Origin: Candidatus Micrarchaeota archaeon
GTDB taxonomy: Archaea > Micrarchaeota > Micrarchaeia > Anstonellales > Bilamarchaeaceae
Assembly (NCBI GenBank): GCA_038046805.1
Contig: JBBSVO010000006.1
Span: 215,166 to 279,165 of the forward strand
Direction of reading: 5' to 3'
Length of the DNA: 64,000 nucleotides
Translations under genes and position numbers: made by a program
Notes under the pieces: generated by a model
Told to the model about the DNA's origin: nothing
What the model saw: the letters and a program-made list of their open reading frames with translations, nothing else
The model's database searches: none
Shown here: positions 1-64,000 of the stretch, one piece after another
Position numbering within the stretch: position 1 is the stretch's first letter
Layout: every line of letters starts with the position of its first letter

Positions 1-582
1 GCGAAACACAACGAACCAGAACAATTCGGGACAAAGCAGTTAATCGAACCTGTTCCGATAGATATCGAGCATGTTCCAATAAACGCAGGTCGTTCTATCA
101 AATCATCTGCTCATAGTTCTGAAATAGTTTCAGCTACTCAAAATACAAAACTAGTCAAAGCATCCGAGCAATTACCGCATTCTGTTTCCGTTTCTCAGAA
201 AAAGGAAAAAACATATGTGCCTGCCATTAAGTCCGAAGTCGTGCTTGAACCTTCTGTTAAACATGCAATAGAAGAAAGCATTGTCAGGAAAGAACGTGCA
301 GAGACGGATATTGGTCAAGAAATTGTTTCAATCGAGCGGGTTGTGGTGTCAATTCGCGATAGGCATATCCCGCTGGAAAAGGCAATCCTTGCCCTCCCCC
401 CAATAACCAGGGCACGCTTCAGTGCAGTTGTAAAAAAGAAGCACCTTCCTGCATCAATGATTCTCTCTCTTTTGGAAAAGGACATCTCTTTCCTAAAATC
501 AGTCAAAAAGAAGCTTGCAACGCTTTCGTTTGATGACCTGCTTTCCGTGGTTCGCGCAGTTAAATCTCTTTCTGCGAAATAG
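1..582 (+). CDS. Hypothetical protein, 5'-truncated by window edge
   Basis: Frame 1 is open from base 1 through the tracked ORF 217..582; no recognisable motif. Confidence 0.6.
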   Translation, partial: AKHNEPEQFGTKQLIEPVPIDIEHVPINAGRSIKSSAHSSEIVSATQNTKLVKASEQLPHSVSVSQKKEKTYVPAIKSEVVLEPSVKHAIEESIVRKERAETDIGQEIVSIERVVVSIRDRHIPLEKAILALPPITRARFSAVVKKKHLPASMILSLLEKDISFLKSVKKKLATLSFDDLLSVVRAVKSLSAK

Positions 583-635
583 CCATGAGCCTTGGGCCAT
601 GAGCCTCGGATGTATTTTGAATAAAAATAAAAAAA

Positions 636-866
636 AGCCTCAAGAGAGATTTGAACTCCCGACCTCCTCCTTTCTACACCCAATCTCCCCGTAAGAGGGG
701 GTTTGGGCGGCATGAAAGGCACTAAGGGGGACGCTTCCCCCTTTGGGCCTTCTACAAGAGAGGCGCTCTACATCCAGAAGTCTTGCGTTTCGTATTCCGT
801 GTTTTGAGCCGGATAAGACTCAGGACAATAGGACAAAACCCAAAACTTTCACTGAGCTATTGAGGC
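636..866 (-). tRNA. tRNA-Thr(UGU) with a D-loop intron (~772-849) and an anticodon-loop 37/38 intron (~672-752)
   Basis: Reverse complement reads GCCTCAA-TA-GCTC-AGTG[78 nt]GTA-GAGC-G-CCTCT-CT-TGT-A[81 nt]A-GGAGG-AGGTC-GGGAG-TTCAAAT-CTCTC-TTGAGGC; all stems pair; intron boundaries approximate. Confidence 0.85.
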
Positions 867-951
867 TATGTATGATTTTTTGTGCCACGTATGTATTTAA
901 AGGATTTCCATATATAGTTTTTTCACTAACTTGTTGTTTAGGTGAATCTTT

Positions 952-1104
952 ATGGGTAAATTTCCAGAAGCTGATGCTGAAATATCAAAAATAATGATCT
1001 GTAGAAAATGTAAGTCAAGGAATCCAAAAGGGCTTAAAAAATGCAGAAAATGCGGCTCCCAATACCTTAGACCAAAGAAGAAGGAAATAAGGGCAAAGAA
1101 GTAA
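952..1104 (+). CDS. rpl40e: 50S ribosomal protein L40e (not in ORF track)
   Basis: MGKFPEADAEISKIMICRKCKSRNPKGLKKCRKCGSQYLRPKKKEIRAKK; CxxC..CxxC; GGTGA RBS upstream. Confidence 0.95.
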   Translation: MGKFPEADAEISKIMICRKCKSRNPKGLKKCRKCGSQYLRPKKKEIRAKK

Positions 1105-1133
1105 CGGTCATGTGCCGTTAATCTGGTGAAAAT

Positions 1134-1418
1134 ATGAACATTGGAGATCTTAAGGCAGGTTCAAAGGAAGTTTCGATAGACGCAGAAGTTGTTAGCATAG
1201 ATTCTGTACGGGAAATCAACAAATACGGAAGAACCCTTCGTGTTGCGAATGCAAAAATCGAAGACAAGAGCGGTTCAATAACGTTGGTTTTGTGGAATGA
1301 CGACATAGACAAGGTCAAGGAAGGTTCGAAGATAAAAATCGAAAATGGCTATGTTAACGAATGGCAGAACAACCTGCAGCTAACAAGGGGAAAATTCGGA
1401 ACGCTTACTGTTTCATAA
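1134..1418 (+). CDS. Single OB-fold ssDNA-binding protein (SSB/RPA-like)
   Basis: IGDLK...LRVANAKIEDKSGSITLVLWNDD...IENGYVNEWQ, typical of archaeal SSB. Confidence 0.85.
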   Translation: MNIGDLKAGSKEVSIDAEVVSIDSVREINKYGRTLRVANAKIEDKSGSITLVLWNDDIDKVKEGSKIKIENGYVNEWQNNLQLTRGKFGTLTVS

Positions 1419-1431
1419 TCCCTCGAGTTCA

Positions 1432-1812
1432 TTAGCCTATCTTTATTTTTCCGCCATAGTTTTCTATTTTTATTTTTTTGTTTCCGCTTCCCTCAATCCT
1501 GCACGTAGTGTTTTTATGAATCGTTTTCGTTTCACTACCAGGATTAGAAACCATAAATCCGCTTTCGGTTCCGCTTACTGAATTTTCTCCGGAGATTTCA
1601 ATTCCACGCGAGTTTCCACTCCCAAGTGCGCAAACCGCTTCTATTTCTATGAATAACTTTTCCGCGTTTGACTCCAGCTCTATCTGTTTTTTCTGTTCTT
1701 CCGCGTAATTCCTAATCCCGCTTAATGCAGCTATGGAAAAGGTTAGTGCTGCCAACATAATAAGCGCCAAAAATAGATACTCAATCGAAACTTGGCCACG
1801 GGACATAATCAT
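1432..1812 (-). CDS. Class III signal peptide (pilin-like) protein
   Basis: N-terminal RGQVSIEY followed by a hydrophobic helix. Confidence 0.8.
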   Translation of the reverse strand: MIMSRGQVSIEYLFLALIMLAALTFSIAALSGIRNYAEEQKKQIELESNAEKLFIEIEAVCALGSGNSRGIEISGENSVSGTESGFMVSNPGSETKTIHKNTTCRIEGSGNKKIKIENYGGKIKIG

Positions 1813-1871
1813 ACCTTGTCTCTAGCTTTTGGGTAGTGGCTAGGGGTTAGTACCTGAAAGCCAGTAGCCAA

Positions 1872-2135
1872 TCATGTGCATGATTTTTCCTGGGTATTGC
1901 AGTTATTGGACTGGCAATCTATGTCATCCACGCAAAAATCTCCACTTTTTCCTTTTACTGCCTGTTCTGTCTTTTCTAAAATAGATGCACTCTGAACCCC
2001 TATTTTTTCGCTGGTTTTTTGCGCAGTGCCTATTAGCTGGGTTGCCACAATTGCTACTATTGCCAGTATGACTGCAATCAGAATCAGCATTTCTGCGGAT
2101 AATTGCCCCTTTACAACATTTGTGGTGTTATCCAT
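1872..2135 (-). CDS. Class III signal peptide (pilin-like) protein with Cys-rich tail
   Basis: KGQLSAEMLILIAVIL; C-terminal CxxxxxCxxxxCxxxxxxC. Confidence 0.8.
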   Translation of the reverse strand: MDNTTNVVKGQLSAEMLILIAVILAIVAIVATQLIGTAQKTSEKIGVQSASILEKTEQAVKGKSGDFCVDDIDCQSNNCNTQEKSCT

Positions 2136-2573
2136 CTACACAACCCTTAAGATTAGTCTTTTCTTCACGTAATTGAGTACCTTTTCGTAATTGATATAAT
2201 GCGAATATGCGGTTAATTCCATAGGGTAATTCCCATCTCTTGTCTGGTTGCTTCCCCAGATAGGGATAACCAATTCTACGGAAACCCCTGCCTTTATTTC
2301 TCCAAGTCTTTTTTCCATATGCTTGTTTATGCAGGTTGGTTCAAATCCAATCATTTCCTTTTTTGGAAGTAGGATATCTACAGATACCAGTTGCAGTTCA
2401 TTCGTAGTATTCGTCAATTTGACGATCATCCTCACCATGTTATCCTTTCTTGCAGACAATCTTACTGGAACAAAAGAAGTAACTACGTTGAATGGGGCAT
2501 TGGATTGTTGTACCTCTGTCCGAACTTCTTTGCGTTCACTAGAACTTCCCATCAATGAATCTAAAAATCCCAT
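2136..2573 (-). CDS. Hypothetical protein (Ig-like beta fold likely)
   Basis: ORF with GGTGA RBS before MGFLDS; beta-strand pattern. Confidence 0.6.
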   Translation of the reverse strand: MGFLDSLMGSSSERKEVRTEVQQSNAPFNVVTSFVPVRLSARKDNMVRMIVKLTNTTNELQLVSVDILLPKKEMIGFEPTCINKHMEKRLGEIKAGVSVELVIPIWGSNQTRDGNYPMELTAYSHYINYEKVLNYVKKRLILRVV

Positions 2574-2785
2574 TTTGTCACCTTTTACATCTATTATAAT
2601 TCGTTGCCTTTTCTGACGTATATGCAAATGGACAGAAACCTTTAAATATAGTTAGTAATAAAGGAAATTTGCTAATAAGAAAGACATTCATTTCACGCTC
2701 TTTCTTTGTATGGGAGGATAACTGGTCGCCTTGCCAGCGCATAATTGCGCTGGCCTCTTTCTATTTGAAGCTTTTTGGATAAGGA

Positions 2786-3021
2786 GTTATAAGGGCAAAA
2801 ACCTTCAGGAAAAACCATGGAGGTTTACGGAATCCTCCCATGCAGGGATTTTAAAAAACAATTGAGCCTTTTTGGCTTAGGGGTTATCAGGGCAAAAACA
2901 CGTCCGGTTGAACGGCGATCCGTTCAATGGACCATTGAAACCACCTTGTTTCAATAGGTCGCGAAAAACCATGGAGAAGCCAATAGTTTCGGCGCAATAC
3001 TCCCATGCAAAGGATGTTAAA
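2786..3021. repeat. Degenerate tandem duplication (copy 1 ~2786-2855, copy 2 ~2883-3021)
   Basis: Shared blocks gttat(a/c)agggcaaaaac, gaaaaaccatggag, ctcccatgca..ggat.ttaaa. Confidence 0.75.
2903..2960 (-). mobile_element. Double-hairpin micro-element copy 1
   Basis: Reverse complement GA-CCTA-TTGAAACA aggt GGTTTCAA-TGGTCCA-TTGAACGG atcg CCGTTCAA-CCG-GA. Confidence 0.75.
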
Positions 3022-3073
3022 CTTCTTCTTGCAGTCCACATGTTTTTAACAATAGCGGAACAAATTTTCAATT

Positions 3074-4186
3074 ATGTCCGAAGCACCATTAGTTGAAATA
3101 GACGCGTCAAAGGGAGAAGGCGGTTTGTTTGAACGACGAATCGTCCAAAGCCCGCCTTCCCAAAAAGGCAATTGCATGGTTGAAATAGACGCGTCAAAGG
3201 GAGAAGGCGGCGGTCAGATTATCCGAACTGCCCTTTCACTCTCAGCAATTACCAAAATTCCGGTTCGTATTTTCAATATTCGTGCTAAAAGACCTAATCC
3301 TGGCCTTCAGGCACAGCATCTTATGGCTTGCAAATCCGTTCGCAATATTTGTCGCGGAACTCTTGAACATGCGGAATTAAATAGCAGCGAACTTGTTTTT
3401 CATCCAGGGGAAATCGTCGGGGGCAATTATGAATTTGATATAGGGACTGCGGGTTCTGTTGTTCTTGTTGCCCAGACTTTGATTCCTATTCTTCTATTTG
3501 CAAACAAGAAAAGCACCGTTCGGATAAAGGGCGGTACTCATGTCATGAAATCTCCAAGTTATGATTATTTCGCAGAGGTCTTTGTTCCTGCTCTTCGGAA
3601 ATTTGGAATCGCTATTAAAACCCGTGTCTTGAAAATCGGTTTTTATCCTGTTGGCGGAGGAGAAATAGAATTTGAAATAGAACCGAACCTTCCGCATGGT
3701 GTGGTGAATTGGGCAACTCCTGATAATTCTGAAGGAAAAAGAGTATTGATCCGCACTTCCTCGTCTTTGCCCGAACTCATCTCTATTCGCGAAAAGAAAA
3801 TTTTTGTCCAGAATAATCTCGAAAATGTGCGGGTATTCTCCGACCAAACTGCTTCACAAGGAAACGCCATCTTGTTCTGGGAAGGTTTCTGCGGAGCATA
3901 TTCTCTTGGAGAAAGGGGAAAACGTGCAGAAGTGGTTGCTCAGGAAGCTCTTGATGAATTCAGAAAAGAAGAATCTGCGCAAGCCGACGTAGATAAGCAT
4001 CTTGCAGACCAGCTTCTTCTCTACGCGGCCCTTGCTGACGCTTCTGGCGAAAAGGCGGAGACGCGGTTCAAAACATCTGAAATAACGGAACATCTGCGTA
4101 CGAATGCAGAAATAATAAAAAAATTCAATAATAAAAAAATAGAAATAAATGAAGAGAAAAAAGAGGTTTTTGTTGGATCACTATAG
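3074..4186 (+). CDS. rtcA: RNA 3'-terminal phosphate cyclase; N-terminal 32-bp duplication, alternative start at 3176
   Basis: EIDASKGEGGGQIIRTALSLSAIT, RPNPGL, GFYPVGGG, DKHLADQL motifs. Confidence 0.93.
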   Translation: MSEAPLVEIDASKGEGGLFERRIVQSPPSQKGNCMVEIDASKGEGGGQIIRTALSLSAITKIPVRIFNIRAKRPNPGLQAQHLMACKSVRNICRGTLEHAELNSSELVFHPGEIVGGNYEFDIGTAGSVVLVAQTLIPILLFANKKSTVRIKGGTHVMKSPSYDYFAEVFVPALRKFGIAIKTRVLKIGFYPVGGGEIEFEIEPNLPHGVVNWATPDNSEGKRVLIRTSSSLPELISIREKKIFVQNNLENVRVFSDQTASQGNAILFWEGFCGAYSLGERGKRAEVVAQEALDEFRKEESAQADVDKHLADQLLLYAALADASGEKAETRFKTSEITEHLRTNAEIIKKFNNKKIEINEEKKEVFVGSL

Positions 4187-5437
4187 TTATTTGGTCGTCT
4201 CTGCTTTATTTAGTATTTCCTCCATATTTTTCTTGTCATCCTCGCTTATGTTCTGCCCGGTGGTGTTCTCCTTTGTAGGATTTTCGAACGGTTCATCACT
4301 TTGTTTTATCGTAGTCTTGTTTGTGGTGGCAAACTCCTCGCACATCGCAACCTTGGTGGAGTTCATTATACTGCTGCATATACTGGCGTTTTTCATTGTT
4401 CCGCCAAGTTCAATGTAACAATCGTCTTTTATGCCAGATTCGGTTACGAGTTTGCATATTCCAGTGTCTTTAGCCATTATTGCTAAATTGAGAATGCAGA
4501 TATTCTTTCTTCCACCGGCAAATTCGCACAGTTCAAGGTTTTCTTTGTCCAATGCCATAGAATAAACGCATTTATCATGTTCTATTCCCTCTTTTTCAAG
4601 GCATGCTATAAACGCATTCTGGTCATCGCTTGCAGCCTGAAGCAGGGTGACGGCCTTTCCGGCAGTCAGGTTCTCCGGAACTATTATCTCCTTATCATAT
4701 TTCCAATCGGATGAAACAAGATTCCATTTACTCGTGCGATCCTTTCCAAGATAATTATATGCGAATTCCTTAGAGATAATTTCGTTCTTTTCTTCGTTAT
4801 AACATAGTTTACTTTCGTATCTCTTTGGATCTCCCTGTCTTACATTAAGGCTCATCGCCTCGCTTAAAGTAAGGTTTGAATAGTCTATAACAAAGTTTAC
4901 TTCCGAGCATTTTTCTCCTTTTTCCGTGGTTTCAATAACCTCCTCAAACGTAATGGTGTTTTTTCCCTTCAGGAATTCAAATGTTTCCTTTGCAGAATCT
5001 ATCTTTTCGTTGCTGAAAAATTGCCCTCCAATCACCTTTAAGTATTTCGAGAGGGCTGCACTGGTGTTTTTTACAGAACTGCAGGCATATTCATCTTCAT
5101 ATTCTACACACATTACCGTGTCGTTTTCCGCAAAATAAATATTTCTTTCAGATATTGGAGTTTCTATAGTTACCTGGCGCACTGCTCCGTTCTTGCGAAG
5201 TGTTGTCCTCATGACATATTCATCAAGCGTTTCGTCATAGGCATATTCGTAATCTGTTGCGCCCTGGCCAACAAGAAGGCTTTTTTCATATATTTCAAGC
5301 GCATTGCCTGTGCTATCTTCTCCTTCACCACCGTGTTTTTGAAGGTTCGGAAGTGCATACATATAAACCGCATAACCTGCGGCAAGGAAAACGATAATCC
5401 CTAAAACCACCAGCAAAATATTTTTTACATCTGTCAT
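4187..5437 (-). CDS. Membrane-anchored extracellular protein with Cys-rich C-terminal repeats
   Basis: Start moved to MTDVKNILL (5437) because the upstream part of the tracked ORF overlaps a tRNA; N-terminal TM helix; repeated CxxI..D.CY-type motifs. Confidence 0.7.
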   Translation of the reverse strand: MTDVKNILLVVLGIIVFLAAGYAVYMYALPNLQKHGGEGEDSTGNALEIYEKSLLVGQGATDYEYAYDETLDEYVMRTTLRKNGAVRQVTIETPISERNIYFAENDTVMCVEYEDEYACSSVKNTSAALSKYLKVIGGQFFSNEKIDSAKETFEFLKGKNTITFEEVIETTEKGEKCSEVNFVIDYSNLTLSEAMSLNVRQGDPKRYESKLCYNEEKNEIISKEFAYNYLGKDRTSKWNLVSSDWKYDKEIIVPENLTAGKAVTLLQAASDDQNAFIACLEKEGIEHDKCVYSMALDKENLELCEFAGGRKNICILNLAIMAKDTGICKLVTESGIKDDCYIELGGTMKNASICSSIMNSTKVAMCEEFATTNKTTIKQSDEPFENPTKENTTGQNISEDDKKNMEEILNKAETTK

Positions 5438-5493
5438 AAGATAACCTCTGAACATTGGCTTTTTATATTTCTCATCTGTGCTTAAAAAGTTAT

Positions 5494-5895
5494 TGCAGGG
5501 GACAGGATTTTCAATTACCACGGGAGTATCACGCCTACGTTTTTCTTTTGGCGTGTCAGGAACGACCGACAAAACGACGCTTCGTTTTGTGGTCCATAAA
5601 ACGTTACGACGTTTTATCGGACGCATCGTTCCTGAGCATGTTCAAGAACGAAATGTCGTTCTTGACATGAAACCCTCAGACCTTTTCTTTTTTAAAAGAA
5701 AAGGGGTATGGGTTTGAACCTGTGAAGACGCTAGGTCATCAGATTTCCTATCCCGCATTCGGGAAAAGAACAAACGAGATCTTGAGTCTGACGCGTTTGA
5801 CCGTTGCGAAACCAGTTTCCAGTTGCCTGTTTCCAGTTCCCAAAACGCGAAACTGAAAACCCTAGACAGAAAACTGACTTCTCCGCCACCCCTGC
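5494..5895 (-). tRNA. tRNA-Leu(CAA) with three introns: D-loop (~5804-5880), anticodon loop (~5745-5780), T-loop 59/60 (~5508-5712)
   Basis: Reverse complement GCAGGGG-TG-GCGG-AG[77]CGGTCAAA-CGC-G-TCAGA-CT-CAA-G[36]A-TCTGA-long variable arm-ACAGG-TTCAAA[205]T-CCTGT-CCCCTGC-A; acceptor, anticodon and T stems pair perfectly after removal. Confidence 0.85.
5564..5621 (+). mobile_element. Double-hairpin micro-element copy 2 (inside tRNA-Leu T-loop intron)
   Basis: GA-CCGA-CAAAACGA cgct TCGTTTTG-TGGTCCA-TAAAACGT tacg ACGTTTTA-TCG-GA. Confidence 0.8.
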
Positions 5896-5955
5896 GCATT
5901 ATATTTGCTTTTTGCCGCACCACATTTTAAAACCTTGTTAGTCTATCATCTACTC

Positions 5956-7149
5956 ATGGCAGAGCCACTATGGTTCATTGAATACCCAGTATCATTCATC
6001 TCAATTTTCGTAGCCGTATTTTTCACACTGATTTATCTGAAGAATTTCAATAGGATGGAACACAAGTCAAAGCAGGCGCATGGCTGGGAACCAAAAATAA
6101 CAATTCTCATTCCTGCTTACAATGAGGAGAATTCTATAGCTGCATGTTTAGATTCAGTTCTGGCATCAGATTATCCTCGGGAAAAGATGGAAATACTTGT
6201 TCTGGATGACGGTTCTACTGATAAGACTGCAGAGATTGCCAAGCGTTATTCAACACATGGGGTAATCGTCTGCTCAAAAGAAAACACTGGAAAAGCAGAC
6301 TCTCTTAATTTCGGAATAAAAAAATCAACAGGAGAAATAATTGCAACGCTTGATGCGGATTCGTTTATAAGTCCATATTCCATACGCAGAATGCTTCCAT
6401 TGTTTGAAGATGAGACTGTTGGAGCGGTTGCTTCTGCAGTTAAAGTGAAAAAAGCAAAAAACCTATTGGAGGAGATCCAGCGCATAGAATATCTTTTTGC
6501 ATTATTTTCCCGCAAGGTTGTCAGCTTTATCGAATCCGTGCAGGTAACCCCCGGACCGTTTTCCATGTTCCGCAGATGGATTTTTGACAAGGTCGGCGAT
6601 TTTGATACAAAGAGCCTTGTTGAAGATCAGGAAATAGCACTGAGAATCCAATCTCATCATTACAAAATACGCTGCTCTCTCGATGCCGACGTTTTCACCG
6701 AAATCCCACGCACGTTCCTTGACTTGATGAAACAGCGCACCAGATGGCAACGCGGAGGGTTCTGGAACTCATTAAAATATCTTAAAATGATTAATCCAAA
6801 ATACGGGGATCTGGGAATGATTATTCTTCCGTTCGGTGTGTTTGGATATCTGATGCTTGTCATCTTCCTTGTGCTTGCGGTGTACTATATGTTTTATGGT
6901 TCTCCCTATCAGGAAGCGCTTAGCTATGATTCCTATCTGCTGGCATTCCGCGAGCTTCATGTTTTCGGAATTCTTATGATAGGCCTTGCGTTCCTGTGGC
7001 TGTTCTATGGGATGGGGAGGCTTTTCCGCGAGCAGGAGCTGCATCCAGTGTCAATCTTTTTATATATCATACTATATCCTATGTTGATAACGTTATTTTG
7101 GTTCTCCGCAGCGTATAAAGAGCTGCGCGGAGAGGGTTTCTCGTGGTAG
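5956..7149 (+). CDS. Family 2 glycosyltransferase (cellulose synthase/PgaC-like, multi-TM)
   Basis: IPAYNEE, DDGSTD, DAD, ED and QRTRW motifs. Confidence 0.9.
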   Translation: MAEPLWFIEYPVSFISIFVAVFFTLIYLKNFNRMEHKSKQAHGWEPKITILIPAYNEENSIAACLDSVLASDYPREKMEILVLDDGSTDKTAEIAKRYSTHGVIVCSKENTGKADSLNFGIKKSTGEIIATLDADSFISPYSIRRMLPLFEDETVGAVASAVKVKKAKNLLEEIQRIEYLFALFSRKVVSFIESVQVTPGPFSMFRRWIFDKVGDFDTKSLVEDQEIALRIQSHHYKIRCSLDADVFTEIPRTFLDLMKQRTRWQRGGFWNSLKYLKMINPKYGDLGMIILPFGVFGYLMLVIFLVLAVYYMFYGSPYQEALSYDSYLLAFRELHVFGILMIGLAFLWLFYGMGRLFREQELHPVSIFLYIILYPMLITLFWFSAAYKELRGEGFSW

Positions 7150-7174
7150 GTGTTGAAGTCGTAAAGGTGAATCC

Positions 7175-8239
7175 ATGGAAGACGATGCAAAACTGGAAAG
7201 AAAATCTCCGAATATTTCTCTCTATGTAATAGCGTTGGCTATTACGATCCTGATCTTCTTCACTGGAATCTATCTTGGTAGGGTTGTTGATAATTCGGTT
7301 CAACAGGGTATTGGCACCGATGTCGCATCACTTATTGAGCGAACAAATTCAATGGAGCTTTTGTTCCTTTTGGATAATTCTTCTGATTTTTGCCCGGTAT
7401 TCAAAGATGAATTATTGAAGATAGATTCGGATACAGAAAAACTCGGATACAAACTTGCGTATATCGAAGATATAAAAGGTGCTGGTGCGTCTGACCCAGA
7501 CCTAAAGAAAAAATATTTCGTTCTTGAAACCGAGGCCTACCTTCTTTCCAAGAGAATCGCGGAAAGTTGCGGGTCGAGTTACGCTAATTTCGACCTTGCG
7601 CTTTATTTCTATTCTAACAAAAAGGGCGCCTGTTTTGATTGTGATGCACAGGGAAAGGCCATTCTTGATGCGAAAAAAGAGCTTAACCGACCATTTAAGG
7701 TTTATTCTTTTGACGGGGATCTCGGAAGCACGGTTGCGGATGCGCTGAAAACAAGACATGGTGTGACGGTCTATCCTTCACTTGTAGTCAACGGGGTTCT
7801 TTATGAGGGTTTTGTTTCAAAGGAGGAATTGCTCGGACTTCTTTCCAAAAATGCAAAAGGTGATGAAGAAATGAAACTTACAGGGGAAAAACTTTTTGCA
7901 CCGTTTGGCGGGCAAACCTGCGTTTATTGGGAGAATTATGTCATAGAAGAAGGTCGCGTTTCTCAAAGTAAAAATCCATTCTATGCGGTAATTGACGGAA
8001 AGAAAATCGAGCTCGGTCTTCCACCCGCGCGCATTTTTATGAAACCGACATCTGAAAACGAAACTGTAAAAGAGTGGTGCCTCAGTCCGGATGCGGTTTA
8101 TCTTGTGGAAAAGGTAACTGAAACTGCGTCTCTTCCGGATTGGGACGAAGAAAAGACTGCGTATTACATTTCTGACGCAAAATACTCTTCAGAAGAAAGG
8201 AAAAAATATTCGACGCCTGCGAGCAAATGGACATACTAA
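7175..8239 (+). CDS. Membrane-anchored thioredoxin-fold protein with C-terminal extension
   Basis: N-terminal TM; YFYS..CFDC..G...YPSLVVNG; internal GGTGA + ATG at 7871. Confidence 0.6.
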   Translation: MEDDAKLERKSPNISLYVIALAITILIFFTGIYLGRVVDNSVQQGIGTDVASLIERTNSMELLFLLDNSSDFCPVFKDELLKIDSDTEKLGYKLAYIEDIKGAGASDPDLKKKYFVLETEAYLLSKRIAESCGSSYANFDLALYFYSNKKGACFDCDAQGKAILDAKKELNRPFKVYSFDGDLGSTVADALKTRHGVTVYPSLVVNGVLYEGFVSKEELLGLLSKNAKGDEEMKLTGEKLFAPFGGQTCVYWENYVIEEGRVSQSKNPFYAVIDGKKIELGLPPARIFMKPTSENETVKEWCLSPDAVYLVEKVTETASLPDWDEEKTAYYISDAKYSSEERKKYSTPASKWTY

Positions 8240-8314
8240 TATTTTGTCAGAATCGAAGCTTGTCAATGGAAATGTTTAAATATCCGCTATTCGTTATGTC
8301 CTTGGTGATATCGA

Positions 8315-8872
8315 ATGGTATTAGAGCTTGTCCTGATTGTGATCGTAGTCGTATTAGTCCTTATCTTATTGTGGGCAATGGGCACTTTCAATCGTTTCAT
8401 CGTCCTGCGCAACAGAATTGACAATGCCTTTTCACAAATTGACGTTCAATTGAAGCGAAGATACGACCTTATTCCAAACCTTGTTGAGTGTGTTAAGGGT
8501 TATGCAAAACACGAGAAAGAGACGCTTAATGATGTTATCAAGGCCAGAAGCGGGCTTGTGCAGGGAACCCCTGATGAAAGAATTGCAGCCAACAACATGC
8601 TTACTGGGGCATTGGGAAGATTAATGGTTGTCATGGAACAATATCCCAAGCTTATGGCAAACGAGAATTTCCTGAAATTGCAGGATGAGCTTGCCGGAAC
8701 CGAGAACAAGATTGCATATGTGAGAACAGCTTATAACGACTCTGTGCTTGAGCTTAACAATGCGATTATGGTGTTTCCCGGAAGTGTAATTGCAGGAATG
8801 TTCGGATTTGTCCAAAAGGCATTCCTCGAAACTCCGGGAGAGCAGCGCGAGAACGTGAAAGTCAAGTTCTAG
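8315..8872 (+). CDS. lemA: LemA family protein
   Basis: QIDVQLKRRYDLIPNLVE.VKGYA.HE; E.YP.L.AN.NF..LQ.EL..TENKIA. Confidence 0.95.
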   Translation: MVLELVLIVIVVVLVLILLWAMGTFNRFIVLRNRIDNAFSQIDVQLKRRYDLIPNLVECVKGYAKHEKETLNDVIKARSGLVQGTPDERIAANNMLTGALGRLMVVMEQYPKLMANENFLKLQDELAGTENKIAYVRTAYNDSVLELNNAIMVFPGSVIAGMFGFVQKAFLETPGEQRENVKVKF

Positions 8873-8958
8873 GCGCGCACTGGAGCCGTCCGGTTCCATT
8901 TCGTTATTTTTTCTCTTTTATTCTTATTCCGCTTTGTTTTTCGCACGGGGTTGCCATT

Positions 8959-9861
8959 ATGGAACAAAAAATCAGTTTCTTTGACGCGATTGAAACGAAC
9001 AAGCGCAACTCCCTTATTCTTCTTGTGTTTTCATTTGCCCTGTTGATGGCTGTGGGATGGGCATTCTCAGAAATATTAGGCCTTGGCGGGCTGGGCTTTG
9101 TAATCTCGCTGGTTGCAGTGCTCATCTATATGGGAGTTGCCTATTTTCACGGAGCAAATTTCGTTTTGTCCATGAGTGGTGCAAGGCCACTTGAGCGCAA
9201 CGAGTATCCTTTTGTTTATCATACTGTGGATGGACTTGCTGCTGCGGCAGGTATTCCTGCGCCGAAAGTTTATATCATCGATGATCAGGCAATGAATGCA
9301 TTTGCAACCGGTAAAGACCCGAAAAATTCCTATGTCGTGGTTACAACAGGTCTTGTCAAGAACCTTAAACGGGAAGAGCTTGAAGGCGTAATCGCGCATG
9401 AAATCTCTCACATTGCAAACTATGACATCAGATTCATGCTGTATGCGGTTGTTATGGTCGGAGCAATTGCGCTTCTTTCCCAGGTAGCGAGCAGGGCGCT
9501 TTGGTTTGGGGGTGGGCGCGGCGGTTCTGGCAAGCGTGGCGGGGGAAATGCAGTAGGGTTAATCATTGCACTGGTTCTAATCATTCTCGCACCAATCTTC
9601 GCCGAGTTAATCCGATTTGCGATTTCAAGACAGCGGGAGCATCTTGCCGATGCCAATGCAGCAAAACTCACGCGTTATCCTGCAGGGCTGATAGGTGCTC
9701 TAAAAAGAATAAGCGGAACTCCTGAAGCTGCAAAGGTAGCGACTGCAAATGATGCAACTGCGCCTCTTTACATCGTTTCTCCGTTTTCTGGAAAAATAGG
9801 GCATTTATTCTCCACACATCCACCAGTTGAGGAAAGGATAAAACGACTTGCTGCAATGTAG
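8959..9861 (+). CDS. htpX: Zinc metalloprotease HtpX (M48)
   Basis: NAFATG, HEISH, SRQRE..AD, FSTHPP..ERI. Confidence 0.93.
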   Translation: MEQKISFFDAIETNKRNSLILLVFSFALLMAVGWAFSEILGLGGLGFVISLVAVLIYMGVAYFHGANFVLSMSGARPLERNEYPFVYHTVDGLAAAAGIPAPKVYIIDDQAMNAFATGKDPKNSYVVVTTGLVKNLKREELEGVIAHEISHIANYDIRFMLYAVVMVGAIALLSQVASRALWFGGGRGGSGKRGGGNAVGLIIALVLIILAPIFAELIRFAISRQREHLADANAAKLTRYPAGLIGALKRISGTPEAAKVATANDATAPLYIVSPFSGKIGHLFSTHPPVEERIKRLAAM

Positions 9862-9965
9862 AACTGTCAAGGTTGGTTCTTTATCAACGTCTAACTGCCA
9901 AATGCCAACCTTTAAATATGTGTTCTGCAAACATCTGTTTGTTTCTAATTTAGAGGTGAAACTAT

Positions 9966-10673
9966 ATGTACGGAGTATCCCCACAGGCTTATGATAGGGC
10001 AATTACTGTTTTCAGTCCAGATGGAAGGCTGTTTCAGGTTGAATATGCAAAAGAGGCAGTGAAACGCGGTGCAACTGCAATTGGCATTGTTGCAAAGGAC
10101 GGAGTTGTTCTTGTTGCGTATAAAGCAACTCACTCCAAACTCGCGCTTGCGGATTCCCTTCGCAAGGTGTTTGATATCGATTCTCATATTTCAGTTACTG
10201 CAAGCGGACTTATTGCAGATGCAAGAAGGCTTGTTGATATGGCGCGCGTTGATGCGCAGAGGCACCGGATTACCTACAATGAACCTGCGAATGTAGAATC
10301 AATCTCCAAAAGCATCTGCGATCTTATGCAGGTTTATACCCAATATGGCGGTATCAGACCGTTTGGCGTTTCTCTTCTTATTGCCGGTGTTGATAGCAAA
10401 CCGCGTCTTTTCGAGGCAGAGCCAAGTGGTGCAATGACTGGCTATCTTGCAGATTCCGTCGGAAGCGGAAAAAAAGAAGTTGACGAATATCTGGAGAAAA
10501 ACTACAAGGAAAGCATCACAGTTGAAGATGCAATCGAGTTGGGAATAAGCGCATTGAAGAAAGCAGTTGATGCGAAGCTATCACCGGAAAACGTGGATAT
10601 TTCCTATATTGAAGTCAAGACAAAGAAATCCGTTGCTGTTTCGGACAAGGATGTGGCGAAGTATTTGAAATAG
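9966..10673 (+). CDS. psmA: Proteasome subunit alpha
   Basis: YDRAITVFSPDGRLFQVEYA signature; RPFGVSLL. Confidence 0.97.
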   Translation: MYGVSPQAYDRAITVFSPDGRLFQVEYAKEAVKRGATAIGIVAKDGVVLVAYKATHSKLALADSLRKVFDIDSHISVTASGLIADARRLVDMARVDAQRHRITYNEPANVESISKSICDLMQVYTQYGGIRPFGVSLLIAGVDSKPRLFEAEPSGAMTGYLADSVGSGKKEVDEYLEKNYKESITVEDAIELGISALKKAVDAKLSPENVDISYIEVKTKKSVAVSDKDVAKYLK

Positions 10674-10726
10674 ACTGGGTTATACTCCCTACCACTTTAT
10701 AAATCCTTGCAAAGAAAATTCTATTT

Positions 10727-11599
10727 ATGAACTTGGCCAGTGCTTATGCTGTAAATAATCATCAGGACGCAGTTAGGTTTAGATCCAGCGTTCATTCTTA
10801 CAATCCAAAGAGTCGAATGTCCAGGGAACTGCGAAGAGCATTGGGGTTCGAGTCATGCCATCATTTGCAGGAACCTTTACGTATTTTGGATGCAATGTGC
10901 GGCCCGGGTAAAGTCGGTCAGCTAATAACTTCGGAAGCGCTGCTTCATGAGGTCCCCACAAATCTCTTTTTCAATGATGCCAGAGCCGCTGCGCTTGAAT
11001 TGGCCACCCCTGATTCGGAAAAAAGAATCCCTGGGAACGTGTGCTCGGTCAGAGATTTATATGCTGGTTTTTTTGATCTGTCGGTGGTTCGGTTCGGCCT
11101 TAAAGATATTCCAGACCTGGCCAAATTGCAGGCAGTGGAGTCATTGCATGCATCTTTGGTTCCGGGAGGGCGCCTGGTTGTTGCTGATTTGTATGCCCCA
11201 GCTTCTATTCGATCTGATGTTAATACTATCCACAGAACCAAGCAGCGTTTTAGCGGGAGAAATGAGTCTATAGAAGGAGAATTATTTATACCGACCAGGG
11301 GGCAATGGACCCAATTGTTGTTGCGCGCAGGTTTTGCTCGGGTTTCAACAGAATATTTTGGCCGTACGGTGGTAAAAATCTCTGATTGGATAGACCAATT
11401 CGGCACCGATCCGGTTGTGGCATTATCCAAAGTCCGGTTGATTGAGCAGATGATTATTGCTATGTCGGCATTAGACAAGAAATTCAATTCAGTAATGCGG
11501 ATAAAAACATCCGAACCACTCAATCCGGATGATGGAATATTGAGTTTTGAATCACCCATCGTAATTCTAGTGGCACACAAATCTCCAGGTGTCATTTAA
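10727..11599 (+). CDS. Class I SAM-dependent methyltransferase (divergent)
   Basis: ILDAMCGPG motif I; L.PGGRLVV. Confidence 0.7.
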   Translation: MNLASAYAVNNHQDAVRFRSSVHSYNPKSRMSRELRRALGFESCHHLQEPLRILDAMCGPGKVGQLITSEALLHEVPTNLFFNDARAAALELATPDSEKRIPGNVCSVRDLYAGFFDLSVVRFGLKDIPDLAKLQAVESLHASLVPGGRLVVADLYAPASIRSDVNTIHRTKQRFSGRNESIEGELFIPTRGQWTQLLLRAGFARVSTEYFGRTVVKISDWIDQFGTDPVVALSKVRLIEQMIIAMSALDKKFNSVMRIKTSEPLNPDDGILSFESPIVILVAHKSPGVI

Positions 11600-12302
11600 C
11601 TATAGTCCCATTTATTCTTTTTCCTTCAATCGCATTTTTTATTTCTTTGAGACCTTCCGTTCCCTGCCCACCAACGAAAAACAGCTCTATTTTTGACCTT
11701 GCCGCAAGCTTGCATGCCAGCATGTCAAATACAAAATTCGTTCCGGCGGTTCTTTTATCCGAACTGTTTGCAAGCGCAATAAGCTCGTCGTACGTCATAC
11801 CGTCAAACTTCATTGCATTTGGATTAGTTTTCGGATTTGAATCATAAATAGCATCCACGTTGCTTATGTTTACAAGTCGTTTTGCTCCGAGTTTTTCCGC
11901 AAGAAGAACGGAATCTGTATCTGTTGTTATTCCGGGAATCGTCCCGCCCATTACTACAACGGCATACTTCTGTGCAGCCTTTCCGGCTTCAGTAAAATCC
12001 TTCGCGACTTTCGGATAAACTTTAATTTTTTTTCGTTTTTCCGCGCGAAGCGCACCAACCAGTAGTTTTGCGTTCTTCCATGTTTCCTTTATCGCTTCCT
12101 CGTCTGCCTCAAACTCGCTTCCTCCGCGAGTGCGTACGGCATTTGCCTTCTGCCTTGCGGTCCACCCCCCACCAGTAACAATTCCAAACTTCCCGCCATT
12201 ATCCCCAAGAATACTGGAAATTCTCTTCAAAAACCCATCATCAATTCCGTTTTCCTTATTTATGAGACTTCCGCCAACAGAAAGAACTGTAATCACAACC
12301 AT
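11592..12302 (-). CDS. pyrH: UMP kinase
   Basis: SVGGS, VTGGG..AR, PG.TTD, NVDAIYD.NP. Confidence 0.93.
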   Translation of the reverse strand: MVVITVLSVGGSLINKENGIDDGFLKRISSILGDNGGKFGIVTGGGWTARQKANAVRTRGGSEFEADEEAIKETWKNAKLLVGALRAEKRKKIKVYPKVAKDFTEAGKAAQKYAVVVMGGTIPGITTDTDSVLLAEKLGAKRLVNISNVDAIYDSNPKTNPNAMKFDGMTYDELIALANSSDKRTAGTNFVFDMLACKLAARSKIELFFVGGQGTEGLKEIKNAIEGKRINGTIVK

Positions 12303-12354
12303 GCACCTCGTTCCGATACAATTAAAACCTCAAAACTTAAAAACTAAAGTATAG

Positions 12355-12915
12355 GTGATTTGTTTGAGTTTGGATTTGGGTATTTCGGAAATAGAATCCT
12401 CATTAATGAAAAAAGAGGAAAAACTGGATAAGGTCATGATTAAAAGCAGGGAAATAGTTCGGCTCTGTTCAAATGCAATCAAGGCAATACATTCAAAGGA
12501 ATTTGACGCGGCAAAAAAACTTCTAAAAGAAGCCGATTCCGAGGTTTCTGCAATAAAAAAATTCGAAGACGAGTTCCCTGGTCATGTTAATCATATAATG
12601 CAGGAATATGTCGAGGCAAGGATTGTATTTTCCGCAGTAGAAGATGGGAAAATCCCCTCATTCAAGGACCTTGATGCGCCAATGGAGGCATATCTCACCG
12701 GGCTTCTTGATGCAACCGGAGAACTAAAGCGCGAGATGTACGAATCACTAAGACGAAAGGACAGAAAAGGCGCGGAATCCTATTTTAAGATGATGGAGGA
12801 CATTTACGACGCGCTTCTTCCACTCCGCTTCTCAAATGCGGTCCTGCCTGAATTCAGGAGAAAGCAGGATGTGGCGAGGATACAGTTGGAACAGGCTAGG
12901 GGAGAATTATTGTAG
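12355..12915 (+). CDS. Translin/TRAX-like (C3PO) protein
   Basis: QEYVEA, YLTGLLDATGELKR, RRKQD.AR motifs. Confidence 0.85.
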   Translation: MICLSLDLGISEIESSLMKKEEKLDKVMIKSREIVRLCSNAIKAIHSKEFDAAKKLLKEADSEVSAIKKFEDEFPGHVNHIMQEYVEARIVFSAVEDGKIPSFKDLDAPMEAYLTGLLDATGELKREMYESLRRKDRKGAESYFKMMEDIYDALLPLRFSNAVLPEFRRKQDVARIQLEQARGELL

Positions 12916-12936
12916 ATTAATCCAAGCCAAGAAGGG

Positions 12937-13383
12937 CTATTCGTTCCTCATTCCGCCACCGGTAGTTATTCGCGGCAGTTCCTTTTGTTTTGCCATCTGT
13001 TCTTCCTTATATTCTTTCATTTCCGCATGTGCGAGATTCTTTCCATGAGAAAGCGCAAGATTTGCGAAAATCTTTGCAGTAGAATCAGTGAACGTTTCCC
13101 GATGGAGTTTTGGAAGGTCAAGTTCGTCAAGTCCCTTTTTTATTTTTCCAGCTCCCAATCCAGTTATTTCCAGCCTATGTTCGTCTATCATTTCTTTTAC
13201 TCTTGCTATAAAATTCACTTTTGAGTCTGCGCTCATTCCCTCCCCCATGCGTTCGTTACGCAAGGCTTCTGATCCAAATGTCTTAAGCATCTCTCTTTCG
13301 TCATTATGAAGATTAGCACTGAGTGCATCCCAAAGCTTTTTTGCCTGCTCAAAATTTTCATTCCCCATTTTCTCACCACTCAT
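12937..13383 (-). CDS. Hypothetical protein
   Basis: 148-aa ORF filling the gap, charged helical composition. Confidence 0.5.
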   Translation of the reverse strand: MSGEKMGNENFEQAKKLWDALSANLHNDEREMLKTFGSEALRNERMGEGMSADSKVNFIARVKEMIDEHRLEITGLGAGKIKKGLDELDLPKLHRETFTDSTAKIFANLALSHGKNLAHAEMKEYKEEQMAKQKELPRITTGGGMRNE

Positions 13384-13418
13384 TCTTTACCAGAACCAAT
13401 TTTAATCCTATCCCCGAA

Positions 13419-15245
13419 ATGACAGATGATACTATGCTCCTTTTTTCAGATGTTGCTAAAGTTTTCTCGGAAATCGAATCCCGCTCGGGAAGACTGGAAA
13501 TGACGGATATTCTCGCGGAATTGTTCAAGCGTGCGGACAAGTCCGAAGTTGGCCGTCTTGTTTATTTAATCCAGGGAATTCTCGCACCACCATATGAAGG
13601 AATAGATCTTGGGCTCGGTGAACAGTTTGCGATAAGGGCAATTGCCGCCTCAGCGGGCTATTCCCGCGAACAGGTTGAAGCCAACTACAAAAAATCCGGG
13701 GATCTGGGTCTAACTGCCGAAGAACTTCTAAAAAAGAAAAGACAACAGGCACTTTCATCAACCGAGATGGATGTCGTATACGTTCATACGGCATTCGTGA
13801 AAATGGCAAAAACCGGAGGAACCGGTTCACAGGAATTAAAGATAAAATATCTTACTGAACTTTTGAATAATTCAGAACCGCTCGGCGGGCGGTTTATTGT
13901 TAGATTTGTAATCGGGCAGCTAAGGTTGGGCGTAGGGGATCCAACAATCCTGGACTCGCTTTCTGTTTCTCGCACTGGGGATAAATCTCTTCGCGAGGAA
14001 TTGGAGCGTGCTTATGGTGTTTGCGCTGACATGGGTTATGTTGCAACCGTTTTCTTTGAAAATCCAGATAAAATAAGAAAATTCTCTGTTCAGCCTTTCA
14101 AGCCGTTGATGCCTGCGCTTGCTGAGCGTCTTTCCACTCCTGAAGAAATCATTGAAAAAATTCCAATTTGTTCGGTTGAGATGAAATTTGATGGGTTCAG
14201 ACTTCAGGTGCACAAAAAAGGCAGTGGTGTGGAGTTCTACTCCAGAAAATTGGAAAAAATGACCCCCATGTTTCCGGAACTGGTTTCCGCGGTGCAATCC
14301 CTAAAATGTGATTCAATAATATTTGAAGGGGAGGCGTTGGCATATGAGGAGACCGGAACTGGAAAATCATTAAAAAAGAACTATCTTTCTTTTCAGGAAA
14401 CGATCCAGCGAAAGCGAAAGCACGGTATTTCAGATGCAGCAAAAGCATTCCCGCTTAATTTGTTTTCTTTTGACATACTTTATCTTGACGGAAAGGACCT
14501 TACAACAGAACCATATGAAAAACGCAGGAAAATTCTTGAAAAAATATTTCCGAGCGGAAAAAATTTGAAACTAAGCGAAAGAAAAATCATCAAATCAACA
14601 AGCGCATTGGAAAAATTATTCCGTGAATCGATGGATTCCGGGCTTGAAGGAATAATGGCAAAGGATCCAAATGCCCAATACGCCGCCGGAAAGCGCAAAT
14701 TCGCCTGGATAAAGCTGAAAAAATCCTATGGTAAGGCTGTGGATACAATTGACGTGGTTATTGTTGGTTACTATCTTGGAAAAGGTGCTCGTGTGGAGTT
14801 TGAATTCGGCGGTCTTCTCGCAGCCGTGCAGAATACCGAAAGCGGAAAGCTCGAAACCGTGGCTAAAATAGGAGGTGGTTTCTCAGAAGACGAACTGCGC
14901 CAGTTTAAGGAAATGCTTGAAAAAATCCAGACAAAATCCCCACCAAAAGATTTGGAATTCAACGATGCACAGAAGCCGGATTACTGGGTTGTTCCAAAGC
15001 ATGTGGCCGAAGTTGCGTTTGATGAAATTACGCAATCGCCTACGCATACGTGCGGAATGAAAACTAGTAAAGAAGGGGGTGCAAAAGGACCTTCAACTTC
15101 GCAGAAGTTGGAGGGGCAGAGAACGAAGTTCTCTGGATATGCACTGAGATTCCCGCGTCTGCTCGTTCTCAGAGAGGATAAAAGCGTGAAGGAAATAACC
15201 ACGAGCGAAGAAGTTGAGTCGCTTTATTACAAGCAGAGAAAATGA
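13419..15245 (+). CDS. lig: ATP-dependent DNA ligase
   Basis: EMKFDGFR (motif I), EGE, EGIMAK, WIKLK, ALRFPR. Confidence 0.96.
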   Translation: MTDDTMLLFSDVAKVFSEIESRSGRLEMTDILAELFKRADKSEVGRLVYLIQGILAPPYEGIDLGLGEQFAIRAIAASAGYSREQVEANYKKSGDLGLTAEELLKKKRQQALSSTEMDVVYVHTAFVKMAKTGGTGSQELKIKYLTELLNNSEPLGGRFIVRFVIGQLRLGVGDPTILDSLSVSRTGDKSLREELERAYGVCADMGYVATVFFENPDKIRKFSVQPFKPLMPALAERLSTPEEIIEKIPICSVEMKFDGFRLQVHKKGSGVEFYSRKLEKMTPMFPELVSAVQSLKCDSIIFEGEALAYEETGTGKSLKKNYLSFQETIQRKRKHGISDAAKAFPLNLFSFDILYLDGKDLTTEPYEKRRKILEKIFPSGKNLKLSERKIIKSTSALEKLFRESMDSGLEGIMAKDPNAQYAAGKRKFAWIKLKKSYGKAVDTIDVVIVGYYLGKGARVEFEFGGLLAAVQNTESGKLETVAKIGGGFSEDELRQFKEMLEKIQTKSPPKDLEFNDAQKPDYWVVPKHVAEVAFDEITQSPTHTCGMKTSKEGGAKGPSTSQKLEGQRTKFSGYALRFPRLLVLREDKSVKEITTSEEVESLYYKQRK

Positions 15246-15258
15246 GAAATACGGATAT

Positions 15259-15357
15259 TCAATCAGTTTTCTTCAGGGCTTTCGTGCGGCTCTCCAAATA
15301 TAAAGAAATCACATTAACCATAATCAATGCAATTGAAATCGCCGTAACCCCGTTCAT
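15259..15357 (-). CDS. Possible small membrane peptide (32 aa)
   Basis: MNGVTAISIALIMVNVISLYLESRTKALKKTD; single hydrophobic helix. Confidence 0.3.
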   Translation of the reverse strand: MNGVTAISIALIMVNVISLYLESRTKALKKTD

Positions 15358-15384
15358 ACGAAAAACTTCGTTGGTTTGATATAT

Positions 15385-15756
15385 TTACACTAATTTCAAC
15401 CCTTTCACAAACTCAAAATCCTTTCTATTTTTTGTGAAAAGGAATGCGTTGTTTTCAATACACGTTGCCGCAGTAATGACATTATCCACTGAAAATTCCT
15501 TCCCTCGGTCTCTTGCCTCGTCTATTATTCTCGCAGCAGTCTCTGCGGTTTTTCTTCCAAAATCAAGAATGCTTATGTTATTTATGAAAGCAGAAAGAGC
15601 CTCCCCGTTTTTTACTCCAACCATAATCTGAAAAAGCGAATTTGAGGTCATACATATCTCTTCCCTGTCTGCGTAATACTGTATTTTTTTAACGATTGTT
15701 TTGTCCCCGCGCAGGAAATCAACAATAACGTCCGTATCAAGGCAGATTTTTTCCAT
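15385..15756 (-). CDS. vapC: VapC/PIN-domain toxin
   Basis: LDTDVIVDFLRG; D..I.AT; T.N.KDF. Confidence 0.88.
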   Translation of the reverse strand: MEKICLDTDVIVDFLRGDKTIVKKIQYYADREEICMTSNSLFQIMVGVKNGEALSAFINNISILDFGRKTAETAARIIDEARDRGKEFSVDNVITAATCIENNAFLFTKNRKDFEFVKGLKLV

Positions 15757-15798
15757 ATGCTCAACTATTTCCTTTAGATTTTATTTCCTTTAGATTTG

Positions 15799-16002
15799 CT
15801 ATTTGTTCCTCTTCATCCTTTCAATTACGCGCGTATCAATATCCAATTCGCTTATGCTGCCTGCAAATACCAATATGTTCCGTTTTTCTTCTCTTTCTTT
15901 AACCAGATATCTAAGCACTTCGCTAAAGCTCATTCCCTTTGCTCGTTTGATTCGGTATAATTCCGCGTACACATCGTCCATTATCGTGATAACTCTGACC
16001 AT
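15799..16002 (-). CDS. vapB: VapB-type antitoxin (DUF217-like)
   Basis: ITIMDDVY.EL...K....SFSEV..L; directly upstream of PIN gene. Confidence 0.85.
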   Translation of the reverse strand: MVRVITIMDDVYAELYRIKRAKGMSFSEVLRYLVKEREEKRNILVFAGSISELDIDTRVIERMKRNK

Positions 16003-16010
16003 ATTTCTCA

Positions 16011-16036
16011 GTAAATGTATTTACTAAATGTATTTA
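16011..16036. promoter_or_regulatory. Tandem palindromic operator of vapBC
   Basis: GTAAATgtATTTAC followed by TAAATgtATTTA immediately upstream of the vapB start. Confidence 0.5.
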
Positions 16037-16225
16037 AAAGTTTACCTCTTAGACCTTGTTTCTGTGAAGTATGCTTAACAAGCATGGTTTAACTTCATCG
16101 TCGTAAAGATGCATGTTTTTAAATAACTCTTTTTACGAGATAGATACCAGACTTTCACTCCCGTAAGGCGCACATGTGTCTACAGGAGGTAAAAATGCTG
16201 GCGACCAGAAAAAAGGTGTATAACT

Positions 16226-17296
16226 ATGGAAGACTTGGTAAAATCCGTTATGGGCGAAACTGTAGCTCCCTCTACGAGCGATGATGGAAGCTCCGAAACA
16301 ATTAGAATTGTTACAATCGGAGTTGGTGGTGCTGGAAACAATACTGTAAACAGACTCATAAAATCAGGAGTAAAAGGTACAGAGCTTGTTGCAGTAAACA
16401 CAGACAAGCAGCACTTGAATATTGTCCATGAAAGGGCAAGAAAGGTTTTGATCGGCCGATCAGTTACAAAAGGACTTGGTGCAGGTGGTTATCCGGAAGT
16501 CGGTGAAAAATCTGCAGAAGTTGACAGGCCATTGCTTGAAAAAGAGCTTGAAGGTGCTCACCTTGCATTTGTTTGCGCAGGTATGGGTGGTGGTACTGGT
16601 GGTGGTGCTGCCCCAGTTGTTGCACAGGTTGCAAAAGAGCAAGGCGCAATTGTAGTTGCTATGGTTACCTACCCATTTGCTCTCGAAAGAGCAAGAAAAA
16701 AGAAAGCAGAAGAGGGTATCCAGAAATTGAAGAAATTCTGCGACTCGGTAATTATTCTCGACAACAACAGATTGGTTCAGATGTTCCCGAACCTGCCAAT
16801 GACAGAAGCATTTGCAGTTGCAGATGAAATCCTTGCAAGGGCAATCAGCGGTCTTGTATGGACGATTACCCAACCATCTTTGATTAACATTGACTTTGCA
16901 GATGTTCGCTCAATTATGCAGGGCGGCGGAGTCGGATTTATTGCAGTTGGCGAAGGAAAAGGCACAGACAAGGTTCGCTCAGCATCCGAAGGTGTCATAA
17001 AGAACAGGTTGCTTGACGTTGACTTTGAAGGTGCAAAAGGTGCATTAATCCACATCTCTGGCGGTGCAGATCTTACACTTGGTGACGCAATAAAAGCCGG
17101 TGAAATGATCACAGAGAAAATGGATGCAGAGGCTAACGTAAAATGGGGCGCAAGAATAATGCAGAATTACGACGGTAAATTGGAAATTGTCGCAATAGTT
17201 ACCGGAGTAAAAGGAGCGAGCATTGTCGGCGGCTCAACTGACGAAGAGCCAGCATCTATGGGTGCATTCAGCTCTGACCTGGAAATTCTCGGATAA
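16226..17296 (+). CDS. ftsZ: Cell division protein FtsZ
   Basis: GVGGAGNN, GMGGGTG(G)G tubulin signature, INIDFADV. Confidence 0.97.
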   Translation: MEDLVKSVMGETVAPSTSDDGSSETIRIVTIGVGGAGNNTVNRLIKSGVKGTELVAVNTDKQHLNIVHERARKVLIGRSVTKGLGAGGYPEVGEKSAEVDRPLLEKELEGAHLAFVCAGMGGGTGGGAAPVVAQVAKEQGAIVVAMVTYPFALERARKKKAEEGIQKLKKFCDSVIILDNNRLVQMFPNLPMTEAFAVADEILARAISGLVWTITQPSLINIDFADVRSIMQGGGVGFIAVGEGKGTDKVRSASEGVIKNRLLDVDFEGAKGALIHISGGADLTLGDAIKAGEMITEKMDAEANVKWGARIMQNYDGKLEIVAIVTGVKGASIVGGSTDEEPASMGAFSSDLEILG

Positions 17297-17360
17297 ATTT
17301 TTATCCGGAATTTCTTTCTTCTTTTTTCTTATTATTTTCTCTCCTTTTCTTCGTTTTTAT
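17287..17360 (+). terminator. Hairpin plus T-rich tract after ftsZ
   Basis: cggataaa..tttatccg followed by long oligo-T runs. Confidence 0.5.
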
Positions 17361-17434
17361 TCCGCTTTTTTATGATGTTGTTTTTCCGCTTTGTTTAATC
17401 TCTTTAAAAATTCTTTTGCGCACATATTCTTGTT

Positions 17435-17806
17435 ATGAGCAGAGTTACGGTACCTCCATTTACCAAGGTAAGCCGGACTGGCAGTAAACAGACTCCCGAT
17501 GTTACGTCCGACCAGTCCGGAACCAAACCTCATTCATGTTGGGCAAAATTCTGGGGACTTTTTAATCGGGAGTTGTCGCAGTCCAATATCCGTTCATTGG
17601 TTTTGAGCGGAGACGCTGATGGTTTGGAAAGACTGATTGAAAAATATAGATGTGATTCCGGAGAGCTTGATACGATAAATACTACTTTATGGAATTTATT
17701 GAATCTAAAAGGTCGTATTCCTTCCCAGAATGAAAGAGCTATCATAAACAGGGCCAGAGATGTCATACGAAAAATTCAGGAACTGGGAACATATTCGAGC
17801 GGTTAA
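17435..17806 (+). CDS. Hypothetical protein
   Basis: 123-aa ORF after an AT-rich TATA-like region; no motif recognised. Confidence 0.45.
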   Translation: MSRVTVPPFTKVSRTGSKQTPDVTSDQSGTKPHSCWAKFWGLFNRELSQSNIRSLVLSGDADGLERLIEKYRCDSGELDTINTTLWNLLNLKGRIPSQNERAIINRARDVIRKIQELGTYSSG

Positions 17807-17844
17807 AATTTCAAATTACAAAACTGGGAACAAAGAAGATAAAT

Positions 17845-18022
17845 TGGGCCCGTTGTGATTTGAACACAAGACCTTTCGATTTCTATTGCATTTGTGCGAT
17901 ATCAGTCGAACGCTCCAACCGGATTGCTCGTCCCTTCGGACTTTTTCTGCCTCAGGACTTTTCCGCTGGAGCGCTTTTGTCCTTTGGCTTCTGAAGTCAA
18001 AAGGGCCCTGAGCTACGGGCCC
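17845..18022 (-). tRNA. tRNA-Ile(GAU) with a D-loop intron (~17924-18007) and a 19-nt anticodon-loop intron (17881-17899)
   Basis: Reverse complement GGGCCCG-TA-GCTC-AG[84]TCCGGTTG-GAGC-G-TTCGA-CT-GAT-A[19]A-TCGAA-AGGTC-TTGTG-TTCAAAT-CACAA-CGGGCCC-A. Confidence 0.88.
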
Positions 18023-18046
18023 GCCAATACTAACTGTTTAATTGCA

Positions 18047-18148
18047 TTACTTATTCTGCCTTGTAACAAAGTAAGTCGCAAGGAGCACGATTCCCACCAT
18101 CGAAAGGGAGAAAACTACTTCTTCTATCATGTGAATATTTGTATCCAT
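18047..18148 (-). CDS. Possible small membrane peptide (33 aa)
   Basis: MDTNIHMIEEVVFSLSMVGIVLLATYFVTRQNK. Confidence 0.35.
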   Translation of the reverse strand: MDTNIHMIEEVVFSLSMVGIVLLATYFVTRQNK

Positions 18149-18244
18149 TCCCTTTTTTAAAGTGTGTCCCGACACTTTCCACAATTTGCGAATAAACAAT
18201 AACTATATAAACTTATATACTATATAAATACATAGGTGATACGA

Positions 18245-18520
18245 ATGCAAAAATCAATTCAAGAAATAATACATTATCCAAGGCTTGATACGGTTATAAT
18301 GGTAGAAGAAGCTATCAAAAAAGCAAGGGAATACCCGACAAAAGCGGCGCTTCTAAGAAGTCTTAAGAAGAAAGTAATGTATCAAACTTTTCTTGTCATA
18401 CTGGGTTATTTGGAAGAATCAAATAAAATACATGTAGATAAACGGGATGGTCGGGTCGTGTGGATATGGAATCCCAAGGGCGTGGATGATATTCTCTCTT
18501 GCAATCTGGTGGCAAGATGA
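18245..18520 (+). CDS. Small winged-helix protein, probable antitoxin
   Basis: PRLDTVIMVE..I...YP....L.+.L.KKVMYQT; ATGA overlap with downstream toxin-like gene. Confidence 0.6.
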   Translation: MQKSIQEIIHYPRLDTVIMVEEAIKKAREYPTKAALLRSLKKKVMYQTFLVILGYLEESNKIHVDKRDGRVVWIWNPKGVDDILSCNLVAR

Positions 18521-18852
18521 TAAAAGAAAACATGGTCGGATTTGCAGACGAGAAAATAAAACGGGCATTTCTTGATCTTAATCAGGGAAAAGGTGCAGAG
18601 CAGCAATTATGCGAGTTTCTGAATCGCGCATTTGATGACCTTAAATTTAATCCGTTCTGCGGAATAAAAATCCCAAAAACGCTCTGGCCAAAGGAGTATG
18701 TTCGAAAATATTCAATTGATAATCTTTGGAAGTACGATCTTCCTGATGGCTGGAGATTGGTTTATACAATACGTGCCAATCAGGTAACTATTCTTACGGT
18801 GGTCCTAGAATGGTTTGATCATAAAGAGTACGAACGGAGATTCAACTACTAG
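18517..18852 (+). CDS. RelE/ParE-fold toxin-like protein
   Basis: NPFCG..IPK...PK.Y......NLWKYDLP.GWRLVYTI...HKEYERRF. Confidence 0.65.
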   Translation: MIKENMVGFADEKIKRAFLDLNQGKGAEQQLCEFLNRAFDDLKFNPFCGIKIPKTLWPKEYVRKYSIDNLWKYDLPDGWRLVYTIRANQVTILTVVLEWFDHKEYERRFNY

Positions 18853-18900
18853 AACCGCGTGAGCAAATGATTTTAATCGGTTGCCTACCAATTCTTTATC

Positions 18901-20025
18901 GTGAAAATCGCTATTATTTCTGATACTCATTTGGGTTATGCCCGTTTTGAGGATGATGCAGCCGAGCAGGCAGAATCAGCATTTCTTGATGCAGCAAAAA
19001 AAGCAGATCTTATTCTTTACGCCGGAGATGTTTTTGACGTGAAAGTCCCGCGTTTGGAAACAATGAGGCACGCGGTTGACATGCTCAGGAAAGCAGGCGC
19101 GTCCAGAGTTCCAATCTACGCAATCCACGGAAACCACGAAAGAAGAAGCAAGGACATGGTTAATCCTGTTCAGCTCTTGGCGACTGTTGGGGTTCTCAAT
19201 TACCTGCACGCAAGCGGAACAATTTTTGAAAAAAATAATGAAAGGATTTTCATTTTCGGGATGGGGAGCGTGCCAGAGGATTTAGCCGCAACTGCATTGA
19301 AGACCGCGGTAGGGCGGGTTGAAGTGCCGAGTGGAATGCTTAGAATTCTTATGCTTCACCAGACTATAAAGGATTTTTCGCTTGGGGGAGAGGACGATCT
19401 CACGATGGATGAAATTTCAGGCCTACCTTTTGACTTAATTGTGAACGGACACATCCACAAGACGATAATTAATAACGAAGAAAATATGTTAATCCCGGGA
19501 AGTACTGTCATCACCCAGCTTAAGGAGGATGAAACTGCCCCGCGCGGGTACATACTTTATGATACCTCTTCCAAAAAACCAGAATTTGTTGAAATCCCGC
19601 ACCGAAAGTTTCTTTACGCGGAATTGAAATTCTCTTCTGCGAGTATGGTTGAAGTGCGAAATGTAGTAATTGAGAAGCTTGCGGAACTGAAAAAATTGGC
19701 AGATGGGGCGAAAAAACAACCAATAATTCGCATAAAACTTTCTGGAACTCTTAAGGAAGGAATCCGTCCATCAGATTTATTCATCTCAGCAGATGGGGCA
19801 TTTATAGATAATCAGTTGAACCGTAACGATGCGGGGATGAAACTTTCTCTTCCTTCCACTCCATCCGGAAGAACCGGAACAGTAACTGAAATAGCAATTT
19901 CTCTTCTGCGGAATAAAATCGGGGACAAAATGAAGCTGCTGGATCCAGCAATACTTTTTGATAAAGTTTCTGGCGATGTTGAATCTGCAGCGGAATATGT
20001 AAACTCAGCCGGTAATTCTCAATAA
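18901..20025 (+). CDS. mre11: DNA double-strand break repair nuclease Mre11
   Basis: SDTHLG, GDVFD, GNHE, HQ, GHIH, PGS phosphoesterase motifs. Confidence 0.88.
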   Translation: MKIAIISDTHLGYARFEDDAAEQAESAFLDAAKKADLILYAGDVFDVKVPRLETMRHAVDMLRKAGASRVPIYAIHGNHERRSKDMVNPVQLLATVGVLNYLHASGTIFEKNNERIFIFGMGSVPEDLAATALKTAVGRVEVPSGMLRILMLHQTIKDFSLGGEDDLTMDEISGLPFDLIVNGHIHKTIINNEENMLIPGSTVITQLKEDETAPRGYILYDTSSKKPEFVEIPHRKFLYAELKFSSASMVEVRNVVIEKLAELKKLADGAKKQPIIRIKLSGTLKEGIRPSDLFISADGAFIDNQLNRNDAGMKLSLPSTPSGRTGTVTEIAISLLRNKIGDKMKLLDPAILFDKVSGDVESAAEYVNSAGNSQ

Positions 20026-21117
20026 TGCATCTGCAAACTCCTTTGCATTTGCAGCGCTTTTCAAAGAAACATCCGAGAAATGGGTTCTCATGGTTTTGAA
20101 TCCAAGTGAATTCAATTCTTCAATTATCTTGCTCATTTTCGGAACGCTCTTCATGGAAATTCTTCTGCACATCCTGTGAACATTGTAATATCCAGGTGGC
20201 ATTTCAATTTCTCCTTCAATCAGTGCCAGAATTTTTTCTATCTCTTCAATATCCTCATAATCTTTTTTTCCGTTGAGTTTTCGCATTTTTGAGAGTGTTT
20301 CTCCGTCGTTTAGCCTCCCAATCCACAGTGGTCCACCCCATCTGGTTTCATTTCCGCAGTTTCCGCATTTTTCAATTATTTTTCCCCAACTTTCTCTCCA
20401 CCCACATTTTTCGCAATAAGAAATATAACCAAAGTTCCTTATGTTTTCGTCACTTTTTGCCGCACTACTTTCGCACTTTACAATGACCTTGAGATAATGC
20501 CTGTCGGAAAGAGAAACGAGCGGACTTATTCCAAAATTAAATTCCGAGGCTGCCTCGGCAATTCTCCTAATCAGAATCCGCAATCCGTTTTCGTGCGTAA
20601 ACTCATTATTCAGGCTTTTTGCATGATAGTTCTTTAGACAAGCGGTCTTCTCATGGCCGCACAGGACGGCAGTATCTGTTGCAGTAGCGGATAGATAAAA
20701 TGTTTTCGTTCCGCTCTGGTTCATGCGGAAGAATACCGCGAATAAATAGGGGGCAGGTGTTCCAAAAGGATCAAGTTCTATGAAGTTAAATTCAAAGTCT
20801 GTTGCATCAGCCACGAGAAATTTTACTATATCATCATTCACAATTTTTGCCTTTCTTGCCGATATTTTGTTTTTTGCCGCATTCTTTTTTGCAAGTGCAA
20901 TTGCATTTTTGCTCCAGTCAAGGAAAGTAACAGAACTTACGTTCTTGTTTTCTTTCGCATATCGTATTCCGCGTATTCCGCTTGCGCAGAATCCATCCAG
21001 CACATTAAGTTTTTCTCCAATTGCACCAACTGCAAGGGAGCTGAAGCTGCGGCAGAATCGCATCTCTGGATTGTAGAATATTTTATCTGCTGAGAATATT
21101 TTGCTTTCTTCTTCCAT
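20005..21117 (-). CDS. trm1: tRNA (guanine-26-N2)-dimethyltransferase Trm1
   Basis: FYNPEM, ASGIRGIRY, LDPFGTP, TATD...LCG, GPLWIG. Confidence 0.93.
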   Translation of the reverse strand: MEEESKIFSADKIFYNPEMRFCRSFSSLAVGAIGEKLNVLDGFCASGIRGIRYAKENKNVSSVTFLDWSKNAIALAKKNAAKNKISARKAKIVNDDIVKFLVADATDFEFNFIELDPFGTPAPYLFAVFFRMNQSGTKTFYLSATATDTAVLCGHEKTACLKNYHAKSLNNEFTHENGLRILIRRIAEAASEFNFGISPLVSLSDRHYLKVIVKCESSAAKSDENIRNFGYISYCEKCGWRESWGKIIEKCGNCGNETRWGGPLWIGRLNDGETLSKMRKLNGKKDYEDIEEIEKILALIEGEIEMPPGYYNVHRMCRRISMKSVPKMSKIIEELNSLGFKTMRTHFSDVSLKSAANAKEFADALLRITG

Positions 21118-21129
21118 ATTTCTCACGTT

Positions 21130-22377
21130 TTATTTTTCTTCATCAATAAATTCTCTCATTGCAACCGTTGCATAGCTTCCTGCCTGTAGTGAGAACGTAA
21201 ATATGCCAGCAATATTATCTTCTTCATCGGTCTTCATATCAAATTCGAAATCCTTTAACGGTGCAAGAAGCGTTCTCAAACTTCCGTTAGAGCTTATTTC
21301 CGGGATTTTCTTCACACGAAAATCGCTTCTTCTGATTCCAAGTTCCTGCAATACTCTTTCCTCGCGTTCGTTTGTTTCTGTTTCATAACCGATTAGTTTG
21401 CCGACAATATATCTGCCTTCGTCAGTATCTTTTTTATTTATATCCGGAAATCCGAATTCGTTTTCTCCGCAAAAATATTCCCCCTCTTCGCAGGATATTT
21501 CTCCATTCTTTATCCGTTCTGAAATGCAAATGTTAAATATATAGCTTTGTAACGCATGAACAAACATCAAAAGGATATTACGCGGCAATCTTCTAAGTGC
21601 TCCGATATAATCTTCCGGAGTTTCTGCCAAATGTGCAAGCATTGAGCGTTCAAGACGGAGGTGTTTTGGAAAGTTTTTCAGCGCAGCGGCGTAATCTTCT
21701 GTCTCAAGCAATTGTTTTCTTGCCGTGCTTGCAGAATCATTTTTCTCTCCATCCGAGTTTGTCAGGTATTCGGTTACTGCCCCCTCAAAATCTCCTTTTA
21801 CAATCCGTTCGCCAATCCTGTGCGTATTCTTTCGCGTGCTTCCGAATCTCTGCTCGCCAAAGTAATTCGGAAATTTTCCATTCAACTCGGAGTAGATATC
21901 CTTTACGGTTTCTTCAGCGTCTTTCTTATTTTCGCCTTCTTTTTTTATTCCGCTCACGCGAATCCTGAATCTGTTACCAAGAAGAGCGCCAAGATTTACC
22001 TTCTCGCTTGCAGACCACGCGCCATTTATGGAAATATCCTTTATCCTAAGTTCGCGCACCTTTTCGGGCGGAATTCCAAAAACAGAAACAAGCTGAGTAG
22101 TAATCGCGTTCTTGTCCTTTGTTCCTGCGAAATTGAAACGAGTTTGGCTAACGTGCAGCCTACTCGCAATTTCCTTTATTGCATCTGCCGTGCTCCAATT
22201 TGTTTTTTGAAGAACGAATTGCGTAAATTTTCCATTAGTTTCACTGGTTCGCTCAACAATCCGGTCCAATTCCAATATTGTTTCGTCCTCGCATATCTCC
22301 TCGACAACGAAGTCTTCAGGAGTACTCTTTAGTTGTCCTCCCAAACCACTAATTTTTGATCTATAACTGAGATTCAT
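21130..22377 (-). CDS. truD: tRNA pseudouridine(13) synthase TruD
   Basis: PEDFVVEE, AGTKDK.A.T.Q, GNRF.I, PNYFGEQRFG, GSYAT. Confidence 0.95.
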   Translation of the reverse strand: MNLSYRSKISGLGGQLKSTPEDFVVEEICEDETILELDRIVERTSETNGKFTQFVLQKTNWSTADAIKEIASRLHVSQTRFNFAGTKDKNAITTQLVSVFGIPPEKVRELRIKDISINGAWSASEKVNLGALLGNRFRIRVSGIKKEGENKKDAEETVKDIYSELNGKFPNYFGEQRFGSTRKNTHRIGERIVKGDFEGAVTEYLTNSDGEKNDSASTARKQLLETEDYAAALKNFPKHLRLERSMLAHLAETPEDYIGALRRLPRNILLMFVHALQSYIFNICISERIKNGEISCEEGEYFCGENEFGFPDINKKDTDEGRYIVGKLIGYETETNEREERVLQELGIRRSDFRVKKIPEISSNGSLRTLLAPLKDFEFDMKTDEEDNIAGIFTFSLQAGSYATVAMREFIDEEK

Positions 22378-22483
22378 ATCAATACCTATCCTGTTTTTTC
22401 GAACAAACTGTTTATTTGCTCTTGTTTCCCCAGAACTTTCATTTGTAAACATTTAAAAACACCATTCCCCCATTAATATTTGC

Positions 22484-23611
22484 ATGGCTCATGTTCGTGC
22501 ACCAGTTCAGGTTGCAGCTATGCAACTAGCATCTAGTCGAGGGGTTGGCAGTACTTTGGGTGGCCGTACTTTAAGGGATTATATTTCTGCCCCACCAGTC
22601 AATGGCAATTTCGCAGAATTATTCCGTCTTTTTGTTATTGCAGCCGCTCATGAGGTTAATAATTCCGTGTGTTCATTCACTTATTCAGAATCTGATCCTC
22701 CAGATATTCGGGAAAAAGCATTTCGCCTCATTAATTCACTCAAGCGTCTTGAAACGCTTTCTACTATCGCACAAGGTAAGGCGGGTCTTTTTGCCGGACC
22801 ATGCCTTTCTGATGCCGAGTGGCTTCGTCTACATCCTTCTATTACGCTTGCACAATTGGGTTCTGATCGAAGATATATCGTTGATCCACAGGCAGTGAGA
22901 CAATTTGGTTTGGAGGAAGTTCGCTCATTCCGAACAGCATTATTTGATTTTGCCTCTTCGGTAGAAGAGAAAATGGACTCTATCCGGGATGTCTTAAAGC
23001 CAAATTTTGAACGTGCAGTTCGCTTTGGCAAGCTGCTTTCAAATACTCTGGAAAAGCTAATGCAAGGAAATCTTGATCTAGATTGTGAGCTTGAAACAAA
23101 GCCAGTTTGTAATGCGTATACTCTTTGCACTGCTATGGTAAGAGATTGTGGTTTAAACGTTCAAGATTCAGTTCAGTTATCTCCAGAATCCTCAGCCAGA
23201 TTGGTCTCCCTCAATCCCATGTTTCTTGCGCTTATTGTTTCCAATATTACTTCCAATGCAAAGCGTGCTATGGAACCTGCAGGAACTGAAGGAGTCCTTC
23301 AATTAACCACTACTGTTTGCGATTCAGTTGTTCGTTTTGAGTTTGCTGACAATGGTTGTGGGATGTCTGAAGAAGTTCTTGCCAAAATCAATTCCGGTAT
23401 TCCGGTTTCTACAAAAGCAACTCCTACTACCTCAGATTCGGAGCAACACGGAGTCGGAATTGCTTATTGCAGGGTCTTGGCAGAAAAAATGGGCGGAAGA
23501 CTTTATGTAAGTGAGAGTTATACCGACGGTCCACAACGAGGTTCTAAAATAGTGCTTGAGCTCCCTCTTTCTAGTGCTTCGTTTACTCAGTCTCCCATCC
23601 GTGCTTGTTAA
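22484..23611 (+). CDS. Orphan histidine kinase (HisKA-like + HATPase_c)
   Basis: H-box AHEVNN; N-box NITSNA; DNGCGM; HGVGIAYC; MGG.L. Confidence 0.75.
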   Translation: MAHVRAPVQVAAMQLASSRGVGSTLGGRTLRDYISAPPVNGNFAELFRLFVIAAAHEVNNSVCSFTYSESDPPDIREKAFRLINSLKRLETLSTIAQGKAGLFAGPCLSDAEWLRLHPSITLAQLGSDRRYIVDPQAVRQFGLEEVRSFRTALFDFASSVEEKMDSIRDVLKPNFERAVRFGKLLSNTLEKLMQGNLDLDCELETKPVCNAYTLCTAMVRDCGLNVQDSVQLSPESSARLVSLNPMFLALIVSNITSNAKRAMEPAGTEGVLQLTTTVCDSVVRFEFADNGCGMSEEVLAKINSGIPVSTKATPTTSDSEQHGVGIAYCRVLAEKMGGRLYVSESYTDGPQRGSKIVLELPLSSASFTQSPIRAC

Positions 23612-25407
23612 ATCCCAATTAAATTCAGCACCCTGAACACCAATCCGCCAAGCAGGATTGCAAACACAAGTTCAAATGCAGTAATTCCAAGTGCCTTTCC
23701 AAGTCCAAATTCCCTTCTAAGTGCTTCTATGGTTGCAAGGCATGGGACGTAAAACAGTGTGACTACAGTTAGAACGACCATCTGCACCGGAGTCATTATC
23801 GCAGACAGGTCTGTAGTTGCGTATAACACAGCTGGCAACACTACAATAAGCTCTTTCCTAACTATTCCGAACAGCAGAAGCGTTGCCGCATACGCAGGAA
23901 GTCCTAGCCAGCCTTCTGTTATTGGTGCAAAAGCGCTGTTTAGCATGTCAAATGTCCCCGCAAGATACGCGGCTGCAAAGACCAATCCACCAATCATATA
24001 ATACGGGAATACAACTACGAGTATTGATTTTATTTTCCACCAGGTGTGCTTCAGGACCGCGCTCGGGGACGGGACCCTGTATGGTGGCATCTCCATTATC
24101 AATCCCATCGGCTCGCCTGGTAATGCCTTGAAAGCAATCTTTGCCAGAATCGCGATAACTACAAGATTGAATATGTATATTCCAATAGCCCATTCGGCAC
24201 CAAGATATGCCCCTACAAGTGCAAGGATTACGACTGTTCTTGCAGTGCATGGGATAAGGGTTATTGCAAATGCAGTTACTAGTCTGTCTCGATCATATTC
24301 CATTATCCTGCAGCCAAAGCACGCGGGAACGTTGCATCCATACCCAAGAATTATTGGGATTATCGCCTTTCCATGGAATCCGATCTTGTGGGCAATCCCA
24401 TCGAGCAGATATGCGATTCTTGTTATGTATCCGGTGTCTTCAAGTATAGAAAGCAGAAGATAAAACGGAATTGCGTATGGAATGACAAGTGTAATTCCCG
24501 CAACAAGTCCGCCGAACAATCCCTCCCATAATAGTTTTGTAGTTAAATCAGTAGCCTGCGGCTTAAATGTGTTGAAAAATTCCGAGATTGCCGTAGAGAC
24601 CGTGCCGCCAAATGCGAATATCGAGTAAAATACTACCCCCATCACTGCAAGCATTATTATATATCCTAAGAATCTGTGCGTAGTAAGTTCGTCCAGTTTA
24701 TCTACGAGCAGTTCCTTTGGTTCGGTTATTTTCATCACTTTTCTTGCGATTCTACCCGCGGCGAGGTATCTTTCATCGGTGTTCGTCTTTTTCTTTTTAG
24801 TTCTGATTTTGGATATTTTTTTCCTTTTTAGGCCGGACGTAATTGTGCATAATGTAAGCAGTTTACTTACTCCTACCCCTGTTGTAGCAATCGTTTTCAC
24901 AATTGGAATTCCGAGTGTTTTCGAGAGCTTTCTTTCATCTATGAAAATCCCCCGCTTCTTTGCACCATCACTTTGGTTGAGCGCTACAACGACGGGTGCA
25001 CCAAGTTCAAGAAGCTGGAGAGTAAAAAATAAGTTCCTTTCAAGGGCACAGCTATCCACCACATTGATAACTATGTCTGGTTTAGTTTCTTCTATGTATT
25101 CTCTGGTTATCTTTTCCTCGGTTGAGAACGTTGAAAGGGAATATATCCCGGGCAAATCTACGATATCTATTTCATAATCCTTGTAGCACAGGCTTCCTTC
25201 TGCCATTTCCACTGTTTTTCCAGGCCAGTTTGCAACATGTTGGTGTAGTCCTGTCAAGTAGTTGAACAGCGCGCTTTTACCCACGTTCGCGTTTCCGGCA
25301 AGTGCAATCCGAATTTTTTTCGTGCTGCACACCGCCTCGGTTTTTGGAGTTTTTCCTGTCTGGCCGTATCCGCAGCATGATTCACCAAATCTGTTCAAGA
25401 GCACCAT
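23608..25407 (-). CDS. feoB: Ferrous iron transporter FeoB
   Basis: GNANVGKS, NWPGKTVE, DLPGIYSL, GYGCNVP, MEMPPY, YVPCLAT. Confidence 0.95.
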   Translation of the reverse strand: MVLLNRFGESCCGYGQTGKTPKTEAVCSTKKIRIALAGNANVGKSALFNYLTGLHQHVANWPGKTVEMAEGSLCYKDYEIDIVDLPGIYSLSTFSTEEKITREYIEETKPDIVINVVDSCALERNLFFTLQLLELGAPVVVALNQSDGAKKRGIFIDERKLSKTLGIPIVKTIATTGVGVSKLLTLCTITSGLKRKKISKIRTKKKKTNTDERYLAAGRIARKVMKITEPKELLVDKLDELTTHRFLGYIIMLAVMGVVFYSIFAFGGTVSTAISEFFNTFKPQATDLTTKLLWEGLFGGLVAGITLVIPYAIPFYLLLSILEDTGYITRIAYLLDGIAHKIGFHGKAIIPIILGYGCNVPACFGCRIMEYDRDRLVTAFAITLIPCTARTVVILALVGAYLGAEWAIGIYIFNLVVIAILAKIAFKALPGEPMGLIMEMPPYRVPSPSAVLKHTWWKIKSILVVVFPYYMIGGLVFAAAYLAGTFDMLNSAFAPITEGWLGLPAYAATLLLFGIVRKELIVVLPAVLYATTDLSAIMTPVQMVVLTVVTLFYVPCLATIEALRREFGLGKALGITAFELVFAILLGGLVFRVLNLIGI

Positions 25408-25416
25408 TTTTTCATC

Positions 25417-26010
25417 TCACTTTACGAAGATTCTCGCAGCGAGTTTTCTGCCTATTGCAAGGTGCGTTCCACGCACTGAGATTTCTACCGGTCCTTTGAA
25501 CGGCGCTGCCTTTGTGATCGTGACCTGTGTGCCAGTTGTTAATCCCATATCTCTAAGTCTCTGTGCGGATTTTTTATCAGTCATTATCCCTAATATCTTC
25601 GTCTTTGCGCCAACATGCAAATTTGCCAGAGGGACTCCATTTTGCGCCAGAAGTTTTTTTATTCCTTTTTCTACGTCGTCTGGAATTGCATGTTCAAGAA
25701 CGCATGCCTTTTCATGAACTCTTCGTTTTATTCCGATTAATCCAAGAAATCGTTCCATTAACCGGTGTTTTCGGGTTACCTTCTCCCCGATTTTTCCCCC
25801 TTTTTTCGTAAGCTTTGCACCGTAATATGGTTTGTATATTAGTAGTCCTCGTTTTTCAAGTTTTTTCAACATCTCGCTTACGCTGGCAGGCTTTACATTT
25901 AATTCTCTGGCAATAGCGATTGCCTTTGCGCTTTCCTTCTTTTCCTTTTTCCGGTAAATCGCCTCAAGGTATTCTTCCATCTCCTCGCTCAGAAATTCCT
26001 GTTCAACCAT
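25417..26010 (-). CDS. DtxR/MntR-family metal-dependent regulator with FeoA domain
   Basis: EEYLEAIY, V.PASVSEML, RKHRL.E.FL, AC.LEH; C-terminal RLRDMGL..G FeoA domain. Confidence 0.92.
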   Translation of the reverse strand: MVEQEFLSEEMEEYLEAIYRKKEKKESAKAIAIARELNVKPASVSEMLKKLEKRGLLIYKPYYGAKLTKKGGKIGEKVTRKHRLMERFLGLIGIKRRVHEKACVLEHAIPDDVEKGIKKLLAQNGVPLANLHVGAKTKILGIMTDKKSAQRLRDMGLTTGTQVTITKAAPFKGPVEISVRGTHLAIGRKLAARIFVK

Positions 26011-26070
26011 AAAAATTTCACCATAAATTTTTATATTTGAAATTTTCTCTTAAAAATTTCAATCCATAAA

Positions 26071-26090
26071 TGTTTAGGTGTGCCTAAACA
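26071..26090. promoter_or_regulatory. DtxR-type operator
   Basis: Palindrome TGTTTAGG-tgtg-CCTAAACA resembling the TTAGG-N4-CCTAA iron box, 60 bp upstream of the regulator-feoB operon. Confidence 0.75.
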
Positions 26091-26142
26091 AATTTAAAGC
26101 TACTGGATTCGGGCTACTAGTTACTGGCAAACCATTCGATCG

Positions 26143-26703
26143 CTATTTCATCGCCTTTATCAGGTCTGCCCTTGTGATTATTCCACTTACCTTGCTCCCG
26201 TTTTTTACCAAAACTGCCTTGTAGAATTTGAGCATACTGGTTACCAGTTCCATTTCTGCGTTTTCTGGGACTGACGGAAATCCGCTTTCCATTACTTCCG
26301 TTACTGCGACCTTTCCCGCCTTTTCCCTATATTTTTCTATCCATCCTGCGAACATACTGTCAGATATGCTTCCAACTGGTATCCCCTGTTCGATCACCGG
26401 AAGCTGAGAGATGTCCTTACTTCTCATTATTTTCATTGCCTTTTCCAGCGTGTCTGTTGGTGCGACTCCTATAATTCCATGTGTCATGATCTCCTTTGCT
26501 TTTCTTCCTTCGCGGTGCTGTTTTTTTCTGTTTTCCAATGCCTCAAATATCGCAATTACCTTGGAATATGCCGGATCAATCTTTCCGCTTTCTATTTTTG
26601 CAATAAGAGACTGGCTAACTCCGGATAATTTCGCGAGTTCGCTTTGCGTAAGCCCAAGTACTCTTCTTATTTCCCCTATCTTTTCTATTCTCAAGTCGTG
26701 CAC
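26143..26703 (-). CDS. XRE-HTH + tandem CBS domain transcriptional regulator
   Basis: LGLTQSELAKLSGVSQSLIAKIESG..DP; CBS motifs SQLPV, GIITRADL. Confidence 0.9.
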   Translation of the reverse strand: MHDLRIEKIGEIRRVLGLTQSELAKLSGVSQSLIAKIESGKIDPAYSKVIAIFEALENRKKQHREGRKAKEIMTHGIIGVAPTDTLEKAMKIMRSKDISQLPVIEQGIPVGSISDSMFAGWIEKYREKAGKVAVTEVMESGFPSVPENAEMELVTSMLKFYKAVLVKNGSKVSGIITRADLIKAMK

Positions 26704-26805
26704 TATATTCACCTCGTTTTCACTGTTTTTCTTTATTCCCTAAGGAATATTTATATCAGGAATATATAAATATCGGAATAATTTAAAAGGATTCTGGTGA
26801 TAAAG

Positions 26806-27843
26806 ATGACCGTTTCAAAAACAAAAACTGATGGAAGTTGTGGAAGGAGTGCAGAATTTGCGGCAAGACGGGCGAGCGACTTTGAGAAAAGAAATCCGCT
26901 CATCTGCCTGGTTACGGATTATGGAAGGGACGAAGCACCCCATCTGGTAAGGTCTGCCATCCGTGCGATAAGGCCGGATGCGCGTATAGAAGATGTAACG
27001 CATGAAATTCCCGCATTCAATATCCTAATCGGGGCATGGAGGCTTTCGCGGGTTGTGGGCACTCCGACTGAAGCAGAGGGTACTATTTATGTTGCAGTAG
27101 TTGATCCAGGAGTTGGCGGGAATAGAAAAAGCCTGATAGTGCGGACAAACAACGGACAGTATCTGGTAGGACCGGATAACGGCCTGCTCTCGCTTGCATT
27201 TCAGGACAGCGGAATTGATTGCGCGGTTTCAATAGATAATCAGGAGCTGACTCTTCTGCGTTTTGCGAAATCCAGCACATTTGAAGGAAAGGACACGTTC
27301 GGTCCGGTTGCGGCTCATCTGGCAAATGGAGTCGGAATCTCGGAATTCGGAGAGCCGGTTGATCCGGCAGTGTTGAGGAGAATCTCGCTTGCTCCCCCGG
27401 GAACGGAGTCTGTGGATTCTCATTCAGGTTATCTTGTTGACATAGATAGCTTTGGAAATCTTAGAACGACTATCGGAAATGGCGCAATAAATGGAGCCGA
27501 TGGCGCGCGGGTAATTGTTTCCTGCAGGGGTTTCAAGAAGCTGGATGGGGTGTTCCGTCGCACGGGAGTCTGCAATTTTGAATCAGGCAAAGACGGGGAT
27601 TTCCTGCTGGTGCACTCATCCACGGGGTTCCTTGATATTGCGCTAAACCAGGCGGATGCGAGCAAGAGATTAAGGATTGATTCGAATGATATCAGTCTTC
27701 TCACTCGGAACGATGGGTTGCGGCCTTCTGCGGATATTCTTATTAGCACTGCGGCAAGAGATCTGAGGCCAGTTGACGATTCCAAACCAGTCAGACCATC
27801 TCGAAGTGAAAGCCGTTGCACTGGCATTTCGGGTCTTGGATAG
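26806..27843 (+). CDS. SAM hydroxide adenosyltransferase / chlorinase-fluorinase family (DUF62)
   Basis: TDYG, DVTHEI, VVDPGVG, GPDNGLL, STF.G.D.F.P.AA.L, IDSFGN. Confidence 0.88.
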   Translation: MTVSKTKTDGSCGRSAEFAARRASDFEKRNPLICLVTDYGRDEAPHLVRSAIRAIRPDARIEDVTHEIPAFNILIGAWRLSRVVGTPTEAEGTIYVAVVDPGVGGNRKSLIVRTNNGQYLVGPDNGLLSLAFQDSGIDCAVSIDNQELTLLRFAKSSTFEGKDTFGPVAAHLANGVGISEFGEPVDPAVLRRISLAPPGTESVDSHSGYLVDIDSFGNLRTTIGNGAINGADGARVIVSCRGFKKLDGVFRRTGVCNFESGKDGDFLLVHSSTGFLDIALNQADASKRLRIDSNDISLLTRNDGLRPSADILISTAARDLRPVDDSKPVRPSRSESRCTGISGLG

Positions 27844-27912
27844 CCGGCGTATCCATTTAATAAATCTCAGGGGTAATAATGTGTTTATATCATGCGTTTT
27901 TGAGGTGATCCC

Positions 27913-28383
27913 ATAACAACGTATCTTCAACCGACAAGAGCTAGCATAAGACTGCTTCCTACTGGCGAAAGGATAGACAAACCACTTAACCGCGTTCCGG
28001 TGGAAGTTGAGGTTTTTGCAAGGCGCGGACCAGATGGATTAACTCGTTCAATCCTTCGTGCACATGGTCGTGTTACAGGAGTCACTGAATTCGGAGACGT
28101 TCAGACAGATGTTCCGCACGATCCTCTGGATCGGATTTTGGGTGCGGATAAAGTGCGAATCAAATTGTATCCAGATTCCGGAACCGAACGAGTTTTCTGG
28201 GTTGAGCCGCACGATTCCAAACGAACGCCGCTTTGGCCGTTGGGGATTCCGGTCTGTCATAATGATAGAGGGTTGGTTACTTTGGGAACGCGAAATGGTT
28301 TCGCAGTCGAGGCACTTGGGTTACGGGCCCTGTTTTCGAATCCAGTTAATGTCACTCGCCCGCAATTGCCTCCATTAATGTGA
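27913..28383 (+). CDS. Hypothetical protein (start uncertain; ATA at 27913 or GTG at 28000)
   Basis: Frame open from an ATA placed 4 nt after GAGGTGA. Confidence 0.4.
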   Translation: MTTYLQPTRASIRLLPTGERIDKPLNRVPVEVEVFARRGPDGLTRSILRAHGRVTGVTEFGDVQTDVPHDPLDRILGADKVRIKLYPDSGTERVFWVEPHDSKRTPLWPLGIPVCHNDRGLVTLGTRNGFAVEALGLRALFSNPVNVTRPQLPPLM

Positions 28384-28463
28384 GGTCATCGGTCTCACAC
28401 CATTCAATCCACTTATTTTTTATTTTCTTCCCAAATCTAAGTAATATGTCATTTGTCTAGAAG

Positions 28464-30710
28464 GTGATTCAAATAACCAAGAAACAAACGAAACAAAACC
28501 CATCAAAGGCAGAAAATAAAAAAATTCTCATAACATCTGCTCTTCCTTATGTAAATAATGTCCCACATCTGGGCAACATCATAGGCTGCGTGCTGTCTGC
28601 GGATGTTTTCGCGCGGTATTGCCGCTCAAGTGGAAAAGAAACACTCTACATTTGCGGAACTGATGAATATGGAACTGCAACAGAAATAAAAGCGCTCGAA
28701 GAAGGCGTTACCCCATTGGAAATCTGCGACAAATACCATAAAATCCACAAGGAGATTTACGAATGGTTCGGAATTGCGTTTGATTATTTTGGGCGAACCT
28801 CCCGTCCGGTTCATACAAAAATAACCCAGGACATTTTCCTAAAGTTACATGGAAACGGACATGTTGTTGAAGAAGAGGTTGAGCAACCATATGACGAAAA
28901 AGCAAAACTCTTTCTCGCTGACCGATATATAGAAGGCACGTGCCCGTTTTGCAAATCTGAACAGGCAAGGGCAGACCAATGCGATAAATGCGGAAAACTA
29001 CTTACGTTCGCGGAATTAATAAATCCGATAAGCCGTGTATCAAAGACCAAGCCATTGCTTCGCAAGACAAAACACCTGTTCATCGACCTTCCGGGAATAG
29101 AGGAAAAGCTGTCAGTGTGGATCGAAAAGAGTGCAAAAGAAGGAAAATGGTCAAGTAATACGTACAACATTGCAAAAGCCTGGTTAAAGGAAGGGTTGAA
29201 AAAACGTGCAATAACCCGCGATCTCAAATGGGGGATTCCCGTTCCATTGGCTGGCTGGGAAGGCAAGGTGCTCTACGTTTGGTTTGATGCGCCCATAGGC
29301 TATATTTCTATCACAGCGGATTATTTCAAAGAAGACGAAGTAAAATGGAAAGACCAGTGGCAGAATCCCGAGAACACGCTGCTCTATCAGTTTATGGGGA
29401 AGGATAATGTGCCGTTCCATACAGTAATCTTCCCATCCACGCTTATTGGCACAAAAGAGCATTGGACGCTTGTTCATCATCTGAGTACTACTGAATTCCT
29501 CAATTACGAAGGCGGAAAATTCTCAAAATCCCGCGGGATAGGGGTTTTTGGAAACGATGCTATTGAAAGCGGAGTTCCGGCGGATGTTTGGAGGTATTAT
29601 TTGTTGGTGAACCGGCCGGAAGCCGCGGATACCAATTTCACATGGAAGGATTTTGGCGAGAAATTAAACAACGAGTTGGTTGCGAATATCGGAAATTTAG
29701 TGAACCGCACGCTGGTTTTTGCGCAGAATAATTTCGATTCGGTTATTCCTGAATCCAAGGCAACTGACCTGGCCGATGCCGACACTGTATTTATTGCGGA
29801 ACAAAAACAAAAAATTTCCATGATAACCGAATTACTTGAGAACGTGAAGCTAAAGGACGCACTCCATCACACTCTTGCTCTCTCCTCCTCGGCAAACAAA
29901 TATTTTCAGGACAACGCGCCTTGGAAGCTGGTGAAAGAAGGCGACGATAGCAAGAAACGCTGCGGAACCGTCATCAGCGTTCTTTTGCATCAGGTGAAGG
30001 ACCTTGCAATACTTCTGGAACCATATCTTCCGCAGACGAGTGCGGCAATGTTCCAACAACTAGGGTCTTCACCAAGAAAATGGGATGACCTGGGAAAACT
30101 CTCGCTGGCGGGCGGAACAAAACTCGGAATTCCTGCAATTCTTTTCAAGAAAATTGAGCAGAAGGAGGTTGAGGCGCTCCAGCAAAAATATGCAGGAAAG
30201 CAAGGTGAGGCTAAACTGCCTGATATCACCTTCTCGGATTTTGACATCGAAGTCGGCGAGATAACCGATGTGCAAAAGCATCCGAATGCGGAAAAACTTT
30301 ATATTGAAAAAGTGCAGCTCGCTGATGGCGTGCGGCAATTGGTTTCAGGATTGGCAAAATACTATCTACCCGAACAACTGCTTCACAAACGCGTTCTTGT
30401 AGTCCGAAACCTAAAGCCAGCAGTTCTTCGCGGAGTGAAATCCGAAGGAATGCTTCTTGCGGCTGAAAATAAGGAAGGATTGGTTGAAGTGGTCTCTCCA
30501 AAGAAAAGCAAGGTTGGGGAAAAGGTTTTACTTGTCGGTGGCGCGGTTCAAAAACCGAAATCCGAGATTGATATTGACGATTTCTTTAAGGTTAAAATAA
30601 TTGTTGAAAATCAGAAGGTCGTGGTTGCGGAAGGAAAGGAAAACAAGCAGCTTGCGACAAAATCAGAACCTATCCATACTGAGAATGTGATTGAGGGAAA
30701 GGTAAGCTGA
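28464..30710 (+). CDS. metG: Methionine--tRNA ligase with C-terminal tRNA-binding domain
   Basis: SALPYVNNVPHLGN, YVWFDAPIGY, KFSKS, HPNAEKL, SEGMLL. Confidence 0.97.
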   Translation: MIQITKKQTKQNPSKAENKKILITSALPYVNNVPHLGNIIGCVLSADVFARYCRSSGKETLYICGTDEYGTATEIKALEEGVTPLEICDKYHKIHKEIYEWFGIAFDYFGRTSRPVHTKITQDIFLKLHGNGHVVEEEVEQPYDEKAKLFLADRYIEGTCPFCKSEQARADQCDKCGKLLTFAELINPISRVSKTKPLLRKTKHLFIDLPGIEEKLSVWIEKSAKEGKWSSNTYNIAKAWLKEGLKKRAITRDLKWGIPVPLAGWEGKVLYVWFDAPIGYISITADYFKEDEVKWKDQWQNPENTLLYQFMGKDNVPFHTVIFPSTLIGTKEHWTLVHHLSTTEFLNYEGGKFSKSRGIGVFGNDAIESGVPADVWRYYLLVNRPEAADTNFTWKDFGEKLNNELVANIGNLVNRTLVFAQNNFDSVIPESKATDLADADTVFIAEQKQKISMITELLENVKLKDALHHTLALSSSANKYFQDNAPWKLVKEGDDSKKRCGTVISVLLHQVKDLAILLEPYLPQTSAAMFQQLGSSPRKWDDLGKLSLAGGTKLGIPAILFKKIEQKEVEALQQKYAGKQGEAKLPDITFSDFDIEVGEITDVQKHPNAEKLYIEKVQLADGVRQLVSGLAKYYLPEQLLHKRVLVVRNLKPAVLRGVKSEGMLLAAENKEGLVEVVSPKKSKVGEKVLLVGGAVQKPKSEIDIDDFFKVKIIVENQKVVVAEGKENKQLATKSEPIHTENVIEGKVS

Positions 30711-30770
30711 GCCAGTCCTACAATCATATATCTTTTTATACCTATTCCCACATTATATCTATGTTACCTG

Positions 30771-31757
30771 ATGGTGAAGTTGATTTTTATGGTGTTTCGT
30801 CTTGAAAGCAAAACTGTCGTAAGGAATACTGATTATTTCAGAGCTGTTGAAAGTGACCTCCGAACTGCAATGAAAAGATTTGAGACGATGTTGCTTCCTA
30901 TAGCAGAGCAGGCGGCAAGGGATGCCTGTGTTAAAGTTAAAGAGCATCCGAAAGAGGGTTATTACACCGAAACCACCAGTCTTAGCCGCTATTTTGACAT
31001 TCTAAGATCATTGCAGGAAAATTTTTCCCCTATCATAACGGATTCTATCCGTCTTCTTCATGAAATATATTCCCACCGTGTTTTTGGGCTTGGAAAGGCT
31101 GTGCGAACTGCAATAAGCGATGAAGCATTGTTCCCAGCAGAATCTCCAGCAATAATTTCCCCAGTGGCTGACCCGGTGTCCATGGCAAGCGCAAAGGTTC
31201 AGCCAAATTGGACAATTGATGGGATAATGGATGCGCTGGTTGGAATTAAATTAGGGACTTGTTTGGTTGGTTTAGCAATTTTGGTGGATTCAAAGGAAAA
31301 CATTCAGGTGTCCGAACAAAGAAGGTATAATCCACTGGCTACCTGCATGGCTTGCGAAACGACCGTTCTTTCCAGGCATAAAAGTACTTGGAGAGGTGGG
31401 GGATCATCTAAATCGCAGGTTGACTGGCAGGTTGATAGAGCGGTTGAAGAATATGGAAACGCACTCATCGCAGCATATAATGACTTATTCACGAAAGGGG
31501 GGGAGTCATTTTCTATTGGCATTGGAAATGTCACCCCGGATAATATTCTTTCTGAGCTAGGAATCGCACCTGCGATGGAAAGATGCGTTAATCTAAACAT
31601 ATATGCGATAAAAAGGTTGTATTATCATTGGGCAATAGAAAAAAATCCAGAATCTGGGTTATACATTGTCAGGGATTTCAATGCTGGACGAATAATCACA
31701 ACTCAGGAATATCACGATAATCCAGATATTAAATTGGGGTTATCCTTCTTAAGATAA
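30771..31757 (+). CDS. Hypothetical protein
   Basis: 328-aa ORF; no family recognised. Confidence 0.6.
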   Translation: MVKLIFMVFRLESKTVVRNTDYFRAVESDLRTAMKRFETMLLPIAEQAARDACVKVKEHPKEGYYTETTSLSRYFDILRSLQENFSPIITDSIRLLHEIYSHRVFGLGKAVRTAISDEALFPAESPAIISPVADPVSMASAKVQPNWTIDGIMDALVGIKLGTCLVGLAILVDSKENIQVSEQRRYNPLATCMACETTVLSRHKSTWRGGGSSKSQVDWQVDRAVEEYGNALIAAYNDLFTKGGESFSIGIGNVTPDNILSELGIAPAMERCVNLNIYAIKRLYYHWAIEKNPESGLYIVRDFNAGRIITTQEYHDNPDIKLGLSFLR

Positions 31758-31864
31758 AAACTATTGCAGACTACTTCTTCCGAACTATTCAGTGAATTTT
31801 GCATCTTGAGTCCAAACAGTGAAACTCAAAACTCAGAACGCGAAACCCTAAACGCGGGACAATC

Positions 31865-32920
31865 CTAAAACCAGTCCCCTAATTTCTTCTGCCCGCCCTT
31901 TTCTTTCTGGATTCTTTCTACCTCATTGATTACTCTTTGCACGCGTTCCTCTGAAAAATCATGCCCTGAGCAGAGCATTTTCATCAATCCTTCTCCATCC
32001 ATCTTATTGAATTTCAGTTCTGGAACATCTGCGGTGTTTGGTTTCATGAACACATCGAATATCTCCTCGGTTTCTCCTTCACCTTCGTCCCCAAGCCCGA
32101 TTATGTTCCCATATTTCGCATGCACGAATTTCTTCAAATCCTCAAGTGTTTTTATCCCGCTCACAATTTTGAGCGCGGTTTTCGGCCCGACTCCTTTAAC
32201 TCCTTCATTAAAATCTGTTCCAACGAGTAGTCCGAGCATCACAAGCTGTTCCCGGGTCAGATTAAGCGATCGCAGGGTTTCATCAAGCCGTATTTCTTCG
32301 GGTTCCACGAGCACGTATCTATCCTGTCTCGGAACCTTTCTTCTTCCTGTTATAGATAAGTTCCGTACAAGTATCGGAGAACCGAACAAAAGCGAATCAT
32401 AATCCTGTGAAGCAGATGCATATGCTGCCCCGCATCGGACCATTTCGGCTGCCTGTGCCTCCCCTTCCCCCGGAGCCTGAACGTGCGGCAATCCCATCAA
32501 TTCCAGAAGCACCTTGCTTTCCTCAACCATTTCTGGTGTCAGTCGCGAGGTTGCCTGCGCATATTTCTTCGCATCTTCAGTTCTTCCTTCCTCAAGTGCA
32601 GTCTTCCATTTTTCTTCTGCGGTTTTTTTGATTTCCGCACGCGCGATTTGCGTTTTCTTTTTGAACCGAGGCGGTTTCCCGTCAAAAACATAAACGGGCA
32701 GAATCCCGTTTTCCATAAGCCTTGCGGTTCTGTAAAATAATCCCGAAAGATGCGCGGTTACATGTCCGTGTGAGTCCATCAGCGGGGTTCCATCCTCCTG
32801 CCTGATAGACGCAAGAAACTGGTAAAGAGTATTGAATGCGTCTATTGCAACTATCCGTCCGGAAAGGCTGTCCACGGTAATAGTATGCTTGACTGCAAGA
32901 TCGCCTAATTGGACTCCCAC
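31865..32920 (-). CDS. fen: Flap endonuclease 1
   Basis: IDAFNTLYQFLASIRQ.DG.PL, EGEAQAA, SQDYD.LLFG, GTDFN.GV.G.GPK, C-terminal PIP box QKKLGDWF. Confidence 0.97.
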   Translation of the reverse strand: MGVQLGDLAVKHTITVDSLSGRIVAIDAFNTLYQFLASIRQEDGTPLMDSHGHVTAHLSGLFYRTARLMENGILPVYVFDGKPPRFKKKTQIARAEIKKTAEEKWKTALEEGRTEDAKKYAQATSRLTPEMVEESKVLLELMGLPHVQAPGEGEAQAAEMVRCGAAYASASQDYDSLLFGSPILVRNLSITGRRKVPRQDRYVLVEPEEIRLDETLRSLNLTREQLVMLGLLVGTDFNEGVKGVGPKTALKIVSGIKTLEDLKKFVHAKYGNIIGLGDEGEGETEEIFDVFMKPNTADVPELKFNKMDGEGLMKMLCSGHDFSEERVQRVINEVERIQKEKGGQKKLGDWF

Positions 32921-33005
32921 ATATTTCACCGGTTTCAAATATTTCGTTTAGTGTTTCGAAGTTCAATTCGTCTGGTTATATGTTTTGTTTCGAATTCCTG
33001 CAATG

Positions 33006-33536
33006 TTATTTCTTTTTCTTGTTTGAATCTGCCTTTGCCATTTCAAACGCATCTGCAAGAGTAGGCTCTCTGAATTGAGCGCTTCCTTTTCCCTGAAGGC
33101 TTGGCGCTACTTCCTCTTTAACCTGTTCAACTAGTTTTATTCCAAGTTCCTTTCCTATTTTCTTTGCAACATCAAGGGTTGGGTGTACCTTTCCCTTTTC
33201 AATATGGTCAATGAAGCTTTCCTTTTCGCTTATCCGTTCCGCGAGAACTGCAACCGGAAGCCCGATTTTTTCCCTTTTCTGCCTGATGAGCTGGGAATAT
33301 CCATCCACAAGGTCCTCGCGTTCCATGATATTTGGCCTGGTTGTCGAGGCGAATCTCATCCCGCCGGCATTTCCTTTATCTCCTTCTCCTGCTTCTTCAA
33401 ATTCCAGAATATGAATGACTTTTCCATGGCCTTTACAATTTCTGCATGCTGACATTCTTGCGCCCTCAACAGAAATTATCGCCATTGCAGTGTGTTTTCC
33501 GCAGATGTCACATTGAGGTCCTGATACAGATACCAT
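33006..33536 (-). CDS. Archaeal multiprotein bridging factor aMBF1 (Zn ribbon + HTH)
   Basis: CDICG..EGA.M..C..C; HTH REK.GL....LA..I.EKES. Confidence 0.88.
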   Translation of the reverse strand: MVSVSGPQCDICGKHTAMAIISVEGARMSACRNCKGHGKVIHILEFEEAGEGDKGNAGGMRFASTTRPNIMEREDLVDGYSQLIRQKREKIGLPVAVLAERISEKESFIDHIEKGKVHPTLDVAKKIGKELGIKLVEQVKEEVAPSLQGKGSAQFREPTLADAFEMAKADSNKKKK

Positions 33537-33588
33537 GATTCTGATTTGCATCCATAAATTTTTATTCTCATATGGGGAAATCATTGCT

Positions 33589-34977
33589 ATGATTTTCGCA
33601 TTTGTAGTGGTTTTGATAGCCTTTGCACTATTTCTCTACGTGCTTGGGCTGGATATCCCGGGAACATGGAAATTCGCAGTTTCAGTTGCAGAAATGATTG
33701 TCGTGGGGCAGGTTCTCAGCATGAAATATAATCTTGGCGCAAGCTGGGGGCTAATATTATTCAGGACGAAAAAAGGACTGGACATTATCGCGTCACTGGC
33801 AAAACATGAAAAATTCTGGAGTTTTTTCGCAGAAGTTGGAACCCTAATGTCTTACGGGGCACTTTCATTCATTTTCATGCGAAAATCTGTTTCAAGAAAC
33901 AGTGCAATTGTAGGATTTATTCTTCTTTTGTTCCTTGCTTTGTTTGTCTCCGCGCCGGTTCTTGGATTCCTTGCAGTGAATGTGAAGGGGGCACTGCCCA
34001 ATCAAGATGCATTAAGTAGTGGAGCAACCGAGAGCGCAACGCGCAGCATAGACGGCTTTCTCCTCTTATGGTTTGCTTTACTTTTGGGCGGAGGAATGTT
34101 TTTTGTGCTTCTTGCCAGTATTCTAATGTACGGGGTCGTAGTGCTTAGTGCGCTTTCATCAACCGTATTCTCTGGAACAACTGCAATACAGGATACGAAT
34201 CCAGGTGCGACGTTTCTTCTTCCAGGGATAAATATTCCTTTTATTGAGGGCATAATCGCGCTTTTGGTCATTCTTGTAGTTCATGAGGGTGCGCATGCGG
34301 TTCTTGGAAAAATGGCACGCGTTCCGATTCTTTCTTCCGGAGTTGTATTGTTTGGGGTAATCCCTGTCGGGGCTTTTGTTGAACCAGACGAGGATTATCT
34401 GAAACGGATTGAGAAAACCAAGCAGACGCGGGTGCTGGTTGCAGGCTCAACTGCCAATCTTATTACCTCTGTAATTACATTCATAATTTTTGTAGGTTTC
34501 ATGCTTTCCGCATTTGCACTGAATCTGAATGAACGCGGACTTCTTGTTGCAACTGGAGACGCATCCGGCACGCTTCAGAAAGGTGACATGATTTACAAAC
34601 TCAACGGAGAGGACGCGCTCGGTTACAAAAATATTTCAATTCCTAAAAATTCGTCGGTCTCCTTACTCACCAATCACGGGGACATTTCACTCAAAACCAA
34701 TATAGATGGAAAAATGGGAATAACCTTTTATCCGCTATCGGGCGGTTCACTTATCTTCGCAAAATTCAAATATGGGTTTTTGGATTTCATCTACCTGACA
34801 CTAGGCCTGATTTTCGCCCTGAATTTCGTTGTAGGGACAATAAACCTTCTCCCGCTTCCGTTCTTTGACGGTTACAGGATTCTGGAATTGAACGCGCCGC
34901 ATCCGATAGTGGCAAAGGCGCTTATGGTAATTACGCTAATCGCCTTCCTAATGAACTTCGTGCCGTGGCTGTTCTGA
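33589..34977 (+). CDS. Site-2 protease family (M50) membrane metalloprotease
   Basis: VHEGAH, GAFVEPDE, AGS.AN, NLLPLPFFDG. Confidence 0.92.
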   Translation: MIFAFVVVLIAFALFLYVLGLDIPGTWKFAVSVAEMIVVGQVLSMKYNLGASWGLILFRTKKGLDIIASLAKHEKFWSFFAEVGTLMSYGALSFIFMRKSVSRNSAIVGFILLLFLALFVSAPVLGFLAVNVKGALPNQDALSSGATESATRSIDGFLLLWFALLLGGGMFFVLLASILMYGVVVLSALSSTVFSGTTAIQDTNPGATFLLPGINIPFIEGIIALLVILVVHEGAHAVLGKMARVPILSSGVVLFGVIPVGAFVEPDEDYLKRIEKTKQTRVLVAGSTANLITSVITFIIFVGFMLSAFALNLNERGLLVATGDASGTLQKGDMIYKLNGEDALGYKNISIPKNSSVSLLTNHGDISLKTNIDGKMGITFYPLSGGSLIFAKFKYGFLDFIYLTLGLIFALNFVVGTINLLPLPFFDGYRILELNAPHPIVAKALMVITLIAFLMNFVPWLF

Positions 34978-35003
34978 CCTAAGGGTTTTCCGCAGATTTG
35001 AAC

Positions 35004-35059
35004 GACCAATCGAAACGACAGTTTCAATGGTCCATGGAACGTTGCGACGTTCTATCGGA
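35004..35059 (+). mobile_element. Double-hairpin micro-element copy 3
   Basis: GA-CCAA-TCGAAAC gaca GTTTCAA-TGGTCCA-TGGAACGT tgcg ACGTTCTA-TCG-GA. Confidence 0.8.
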
Positions 35060-35118
35060 CGATTCGTTCAATTGGGCTAAAAACAAGAAAATAAGATTGC
35101 GTGTGCAAGAGTTAATAC

Positions 35119-35499
35119 TTATATCTGAACCCCGTTCACAACCCCATCCTGCCCAACGCGGTTTGTGACTTTTACCTTTCCAACTTCGGTATTAAGCACA
35201 GCGCCTTTGGTTATGATATTCTGTCTTACATATTCTGGATTGTGGCTTTCAACAACGCCGAGTATTTTCGCCTTTTTCATCCCATTCTTTGTTACTACAT
35301 TTACAAAAGCAGCCTTTTTGATGCGAATCCGCCTGTTTCCTCCTCTTACTCGTTTGATGCTTCGCACGTCCTTGTCAGAAACCTTTGTTGCAGTGAATGC
35401 ACTGCCTATTTGTGAAAGCCTTTTGTTCTGTGACGGAATTCTCTTTCCGCCGGTTCCTGCTGAAACTTTTTTTATCCTCGGTCTGTGATATTGTTGCAT
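35119..35499 (-). CDS. rps8e: 30S ribosomal protein S8e
   Basis: TGGK, RVRGGN, RQNIITKGAV..TE.G...VT.R.GQDGVVNG. Confidence 0.95.
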   Translation of the reverse strand: MQQYHRPRIKKVSAGTGGKRIPSQNKRLSQIGSAFTATKVSDKDVRSIKRVRGGNRRIRIKKAAFVNVVTKNGMKKAKILGVVESHNPEYVRQNIITKGAVLNTEVGKVKVTNRVGQDGVVNGVQI

Positions 35500-35575
35500 G
35501 AATACACCTCAAGCCAAAATTGGTAACGTTTTAATATTGGCACAGCTTTAAAATCCTTATCCTGACGGTATTTCT

Positions 35576-35983
35576 ATGATCTTCACCCGTGTTTCATCTT
35601 CTCTTGGAAAAAATGCGCTTCTGGACATTGCGGCCGAGCTAAGTATCCTGCTTCTGCGTCCTTCTGCAATCTCCTCAAAAAAACAGCTTGAACTGGCGTT
35701 TTATCTGGCGAATAAGTCGTTCGGAACCGGGCATTCCATTGCAAAAAAATTCCATCTTGAATTTCTCTTGTGGCTTGCTGGCTGCAAGGATATCCGAAAG
35801 GCTTTTGCGGAAACAACATTCACGGATGCGAAGGACATCCTAGTAATTTCGTTCGCACGCGGAACAAAAAAACAAGTAATTGGGCAAATCCTCGATTCGC
35901 TTTCATCTAACGAAAAGAAGTTCTCGCTTTCTGATGAAGTTGAGCCGCTCGTTTTGGAAAAAATCTCCCTCTCAAGGGTTTAA
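35576..35983 (+). CDS. cgi121: KEOPS complex subunit Cgi121
   Basis: A.KSF..G..IAK...LEFLL.LAG...IR.A. Confidence 0.75.
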   Translation: MIFTRVSSSLGKNALLDIAAELSILLLRPSAISSKKQLELAFYLANKSFGTGHSIAKKFHLEFLLWLAGCKDIRKAFAETTFTDAKDILVISFARGTKKQVIGQILDSLSSNEKKFSLSDEVEPLVLEKISLSRV

Positions 35984-37518
35984 CCTTTCTCCAATTCTCT
36001 CAAAAGCAGTTCCTTATCTATCGGCAAATCAATTCTCAGAGTCTTGTGAATAAAGTCGAACATTTCCACGAATTTTGCCTTATTCACAACAGTGTCTGCG
36101 TAAATCCTTTTTGCCATATCCTTTAGTTTAATATCTTTACCTACCAGTTCGTAAAGCATTACGCCCTCTTTCCCATATTTTTTATATATTGCATATCCTT
36201 CATCGCCGTATTTCTTGCGCACGTCTGTGCGTGGCATGGCTTTGAGCATGACAAGGCGTTTTTCAAGAAGAAACGCAAGCACTGTTTCCACTTCATAAAG
36301 CGGTATGGCGTTCTTAATTGCAAAATCAATAATGTCGTTCTTCCCGTTTACGTTTTCGAGTATCTTTCCGCCCCGGTCACCGAATTTTAGCAGAACATTG
36401 CTTTTTGCATAAAGCGCCTGCACCATATCCACTGGCGCCTTTATCGGAACATTTATCGGTCCAACTTCTTTTTTTGCACCACTATTCTCTATTGCTTCGT
36501 CTTCTTCTTCAGCAAGTGGTTTGAATCCGCTTTCTGCAACCGTTGGCGCAGGTTCTTCCTTCTTTTTCTCTCCACCCGGATATTCTAGTTTGATTATTCC
36601 CTCTTCATCCATGAAGTCGAGCATCTCAACCAGTTTTGATTCGCTTACTCCGGTTTCCTTTATTATTTCTTCAGCCGTTCTTTGGCCGTCAATGAGCTTG
36701 TATACTTTTATGCCTGTTTCGCCATATTTATCTTTGATAATTCTTTCAACAGGGCTTAGTTCCTCCTCTTCCGTGCCATGATGGGAAACGGGTTCTATAT
36801 CCTCTTTCATTTCCAATTGAGTCGTTTCCAATTCTTCCTCGTGCGATTTTTCCAGTTCATTCTCTTCTTTTGAGTCTGGTTCCTCTTCTTTTGGCTCAGT
36901 TTTCTCCGCTTCAAATTCCATCCAGCTTTTCGGTTCCTCTTTCTCTTCTTCTGCTTCTATTGGTTCGAACTCCTCTTTTTTCTCTTGAATCGGTTCTTCA
37001 TCTTTAGAAGTATCTTCCACAGGCCCCTCTTTCTCTTTTTTCTCAGGCTTTTCTTCTTCTAATCCTATTGGTTCTATATCTATTGGTTTAATTTCGTCAA
37101 GTGTTTCAGAAGGTTCAGGCTCTTCTTTTGGTTTTAACAAATCTTTTTTCACCCACGGAGGCGCAGGCTCTCCAGTTTCCTGTTCCGCGTTTCGTGTTTT
37201 TGGTTCCGGTTCTTCGGTTCCAAGTTCCGCCTCTTCTGCCGGTTTCTTTCTTCGGGCTTCCGTGCCTCCTGATTCTACTGCTGAAAGCTCTACCATCCCC
37301 GCCTCTTCCATATAACTAAGCATTTCTGCGAATATGTCCGGTTCTATTTCCAAATCTTTTCTAAGTTCTTCGGCGGTTCTTTTTCCAGTAATTGCCTTGT
37401 AGATATGGAGTCCAAGTTCTCCGAATTTTTTTAGAAGAAGATTCTGGTTCTTAAATCGATTAAGCGGACCCTTTTCGATTTTTGTTATCTTGTAATCTAT
37501 TCCAGGTTCCATTGTCAT
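35980..37518 (-). CDS. Hypothetical protein with repeated winged-helix-like domains and acidic linker
   Basis: Repeats of K(F/Y)GE.G..(I/V)Y..I.G.RTAEE.......L..M.E.G; Glu/Pro-rich middle. Confidence 0.7.
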   Translation of the reverse strand: MTMEPGIDYKITKIEKGPLNRFKNQNLLLKKFGELGLHIYKAITGKRTAEELRKDLEIEPDIFAEMLSYMEEAGMVELSAVESGGTEARRKKPAEEAELGTEEPEPKTRNAEQETGEPAPPWVKKDLLKPKEEPEPSETLDEIKPIDIEPIGLEEEKPEKKEKEGPVEDTSKDEEPIQEKKEEFEPIEAEEEKEEPKSWMEFEAEKTEPKEEEPDSKEENELEKSHEEELETTQLEMKEDIEPVSHHGTEEEELSPVERIIKDKYGETGIKVYKLIDGQRTAEEIIKETGVSESKLVEMLDFMDEEGIIKLEYPGGEKKKEEPAPTVAESGFKPLAEEEDEAIENSGAKKEVGPINVPIKAPVDMVQALYAKSNVLLKFGDRGGKILENVNGKNDIIDFAIKNAIPLYEVETVLAFLLEKRLVMLKAMPRTDVRKKYGDEGYAIYKKYGKEGVMLYELVGKDIKLKDMAKRIYADTVVNKAKFVEMFDFIHKTLRIDLPIDKELLLRELEKG

Positions 37519-37639
37519 CAGGATCACTTACCATTTTCGGGTTATAAAATATATGACTTATAGATTAATCTCGCGTATTGCTTTCGCAATTCTTTTTTGG
37601 ATCACTATAATACATAAGTGTGGATTAAAAATATTGATG

Positions 37640-37730
37640 ATTGGCTTTTAGCATTAGTTTATAGTAAGTGGCTAACTGCTAATCGCTAACCACTAACTGC
37701 AAACTGCTAATCGCTAACCACTAACTGCTA
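37640..37730. repeat. Degenerate heptamer tandem repeat (CTAA(C/T)NN) with partial inverted arm
   Basis: ctaactg ctaatcg ctaacca ctaactg caaactg ctaatcg ctaacca ctaactg (37672-37727). Confidence 0.85.
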
Positions 37731-37773
37731 ACCCACCTTCATCTTTTTAAACCATACATTCGTGTATACTGGT

Positions 37774-39501
37774 ATGGGCCTTGACGAGCTTCTCATTACA
37801 ACCGGAGTTGACGCGCTAGTTCGTCTTATTAAGGAAAAAGGTATGATTGAACTTTCTTTAGCTGCGCAGCTTTTGAATATTGATGCCGTTACTATTGAGG
37901 ACTGGGCACACACACTCGAGGAAGAAGGAATAATAAAAATAGAATATCATCTCACAAAGGTCTATTTAGCATGGGTTCAGCCTTCTGCAGAGGAAATTGA
38001 AAAGGAAAAAATCTCTATCACAAAAGGAAAGCAGGAAGTGATGCAGGAGATCGCAATTCTCAGAGAAAAGATTGCCCCCCAGGGAAAGGAACTCCGGGAT
38101 CTGAAGACCGAGTTTTCTGAAGTTTATAAAAAATTAAAGCCTGAAATGGAACGGCTTGGTAAATCCTTCAAGGACATCTCAGCCACACGGGAAAAAGGAG
38201 GAGAAAAGCTGATCAAACATCTTGAAAATCTTGACAATCTGCGTGCAGAGACAAATGGCCTTCAATCTGGCATAAATGATTTAAAAAAACAGATTTCTGA
38301 ACTTTCCGAGCAATTTAAGGAGAAGTCCTCTGCAGAACCACGGATCGTTTCAATAAAAAAGATGCAAGCGTCTTTCGAAGAACTAGGTACTGATCTCGCA
38401 AGCGTTCGCAAGACTGTTACCTCTCTTGCAAAGACAAGTCAAAAACCGCCAGTGCAACATGATGAAATGAAGAAACTAGCTGCTTCAATCAATGAACAAT
38501 TGGCTGCTTTGAAGAAGTCCATCGCAGAAACCCGGGGGTATGCAACAACAATAAAGGATGGCGTCGAACTTGTTGCTTTGACTGATCAAGCTTTCAAAGA
38601 ACGTTCTGATCGCATTTTACAGGCAAAAAAGGATGCCGAATCATTGCTAACTACGTTTGAAGAGTTGAAAGTGCGCAGTACTCTGCTTTCTGAGAAAATG
38701 CATGAAGATGCCGAGGCTCTGTCCCAATTATCCGAATCTGTTTCATTTGCCCATGGTAAGGGAGCTGGAAAGCAAATTTCACCGAGTGATCTCGACAAGA
38801 AACTTGTTGCTATGGAGGAAACAGAAGCAAAACTTGCTGCAAAGCTGGCTGCACTTGAGCAGGCCATGTCTTATGTTCCGAAAGAAGGGGGCGTTTCAAA
38901 AGAAGAAGTGGAAGAACTCCTGAAGACACTTGATGAAAAGAAGAAAATCCTTTCAGGTGAGATCGCGGAATTATTCAGTGCAGTAGAAGAGGAAAGCGGC
39001 ACATATACGACATTCCAGAAGATAAAGGAACGCGCGCTTTCATCTCTGGAAGAATATTCCACCAAACTTGAAAAACTGAGTACCTCTATAAAATCCATTT
39101 CAGAAGAAACAGGTAAAATCGAAAAAGAAGCGGAATCCAGTTTTGAAAAATTAAAAGGAACTGTCGGTGTCAAGGACGTAGAAGGCATTCTTTCTTCAGG
39201 AGAAAAACTAGTGGAAAAACAACATTTACTCGATGATATGGCAGAATCTATAGACGCACTTATTACAGAAGCGGATAATGTCTCCAAACATCTTAGCCTT
39301 CTTGCCAAGGAAGCGGAGTTAGTTTCTTTACGTGAGAGTGGAGTAGCTCCACCCTCTTCGCTTTCCTCAACCGGAGGAAAAGTACCGACCCAGGATGAAC
39401 TTGTAACTAATCTTTCGCTTACAAATAATGAACAAAAAGACTTTGAAAAGAAAAGAGAGGAGCTAAGGAATCTCATTAAAAAGTTGTGGGAAGAAGGTTA
39501 A
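37774..39501 (+). CDS. Long coiled-coil protein with N-terminal wHTH-like domain
   Basis: ITTGVDALVRLIKEKG.I....A...L......IEDW...LEEEG; heptad-rich remainder. Confidence 0.7.
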   Translation: MGLDELLITTGVDALVRLIKEKGMIELSLAAQLLNIDAVTIEDWAHTLEEEGIIKIEYHLTKVYLAWVQPSAEEIEKEKISITKGKQEVMQEIAILREKIAPQGKELRDLKTEFSEVYKKLKPEMERLGKSFKDISATREKGGEKLIKHLENLDNLRAETNGLQSGINDLKKQISELSEQFKEKSSAEPRIVSIKKMQASFEELGTDLASVRKTVTSLAKTSQKPPVQHDEMKKLAASINEQLAALKKSIAETRGYATTIKDGVELVALTDQAFKERSDRILQAKKDAESLLTTFEELKVRSTLLSEKMHEDAEALSQLSESVSFAHGKGAGKQISPSDLDKKLVAMEETEAKLAAKLAALEQAMSYVPKEGGVSKEEVEELLKTLDEKKKILSGEIAELFSAVEEESGTYTTFQKIKERALSSLEEYSTKLEKLSTSIKSISEETGKIEKEAESSFEKLKGTVGVKDVEGILSSGEKLVEKQHLLDDMAESIDALITEADNVSKHLSLLAKEAELVSLRESGVAPPSSLSSTGGKVPTQDELVTNLSLTNNEQKDFEKKREELRNLIKKLWEEG

Positions 39502-39538
39502 TCTGACATACGATTATTTATTACATAAGGTGATCCTG

Positions 39539-41140
39539 ATGGCAAAAGGCGATGAAAAAGAAAATAAACTTGTGGAATCAATAAAAGAGGGTATTGAAGA
39601 AGGCGAAGAAAGCGAAGGCTCAAAAAAGCCAGATTACCAAACGCGGGAATCTGTCAGAAAAACTTCTGCTTTATTGACTTATTATTCATTTTCCAGCGAA
39701 GGCATTCCGGTTGATGTCCGCATCACAAAAAAGGCGGATTTTGTTCCTATTTATGAGGTTACAATTCAGGGAATTGCCGAAGGTACGAAGCTTATACTGG
39801 AAACAAAACTTCGCGCAGAACTTATTTCCGAAGTCAAACTCGATATAAGTGAAATACTTGATCCTAAACGGTTTGCAGATGTAAAGAAAAAATTCCTCGA
39901 TGCCGCCGTGCGCATTCTTCAGAGAAATTTCCCAAGTCTTCCTGCAGATAAGATGAATTCACTGGCAGTATATCTTCTCCAAAACACGCTTGGTCTCGGC
40001 GAACTTGAAATTCTTTTGTCAGATGAATTGCTTGAAGAAATTGCAATAAACAATTCCCGTGATCCAATCTGGATTTATCACAAAAAATTCGGTTGGTGCA
40101 AGACAAATCTTCGCGTAAAAAATGAGGAAATGATTTACGATTACGCGTCTATGATCGCACGAAAGGTTGGAAGGCAGATAAACGTTCTCAACCCAATGCT
40201 TGATGCGCATCTTCCGACCGGAGACCGTGTGAACTCAACAGTGTTCCCCATCTCCCAGTTCGGAAATACACTCACGATACGAAAGTTTTCGAAAAATCCA
40301 TGGACAATAACGAACCTCATCCGTTCCAAAACCGTTTCTCCCGAGGTTGCAGCGCTTATCTGGATATGTATCCAGAATGAACTTTCACTTATTGTTTCGG
40401 GCGGAACCGGTAGCGGTAAAACCTCATTTTTGAATGCAATGGCAGGGCTTATTCCCGCGAATCAGCGTATAATCAGCATAGAAGATACGCGCGAGCTTAC
40501 GCTCCCATCTTTCCTTCATTGGATTCCGATGAACACAAGAGAAGCGAATCCAGAGGGGAAAGGAGAAGTTACAATGCTTGATTTGATGGTTAATGCACTA
40601 AGGCAAAGACCCGATAGAATCCTAGTCGGAGAAATCCGCAGACAGCGCGAAGCTGAGATTCTATTCGAGGCAATGCACACGGGCCATAGTGTTTATGCAA
40701 CACTTCATGCAGATAATTCCGAGCAGACGATCTCTAGATTGCTCAATCCTCCGATAAACATTCCAAAAGAAATGCTTGACGCGCTTGCCGGGATTGTTGT
40801 TCAATTCCGCCACAGGAGATTTAACATAAGGCGCACGATTGAATTTTCAGAAATGCTCAAAAACGGGAACCTCAATACAATGCACCGATGGGATGTAAAA
40901 ACAGATAAAGTGAAAAACATTGCGAAATCCGAGAGGATAAATGAACTTCTTTCGCTTTACTCTGGAATGGACGATGCAGAAATAGATGCTGACCTTGCAG
41001 AAAAAACAGACATACTGAACTGGATGGTCAAAAACGGTTATGAGGGCGTAGATGAAGTAGGGGCAATAGTTTCGCAATATTATCTTGACCCTGATTTGGT
41101 TGTTGATGCGTGCAAGAAGGGCGCAAAGTGGCAGTTTTAA
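39539..41140 (+). CDS. Type II/IV secretion (pilus assembly) ATPase, CpaF/VirB11 family
   Basis: GGTGSGKTS, IEDTREL, LRQRPDRILVGEIR, AMHTGH..YATLHA. Confidence 0.93.
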   Translation: MAKGDEKENKLVESIKEGIEEGEESEGSKKPDYQTRESVRKTSALLTYYSFSSEGIPVDVRITKKADFVPIYEVTIQGIAEGTKLILETKLRAELISEVKLDISEILDPKRFADVKKKFLDAAVRILQRNFPSLPADKMNSLAVYLLQNTLGLGELEILLSDELLEEIAINNSRDPIWIYHKKFGWCKTNLRVKNEEMIYDYASMIARKVGRQINVLNPMLDAHLPTGDRVNSTVFPISQFGNTLTIRKFSKNPWTITNLIRSKTVSPEVAALIWICIQNELSLIVSGGTGSGKTSFLNAMAGLIPANQRIISIEDTRELTLPSFLHWIPMNTREANPEGKGEVTMLDLMVNALRQRPDRILVGEIRRQREAEILFEAMHTGHSVYATLHADNSEQTISRLLNPPINIPKEMLDALAGIVVQFRHRRFNIRRTIEFSEMLKNGNLNTMHRWDVKTDKVKNIAKSERINELLSLYSGMDDAEIDADLAEKTDILNWMVKNGYEGVDEVGAIVSQYYLDPDLVVDACKKGAKWQF

Positions 41141-41210
41141 TTGGCATTGAGCCTTGGGAGTGAGCTTTGAGCCATTGGCCCACGGCCCATCGCCCACTGC
41201 TCACAGCTAA
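41141..41210. repeat. Degenerate heptamer repeats in inverted arrangement
   Basis: tgagcct/tgagctt/tgagcca followed by ..ggccc/..cgccc/..tgctc units. Confidence 0.65.
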
Positions 41211-41224
41211 ATGGTGGCTAAAAA

Positions 41225-43213
41225 ATGGCTGAAACAGCGTCGTTTGATGATTTGGTAGTTTCCGTGCGCAGAATAGAGTCTACTGCACTTCCAAAATCTG
41301 ACTTTCCTGAAAAAATAGATGCACGGAGAGTACTCGAATTTTCCCCAACGAAATTTTTAGACCAGGGATATCATGAAATTTTGAATGACTATTCTGTAAT
41401 TCAGAAGATTATCTCTACGTCAAAGCTTGATATTTTTACTTCTGGGGCAGGAGGAGAAAGAAAAGTCCCGCAGATGCAAACAATGGAAATAGAGTCAAAA
41501 GTAAAAGAAATAACTTCTGCGGCACTTGAAAGCAGGATGAAACTCGAGGAAGTCACTGTACCACCCCCAATAGAAGAATTTGAGGCTGAAAAAGGAGCAG
41601 AAAAAGTATCCTTAGAAAAACCCCAACCCACGAAGCCCTCTAAATCTCCGTCGGCTATGTTGTTCGAATCGGATTTTGACAAGGAATTGGAATCTGAATT
41701 TAAGCTTGAAGTTGAAAAAGAAAAAACCATCTCATTTGAAGAAAAACCCGTAGAAGCGTTGGGTAAGGAAGCGAAAAAGTCCGGGAAACCGGAATTTGAA
41801 GGTTTTGGGAGTGAAAAAGAGGAAGTTGTTGCCCCGCAATTTGAAGTTGAAACCGAAACAAAGGACGAAGCGCAAAAGAAAACTGAAAAAGAATTGAAGC
41901 CAACCAAGCTCACATTGCCCGTTCCAGAAGAAAAGGAGATTGAAAAACCATCAGAAGAATCTTTGCCTGAAAAACAGCTAGTTGAGGAAGTTCATCCAGA
42001 ACTAAAGCATGCGGAACCAAAGGTACCTCCGCTTTTGTTGCAACGTTCTGAGCAAGCCGGAGCCCAGCATTTTGAAAAAATGGAAGAGCACTTCAAATCA
42101 GAGTGGGGCGCGGGAATGAGCGAATCAGATATTCGAAAAAAGATGGTAGAACTTACGCGAGAGCTTTTCAAGGAAAAATCAACTGTTCGTAAAGAGGAGC
42201 TGAAAGCGCAGATTGTGATGTTAAAAGGTATGCTTGGAAAAGGAGAAGGGGCCGTCGTGGCACCAGCGTCTGTCGCTGTCTTAAAATCGGAAAAAGAAGA
42301 AAAAGAAACTGAAAAGCAGGATAAAAAGGCAAGGGCATTGGCTGCCCTGCGAGCCTTAAAAGAAAGGCGCAAGGGCGGTGCTGGAAAAGAAATTCCAATG
42401 GCTCCAGAATCTGCGGCAGTGGCAAAGCCAAGCTATTCCACAGGATTGCTGGAAACTGTTTCAAACACCCAGCGCGTAGAACTAACCTCTGCCAAAGAGA
42501 ATGTTCTTTCATCATTTTCATCGAAAATCCAGGAATTTAAGGATCAATTTAATTCTTCAGTTGCTGCATTGGAGGAAGATGAACGTGAAGAAGGCAAAAA
42601 GAAGGCCTATGATAAATTCATCTTCAGTCTCACCGCTTTGAAGAATCAGCTCCCGGCATTTTCAGCAAAATTTGAGTCATTTGTTGCCAAAAAACATTCT
42701 TCCGAGCTCGGGAAACTTAAGGAATCTGTTGAAAAAGAAGATCCAAAGGGCGCGACGGCCGTTTCCGAAAAAATATCCACACTTCAAAAAATATATGCAG
42801 ACGAATTTGAAAATGTCCGCGATATCATCTCGCGAAATATAGATTCGGTTATAGATTCAATGGGTCCATTCGTATTTGCTGCAAAAGAAGAAGTAAAGGA
42901 AAAAGAAGAGCCTGCGCAAAAAGAGGAAATTTCGGGAAAGAGTGAAACCAAACCCAAAGAAAAGAAACCCGAAAAATCGGAAAAACAAGAAAAACAGGAA
43001 AAGTTTGAATCGGAAGACGTCCTTCGTGAGATCGAGGGTATGGATGACGGCAGTTTGCTATACTATCTCCATTCCACTGATAAAGAAACCTATCGTCAAT
43101 ACGAGCGCAAGCATATATCCAAACACGAGGCGGTTTTCAAGGCAAAGAGATTGATTGCCAAGGAACGTGGCATGAGTGCGGTTCAACTCGCAAAATATTT
43201 CGGAAAAGGTTAG
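41225..43213 (+). CDS. Large Glu/Lys-rich hypothetical protein in pilus locus
   Basis: 662-aa ORF, low-complexity acidic linkers and helical domains. Confidence 0.7.
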   Translation: MAETASFDDLVVSVRRIESTALPKSDFPEKIDARRVLEFSPTKFLDQGYHEILNDYSVIQKIISTSKLDIFTSGAGGERKVPQMQTMEIESKVKEITSAALESRMKLEEVTVPPPIEEFEAEKGAEKVSLEKPQPTKPSKSPSAMLFESDFDKELESEFKLEVEKEKTISFEEKPVEALGKEAKKSGKPEFEGFGSEKEEVVAPQFEVETETKDEAQKKTEKELKPTKLTLPVPEEKEIEKPSEESLPEKQLVEEVHPELKHAEPKVPPLLLQRSEQAGAQHFEKMEEHFKSEWGAGMSESDIRKKMVELTRELFKEKSTVRKEELKAQIVMLKGMLGKGEGAVVAPASVAVLKSEKEEKETEKQDKKARALAALRALKERRKGGAGKEIPMAPESAAVAKPSYSTGLLETVSNTQRVELTSAKENVLSSFSSKIQEFKDQFNSSVAALEEDEREEGKKKAYDKFIFSLTALKNQLPAFSAKFESFVAKKHSSELGKLKESVEKEDPKGATAVSEKISTLQKIYADEFENVRDIISRNIDSVIDSMGPFVFAAKEEVKEKEEPAQKEEISGKSETKPKEKKPEKSEKQEKQEKFESEDVLREIEGMDDGSLLYYLHSTDKETYRQYERKHISKHEAVFKAKRLIAKERGMSAVQLAKYFGKG

Positions 43214-43244
43214 TTTTATAAAACTCCAATACAAAGGTGTTTCA

Positions 43245-44120
43245 ATGGTTGCTAGAAAATTCATTCCTGCCCAGGAACGGCAAAGAAAATATAATCCGTT
43301 TACTCCTATTGCAGAGCTTTTGCTTCCATATTTTCCGGATTTGAAAAAGAAATTGATCGGAGGACAGATCCAGCAGTCACCTATCGAATTTCTCGAAAGA
43401 GCGGCAATGTCTACGAGTTTTCTCTCAATAGCGCTTATCATTCTCACTGTTATGTTTTTTGTGCGAACAAATACATCTCTATTTTTCATTATTCCTTTTT
43501 TAGTCGTATATCCGTTTCTCACATTCAATTTTATGATGCTTTATCCTGATGCTTATCTAAAGAAAAGGCAAAGGGAACTAGATCGGGACATAGTATTTGC
43601 AGGAAGACACCTGGTAATTGCTCTCCGCTCCGGAATGCCGCTTTTTGATTCAATTGTCGGTGTGTCCTCTGGCCATGGAGAAGTTAGCAAGGAATTCAAT
43701 TCTATTGTTGAAAGGGTTACGATCGGTACTCCTCTCTCACAGGCAATCCGCGAGGTTGCTCAGAACAACCCCTCAAAGTCTTTTGTTCGCCTTACAATGC
43801 AGATAAACAATGCCCTTTCTTCTGGTGCTGATGTTGCAAGTTCCATGGATGCAGTGCTTGATCAAATTTCAAAGGAGCAGATGATCGATCTAAAAGAATA
43901 TGGGCAAAAACTTACCCCGATGGTAATGTTCTTTATGATATTCGGGATTATCATGCCATCGCTTGGCGTTGCATTTGCGATAATCCTGTTCTCGTTGATA
44001 AGTGGTGGGAAAGTTGGAATAACTTCTTCGGTTCTAGTGCTTGTGTTTGCGCTTATAGCCGTAGTTCAGTTCTTGTTCCTGGCAATGGTGGAGAATTCAA
44101 GACCCAATTATGTAGTTTAG
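43245..44120 (+). CDS. Type II secretion system F / TadC-like platform protein
   Basis: LRSGMPL, G.VS.EF..IV.....G.PL..A, TM helices. Confidence 0.88.
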   Translation: MVARKFIPAQERQRKYNPFTPIAELLLPYFPDLKKKLIGGQIQQSPIEFLERAAMSTSFLSIALIILTVMFFVRTNTSLFFIIPFLVVYPFLTFNFMMLYPDAYLKKRQRELDRDIVFAGRHLVIALRSGMPLFDSIVGVSSGHGEVSKEFNSIVERVTIGTPLSQAIREVAQNNPSKSFVRLTMQINNALSSGADVASSMDAVLDQISKEQMIDLKEYGQKLTPMVMFFMIFGIIMPSLGVAFAIILFSLISGGKVGITSSVLVLVFALIAVVQFLFLAMVENSRPNYVV

Positions 44121-44125
44121 GTGAA

Positions 44126-45187
44126 ATGACTATGGCCGTACGCTCATCTTTCTTTGAAATCTTCGGAAGGCTCTTATCCAGAGAGCAGATACGCGGCATA
44201 AGCAAGCACCTTTCAGCAGCAGGCATAGAATACTCGGCAGAGGCATTTGCAGGATACTTTGTCCTTAACGTGGTTATTCTCACTCTTTTACTTGCATTTT
44301 CCATTTGGTATGTTCCTTCTCTCAATAAACTGGTGTTCGGCCTTGTTCTTGTCGTACTGCCAACTGCATATGCAGAAGTTGTTGCAATAATGTCTGTGAT
44401 GCTCGCAGTGTTCGTAGTATTTTTTGTTCTATTCTTCGTTCTGTCCTCTGTTCTTATAGTTATGACCGAAGCGCGCAGAAAGGCACTCGAAGCAGCACTT
44501 CCAGACTTTCTCATGCTTGTTGCAGCGAACATCCGCGCAGGAATGCCGCTTGATCAGGCGATGTGGTATTCTGCAAAACCGGATTTTGGTTTAATCTCAA
44601 CAGAAATAAAAAGTATAATCAAAAAATCATTCAGCGGAAGTTCTCTTTCATCAGTGCTTGACGAGCTTTCTGAAAGATTTGATTCAAAGGTTTTTGCAAG
44701 AACTGTCTCATTGATAAAACAAGCATCTAATACTGGTGGAGAGCTTTCAGAAATACTTGAACGCACTTCTCAGGATGCGCGCAATGCGCTTTTAATGAAA
44801 AAGGAAATCTCCGCCTCTCTAGTGCTATACGAAATTTTTGTATTCTTTTCCGCTGCGATAGGAACTCCATTCCTGTTTTCAGTTTCATCAAAACTTATCG
44901 GAGTTCTTGAAAAGGCATTTACCTATCTCCCAGCCACAAAAACATCTGTACAGCAATTTTCATTCTTCAAGCCAGTTGCCCCACTGGTTACTTCAACGGA
45001 ATTTTATTATTTCACCTTGGCAGCCCTGCTTGTAACAGCAATCTTCTCATCATTCATCATAGGTGTGATTCGCACAGGTTCAAAGAACGAGGGAATCAAA
45101 TTCCTTCCGTTTGTTGCGGTGAGCGCGTTTATAGTTTATTTCATTGTGTCCACGCTTTTGGACACGTTCTTTTCAAGTATTTCTTGA
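44126..45187 (+). CDS. Type II secretion system F / TadC-like platform protein
   Basis: LPDFL.L.A.NIRAGMP...A, GGEL..ILE. Confidence 0.88.
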   Translation: MTMAVRSSFFEIFGRLLSREQIRGISKHLSAAGIEYSAEAFAGYFVLNVVILTLLLAFSIWYVPSLNKLVFGLVLVVLPTAYAEVVAIMSVMLAVFVVFFVLFFVLSSVLIVMTEARRKALEAALPDFLMLVAANIRAGMPLDQAMWYSAKPDFGLISTEIKSIIKKSFSGSSLSSVLDELSERFDSKVFARTVSLIKQASNTGGELSEILERTSQDARNALLMKKEISASLVLYEIFVFFSAAIGTPFLFSVSSKLIGVLEKAFTYLPATKTSVQQFSFFKPVAPLVTSTEFYYFTLAALLVTAIFSSFIIGVIRTGSKNEGIKFLPFVAVSAFIVYFIVSTLLDTFFSSIS

Positions 45188-45255
45188 ATATACAAAACCA
45201 ACCAAGTAATTCCGAGTGTTGACTTTGGAATTTCAGAGAGGGTTTTGTATAGATT

Positions 45256-45313
45256 GACCGACAAATCGGCGCACCGATTTGTGGTCCAGTGAACGGTTCG
45301 CCGTTCACTTGGA
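45256..45313 (+). mobile_element. Double-hairpin micro-element copy 4
   Basis: GA-CCGA-CAAATCGG cgca CCGATTTG-TGGTCCA-GTGAACGG ttcg CCGTTCAC-TTG-GA. Confidence 0.8.
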
Positions 45314-45374
45314 GACGAGAAAACATTCTTGTCTCAGGATAAAATACAAAATAACTATTATGGGGTGAAAAAAT

Positions 45375-45926
45375 ATGGTTGAAAAAAGCGTTCGCCACCA
45401 GTCCAAAGGACAGGCGGCGATGGAATACCTTATGACATACGGCTGGGCGATATTGGTTATCGTCATTGTTATTGCGGCACTATTGTTCCTGAATCCGTTT
45501 AAGGCACCGGAAACATGCTTATTCCAGCAGCCTGGTTTTAGCTGCTCTGAAGCAAAGCCGCAGGTTTTTGTAGGTGAAGATGGAGCAACAAAGGTCAGCA
45601 TGAGAATCTACAACAAACAGGGCCAGGTTGTCAAGCTGAAGAAAGTTCTCTGCACGAATGTTGCCAGCGGTGATATAACCTCGGATAATGCAGACGATTT
45701 TTCCGCAGAGCCGATGTCGGTTCCTGCCGGTGGAAGCGTTCTCTTTTCTGGAGATACTGCTGTGACATGCAAGGATGAAAGCGGAAATGCATTGCAGTTA
45801 TCCGCAAATTCCGAGTTCAAGGGAATCGTTGCATTGTGGTATAACTTTGACAATGATCCTGACCAGGACATAGAACGGACGGCTACGGCAACCTTGATTA
45901 GCACTGTGCTTGCGACAGGACAATAA
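45375..45926 (+). CDS. Type IV pilin (class III signal peptide)
   Basis: KGQAAMEYLMTYGWAILVIVIVI. Confidence 0.9.
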   Translation: MVEKSVRHQSKGQAAMEYLMTYGWAILVIVIVIAALLFLNPFKAPETCLFQQPGFSCSEAKPQVFVGEDGATKVSMRIYNKQGQVVKLKKVLCTNVASGDITSDNADDFSAEPMSVPAGGSVLFSGDTAVTCKDESGNALQLSANSEFKGIVALWYNFDNDPDQDIERTATATLISTVLATGQ

Positions 45927-46050
45927 TTCGGAAATTCTTTCTTTTTTCTTATTTTTTCTATTTTTTGATTTTTTACGGTTTCTTTATTATTTTGCTTTCT
46001 TTGTCTGTTTCAGGATGGGCTATTTAAATATTGTGGTATATACTATATTT

Positions 46051-47115
46051 ATGAGTTTAAAGTTGTTTAGCAGTGGCTTTTCAAAAGAAGGTGCCTGCGA
46101 TCGGCGAGTCTTCCTTAAACGTCTTGGTGATTTAGCTTTGGCATCGTCCATCGGCTGTGGCGGAGAGTTGCTTATCTCAACGCATAACTTACACTGCGAG
46201 TCAATTCCCATGCGTACTGAAGATCAACAAGTGTCAGAACAAGTACTCTTGGCTCTTAAAGCCATACCAAAATCTACGGATAACATCCAAGATATGCTTT
46301 TGGCGTTGCCCTTTTTGAATGCCATACACTATGGGTTGACTGGAGATGTTTTTCATCCAGATCTGAGAATCGCGTTTGAATGTCCGGGTGATCTGTTGCC
46401 CACGCTTCCAGATAGAGTGGCAGGCGCAGTGTATATTGGCGAACACAAAACCATTCTCACGCACCAGGTAAGTGGATTTATGACTCGTGGTTTGTGGCTA
46501 GGCGTAGTTATGCACGAAAGTGGGCATGCGTATGACCATCTGGAACTTGGAGATCATAAAAACGAATTTTGTTCAACATTCTTCGAACTGTGTGGTTCAG
46601 TGCTTATCGACAGATCAATTCCACCTCCCGAAAAGCAGTGGGTGAGCGAAGGCGAGAAATTTGATGCAAACATGCTAATGGAAGAAAATCTCTCTGCATC
46701 CCTAAAACTATTGCGTATGAGTATGCATGATGCTTATTTGGAATACCATAGACAACTAACTCAAAAAGAAGCACCAATTCTTAGTTATGGCGCCGGCACT
46801 CTCAATGCGTATGGCAAGTTGGTTGAAGCAGGGGGTATCCAAGGTGCATTCGAATTAATAATATCTAGGGACAAGGCAGAATTCTTGGAAGAGTCCCAAA
46901 AACCGAGATCATTGAAAGAATTCGCAGAATTGCTACGCAATGGTTTGGAAATCCTGAAACAAGAGATGCTGTCCGGGGTATATGGTAAGAAACTAACTCA
47001 AATCGTCTTTACTGATCCTAGTAAAAAAGACGAATCTACTGTCTTTTCGTATGTAGATTATTTATTTCAAAAATTAGAAGAGCAAGTTTCTTTGTATGTT
47101 GCAAAACTCTCATAA
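46051..47115 (+). CDS. Putative exported zincin-like metallopeptidase
   Basis: RRVFLK twin-arginine motif, SSIGC lipobox-like, VMHESGH (HExxH) with downstream E. Confidence 0.5.
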   Translation: MSLKLFSSGFSKEGACDRRVFLKRLGDLALASSIGCGGELLISTHNLHCESIPMRTEDQQVSEQVLLALKAIPKSTDNIQDMLLALPFLNAIHYGLTGDVFHPDLRIAFECPGDLLPTLPDRVAGAVYIGEHKTILTHQVSGFMTRGLWLGVVMHESGHAYDHLELGDHKNEFCSTFFELCGSVLIDRSIPPPEKQWVSEGEKFDANMLMEENLSASLKLLRMSMHDAYLEYHRQLTQKEAPILSYGAGTLNAYGKLVEAGGIQGAFELIISRDKAEFLEESQKPRSLKEFAELLRNGLEILKQEMLSGVYGKKLTQIVFTDPSKKDESTVFSYVDYLFQKLEEQVSLYVAKLS

Positions 47116-48369
47116 ACCCTTTTTATTTCCACACGCCAATTCCTCTATCGCTCTTGCCGCCCTTTCCCCTGATCCTCCGTCAATTGAGAGAAGCTGCTCG
47201 CTTAGGAATCCCTCACGGTTCTTTTCCATATTCTTTAGAAGCGTCGTGTCGCCAAGAAGCCTTCTTATTACTCCTTTGATTTCCTCTTTTTTTCTCATTT
47301 CCAGCGCAACTCCTTTGCTGACGTATTCCTCAGGATATGGGATACACGGGTATGGTCTTCCTGTAAGATTCACTATTCCGACAGGTCGTCCCATTATTAT
47401 TGCGTCAAGCGCAACACTGGAAATGTCTGTTAGAACTGCTCCAGAAACATCTATTAGGTCATAAATATTCGTGTCTTTGGTTACAATTACCCGGGTACGC
47501 TGCTCCGTCGTTAGATATTTGTCATAATCTGATTGAATTTCACGCGGATGGATTTTAATGATGAGTTGAACCTTCTCGTTATCATCCTTCATTTCGCAGA
47601 CTTCTGAAACCACGCTCTTTACAAAGTATTCCATGTCCTCATAAGTCCAGAGCCTTGCGCCTGCCAGATCTGATGTTGCAAGAAGGACAATTTTTTTGTT
47701 TTGCGGAATTCCGAACGTCTTTCGTATATCGCTTTTGGGTTTATATCCTCCGGAAAATTTATCGTAATCAGGGTTTCCAACAACAACTACTCGGGATGGT
47801 TCAGTGCCTTTATCCACAAGCATCTTTTTCGTGAATTCCCCAAACACTGCAATCCTTGTGCAGTTTCCGATTCCATAGCGCGCACGCGGCTTCACATTAT
47901 CATTTTGGATTTTGTTTTTGTTTCCAATCGCACGCAATTTATCTCCCAACCGTTTCAGCAGGTATTGCGGCTTGTAGAGCGAGAATGCCCTTAAAAGATG
48001 CCTGAATGTGAATTTTGTTGTTGCAGTGATTACATGGTATGCCCCGTCCTGAAGAGTTATGCTTGGAATCCCAAGTTCGTTTGCAGCATCAACAAACATT
48101 GCAGGGGTTACTTCAGTATAATTTCCAATGACAACAACAGAGGGCTTTTTGCGTTTTATAATATCACGTGCAGAGTCTATGTTGAGCTCTTCCAGTCTTT
48201 CATACGGGATTCCCGCGGCATCCAACGCTTCTTCTATTCCCTCTTGTTTGAACTTGGCTATGCTCACGACTTCTAATCTTTTGCGCAAATGCTTGGCAAC
48301 CGGAAGAAATTTTCTTATCTGGATGTCATTTCCGGGAATATAAAGGATACAACGATTGTTTTCTGTCAT
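47110..48369 (-). CDS. GT-B fold surface-carbohydrate protein (CDP-glycerol glycerophosphotransferase / UDP-GlcNAc 2-epimerase-like)
   Basis: VVGNP.YD, IKIHPRE, SSV.LDA...G.P, DGGSGERAA. Confidence 0.75.
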   Translation of the reverse strand: MTENNRCILYIPGNDIQIRKFLPVAKHLRKRLEVVSIAKFKQEGIEEALDAAGIPYERLEELNIDSARDIIKRKKPSVVVIGNYTEVTPAMFVDAANELGIPSITLQDGAYHVITATTKFTFRHLLRAFSLYKPQYLLKRLGDKLRAIGNKNKIQNDNVKPRARYGIGNCTRIAVFGEFTKKMLVDKGTEPSRVVVVGNPDYDKFSGGYKPKSDIRKTFGIPQNKKIVLLATSDLAGARLWTYEDMEYFVKSVVSEVCEMKDDNEKVQLIIKIHPREIQSDYDKYLTTEQRTRVIVTKDTNIYDLIDVSGAVLTDISSVALDAIIMGRPVGIVNLTGRPYPCIPYPEEYVSKGVALEMRKKEEIKGVIRRLLGDTTLLKNMEKNREGFLSEQLLSIDGGSGERAARAIEELACGNKKGL

Positions 48370-48394
48370 TTTGGTTCCACCCATGTTTCCTATT

Positions 48395-49180
48395 CTATTT
48401 TTTCCTAACAAGGCGAGACGAGTACTGCTGACTTAAGTCTGCAGGTAAATTTTTTGTAACTACCATACCGGAAGCAGTACCAGAGCCCGACACATCGGGT
48501 CGTCTCACCTTGTTACCCCACATTATTACCGGGTCTCCGAACCCTGTTTTTACAAAAAGGCATTTCTTGGATAAAGAGAACGGGATTGGAATGCGTTGGA
48601 CTGTTTCGACATGAAGTTCTTTCCATTCACCAGCCTTTTTCAGAATTCCTTCCCACTCTTTTGCAGAATGCGCATTTCTATATGCTGTTTTTGCCCTCAA
48701 CATCTTGAAAAAGAATGGGCGTTCAGAACTCGGTCCTGAACAAATAAATGTTCCGCCATCCTTCAGCGCGTTGTAGCAATTCCTCACCACGGCTTCCGGG
48801 TTTTCAATAAGTCCGAGCGTTCCAAGGCACGTGACCAAATCAAATTTTTCATTTACAGGAATCGGAAACGGCTTTGTTGCATCGTGAATGTAAAGATAAG
48901 CCTCGTCAATGTTTTTTCTAGCTTCTGTTATCGCATACGCTGAGACATCAAGACCATAAAGTTTTTCATATCCGTGCTCGCGGAATAATTCAAGCATATA
49001 TCCGTACGAGCATCCGACATCAAGAACCGCGCGGTAGGAACCATCTCCTCCTCTCCACCGGATTCCTAGAAAATCAAAAAGATCTCTGTGATATACTTTC
49101 ACATACTCCTGTATTCTTCGATAAGCCTCTCTTCCTTCCTCTGTTTTGAAATAAGCATCCTTACTGAAATCAAAAGACAT
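48395..49180 (-). CDS. Class I SAM-dependent methyltransferase
   Basis: VLDVGCSYG, GLDVS, FDLV, LKDGG. Confidence 0.85.
   Translation of the reverse strand: MSFDFSKDAYFKTEEGREAYRRIQEYVKVYHRDLFDFLGIRWRGGDGSYRAVLDVGCSYGYMLELFREHGYEKLYGLDVSAYAITEARKNIDEAYLYIHDATKPFPIPVNEKFDLVTCLGTLGLIENPEAVVRNCYNALKDGGTFICSGPSSERPFFFKMLRAKTAYRNAHSAKEWEGILKKAGEWKELHVETVQRIPIPFSLSKKCLFVKTGFGDPVIMWGNKVRRPDVSGSGTASGMVVTKNLPADLSQQYSSRLVRKK
48406..48515. repeat. Structured element with 16-bp terminal inverted repeats within the methyltransferase 3' end
   Basis: taacaaggcgagacga ... tcgtctcaccttgtta (15/16); internal gtactgct/agcagtac and cccga-caca-tcggg stems. Confidence 0.65.
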
Positions 49181-49234
49181 GTAATTTACCTCATTGCCTT
49201 GAGCCCATTGCTCATAGTTCAGGGCCTATGGCTT

Positions 49235-49924
49235 TTATTCTCTTGTTTTAATCACTTGTGCCGGAACTCCAACCGCAATAGAATTCGGCGGAATATCCTT
49301 TGTAACAACGCTATGCGCACCAATTACTGCGCCATTTCCTATAGTTACTCCCTTTAGAACCGACACCCCTCTTGCAAGCCATACGTTGTTTCCGATTTTA
49401 ACTGGTTTTGTGCGAATGCGTTCTTCATTCATATTCTCGCTTGCGTTTGTGTCATGGTCTGTGTCTATTATCATTACAAATCCCGAAATAAGGCAGTTGT
49501 CTCCTATATCTATTTTGTCAAACGCGTTAATGTTTGCAAGCTGTCCGAAATAGCAGTTTTTTCCGATTTTAAGCGTGCCGTTATAGGCTGTATTGAGCCG
49601 CACCATTTTCTCAAGATGCGTTCCGCCTCCGATTTCTATTTTTCCATTGTCCCGTGCCCAGATTTCACAATTGCCATCCAAACCAACCTCGTCGCCTAGC
49701 GCAATCTCGCCTTTATTATACGCGCGGAAGCTGTTCCACCCGCTCAGGCGGACGTTTCGCCCGATCTGTTTGCATTTTCGCATGATATTTAGTCTATTTA
49801 TGATAAGGAAAGGATTAAGCGCATCTACAAGGCGGTCCAGCACTATCTCTATTGTTTGCCAGAATCCGTATTTTGAAAGAAATCCAGATAGTTTATTGGA
49901 GACATGCCCTGGTTCGTAAACCAT
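49235..49924 (-). CDS. Hexapeptide-repeat acyltransferase
   Basis: IGDNCLI, PVKIGNNVWL, GVTIGNGAVIGAHSVVTKDIP...AVGVPA. Confidence 0.9.
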   Translation of the reverse strand: MVYEPGHVSNKLSGFLSKYGFWQTIEIVLDRLVDALNPFLIINRLNIMRKCKQIGRNVRLSGWNSFRAYNKGEIALGDEVGLDGNCEIWARDNGKIEIGGGTHLEKMVRLNTAYNGTLKIGKNCYFGQLANINAFDKIDIGDNCLISGFVMIIDTDHDTNASENMNEERIRTKPVKIGNNVWLARGVSVLKGVTIGNGAVIGAHSVVTKDIPPNSIAVGVPAQVIKTRE

Positions 49925-50005
49925 GCTAATATCTCATCTCCATGTATTTTAATTCTTACAGGTGTATAATCCACGTAATCTTTTATCGGTTTTTGGGTGT
50001 TTTCT

Positions 50006-52330
50006 ATGACTAAATCTAACTCTGGGGTTGAATTGTGGAAGCGTGCAAAGCAGATTATTCCGGGCGGCTCTCAATTGCTTTCAAAGCGTTCGGAAATGTT
50101 CCTTCCTGACCAGTGGCCTTCTTATTATTCTAAAGCAAAGGGGATTAACGTCTGGGATCTTGATGGAAACAAGTTTACGGACATGTGCATAATGGGCATC
50201 GGTGCGTGTATTCTTGGTTATGCTGATGATGATGTAAATCGCGCGGTAAAGGACAGGATTGACCGCGGCAACATGACAACGTTCAATTGCCCGGAAGAGG
50301 TTGAGCTTGCAGAAAAGCTGATTTCACTTAATCCCTGGGCAGGCGGAGTGCGCTATGCAAGAACTGGCGGGGAATCAATGTCAATGGCTGTTCGCATTTC
50401 GCGCGGGTATGCGAAAAAGGACAAAATCGCATTTTGTTACGATGATAAAACAGAGATTTTGACAAAAGACGGATTCAAAAAATTCGAGGATGTATGTGAA
50501 GAGGAATTAGTCGCAACACTTAATCCCCTTACAAATAAGCTGGAGTATCATAAAATAGACCGAAAAATAAAGCTTCAGTTTACAGGTAAAATGATACATT
50601 TTAAGGGCCAAAGAGTCGATATCTTAGTAACTCCTGACCATATGGTCTATCGAAAGTTTCGGTTAAAAAAGGGGCATCATTTTAAACTCATACGTGCTTC
50701 GAATGCTTTACAAAGAAAAGTAATGACTCAAATGACGAGTTTTTGTAATTGGGATGGAGAATCTAAAAACGAGAAATTCATTATTTCTGGGATTGAGAAT
50801 CAATCAAGACCGACAAAAGGATTAATGTCTTTTCCTATAAAGTATTTTGTTAGATTTATGGGTTGGTACTTATCTGAAGGTTGTTGTGTAAAACGAAAAA
50901 AACGTAAAACTTACGAAGTAGTTATAAGCCAGGATATAAAAAACAAAGAAAAAAGTGATGAGATATTTACAACAATCAGAAGTTTGGGATTTAAACCGTA
51001 TAGAAATGGACACCATATTTGTTTTAATTCCAAAGAACTCACACACTATTTGCAACAATTTGGGCATACTAAAGACAAATACATCCCAGCCTGGATAAAA
51101 AACCTGCCGCCTAGTTACTTGGCAATTTTTGTAGATGCTATCGTAAAAGGAGATGGCACATTTGAAAACGGCAGAATCAGAAAATTTTATTCTACTTCAA
51201 AGAAATTGATAGACGGGATGCAAGAAATTCTGTTAAAAATGGGTCATTCATCCACAGTTTCCGAAATTCATGGCAATGGTTTTTCAAAAGGTATGATATA
51301 CCACCTAAATATAGGGAGGGAGAAAATTTTGGGGTCTTGGCCAAAAGAAGAGCACTATGATGGCTTTGTATATTGTGTTACCGTTCCAAATCATATCATA
51401 TTGGTGCGAAGAAATGGAAGAATCGTGTGGTCTGGAAATTGCGGATATCACGGATGGTCTGACTGGTATCTTGCGACTAATCTAAAAGACCCTGGCGGAT
51501 TGAATGACCATCTTTTGAAAGGCCTTGAGCCTCTTGGAGTTCCGCAAAACCTCAGTGGTTCTGTACTGCCATTTCATTATAACAAAATAGAAGAACTCGA
51601 AGCATTAGTCTCCAAAAACAAGGATATCGGCGTAATCGTGGTTGAGGCAATAAGAAGCCAGAAGCCTGAGAACGACTTTTTGGGCAAGGTGCGAAAGATC
51701 GCGGATGAAATCGGGGCGGTCCTCGTATTTGATGAAATTACTTCTGCCTGGAGAATGACTATTGGTGGAGCGTATCCAATGTTTGGGGTAACGCCGGATG
51801 TCGTTGTATTCGGAAAGGCAATGAGCAATGGTTATCCGATGGCAGCGGTTGTTGGAAAGGCCGAAGTGATGGACGTTGCCCAACAGAGTTTTATCAGTAG
51901 CACTTACTGGTCTGAGGGTGTTGGGCCAACTGCGGCTCTTGCAACAATAAAAAAACTCGAGGATAAGGCTGTGCCAAAACATATTGTTGAAATTGGAAAC
52001 TACGCAGGTCATACCTGGGAGCGCCTTGGAAAAGAATCGGGCCTGAAGATTCATGTTGATTTCGGGTTCCCTCCGATAATGCATTTTGATTTTGAATATG
52101 AAAACAAACTCGCAATAATGACTTTGTTCACGCAGGAAATGTTGGCCAGAGGATATTTGGCCACGGGCGGCTTCTATGTTTCTTATTCCCATCAGAAATC
52201 AGACGTGGATAAATATGGGGAGGCCTGCGCCGAGGTATTCAAGCTGATAAAAAAAGCAGTTGATGATGGGAGTGTTGAAAAGCAGTTAAAAGGTCCGATT
52301 AAGCATTCTGGGTTCCAGAGATTGACTTAG
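50006..52330 (+). CDS. Class III aminotransferase (glutamate-1-semialdehyde aminomutase-like), intein-containing
   Basis: IPGGSQLLSKR, WDLDGN, GYHGW, FDEITS, FGKAMSNGYP (PLP lysine). Confidence 0.9.
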   Translation: MTKSNSGVELWKRAKQIIPGGSQLLSKRSEMFLPDQWPSYYSKAKGINVWDLDGNKFTDMCIMGIGACILGYADDDVNRAVKDRIDRGNMTTFNCPEEVELAEKLISLNPWAGGVRYARTGGESMSMAVRISRGYAKKDKIAFCYDDKTEILTKDGFKKFEDVCEEELVATLNPLTNKLEYHKIDRKIKLQFTGKMIHFKGQRVDILVTPDHMVYRKFRLKKGHHFKLIRASNALQRKVMTQMTSFCNWDGESKNEKFIISGIENQSRPTKGLMSFPIKYFVRFMGWYLSEGCCVKRKKRKTYEVVISQDIKNKEKSDEIFTTIRSLGFKPYRNGHHICFNSKELTHYLQQFGHTKDKYIPAWIKNLPPSYLAIFVDAIVKGDGTFENGRIRKFYSTSKKLIDGMQEILLKMGHSSTVSEIHGNGFSKGMIYHLNIGREKILGSWPKEEHYDGFVYCVTVPNHIILVRRNGRIVWSGNCGYHGWSDWYLATNLKDPGGLNDHLLKGLEPLGVPQNLSGSVLPFHYNKIEELEALVSKNKDIGVIVVEAIRSQKPENDFLGKVRKIADEIGAVLVFDEITSAWRMTIGGAYPMFGVTPDVVVFGKAMSNGYPMAAVVGKAEVMDVAQQSFISSTYWSEGVGPTAALATIKKLEDKAVPKHIVEIGNYAGHTWERLGKESGLKIHVDFGFPPIMHFDFEYENKLAIMTLFTQEMLARGYLATGGFYVSYSHQKSDVDKYGEACAEVFKLIKKAVDDGSVEKQLKGPIKHSGFQRLT
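50435..51439 (+). mobile_element. Intein (335 aa) with LAGLIDADG homing endonuclease
   Basis: Starts CYDDKTEILTKDG; block B VTPDH; EN blocks FMGWYLSEG and FVDAIVKGDG; ends VYCVTVPNH...VWSGN followed by Cys+1. Confidence 0.95.
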
Positions 52331-52372
52331 GGGGCTCAGGCAAATATTTGAGGAATGTTACCGAGTTCTTGA

Positions 52373-52386
52373 AGATGCAGGGGAAG
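52373..52386 (-). repeat. tRNA 3'-end-like direct repeat copy A (att-like)
   Basis: agatgcaggggaag = reverse complement CTTCCCCTGCATCT. Confidence 0.6.
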
Positions 52387-52508
52387 GATACTCAGAACTG
52401 ATCTGAGGCGATTTAGCACTCGGATGTAAAATTTGGCAGGAATTGTAATATATGCAAAATTGCCCACAAATAATATAAGATTTATCTAGAACGATACCCT
52501 GGCCTGAA

Positions 52509-53762
52509 CTAGTTTTTTAACAACCAGTCAATCAACGGAACAAACCGGATGCTGATCCCATTAATTTCTTGGGTTTTGGAGACGTTCTTCGTCAAAATTA
52601 TCGCAGTTTTCATCTTGAATTCTTTTGCACATTTGACAATCGCGTCTGTTTCTCTGGCCATTGTTTTTTCATCTTCCAGATCATATACGACCTGAATTAT
52701 CTGTTCTATGTGTGTTCCTTGTTTTATCAAGAAATCCACTTCCCGGCCTTCTGTATTTTTCCAATAGCATACGTCGTTATGTTCTCTTCTTTTTAGCTCC
52801 AGGAAGGTTAGATTTTCGAATAGTCTTCCCAAGTCCATTTTGCCAGTGGTGCTATGGGCAAAGCCAGTATCTCCGCAGTAAGCCTTTCTTGAGTACTGGG
52901 ATTTGTCTTTTATGTTGTAAGCAAATATCTGAACGAAGAAGAACAGATAGCTTGCCTGGGAGTAATGTTCGAATTGAAGTATTTTTTCTTTCCCGACTTT
53001 GTGCCCGATTGTTTTGAGGAAGTTCAGGCATTTGGAAGCGGAAAAGTACGGACTTTGTATCACATACCTTCCGAAAGTTTCAACGACCCCTGCATCTTCA
53101 TTCGAAACCTCGGCGACATCGAGACCGACAATGTCCTTGAAGTAGGAGTTCAAAATACGCACTTTGTCTATTTCCTCGTTTGTTAATGCAATTTCTGGAA
53201 ATCCACCATATTTGAGATATTCAAAAAATGCCTTCTCAAGCCTACCCTTTCCGGCGGTTGTTTTTTCTACTTCTAGTTTTTTGAACTGTAAGAACTCATG
53301 AAAAGAGAGCGGGTAAAGCTCGTATGGTAAGATTCTGCCTCTGAGAGGCTTGCTTGGCCAGACAAGATTCTTGCGTGACGAACTTACAATAAGCCGCAAT
53401 TTTCCCTTGAGCAGTTCATGAGTTCGTGCCAACCAGCCTTCCCAATCCTTCGAACTAGTTACTTCGTCCAGTAGCATGAAACCACCGTCTCCAAACCACT
53501 TTATTGTTTCATCTAGAACGTGTGTGTTATCCTTTATGCGACTGTCCTCTAAATTGATATAACAGACTTTTTCGCCTTGTGCAACAAGCTTTTGTGCCAA
53601 TAGCATAAGAACGCTTGATTTTCCAGCTCTCCGTATCCCCGTAATGGCAATTATTTTCGACTTGGAGTTGGCGATTATGGAATCAAAATCCACTTCTCTC
53701 TCAAGCAGTTTTTTTTTCTTGACGTAAACATTCCATTCTTCGAATACTTCGTTGGTTTCCAT
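52509..53762 (-). CDS. AAA+ ATPase (AAA_14 + DUF4143 type)
   Basis: GIRRAGKS, LDEV, L.GR.....YPLSF.EF, YL.YGGFPE, K.Y..DTG, LFEN, EVDF. Confidence 0.9.
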   Translation of the reverse strand: METNEVFEEWNVYVKKKKLLEREVDFDSIIANSKSKIIAITGIRRAGKSSVLMLLAQKLVAQGEKVCYINLEDSRIKDNTHVLDETIKWFGDGGFMLLDEVTSSKDWEGWLARTHELLKGKLRLIVSSSRKNLVWPSKPLRGRILPYELYPLSFHEFLQFKKLEVEKTTAGKGRLEKAFFEYLKYGGFPEIALTNEEIDKVRILNSYFKDIVGLDVAEVSNEDAGVVETFGRYVIQSPYFSASKCLNFLKTIGHKVGKEKILQFEHYSQASYLFFFVQIFAYNIKDKSQYSRKAYCGDTGFAHSTTGKMDLGRLFENLTFLELKRREHNDVCYWKNTEGREVDFLIKQGTHIEQIIQVVYDLEDEKTMARETDAIVKCAKEFKMKTAIILTKNVSKTQEINGISIRFVPLIDWLLKN

Positions 53763-53764
53763 GT

Positions 53765-53815
53765 ATTGTTCTAGTGTAGAACAATATATAAACTTTTCTG
53801 TTCTGCAGCAGAACA
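53765..53815. promoter_or_regulatory. Two palindromic operators flanking a TATA box
   Basis: ATTGTTCTA-gtg-TAGAACAAT (53765-53785), TATATAAA, TGTTCTGC-A-GCAGAACA (53799-53815). Confidence 0.6.
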
Positions 53816-53957
53816 ATAATCTGATTGTAGATATAGGTATTACGCTAGAGTAACATGATTAAATATTGCATTCCGAATGACGATTTTGTCATGTAGTTAG
53901 TTTATATGACAAGAGAACTACAACCAAAATTGGTTAGTGCACTCAGGTAGGAACGAT

Positions 53958-53974
53958 ATGCAGGGGAAGTAACC
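53958..53974 (-). repeat. tRNA 3'-end-like direct repeat copy B
   Basis: atgcaggggaagtaacc identical to copies C and D. Confidence 0.75.
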
Positions 53975-54112
53975 ACCTGCCAGGACTCAGTTCCCTACGA
54001 CGTAAAAATGTCGATTACAGCACGATTTTGTCGGTATCGGCAACCAACAGGTTGCTGATAGATTGAAACCGAAGCATCGGTTTCAGGATATCTACAAACG
54101 CCAAGTTCTGGC

Positions 54113-54170
54113 TCCGATTGTTCGACGCATCGAACAATGGACCATAAATCGCATTGGCGATTTATCGGTC
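54113..54170 (-). mobile_element. Double-hairpin micro-element copy 5
   Basis: Reverse complement GA-CCGA-TAAATCGC caat GCGATTTA-TGGTCCA-TTGTTCGA tgcg TCGAACAA-TCG-GA. Confidence 0.8.
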
Positions 54171-54389
54171 GTAAGCGTGAGGGGTGTTCTAAGAGGAGAA
54201 TTTTAAAAAGATTGCTATCAGTTGTTAAGAATTCTCTGAATTGATATTATTAACTATTGTTAATTATTGTTAACTTTATGATAGTTAAAGTAAGGCTAAC
54301 TGCCTCGTATATTAGGTTTTACCGAAAGATTTAAATATCTTTAAGTATTATTAACTATTATTAAGTTAATAATGTTTAAGGTGTTAAGC

Positions 54390-55715
54390 ATGCCAGAAAT
54401 TGAAAATCAAAATCTAGAATTGAAAAGAGAAGTAGAAAACTTCAAAGAGATAAGTAAAACTGCTTGTGCATTTGCTAATGCATTCGGAGGAAAGATAATA
54501 ATCGGAATTGATAATTCAGGAATTGTTTTCGGAGTTCCAGAAAAGAATCTTGATAACCTTCAACAAAGAATTGAGGGTGCAATACAACAAACTTCTCCAG
54601 CCCCATTACATAAAATTTCAATTGAGGAACGCGAAGGCAAAAAGATAGTTGTGGCAGAGATTTATCGAATAGGGCAAGGTGCATTCTGTACATTTGGAGG
54701 AATTGTTTATTACCGGTCAGGAAGTATGAATAGTAAGCTAGAGGGCAGAACACTTCAGGATTTTTTGGTCCGTTCTAGAATCCTTTCGTTCGATGATTCT
54801 CTCTCAGATGCCAAACTAGAAGACATGGATGCCACAAAGGTTTCTAATTTTCTCAAAAAACGCTCTCCGAATGTCGCATTTGAAGAAGGCAAACTTGCAG
54901 ATTATCTAATCAATCTGGGTGTAGCCCAGAAAAGCGCAGAACTTGCCATAAAAAACGTGGCGATTCTGTTTTTTGCCAAAGAACCGAAGAGATTTTTACC
55001 TCAAAACGAAATGAAACTGGTGCGTTTCAAAGGATCTGAAGCGATAGAAATCATAGACAGCCGTTTTGTAAATTCCACAGTTTTGGAAAACCTTAAGGAA
55101 GCGGAAGAATTCATAAAAAAGAATACGAGTGTCGCATTTAGGATTGAAGGCCTTGCTAGGAAAGAGGTTCCAGAATATCCTGAGAGTGCAATGCGTGAAG
55201 CTTTGGTTAATTCAGTTTTGCACAGAGACTATTTCAGTAAGGATAGCATCCAAATAAATATCTTTGATAATAGAATCGAATTCATAAATCCCGGAACCTT
55301 GCCTAGTGGTTTGACTATGCAGATTTTAGGAAGTTTATCAGTTCAGAGAAACCCAACTATATATCAATTAATGCGAGAACTTGGTTTTGTTGAGGGATTG
55401 GCAACAGGAATACCGAGAATGCGCTCTGAGATGAGGGTTGCAGGATTGCCAGAACCCAAATTCGAAGAGCTTGGAAACTTTTTCAGAGTGATATTATATA
55501 ATAAAACCATTGCTGAGGAAAGAGAACTTAACGAAAGGCAGAAAAGAGCATTAGATTATTTAGAAAGAAACCCTTCGATAAGCTCGAAAAAATACATTGA
55601 ACTAGGCCACATTTCACATCCAATTGCAGTTGCAGAGCTTAATCGCCTTTGCTTAAAAGGATTAGTGAAAAGAATTGGAAGGACAAGAGGCGCATATTAT
55701 GTTAAGGGGGGTTAG
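54390..55715 (+). CDS. AlbA_2 (Schlafen-like) + HATPase_c_4 (RecG C-terminal-like) + HTH protein
   Basis: ENQNLELKR, CAFANA.GG.IIIGI.N.G, YP..A.REALVN...HRDY, NPG, RNP.I, TGIPRM. Confidence 0.85.
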   Translation: MPEIENQNLELKREVENFKEISKTACAFANAFGGKIIIGIDNSGIVFGVPEKNLDNLQQRIEGAIQQTSPAPLHKISIEEREGKKIVVAEIYRIGQGAFCTFGGIVYYRSGSMNSKLEGRTLQDFLVRSRILSFDDSLSDAKLEDMDATKVSNFLKKRSPNVAFEEGKLADYLINLGVAQKSAELAIKNVAILFFAKEPKRFLPQNEMKLVRFKGSEAIEIIDSRFVNSTVLENLKEAEEFIKKNTSVAFRIEGLARKEVPEYPESAMREALVNSVLHRDYFSKDSIQINIFDNRIEFINPGTLPSGLTMQILGSLSVQRNPTIYQLMRELGFVEGLATGIPRMRSEMRVAGLPEPKFEELGNFFRVILYNKTIAEERELNERQKRALDYLERNPSISSKKYIELGHISHPIAVAELNRLCLKGLVKRIGRTRGAYYVKGG

Positions 55716-55731
55716 GCGATTGATTGAGACC

Positions 55732-55971
55732 CTACCTAAAAGGGGTTTTGCAATTGGGGCATTTATCAGAATTGATAAGACCAAAAGAACTATTGCAGTT
55801 GCTACAATGAACATTTGCAGAAACTGTTTGTCCTTGTGGATTTGGTTCCATTGTAGTTCCGCAAGTTGGACATTTTGGATCTCCTTCGGGAGCAGAACTT
55901 ATTGATGCTCCGATATCTACTGTTGACTTACATTTAGGACAAATAAAACCAAAATACGAAGTTCCTTTCAT
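55732..55971 (-). CDS. Small multi-zinc-ribbon protein
   Basis: CPKC, CPTC, CSNC, CPNC. Confidence 0.65.
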   Translation of the reverse strand: MKGTSYFGFICPKCKSTVDIGASISSAPEGDPKCPTCGTTMEPNPQGQTVSANVHCSNCNSSFGLINSDKCPNCKTPFR

Positions 55972-56495
55972 TTTTCATCACCTTTTTTATAAGAGATTCT
56001 AGTTCCAGTTACGTTGCCTTTCCCTTCTGCAATGACTTTAGTTCCTGGCTTGAAAAAAACTGGTTCTTGAACATCCAGTCCGATAATATTACCCGTACCT
56101 GATGCCCTATGTTCACCGTCTATGGTAGACACCCTAGAATTTACTGATCTATTTAAGTTTGACTTAACCCACGTTTCATGGTCAGTTTTCCATCTTTTCA
56201 AAACATCAACCGAATAGTCTATACCACTATTCTTGTCGATCATATCAGCACAATGGGAGCAGAGAAAAATTCCGTTTTCTGAAGATGATCTTTGTTCACT
56301 AGTAAGAGAAAAATTAAATCTTGGGCCATTAGACGCAGCAGCAGTTATGTGTGCTGCTTTGCCAGTGTAAATAAATTTTGATAAATCGGCAGCTGAGGGA
56401 GCAAGGGTCATAGCGCGACAATCCGGGTTAGAACATATATACTGGGCGCGTTTAGCTATGCTCTCCGTTGTTTTGGGTGAAAAATCATCTCGCAT
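55968..56495 (-). CDS. HNH-like nuclease domain protein
   Basis: CSNPDC...AAHI.AAS.NGPR....N.I.LC.HC...ID. Confidence 0.7.
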   Translation of the reverse strand: MRDDFSPKTTESIAKRAQYICSNPDCRAMTLAPSAADLSKFIYTGKAAHITAAASNGPRFNFSLTSEQRSSSENGIFLCSHCADMIDKNSGIDYSVDVLKRWKTDHETWVKSNLNRSVNSRVSTIDGEHRASGTGNIIGLDVQEPVFFKPGTKVIAEGKGNVTGTRISYKKGDEK

Positions 56496-56497
56496 GT

Positions 56498-56785
56498 TTA
56501 ATTCCTCCGAACCATTATTGTTCCGCACTTATTGCATTTATGTTTAGGTTCGCCACCCATGGAAACTTCCAAACCTATGAATAATGTCGAACCACATTTT
56601 GGACATTTATATTCTGGCTGGAGTCGGTATGCTTCGGGTTTTACATTTCTTGGTCCTACTGTAATTTCGAAATACCGTACCATGTTTTTTATCGCTTCTT
56701 GCTTTGTTTTAAAATTGTTAACTATTTTGTAGACTTCTAATATTTTGGATTCTTCTTCGGATAATTCAAGCAACATTTTAGCCAT
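56498..56785 (-). CDS. DUF2683-like ribbon-helix-helix protein with C-terminal Zn ribbon
   Basis: L.LSEE..+IL.VYK......K.EAI; CPKC...CNKC. Confidence 0.55.
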   Translation of the reverse strand: MAKMLLELSEEESKILEVYKIVNNFKTKQEAIKNMVRYFEITVGPRNVKPEAYRLQPEYKCPKCGSTLFIGLEVSMGGEPKHKCNKCGTIMVRRN

Positions 56786-56960
56786 ATAATCACAAGTTAT
56801 ATTAAGTAATACTAGATTATAAAGCTATCGGGCTCTCCGTCCATTAAATATCTTAGAAAAGTTGGCGTCCTCAAATTAGACCTGAGGACTTCCAGAGTGC
56901 ACTCAGGTTAATTTCGACTTATGCTCACGTCGAAGAAAAGTAGGGATTCTAAGAAAAGTG

Positions 56961-56994
56961 AGATGCAGGGGAAGTAACCCGAGACTAGGTCTCC
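56961..56994 (-). repeat. tRNA 3'-end-like direct repeat copy C (34 bp)
   Basis: agatgcaggggaagtaacccgagactaggtctcc; 33/34 identical to 63874-63907. Confidence 0.85.
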
Positions 56995-57245
56995 GTTCAT
57001 CGACAAGAGCGGAAGCTCTTGGAGAGATTTGAACGGAACGCCGTTCAAACAGATCACCCATTTTTTACCTCGTTACCAAGTATTATTATCGAGGTCAAAA
57101 TATATAAAGGCTGCTCTAGCTGAAATGGCAGAATTCCTAAGAATTAGGGTGGATTGATAGGGAAAAACAATGAAACGATCTAGGGGCCAACAGCACGTAT
57201 AGCCCTACCCACTCGCCCCATTATTGAGAGTACCAAGTCACAACA

Positions 57246-57926
57246 TTACTTTTTGGTTTTGTTATTCTCCTTTTTGTGACATAATTCAAACAAAGTCTGA
57301 TAAGCCTTCATTAAATCTTTTTCTTCTACGAATACTAGCATCTCTGGAACACAGCTCATTATCTCGTAAATATTAACACTATTTAGCATAAGTTCGGTTG
57401 ATATTACCAACACAATGCCAGGCGTATTTACTGCTTCAGGATGCAGATGTATATTTACCTCTGCAAGATCTTCTTGTATTTTTATTATAATTCTTTTAGG
57501 TAAGAGATCCAGCACCTTCTTGAGATTTTTTTCATCCACAAGCACTTTGATTGATTCCTCTCCTTCCACGATACGTAGCGTTTCACCACGTTCGAAATTT
57601 ATAAGGGAAAACAACCGTGGCAATGTTTCCTGTGCTTCTTTTCCTGTTTCCAATGCAATACTGACAATGTGACTTCGGGTAGAGATAGTAGACTGGCTGA
57701 CAATCTTTCCAGCGTTTTCGAATTTATTTTTAAAAGTACTGTCTTTGGGATAGCGGCGTATCGCACTTATTACAGCATCTTCAGTTGGTTCCAAACCTTT
57801 TTCTTCCAGTTGTTTTGCAACAAATCTGCTAAGTGCCCGAATGTTTATCAGGTCGCGTTGCAGGCAGAGCTGGATACTTGGATCTTTCTCTATTATTTTC
57901 CATGTTTCAAACGGTATTTCTGTCAT
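57246..57926 (-). CDS. ACT-domain-containing putative regulator
   Basis: I...L...LIN..AL.R....AVI.AIRRY N-terminal domain; TPGI.........N.VNI.EI.SC..E ACT-like C-terminus; divergent from leu operon. Confidence 0.7.
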   Translation of the reverse strand: MTEIPFETWKIIEKDPSIQLCLQRDLINIRALSRFVAKQLEEKGLEPTEDAVISAIRRYPKDSTFKNKFENAGKIVSQSTISTRSHIVSIALETGKEAQETLPRLFSLINFERGETLRIVEGEESIKVLVDEKNLKKVLDLLPKRIIIKIQEDLAEVNIHLHPEAVNTPGIVLVISTELMLNSVNIYEIMSCVPEMLVFVEEKDLMKAYQTLFELCHKKENNKTKK

Positions 57927-58038
57927 AATTAGCATATTTGTGTTAAAACAATTAATAAATGTATCTTTTGTGCCATAAAATATTAATAGGATGGCTGTTA
58001 CATGAATCAACATCAAAACACAAAATGAGGTGGGAAAT

Positions 58039-58143
58039 ATGAGAATAAGTGTAAGAGAAGGAAATAATGAAAAAATAGGCATTCGGGATAAAGCAGCTAA
58101 ATTGATCTTGAATGAATTGGCCTTGGACCAGGCCTATTGCTAA
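58039..58143 (+). CDS. Putative leader peptide of the leu operon (34 aa)
   Basis: GAGGTG RBS; MRISVREGNNEKIGIRDKAAKLILNELALDQAYC; four TTG Leu codons in 8 codons; T7 tract right after the stop. Confidence 0.5.
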   Translation: MRISVREGNNEKIGIRDKAAKLILNELALDQAYC

Positions 58144-58225
58144 TTTTTTTAATAATAACAAAGTTGCGATAGGCGGAATGAAACATTATGATCAATAGAA
58201 TTGATGGATAAGGGGTGAAAAAACA

Positions 58226-59098
58226 ATGACAAAAGTAAACATGAGTGGGGAAATAGTTGATGAGGCAGATGCTAAAATATCAGTATTCGACCATGGATTA
58301 CTCTATGGCGACGGAATATTCGAAGGAATACGGATATACAATCGGTGCATTTTCAAATACAGCGAGCATATCGATAGGCTCTATGATTCTGCCCGCGCAA
58401 TTTCACTTACGATTCCTATCAGCAAACAAACCTTCCAGGATGAAATAATCAAAACATGTATTGAAAATAAAATAGATAGCGGCTATCTTCGTGTCATAGT
58501 AACTCGTGGGATAGGTGGACTTGGGGTAAGTTCAATTACATGCAAGAATCCACAGTATATTATAATCTCTAAGGAAGTAGATCCGCTTCATGGAGCCAAA
58601 TCAGTTGAAGATGGCGTGGATGTGATAACCACATCAATACGACGAGCAAGTAGTACAGCAATTCCTGTTCAAGCTAAAACCTTAAATTACCTCAATCTAG
58701 TGATGGCCGTTGCCCAAGCGCAGGCTTTAGGAAAACAAGACGCATTAATGTTCAATGAACAGGGATATCTGACCGAGGGAGTAGGAGATAATGTTTTCAT
58801 AATAAAAAACAGAGTAATATGTACCCCACCCCCCAACTCAGGTTGCCTTGCTGGTATTACCAGAAATTCAGTTATTGAAATCGCCAGTAAAATGGGTTAT
58901 AGTGTAGTAGAGATAAATATGACTCTTTACGATATTTACGTTGCAGACGAAATATTCCTTACCGGTACACTTGCAGAGATCGTTCCGGTCAAGAGCGTAG
59001 ATGGCGAAAAAATAGGCAACGGGCAGGTAGGAGATCTAACCAAAAAAATTGCCAGCGAATTTAGAAAGTACATTGTAAACAACGGGGTGAAATACTGA
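58226..59098 (+). CDS. ilvE: Branched-chain amino acid aminotransferase
   Basis: DHGLLYGDGIFEGIR, K.LNY, EG.G.N.F, L.GITR, ADEIFLTGT.AEI.PV. Confidence 0.95.
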   Translation: MTKVNMSGEIVDEADAKISVFDHGLLYGDGIFEGIRIYNRCIFKYSEHIDRLYDSARAISLTIPISKQTFQDEIIKTCIENKIDSGYLRVIVTRGIGGLGVSSITCKNPQYIIISKEVDPLHGAKSVEDGVDVITTSIRRASSTAIPVQAKTLNYLNLVMAVAQAQALGKQDALMFNEQGYLTEGVGDNVFIIKNRVICTPPPNSGCLAGITRNSVIEIASKMGYSVVEINMTLYDIYVADEIFLTGTLAEIVPVKSVDGEKIGNGQVGDLTKKIASEFRKYIVNNGVKY

Positions 59099-60651
59099 TG
59101 GGTACTTTTGTTAGTTATTATAATTTTGATGCAGAAACGCGGCAATCCATGGATCTTCCTAAAAAAGTCAGTGTTTTTGACACCACGCTAAGGGATGGGG
59201 AGCAGACTCCAGGAGTGGTTTTTACAGGAAAGGAAAAATGCCACATTGCAACTGAACTAAGCAAGCTTGGTGTAGATATTATTGAGGCGGGGTTTCCGGC
59301 AAATTCGGAGGAGGAGCAAAAAAATATCCAAGAGATTACAGGGCTTGGCCTAAAGAGCAAAATATGCACTCTTGCAAGGGCAGTTGAAAGTGATATTGAG
59401 GGTTGTATTAAATGCAATCCCAATATGGTACATACTTTCATATCTACGTCGGATATTCATATAAAATATCAGATGAATACAACTAGAGAAGCAGTAATGA
59501 AACGCGCAATAGACTCTGTGGATAAAATCAAGAATCAGGGTTTTGAATGTATGTTCTCTCCAATGGATGCAACCAGGACTGATTTTGATTTTCTGGTAAA
59601 AGTATGTAAAGAAGTTGAAAATGCCGGTGCTGACATAATAAATATCCCGGATACTGTCGGCGTCATGAATCCACCTGCAATGCGCTCGTTGTTTAAGAGG
59701 CTGAAGAATCACTTAAAAATACCACTCGATGTACACTGCCATAATGATTTCGGCCTTGCAGTGCCAAATACCCTTGCTGCTGTAGAATCTGGGGCCTCGG
59801 AAGTTCAGGTTACAGTTAACGGGCTTGGGGAACGCGCAGGCAATGCAAATCTTGCTCAGGTAGTAATGAGTCTTAATATTTTATACGGGGTTAACACAAA
59901 TATCAAAACCCAGGGACTTACCGAGATTTCAAAATTAGTTGAAAGGCTGTCTATGATCCATAATCCTGCAAACACCCCTCTTGTTGGTAAAAATGCATTC
60001 AGTCACGAATCAGGAATACACGCCGCAGCCATACTCAAGAGAGCAGAAACTTTCGAACCTATTTCTGCAGAGATGGTGGGTCAACGAAGTAGAGTGGTTA
60101 TTGGAAAAAACACAGGACGGCATGCAGTTTCAGATGCGCTTAAATCGATAGGATACAAATTCAATGAGGATCAGATAAACACAGTTACACAAAAAATCAA
60201 GGAACTTGCAATAAAACAGAAAAAAATATCTGAAGATGACATAATTGCGATTGCAGACGAGGTACTGTGCAATGAACCAAACACGGAAAAGGCAATTGTG
60301 CTTGAAGATTTTTCAGTATTTACGAGCAACAAGATGGATTCTATGGCGAGCGTTGTGCTTTCTGTGTGCGGCGAAAGAAAAAAAGGCAATGCTATTGGAA
60401 TAGGTGCCGTTGATGCGTCTTATAAGGCAATAAGTTCAGCGCTGGGGATACCGTTCAAGCTAAGCGAATATAACCTGAAAGCGATTACTGGCGGAACTGA
60501 TGCACTGGCCAATGTGCTAATCCGGATTGAAGGTAACAAAAAAGAAATTCAAGCCGAATCTGTCCACGAGGATATTGCATTAGCCTCAGTCAATGCACTT
60601 ATTAAAGGAATGAATAAAATGAAAATAAATGAACTGGGGCAAGCGAAATGA
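59098..60651 (+). CDS. leuA: 2-isopropylmalate synthase (LeuA/CimA family)
   Basis: DTTLRDGEQTPG, HCHNDFGLA, NGLGERAGN, HESGIH; C-terminal regulatory domain; operon context. Confidence 0.85.
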   Translation: MGTFVSYYNFDAETRQSMDLPKKVSVFDTTLRDGEQTPGVVFTGKEKCHIATELSKLGVDIIEAGFPANSEEEQKNIQEITGLGLKSKICTLARAVESDIEGCIKCNPNMVHTFISTSDIHIKYQMNTTREAVMKRAIDSVDKIKNQGFECMFSPMDATRTDFDFLVKVCKEVENAGADIINIPDTVGVMNPPAMRSLFKRLKNHLKIPLDVHCHNDFGLAVPNTLAAVESGASEVQVTVNGLGERAGNANLAQVVMSLNILYGVNTNIKTQGLTEISKLVERLSMIHNPANTPLVGKNAFSHESGIHAAAILKRAETFEPISAEMVGQRSRVVIGKNTGRHAVSDALKSIGYKFNEDQINTVTQKIKELAIKQKKISEDDIIAIADEVLCNEPNTEKAIVLEDFSVFTSNKMDSMASVVLSVCGERKKGNAIGIGAVDASYKAISSALGIPFKLSEYNLKAITGGTDALANVLIRIEGNKKEIQAESVHEDIALASVNALIKGMNKMKINELGQAK

Positions 60652-61739
60652 TCCGTATTGCAGTTCTGCCTGGAGATGGAATAGGACCTGAGATCACAGC
60701 TGAAGCAATAAAAATACTAGAGGCAGTAGCTGAAAAACATAACAGTAAATTCGAATTTGAGTATGCTGATTTTGGGGGAGCTGCGTATGATAATCACGGG
60801 CATCCGTTCCCAGAACAAACAATTCAAATTTGCGACAAAGCAGATACAATTTTGAAAGGTCCTGTTGGTGCACCAAAATATGACAATATCGCTGACCCTA
60901 GCTTAAGGCCTGAACGAGGTGGAGTGCTTGCACTTAGAAAAAGATATGATACTTTTGCGAATTTCAGACCAGTTTATCTTCCGCCATCTTTAATTTCATT
61001 TTCTCCCCTGAAAAAAGAAAACATCAAAAGTGGAATTGACATTCTCATGATAAGGGAGCTTGTAGGTGGGATATATTTTGGGGATAAAATGGAGGGTAAA
61101 AACGAATCTGGAAAATATGCCCAGGATGTGATGGAATACACTGAATTCCAGGTTGAAAGAATTGTCAGAATCGCATTTGAAGAGGCAAGGAAAAGAAAAG
61201 CCCTGCTTTACAATATTCATAAATCAAATGTTCTCCAGTGCAGTGTTTTCTGGAACAGAATAGTTAATGAAATACAAGAAAAAGAATATTCTGATGTGAA
61301 AATGGAACATATGCTTGTGGATAATGCTGCATACCAGCTTGTGGTTAACCCCTGTCAGTTCAAAGTTATGCTTATGGAGAATATGATGGGAGATATACTT
61401 ACAGACGAAGGAGGAGGAATAATCGGATCGCTTGGGCTCATGCCCTCAGGATGTATTGGACCAAAAAAAGCATATTTTGAACCTGCGCATGGTTCAGCAC
61501 CATCAATAGCTGGAAAAAATATTGCAAACCCGTATTCTATGATCGGAAGTGCTGCCATGATGCTGGAAAGATTTGGAATGGGAAAAGAAGCAAATGAGAT
61601 ATGGAACGCTCTGACAAAAGTAATGGAGAAAAATAGAACTTGGGATCTCATGACAAAAGAAAATCCAGATGGCGCAGTTCTCGTTACTACGAAAAAATTC
61701 GGCAATCTTGTAAAAGATAAAATTCTTTCGTGTGGTTAA
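60648..61739 (+). CDS. leuB: 3-isopropylmalate dehydrogenase
   Basis: [48 protein letters not shown]. Confidence 0.95.
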
Positions 61740-61740
61740 T

Positions 61741-63141
61741 ATGTCAGAAAATACTCTGCTAGATAAAATCTGGAAGTTGCACACTGTAAAAGAACTCCCT
61801 ACCGGGCAGACCCAGCTTTTTATTGGGCTTCATTTTCTTCACGAAGTTACGAGTCCTCAGGCATTTGATATGCTACGGGAAAATAACTGGAAGGTGGCAT
61901 TTCCAGAACAGAATTTTGCAACTGTAGACCACATAGTCCCTACAGATAACCAAAATCGCCCTTTCAAAGACATTCTTGCCGAAAAAATGATGGCTGCACT
62001 GGAGAACAATGTTCGGGAATTTGGCATTCAGATGTTTTCAATTGGGGACAAAAACCAGGGTATTGTACATGTTATCGGCCCTGAAACCGGACTTACCCAA
62101 CCAGGCATGACTATTGCCTGCGGAGATAGTCACACTAGTACGCATGGTGCGTTCGGTTCTCTTGCATTCGGAATAGGCACTAGCCAGGTACGTGATGTGC
62201 TTGTTACACAATGTCTTGCAATGACAAAACCAAAAGTCAGAAAGATTAATATCAAAGGCACTCTTCAGAAGGGAGTTTATGCAAAAGACATAATACTCAC
62301 AATAATTAGAAAACTAGGGGTTAATGGGGGTATAGGATACGCATATGAATACGCTGGAGAAACAGTATCGAGAATGACAATGGAAGAACGGATGACAATA
62401 TGTAATATGAGTATCGAAGGCGGGGCGGTAATAGGCTATGTAAATCCTGATCAGAAAACTTTTGACTACATAAAAGAAAGAGAGTTCGCGCCAAAAAACT
62501 TTGAAAAAGCAGGCATATATTGGAAATCAGTCGCCTCAGATCAAAATGCACAATATGACGATGTTTTCCAACTTGATGTAACTAAACTTGAACCAGTAGT
62601 AACATGGGGGGTAAACCCAGGACAATCAATAGGTATAAGCGAGAAGATGCCGTTAATCAGGGGCATACCAGAAAACGAAAAAGAAAGTGCAAAACTTGCG
62701 TATAAGCACATGGGATGTAATCCGGAGCAAAAAATTCAGGGGACAAAGATAGATGTTGTATTCATTGGTTCTTGTACAAATGCACGGCTTTCTGATCTTA
62801 GAGAAGCAGCTGGGATTGTAAAAGGAAAAAAAATAGCATCTAATGTAAAAGGACTTGTTGTTCCTGGATCAGCAAGAGTTAAAAAAATGGCCGAGGCAGA
62901 TGGTCTTGATAAAATATTTACTGATGCTGGTTTTGAATGGCGAAACGCAGGATGCTCGCTTTGCCTTGGGATGAACAGTGATAAACTGACTGGCGGTGAA
63001 ATATGTGCATCATCATCCAATAGGAATTTCATAGGAAGGCAGGGGAGTCCAAAAGGAAGGACTATATTAATGAGTCCTGCCATGGTCGCTGCTGCAGCAA
63101 TAGCGGGGAAAATAATAGATGTACGAAAACTGATAGTGTGA
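61741..63141 (+). CDS. leuC: 3-isopropylmalate dehydratase large subunit
   Basis: [46 protein letters not shown]. Confidence 0.96.
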
Positions 63142-63146
63142 TCAAA

Positions 63147-63749
63147 ATGAATATAACAATAGAACGAATAGACGGAAGGGGCATCCCGCTTCGAGGCAAT
63201 GATATAGATACGGATAGGATTATTCCGGCAAGATACCTCAAGGAAATCACATTCACTAACATGGGAAGTTATCTTTTTTACGATGAACGATTCGATGAGA
63301 TGGGTCAGAAAAAAGAGCATATCCTCAACGTTTCAAGGTTTTTTGGTGGTTCTATTCTCTTAGTAAACAAAAATTTTGGCTGTGGTTCTTCGCGTGAGCA
63401 TGCAGCGCATTCCATCCAGAAATTTGGTATTCGTGCTATCATCGGGGAATCGTTCTCCAATATCTTTGCTTCCAATTGCCTATCTCTTGGCATCCCGGTT
63501 GTTCAGGTTTCATCAGAAGACTCAGAATTCCTGATGACGACAATTGAACGGCACCCACAAACAGTAATCGTTATCTCTATCTCAAAAGGAGAGATAACAT
63601 GTAGTAAAAAAATAATTAAATTCACAATGCCTGAACATGCAATAACGGCGTTACTGGCAGGAAACTGGAATTCGACCCAACTGCTTCTTTCTAACATGTT
63701 TGAAGTACGAACTATGGCTGTAGGGTTACCCTATATAAAGGGGTTTTAA
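63147..63749 (+). CDS. leuD: 3-isopropylmalate dehydratase small subunit
   Basis: DIDTDRIIPARYL, NFGCGSSREHA. Confidence 0.95.
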   Translation: MNITIERIDGRGIPLRGNDIDTDRIIPARYLKEITFTNMGSYLFYDERFDEMGQKKEHILNVSRFFGGSILLVNKNFGCGSSREHAAHSIQKFGIRAIIGESFSNIFASNCLSLGIPVVQVSSEDSEFLMTTIERHPQTVIVISISKGEITCSKKIIKFTMPEHAITALLAGNWNSTQLLLSNMFEVRTMAVGLPYIKGF

Positions 63750-63873
63750 TGAAACAAATAAAAAATGTGTGAAGTCAGGGATCAGATACCTGGCCACCGT
63801 TCTCCCAGACTGCATTTCACATGTCCTGAAAAAAACTCTACGACGTAAAATTAATCAAAAAACTAGCAAAAAA

Positions 63874-63907
63874 AGATGCAGGGGAAGTAACCCGAGACCA
63901 GGTCTCC
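63874..63907 (-). repeat. tRNA 3'-end-like direct repeat copy D (34 bp)
   Basis: agatgcaggggaagtaacccgagaccaggtctcc. Confidence 0.85.
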
Positions 63908-63945
63908 AAACACCCCAAACGGAGTGATCGGATACCAAGTAGGAT

Positions 63946-64000
63946 TGCAGGGGAAGAGATTTAAACCCATGAAGGAATATTCCAATAACTAGTGTTCTGT
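63946..64000 (-). pseudogene. Degenerate tRNA 3' half (probably Leu), copy E; may continue beyond the window
   Basis: Reverse complement ...GGAATATTCC-TTC-ATGGG-TTTAAAT-CTCTT-CCCCTGC-A: variable-arm hairpin, imperfect T arm and acceptor strand like the tRNA-Leu at 5494. Confidence 0.55.

Follow-up and report, generated by a model that had tools for sequence, protein, structure and literature searches.

The enterobacterial leuL leader carries its leucine codons in tandem, and the theory of selective charging holds that biosynthetic enzymes avoid the codon that is sensitive to starvation. PMC1183508 deals with the selective charging of tRNA isoacceptors under starvation and predicts UUG to be starvation-insensitive for E. 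coli. In the actinobacterial LEU element (PMC1262725), the leucine codons of the leader pair with the Shine-Dalgarno (SD) sequence of leuA and so close off an inner structure; the same paper reports that mutations in Streptomyces were at odds with classical attenuation. In archaea, aCPSF1 acts on U-rich tracts without a hairpin (PMC7515710 and PMC13675443), and a literature search conducted mostly outside subscription journals, which included PMC13158618, PMC7261190 and PMC11456600, brought up no archaeal leader peptide described as sensing an amino acid. The window considered here is the whole stretch of 64,000 nucleotides that was analysed, from a Candidatus Micrarchaeota archaeon, and it contains an upstream ORF (uORF) that is the first cistron before ilvE-leuA-leuB-leuC-leuD, that is, a short leader ORF with its own ribosome-binding site ahead of a cognate operon. 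We lean towards a leucine-sensing role of some kind for this uORF and, more tentatively, propose that it is a young one which frees the ilvE ribosome-binding site when ribosomes stall on its leucine codons, beneath a leucine-responsive regulator.

The first-pass annotation of this DNA, made from the letters alone, had read the locus as a candidate leucine-sensing leader peptide and attenuator, on the grounds of a GAGGTG motif, a 34-codon ORF with four leucine codons, all of them TTG, and a T7 tract directly after the stop codon, and the sequence contains all of these (Table 1). The first 21 codons are free of leucine, which then appears at residues 22, 24, 27 and 29 (58102-58125) in the order L-I-L-N-E-L-A-L, a dispersed, helix-like spacing with no two leucines adjacent. 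Four in-frame stops within six codons close the frame cleanly, and the peptide, which public assemblies already annotate, forms a cluster of one. As leucine content the cluster hardly goes beyond chance: the total of 4 in 34 residues is no enrichment over the genome (8.9%), and of 7976 coding blocks, each 33 codons long, 3.6% contain at least four leucines within eight codons. In its choice of codon it does go beyond chance: four TTG within eight codons are found in none of the 7976 coding blocks and in 25 of 36,099 stop-free six-frame blocks, although any identical codon is used four times in eight in 2.7% of the coding blocks. Against this it counts that the locus was chosen for these very features out of a very large scan.

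Table 1. Features of the regulator-uORF-leu locus, in coordinates of the window
Feature	Position	Strand	Basis and remarks
Direct repeat, 43 nt	left 56952-56994; right 63865-63907	+ (left)	88% over 43 nt
Regulator candidate	57246-57926	-	helical N-terminal domain resembling DUF7523, then an ACT pair; about 226 aa
Three TGTCA-type boxes, candidate operators	57921-26, 57939-44, 57969-76		promoter alignment
TATA-type promoter of the uORF-leu transcript	57975-57990	+	5.8 bits; start inferred near 58010-58015
uORF SD, GAGGTG	58027-58032	+	sequence; inherited along with the regulator cassette
uORF, 34 codons	58039-58143	+	ATG 58039, TAA 58141-58143; annotated by gene callers in public assemblies
Anti-SD segment	58117-58129	+	Leu27-Ala28-Leu29-Asp30 codons; predicted pairing with 58206-58219
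Hairpin, 43 nt	58132-58174	+	spans last codons, stop and U7; -16.9 kcal/mol; pair probabilities 0.98-1.0
T7 tract	58144-58150	+	may serve as an archaeal termination signal; lies within a possible internal TATA box, 58140-58153
ilvE SD, GGGGTG	58212-58217	+	sequence
ilvE-leuA-leuB-leuC-leuD operon	58226-63749	+	NCBIfam above cut-off, all five

The codon itself is what sets the uORF against the genes that it precedes. TTG accounts for 3 of the 122 leucine codons of the operon, the lowest share among 879 overlapping gene runs (mean 15.9%; operon z -3.3; next-lowest run 5.3%), whereas it makes up 37 of 157 in the five genes upstream, the neighbours on the putative island, and 6 of 25 in the regulator gene. 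A leader built with TTG, the codon shunned by the enzymes, fits the selective charging of isoacceptors. Five of seven other leu gene sets use TTG much as their neighbouring genes do. The leu genes of G184 avoid it (1 of 116 leucine codons, against a background of 6.8%), and the unlinked leuA, leuC and leuD of G117 (L066, L179) prefer it (52 of 74, against 20%), so that the starvation-sensitive leucine codon would differ from genome to genome. Selection for leucine at the codon level in Micrarchaeota leu genes may be a by-product of possible worth in itself. On the minus strand, at about 5895-5495, lies the tRNA-Leu(CAA) that had been described, with three introns, as the decoder of TTG; three apparent insertions, in the D-loop, the anticodon loop and the T-loop, were read there by eye, and both ARAGORN and the Rfam search missed it. 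An interrupted tRNA at 17845-18022, considered as a leucine tRNA, was rejected as it is Ile(GAT).

Beyond the window the peptide has no relatives in what was searched. Neither Pfam nor NCBIfam holds a homologue, the 98 genomes of the family gave none (best E 0.066), and among 1.84 billion representatives it matched only itself and P0006, a frameshifted near-copy that agrees with it at 27 of the first 28 residues before running on in another frame. Because of this change of frame, and because ilvE lies in pieces on the same contigs (at most 6962 bp), P0006 was set aside as a homologue and taken for a probable assembly error. The possibility that the peptide is a fragment of a longer known protein, raised at the outset against the whole proposal, found nothing to support it in Pfam, among those representatives or in the family genomes. 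The intergenic DNA around the uORF matched 40 relatives only by chance, over 16-55 nt, and locus searches anchored on ilvE retrieved, from genomes and metagenomes, one relative, the same contig twice. The uORF is thus a singleton.

The first-pass annotation had also suggested looking for conserved leucine-rich uORFs before homologous operons. The DNA before the first leu/ilv gene was read by eye at nine loci (G184, G094, G361, G078, G117, G057, G110, G060 and G179), leaving aside G127, whose leuC is broken, and the leader of G202, whose contig begins inside ilvB; no homologous leader was found at these loci, and the lone candidate, in G184, is unrelated. This is a 27-codon ORF (L062:7069-7152), probably leaderless and about 124 nt 5' of leuA, with CTC, CTC, TTG and TTG among its last eleven codons and a Leu-Leu end (TTG TTG); the contig of the congener G480 begins just beyond the corresponding position. 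Next to the TATA box of leuC in G078 there is a leucine-rich frame of 14 codons that has arisen by chance. The G127 locus (L070) retains remnants of leuC, leuD and leuA with many stops, a leu operon in decay.

Transcription of the uORF would start from the TATA-type promoter upstream, which, under a matrix derived from the upstream regions of 392 divergent genes or gene pairs, gives the best plus-strand score within 57930-58226 and keeps the same position in most homologous promoters, being weak in G179. A search for the promoter pattern in viral contigs gave one match, attributed to chance. One RNA-library contig spans 58032-58297 unchanged, through U7, at a depth of 2.8 and with DNA carry-over possible; it fits co-transcription of the uORF and ilvE, although a contig does not demonstrate a single transcript. 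Reads aligned to the locus reveal no variant in the uORF, which only X12 covers whole, and sequences of the organism are present in groundwater runs. A rival idea is that the uORF encodes a small protein in itself, a short amphipathic helix, followed by a leaky terminator at T7 and an ilvE promoter over the T tract. Gene finders call the ORF behind its strong SD and the sister slots discussed below contain ORFs of 74 aa, but the peptide has neither homologue nor family, the internal TATA, at 4.7 bits, scores less than the conserved upstream promoter, and the RNA-library contig crosses the junction, all of which leaves this explanation very improbable.

The attenuator had been drawn with three alternative partners for one segment at the end of the uORF. 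Two of them are present and complementary as described, AATAGGC at 58074-80 to 58132-38 and GGCCT at 58119-23 to 58130-34. The third, GCGATAGGC, exists as well, but at 58166-58174 and not at 58167-75. Contrary to what had been supposed, it does not leave the T tract in a loop: the hairpin that it forms continues, and the minimum-energy fold pairs six of the seven U's, with a probability of being unpaired of 0.15-0.2 for U7 in the folds. The region of this hairpin (58128-58178) has a z of -4.4, with none of 200 shuffles as stable, and hairpins with z at or below -4 stand at 37 of 918 gene ends of the genome (4%); the GGCCT:AGGCC hairpin, with a z of -0.85, is within chance. A match to 58168-58191 elsewhere in the genome was discarded, lying inside a coding gene.

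Folding under the constraint of a bound ribosome leaves U7 paired if no ribosome is on the leader or one stands at Leu22-27, exposed if one stands at Leu29, and covered if one stands at the stop codon. The 43-nt hairpin forms with the ribosome at Leu22-27 and not at Leu29 or the stop, and the GGCCT:AGGCC stem forms only with a free leader or with the ribosome behind the stem, which are the wrong states for attenuation. For intrinsic termination, then, these states follow the wrong logic. No state-specific pair of terminator and antiterminator emerged from the constrained folds; the search for bacterial-type terminators returned zero terminator-like sites and no stem adjoining the U tract, U7 sitting within the hairpin and no U tract lying 3' of it; and an Rfam scan of 56500-58400, up to an E of 10, gave two chance matches and no leader family. 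The logic of a transcription attenuator is therefore unsupported, as there is no terminator stem, U7 is paired both in the free state and in the states stalled at leucine codons, and the upstream hairpin is mistimed. A classical leader-peptide attenuator of the leuL type was rejected for want of a terminator hairpin, an antiterminator switch and a match to a curated family.

Even though U7 is no bacterial terminator, it might still be the point of control if a ribosome stalled at Leu22-27 let the hairpin hide U7 from aCPSF1/FttA and a ribosome at the stop codon melted the hairpin, so that termination follows. A T7 tract within 10 nt of the stop codon is rare (6 of 919 genes of the genome), and the strong hairpin forms in precisely those stalled states and not at Leu29 or the stop; however, its 3' arm is made only after the polymerase has passed U7, and U7 is paired or covered by a ribosome in nearly all modelled states, with the stall at Leu29 exposing it. 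The absence of a stem-plus-U terminator counts against it; in its favour, aCPSF1 works at U-rich tracts without a hairpin (PMC7515710 and PMC13675443) and the S. aureus ilvD leader joins a repressor to a leucine leader whose antiterminator buries the poly-U (PMC5794164). We consider this version unlikely, given also that the search of this genome for aCPSF1 yielded metallo-beta-lactamase matches only and, as a weaker point, that the RNA-library contig continues through U7.

The leucine codons have another predicted partner. The anti-SD segment pairs with the ilvE SD region with probabilities of 0.6-0.87 at 25 C, enclosing the 43-nt hairpin, and 58112-58225 as a whole folds better than its shuffles (z -2.96). 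With a ribosome at Leu24-29 the ilvE site takes 1.5 kcal/mol less to open (25 C), a relief that 5 of 120 shuffled leaders match. The occlusion is weak: of 149 SD genes, 98.7% have an opening energy above the 5.0 kcal/mol of ilvE, and among 120 shuffled leaders 43 occlude as strongly. A ribosome at the uORF stop relieves the ilvE SD as much as one at the leucine codons, and starved and fed cells would be separable by ribosome dwell time alone. Nor is TTG needed for the pairing, in which the native sequence ranks 70th among 147 synonymous variants. Of the original proposal, then, leucine sensing stands as plausible, through the avoidance of TTG in the operon and the capacity of the leucine codons to pair with the ilvE SD, and the logic of the transcription attenuator finds no support.

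According to the translational mechanism that we propose, the divergent ACT regulator would exert the first control of the operon and the translated uORF the second, as a leucine gauge read by the ribosome. When leucine is short, the tRNA-Leu reading UUG would be the first to be found uncharged, and ribosomes would dwell at Leu24-29. There they would cover the anti-SD segment, which would otherwise be paired to the ilvE SD across the hairpin, whose folding would shorten the distance between the two. The ilvE SD being freed, ilvE would be translated; were it left untranslated, archaeal factor-dependent termination would also cut off leuA-D. The uORF itself would be recent, having most likely originated from the variable first ORF that is driven by the same promoter in sister genomes.

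The divergent regulator and the conserved boxes next to it were absent from the first-pass annotation. The start codon of the regulator was set by alignment with its homologues, and its matches in Pfam and NCBIfam are confined to ACT_7 (Pfam, 3.8e-08), DUF7523 (E 0.019) and aspartate kinase. Its structural model has a pLDDT of 90.6, and in a fold search residues 75-221 match the ACT domains of aspartate kinases with a Z of 14.3; a sequence search against solved structures gave spurious matches only. The protein is a putative DNA-binding regulator. The first and third TGTCA-type boxes are in register in all 16 aligned promoters and the middle one is looser; the first overlaps the start codon of the regulator, and is partly explained by coding, and the third lies just 5' of the forward TATA box. 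At 15 homologous loci (45-72% identity) the divergent promoter is in register with that of the window. In three of them (G060, G110 and G179) the regulator faces leuA directly, across a short untranslated stretch with no leader, which we counted in favour of leucine sensing; in the other 12 it faces unrelated ORFs. Homologues at about 52% are also present in Thermoplasmatales, and distant paralogues at L088 and L089 lie opposite a conserved ORF some 70 aa long, followed in L088 by a gene which resembles a sodium-dependent amino-acid transporter.

The nearest relatives of the regulator, in a clade with 100/99 support, are those of G004, G024, G214, G231 and G429. All five face unrelated ORFans of 74-251 aa through a homologous 5' UTR, at loci without leu genes, and GAGGTG precedes the ORF in this slot in G214, G429, G231 and G024. 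The promoter, UTR and ribosome-binding site of the uORF are features inherited with the slot and, by themselves, no evidence for a leader. That homologous leaders might lack leucine enrichment had been named as an outcome against the proposal, and it has come about by half: the slot ORFs are not leucine-rich leaders, but their loci have no leu genes. Leucine is in fact scarce in them (1/74, 1/74, 3/184 and 5/144 residues; 22/251 in G214), so that four of the five have at most 3.5%, against 5 of 1112 ORFs of at least 100 aa in the genome itself. Of the ORFs that lie opposite distant paralogues of the regulator, 2 in 13 are equally poor; the seven slot ORFs of the less closely related loci include two with mildly low leucine and five with a normal content. 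These counts exclude G230, with a partial regulator, a second partial copy in G429 and 3 of 16 distant-paralogue loci with no callable first ORF. Genes needed in starvation are expected to be low in the cognate amino acid (PMC4209129), and the leucine-poor sister ORFans make the promoter look induced by leucine starvation; from this we infer that the regulator senses leucine. The TTG cluster of the uORF runs counter to this norm of the slot. Across the cassette (57246-57990; loci L071-L083 and L157-L168), several slot ORFans are nearly free of leucine and have isoleucine in excess. As a by-product, the analysis gives a conserved regulator together with its operator and a regulon poor in leucine, perhaps equal in worth to the leader.

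The variability of the slot also gives rise to the view that the uORF is a neutral remnant, a short or truncated occupant of a fast-changing ORFan slot downstream of which the leu operon came to be placed, with the ACT regulator as sole leucine control and the TTG cluster and hairpin due to chance. We hold this to be possible, if somewhat doubtful. The five clade regulators with their unrelated ORFans, homologous 5' UTR and, in four cases, GAGGTG are what it would predict, and the three regulators that face leuA need no leader; indeed, with the conserved boxes next to it, the divergent ACT regulator offers a simpler control than a leader and could explain regulation alone. An ilvE orthologue at 64% is solitary and without a leader. 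Also in its favour are the frequency of such hairpins at gene ends, that of fourfold codons in coding blocks and the chance leucine-rich frame of G078. Left unexplained by a remnant is why the cluster should consist of TTG, the most avoided codon of the operon, in an otherwise leucine-poor slot; besides, the frame ends cleanly and no parent gene was found.

The direct repeat, a possible island boundary, brackets the regulator, the uORF and the leu operon, with more copies at 52372 and 53947, and searches of the same-genus genome G001 with the regulator, ilvE, leuA and leuC matched nothing. Together, the flanking repeat and the lack of these genes in G001, a genome only 84% complete, suggest an acquired block. 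In the genome of the window (86% complete) ilvD was not found, and ilvC appeared as weak dehydrogenase matches only. The core of the repeat, GATGCAGGGGAAG, occurs at 52372, 53947, 56952, 63865 and 63947, between blocks with an ATPase, AlbA, an HNH/zinc ribbon protein and the leu genes; its reverse complement resembles the 3' end of a tRNA, further copies exist elsewhere in the genome, and the repeats are possibly a tandem integration array. Nearby, 56955-57075 is a structured non-coding stretch with tandem hairpins (z -3.8), with related sequence in one RNA and one DNA run, and at 49997-52330 a class III aminotransferase is split by an insert containing LAGLIDADG, probably an intein.

With due reserve, we put forward that a DPANN archaeon may have turned the start region of an ORFan, de novo, into a leucine gauge that is read by the ribosome and built on the starvation-sensitive codon avoided by its leu enzymes, beneath a hitherto undescribed leucine-responsive double-ACT regulator whose targets in leucine-auxotrophic relatives are leucine-poor ORFans. 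If true, this would mean that in archaea, too, a leader can report amino-acid supply to the ribosome, with no need of a bacterial terminator, and that such gauges can arise quickly.

Several described systems share parts of this arrangement. Like TrpY of Methanothermobacter thermautotrophicus (as described in PMC6737238), the regulator is an archaeal one, divergent from a biosynthetic operon and with boxes in overlapping promoters; unlike it, it would serve another amino acid and combines matches to ACT_7/DUF7523 with ACT pairs of the aspartate kinase type. The S. aureus ilvD leader and CodY (PMC5794164) likewise combine a trans-acting sensor with a leucine leader whose leucine codons are partly interspersed, and with an alternative fold burying the poly-U; there, a conserved terminator lies 52 nt beyond the stop codon, and none does here. 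With enterobacterial leuL (PMC1183508) the uORF has in common a short leader with its own ribosome-binding site and four leucine codons, one synonym dominating, before leu genes; it differs in having no tandem leucine run, no hairpin-plus-U terminator, UUG in place of CUA and no Rfam match. Even though the uORF falls outside the classical attenuators, it may function like one. The LEU element (PMC1262725) has a conserved run of leucine codons and a pseudoknot in many genomes, whereas here there are four dispersed TTG and one hairpin in an archaeal singleton, with no homologous leader in the Micrarchaeia leuA loci examined; the likeness to it would lie in leucine codons that are predicted to pair, weakly, with a downstream SD around an inner hairpin, with no classical terminator.
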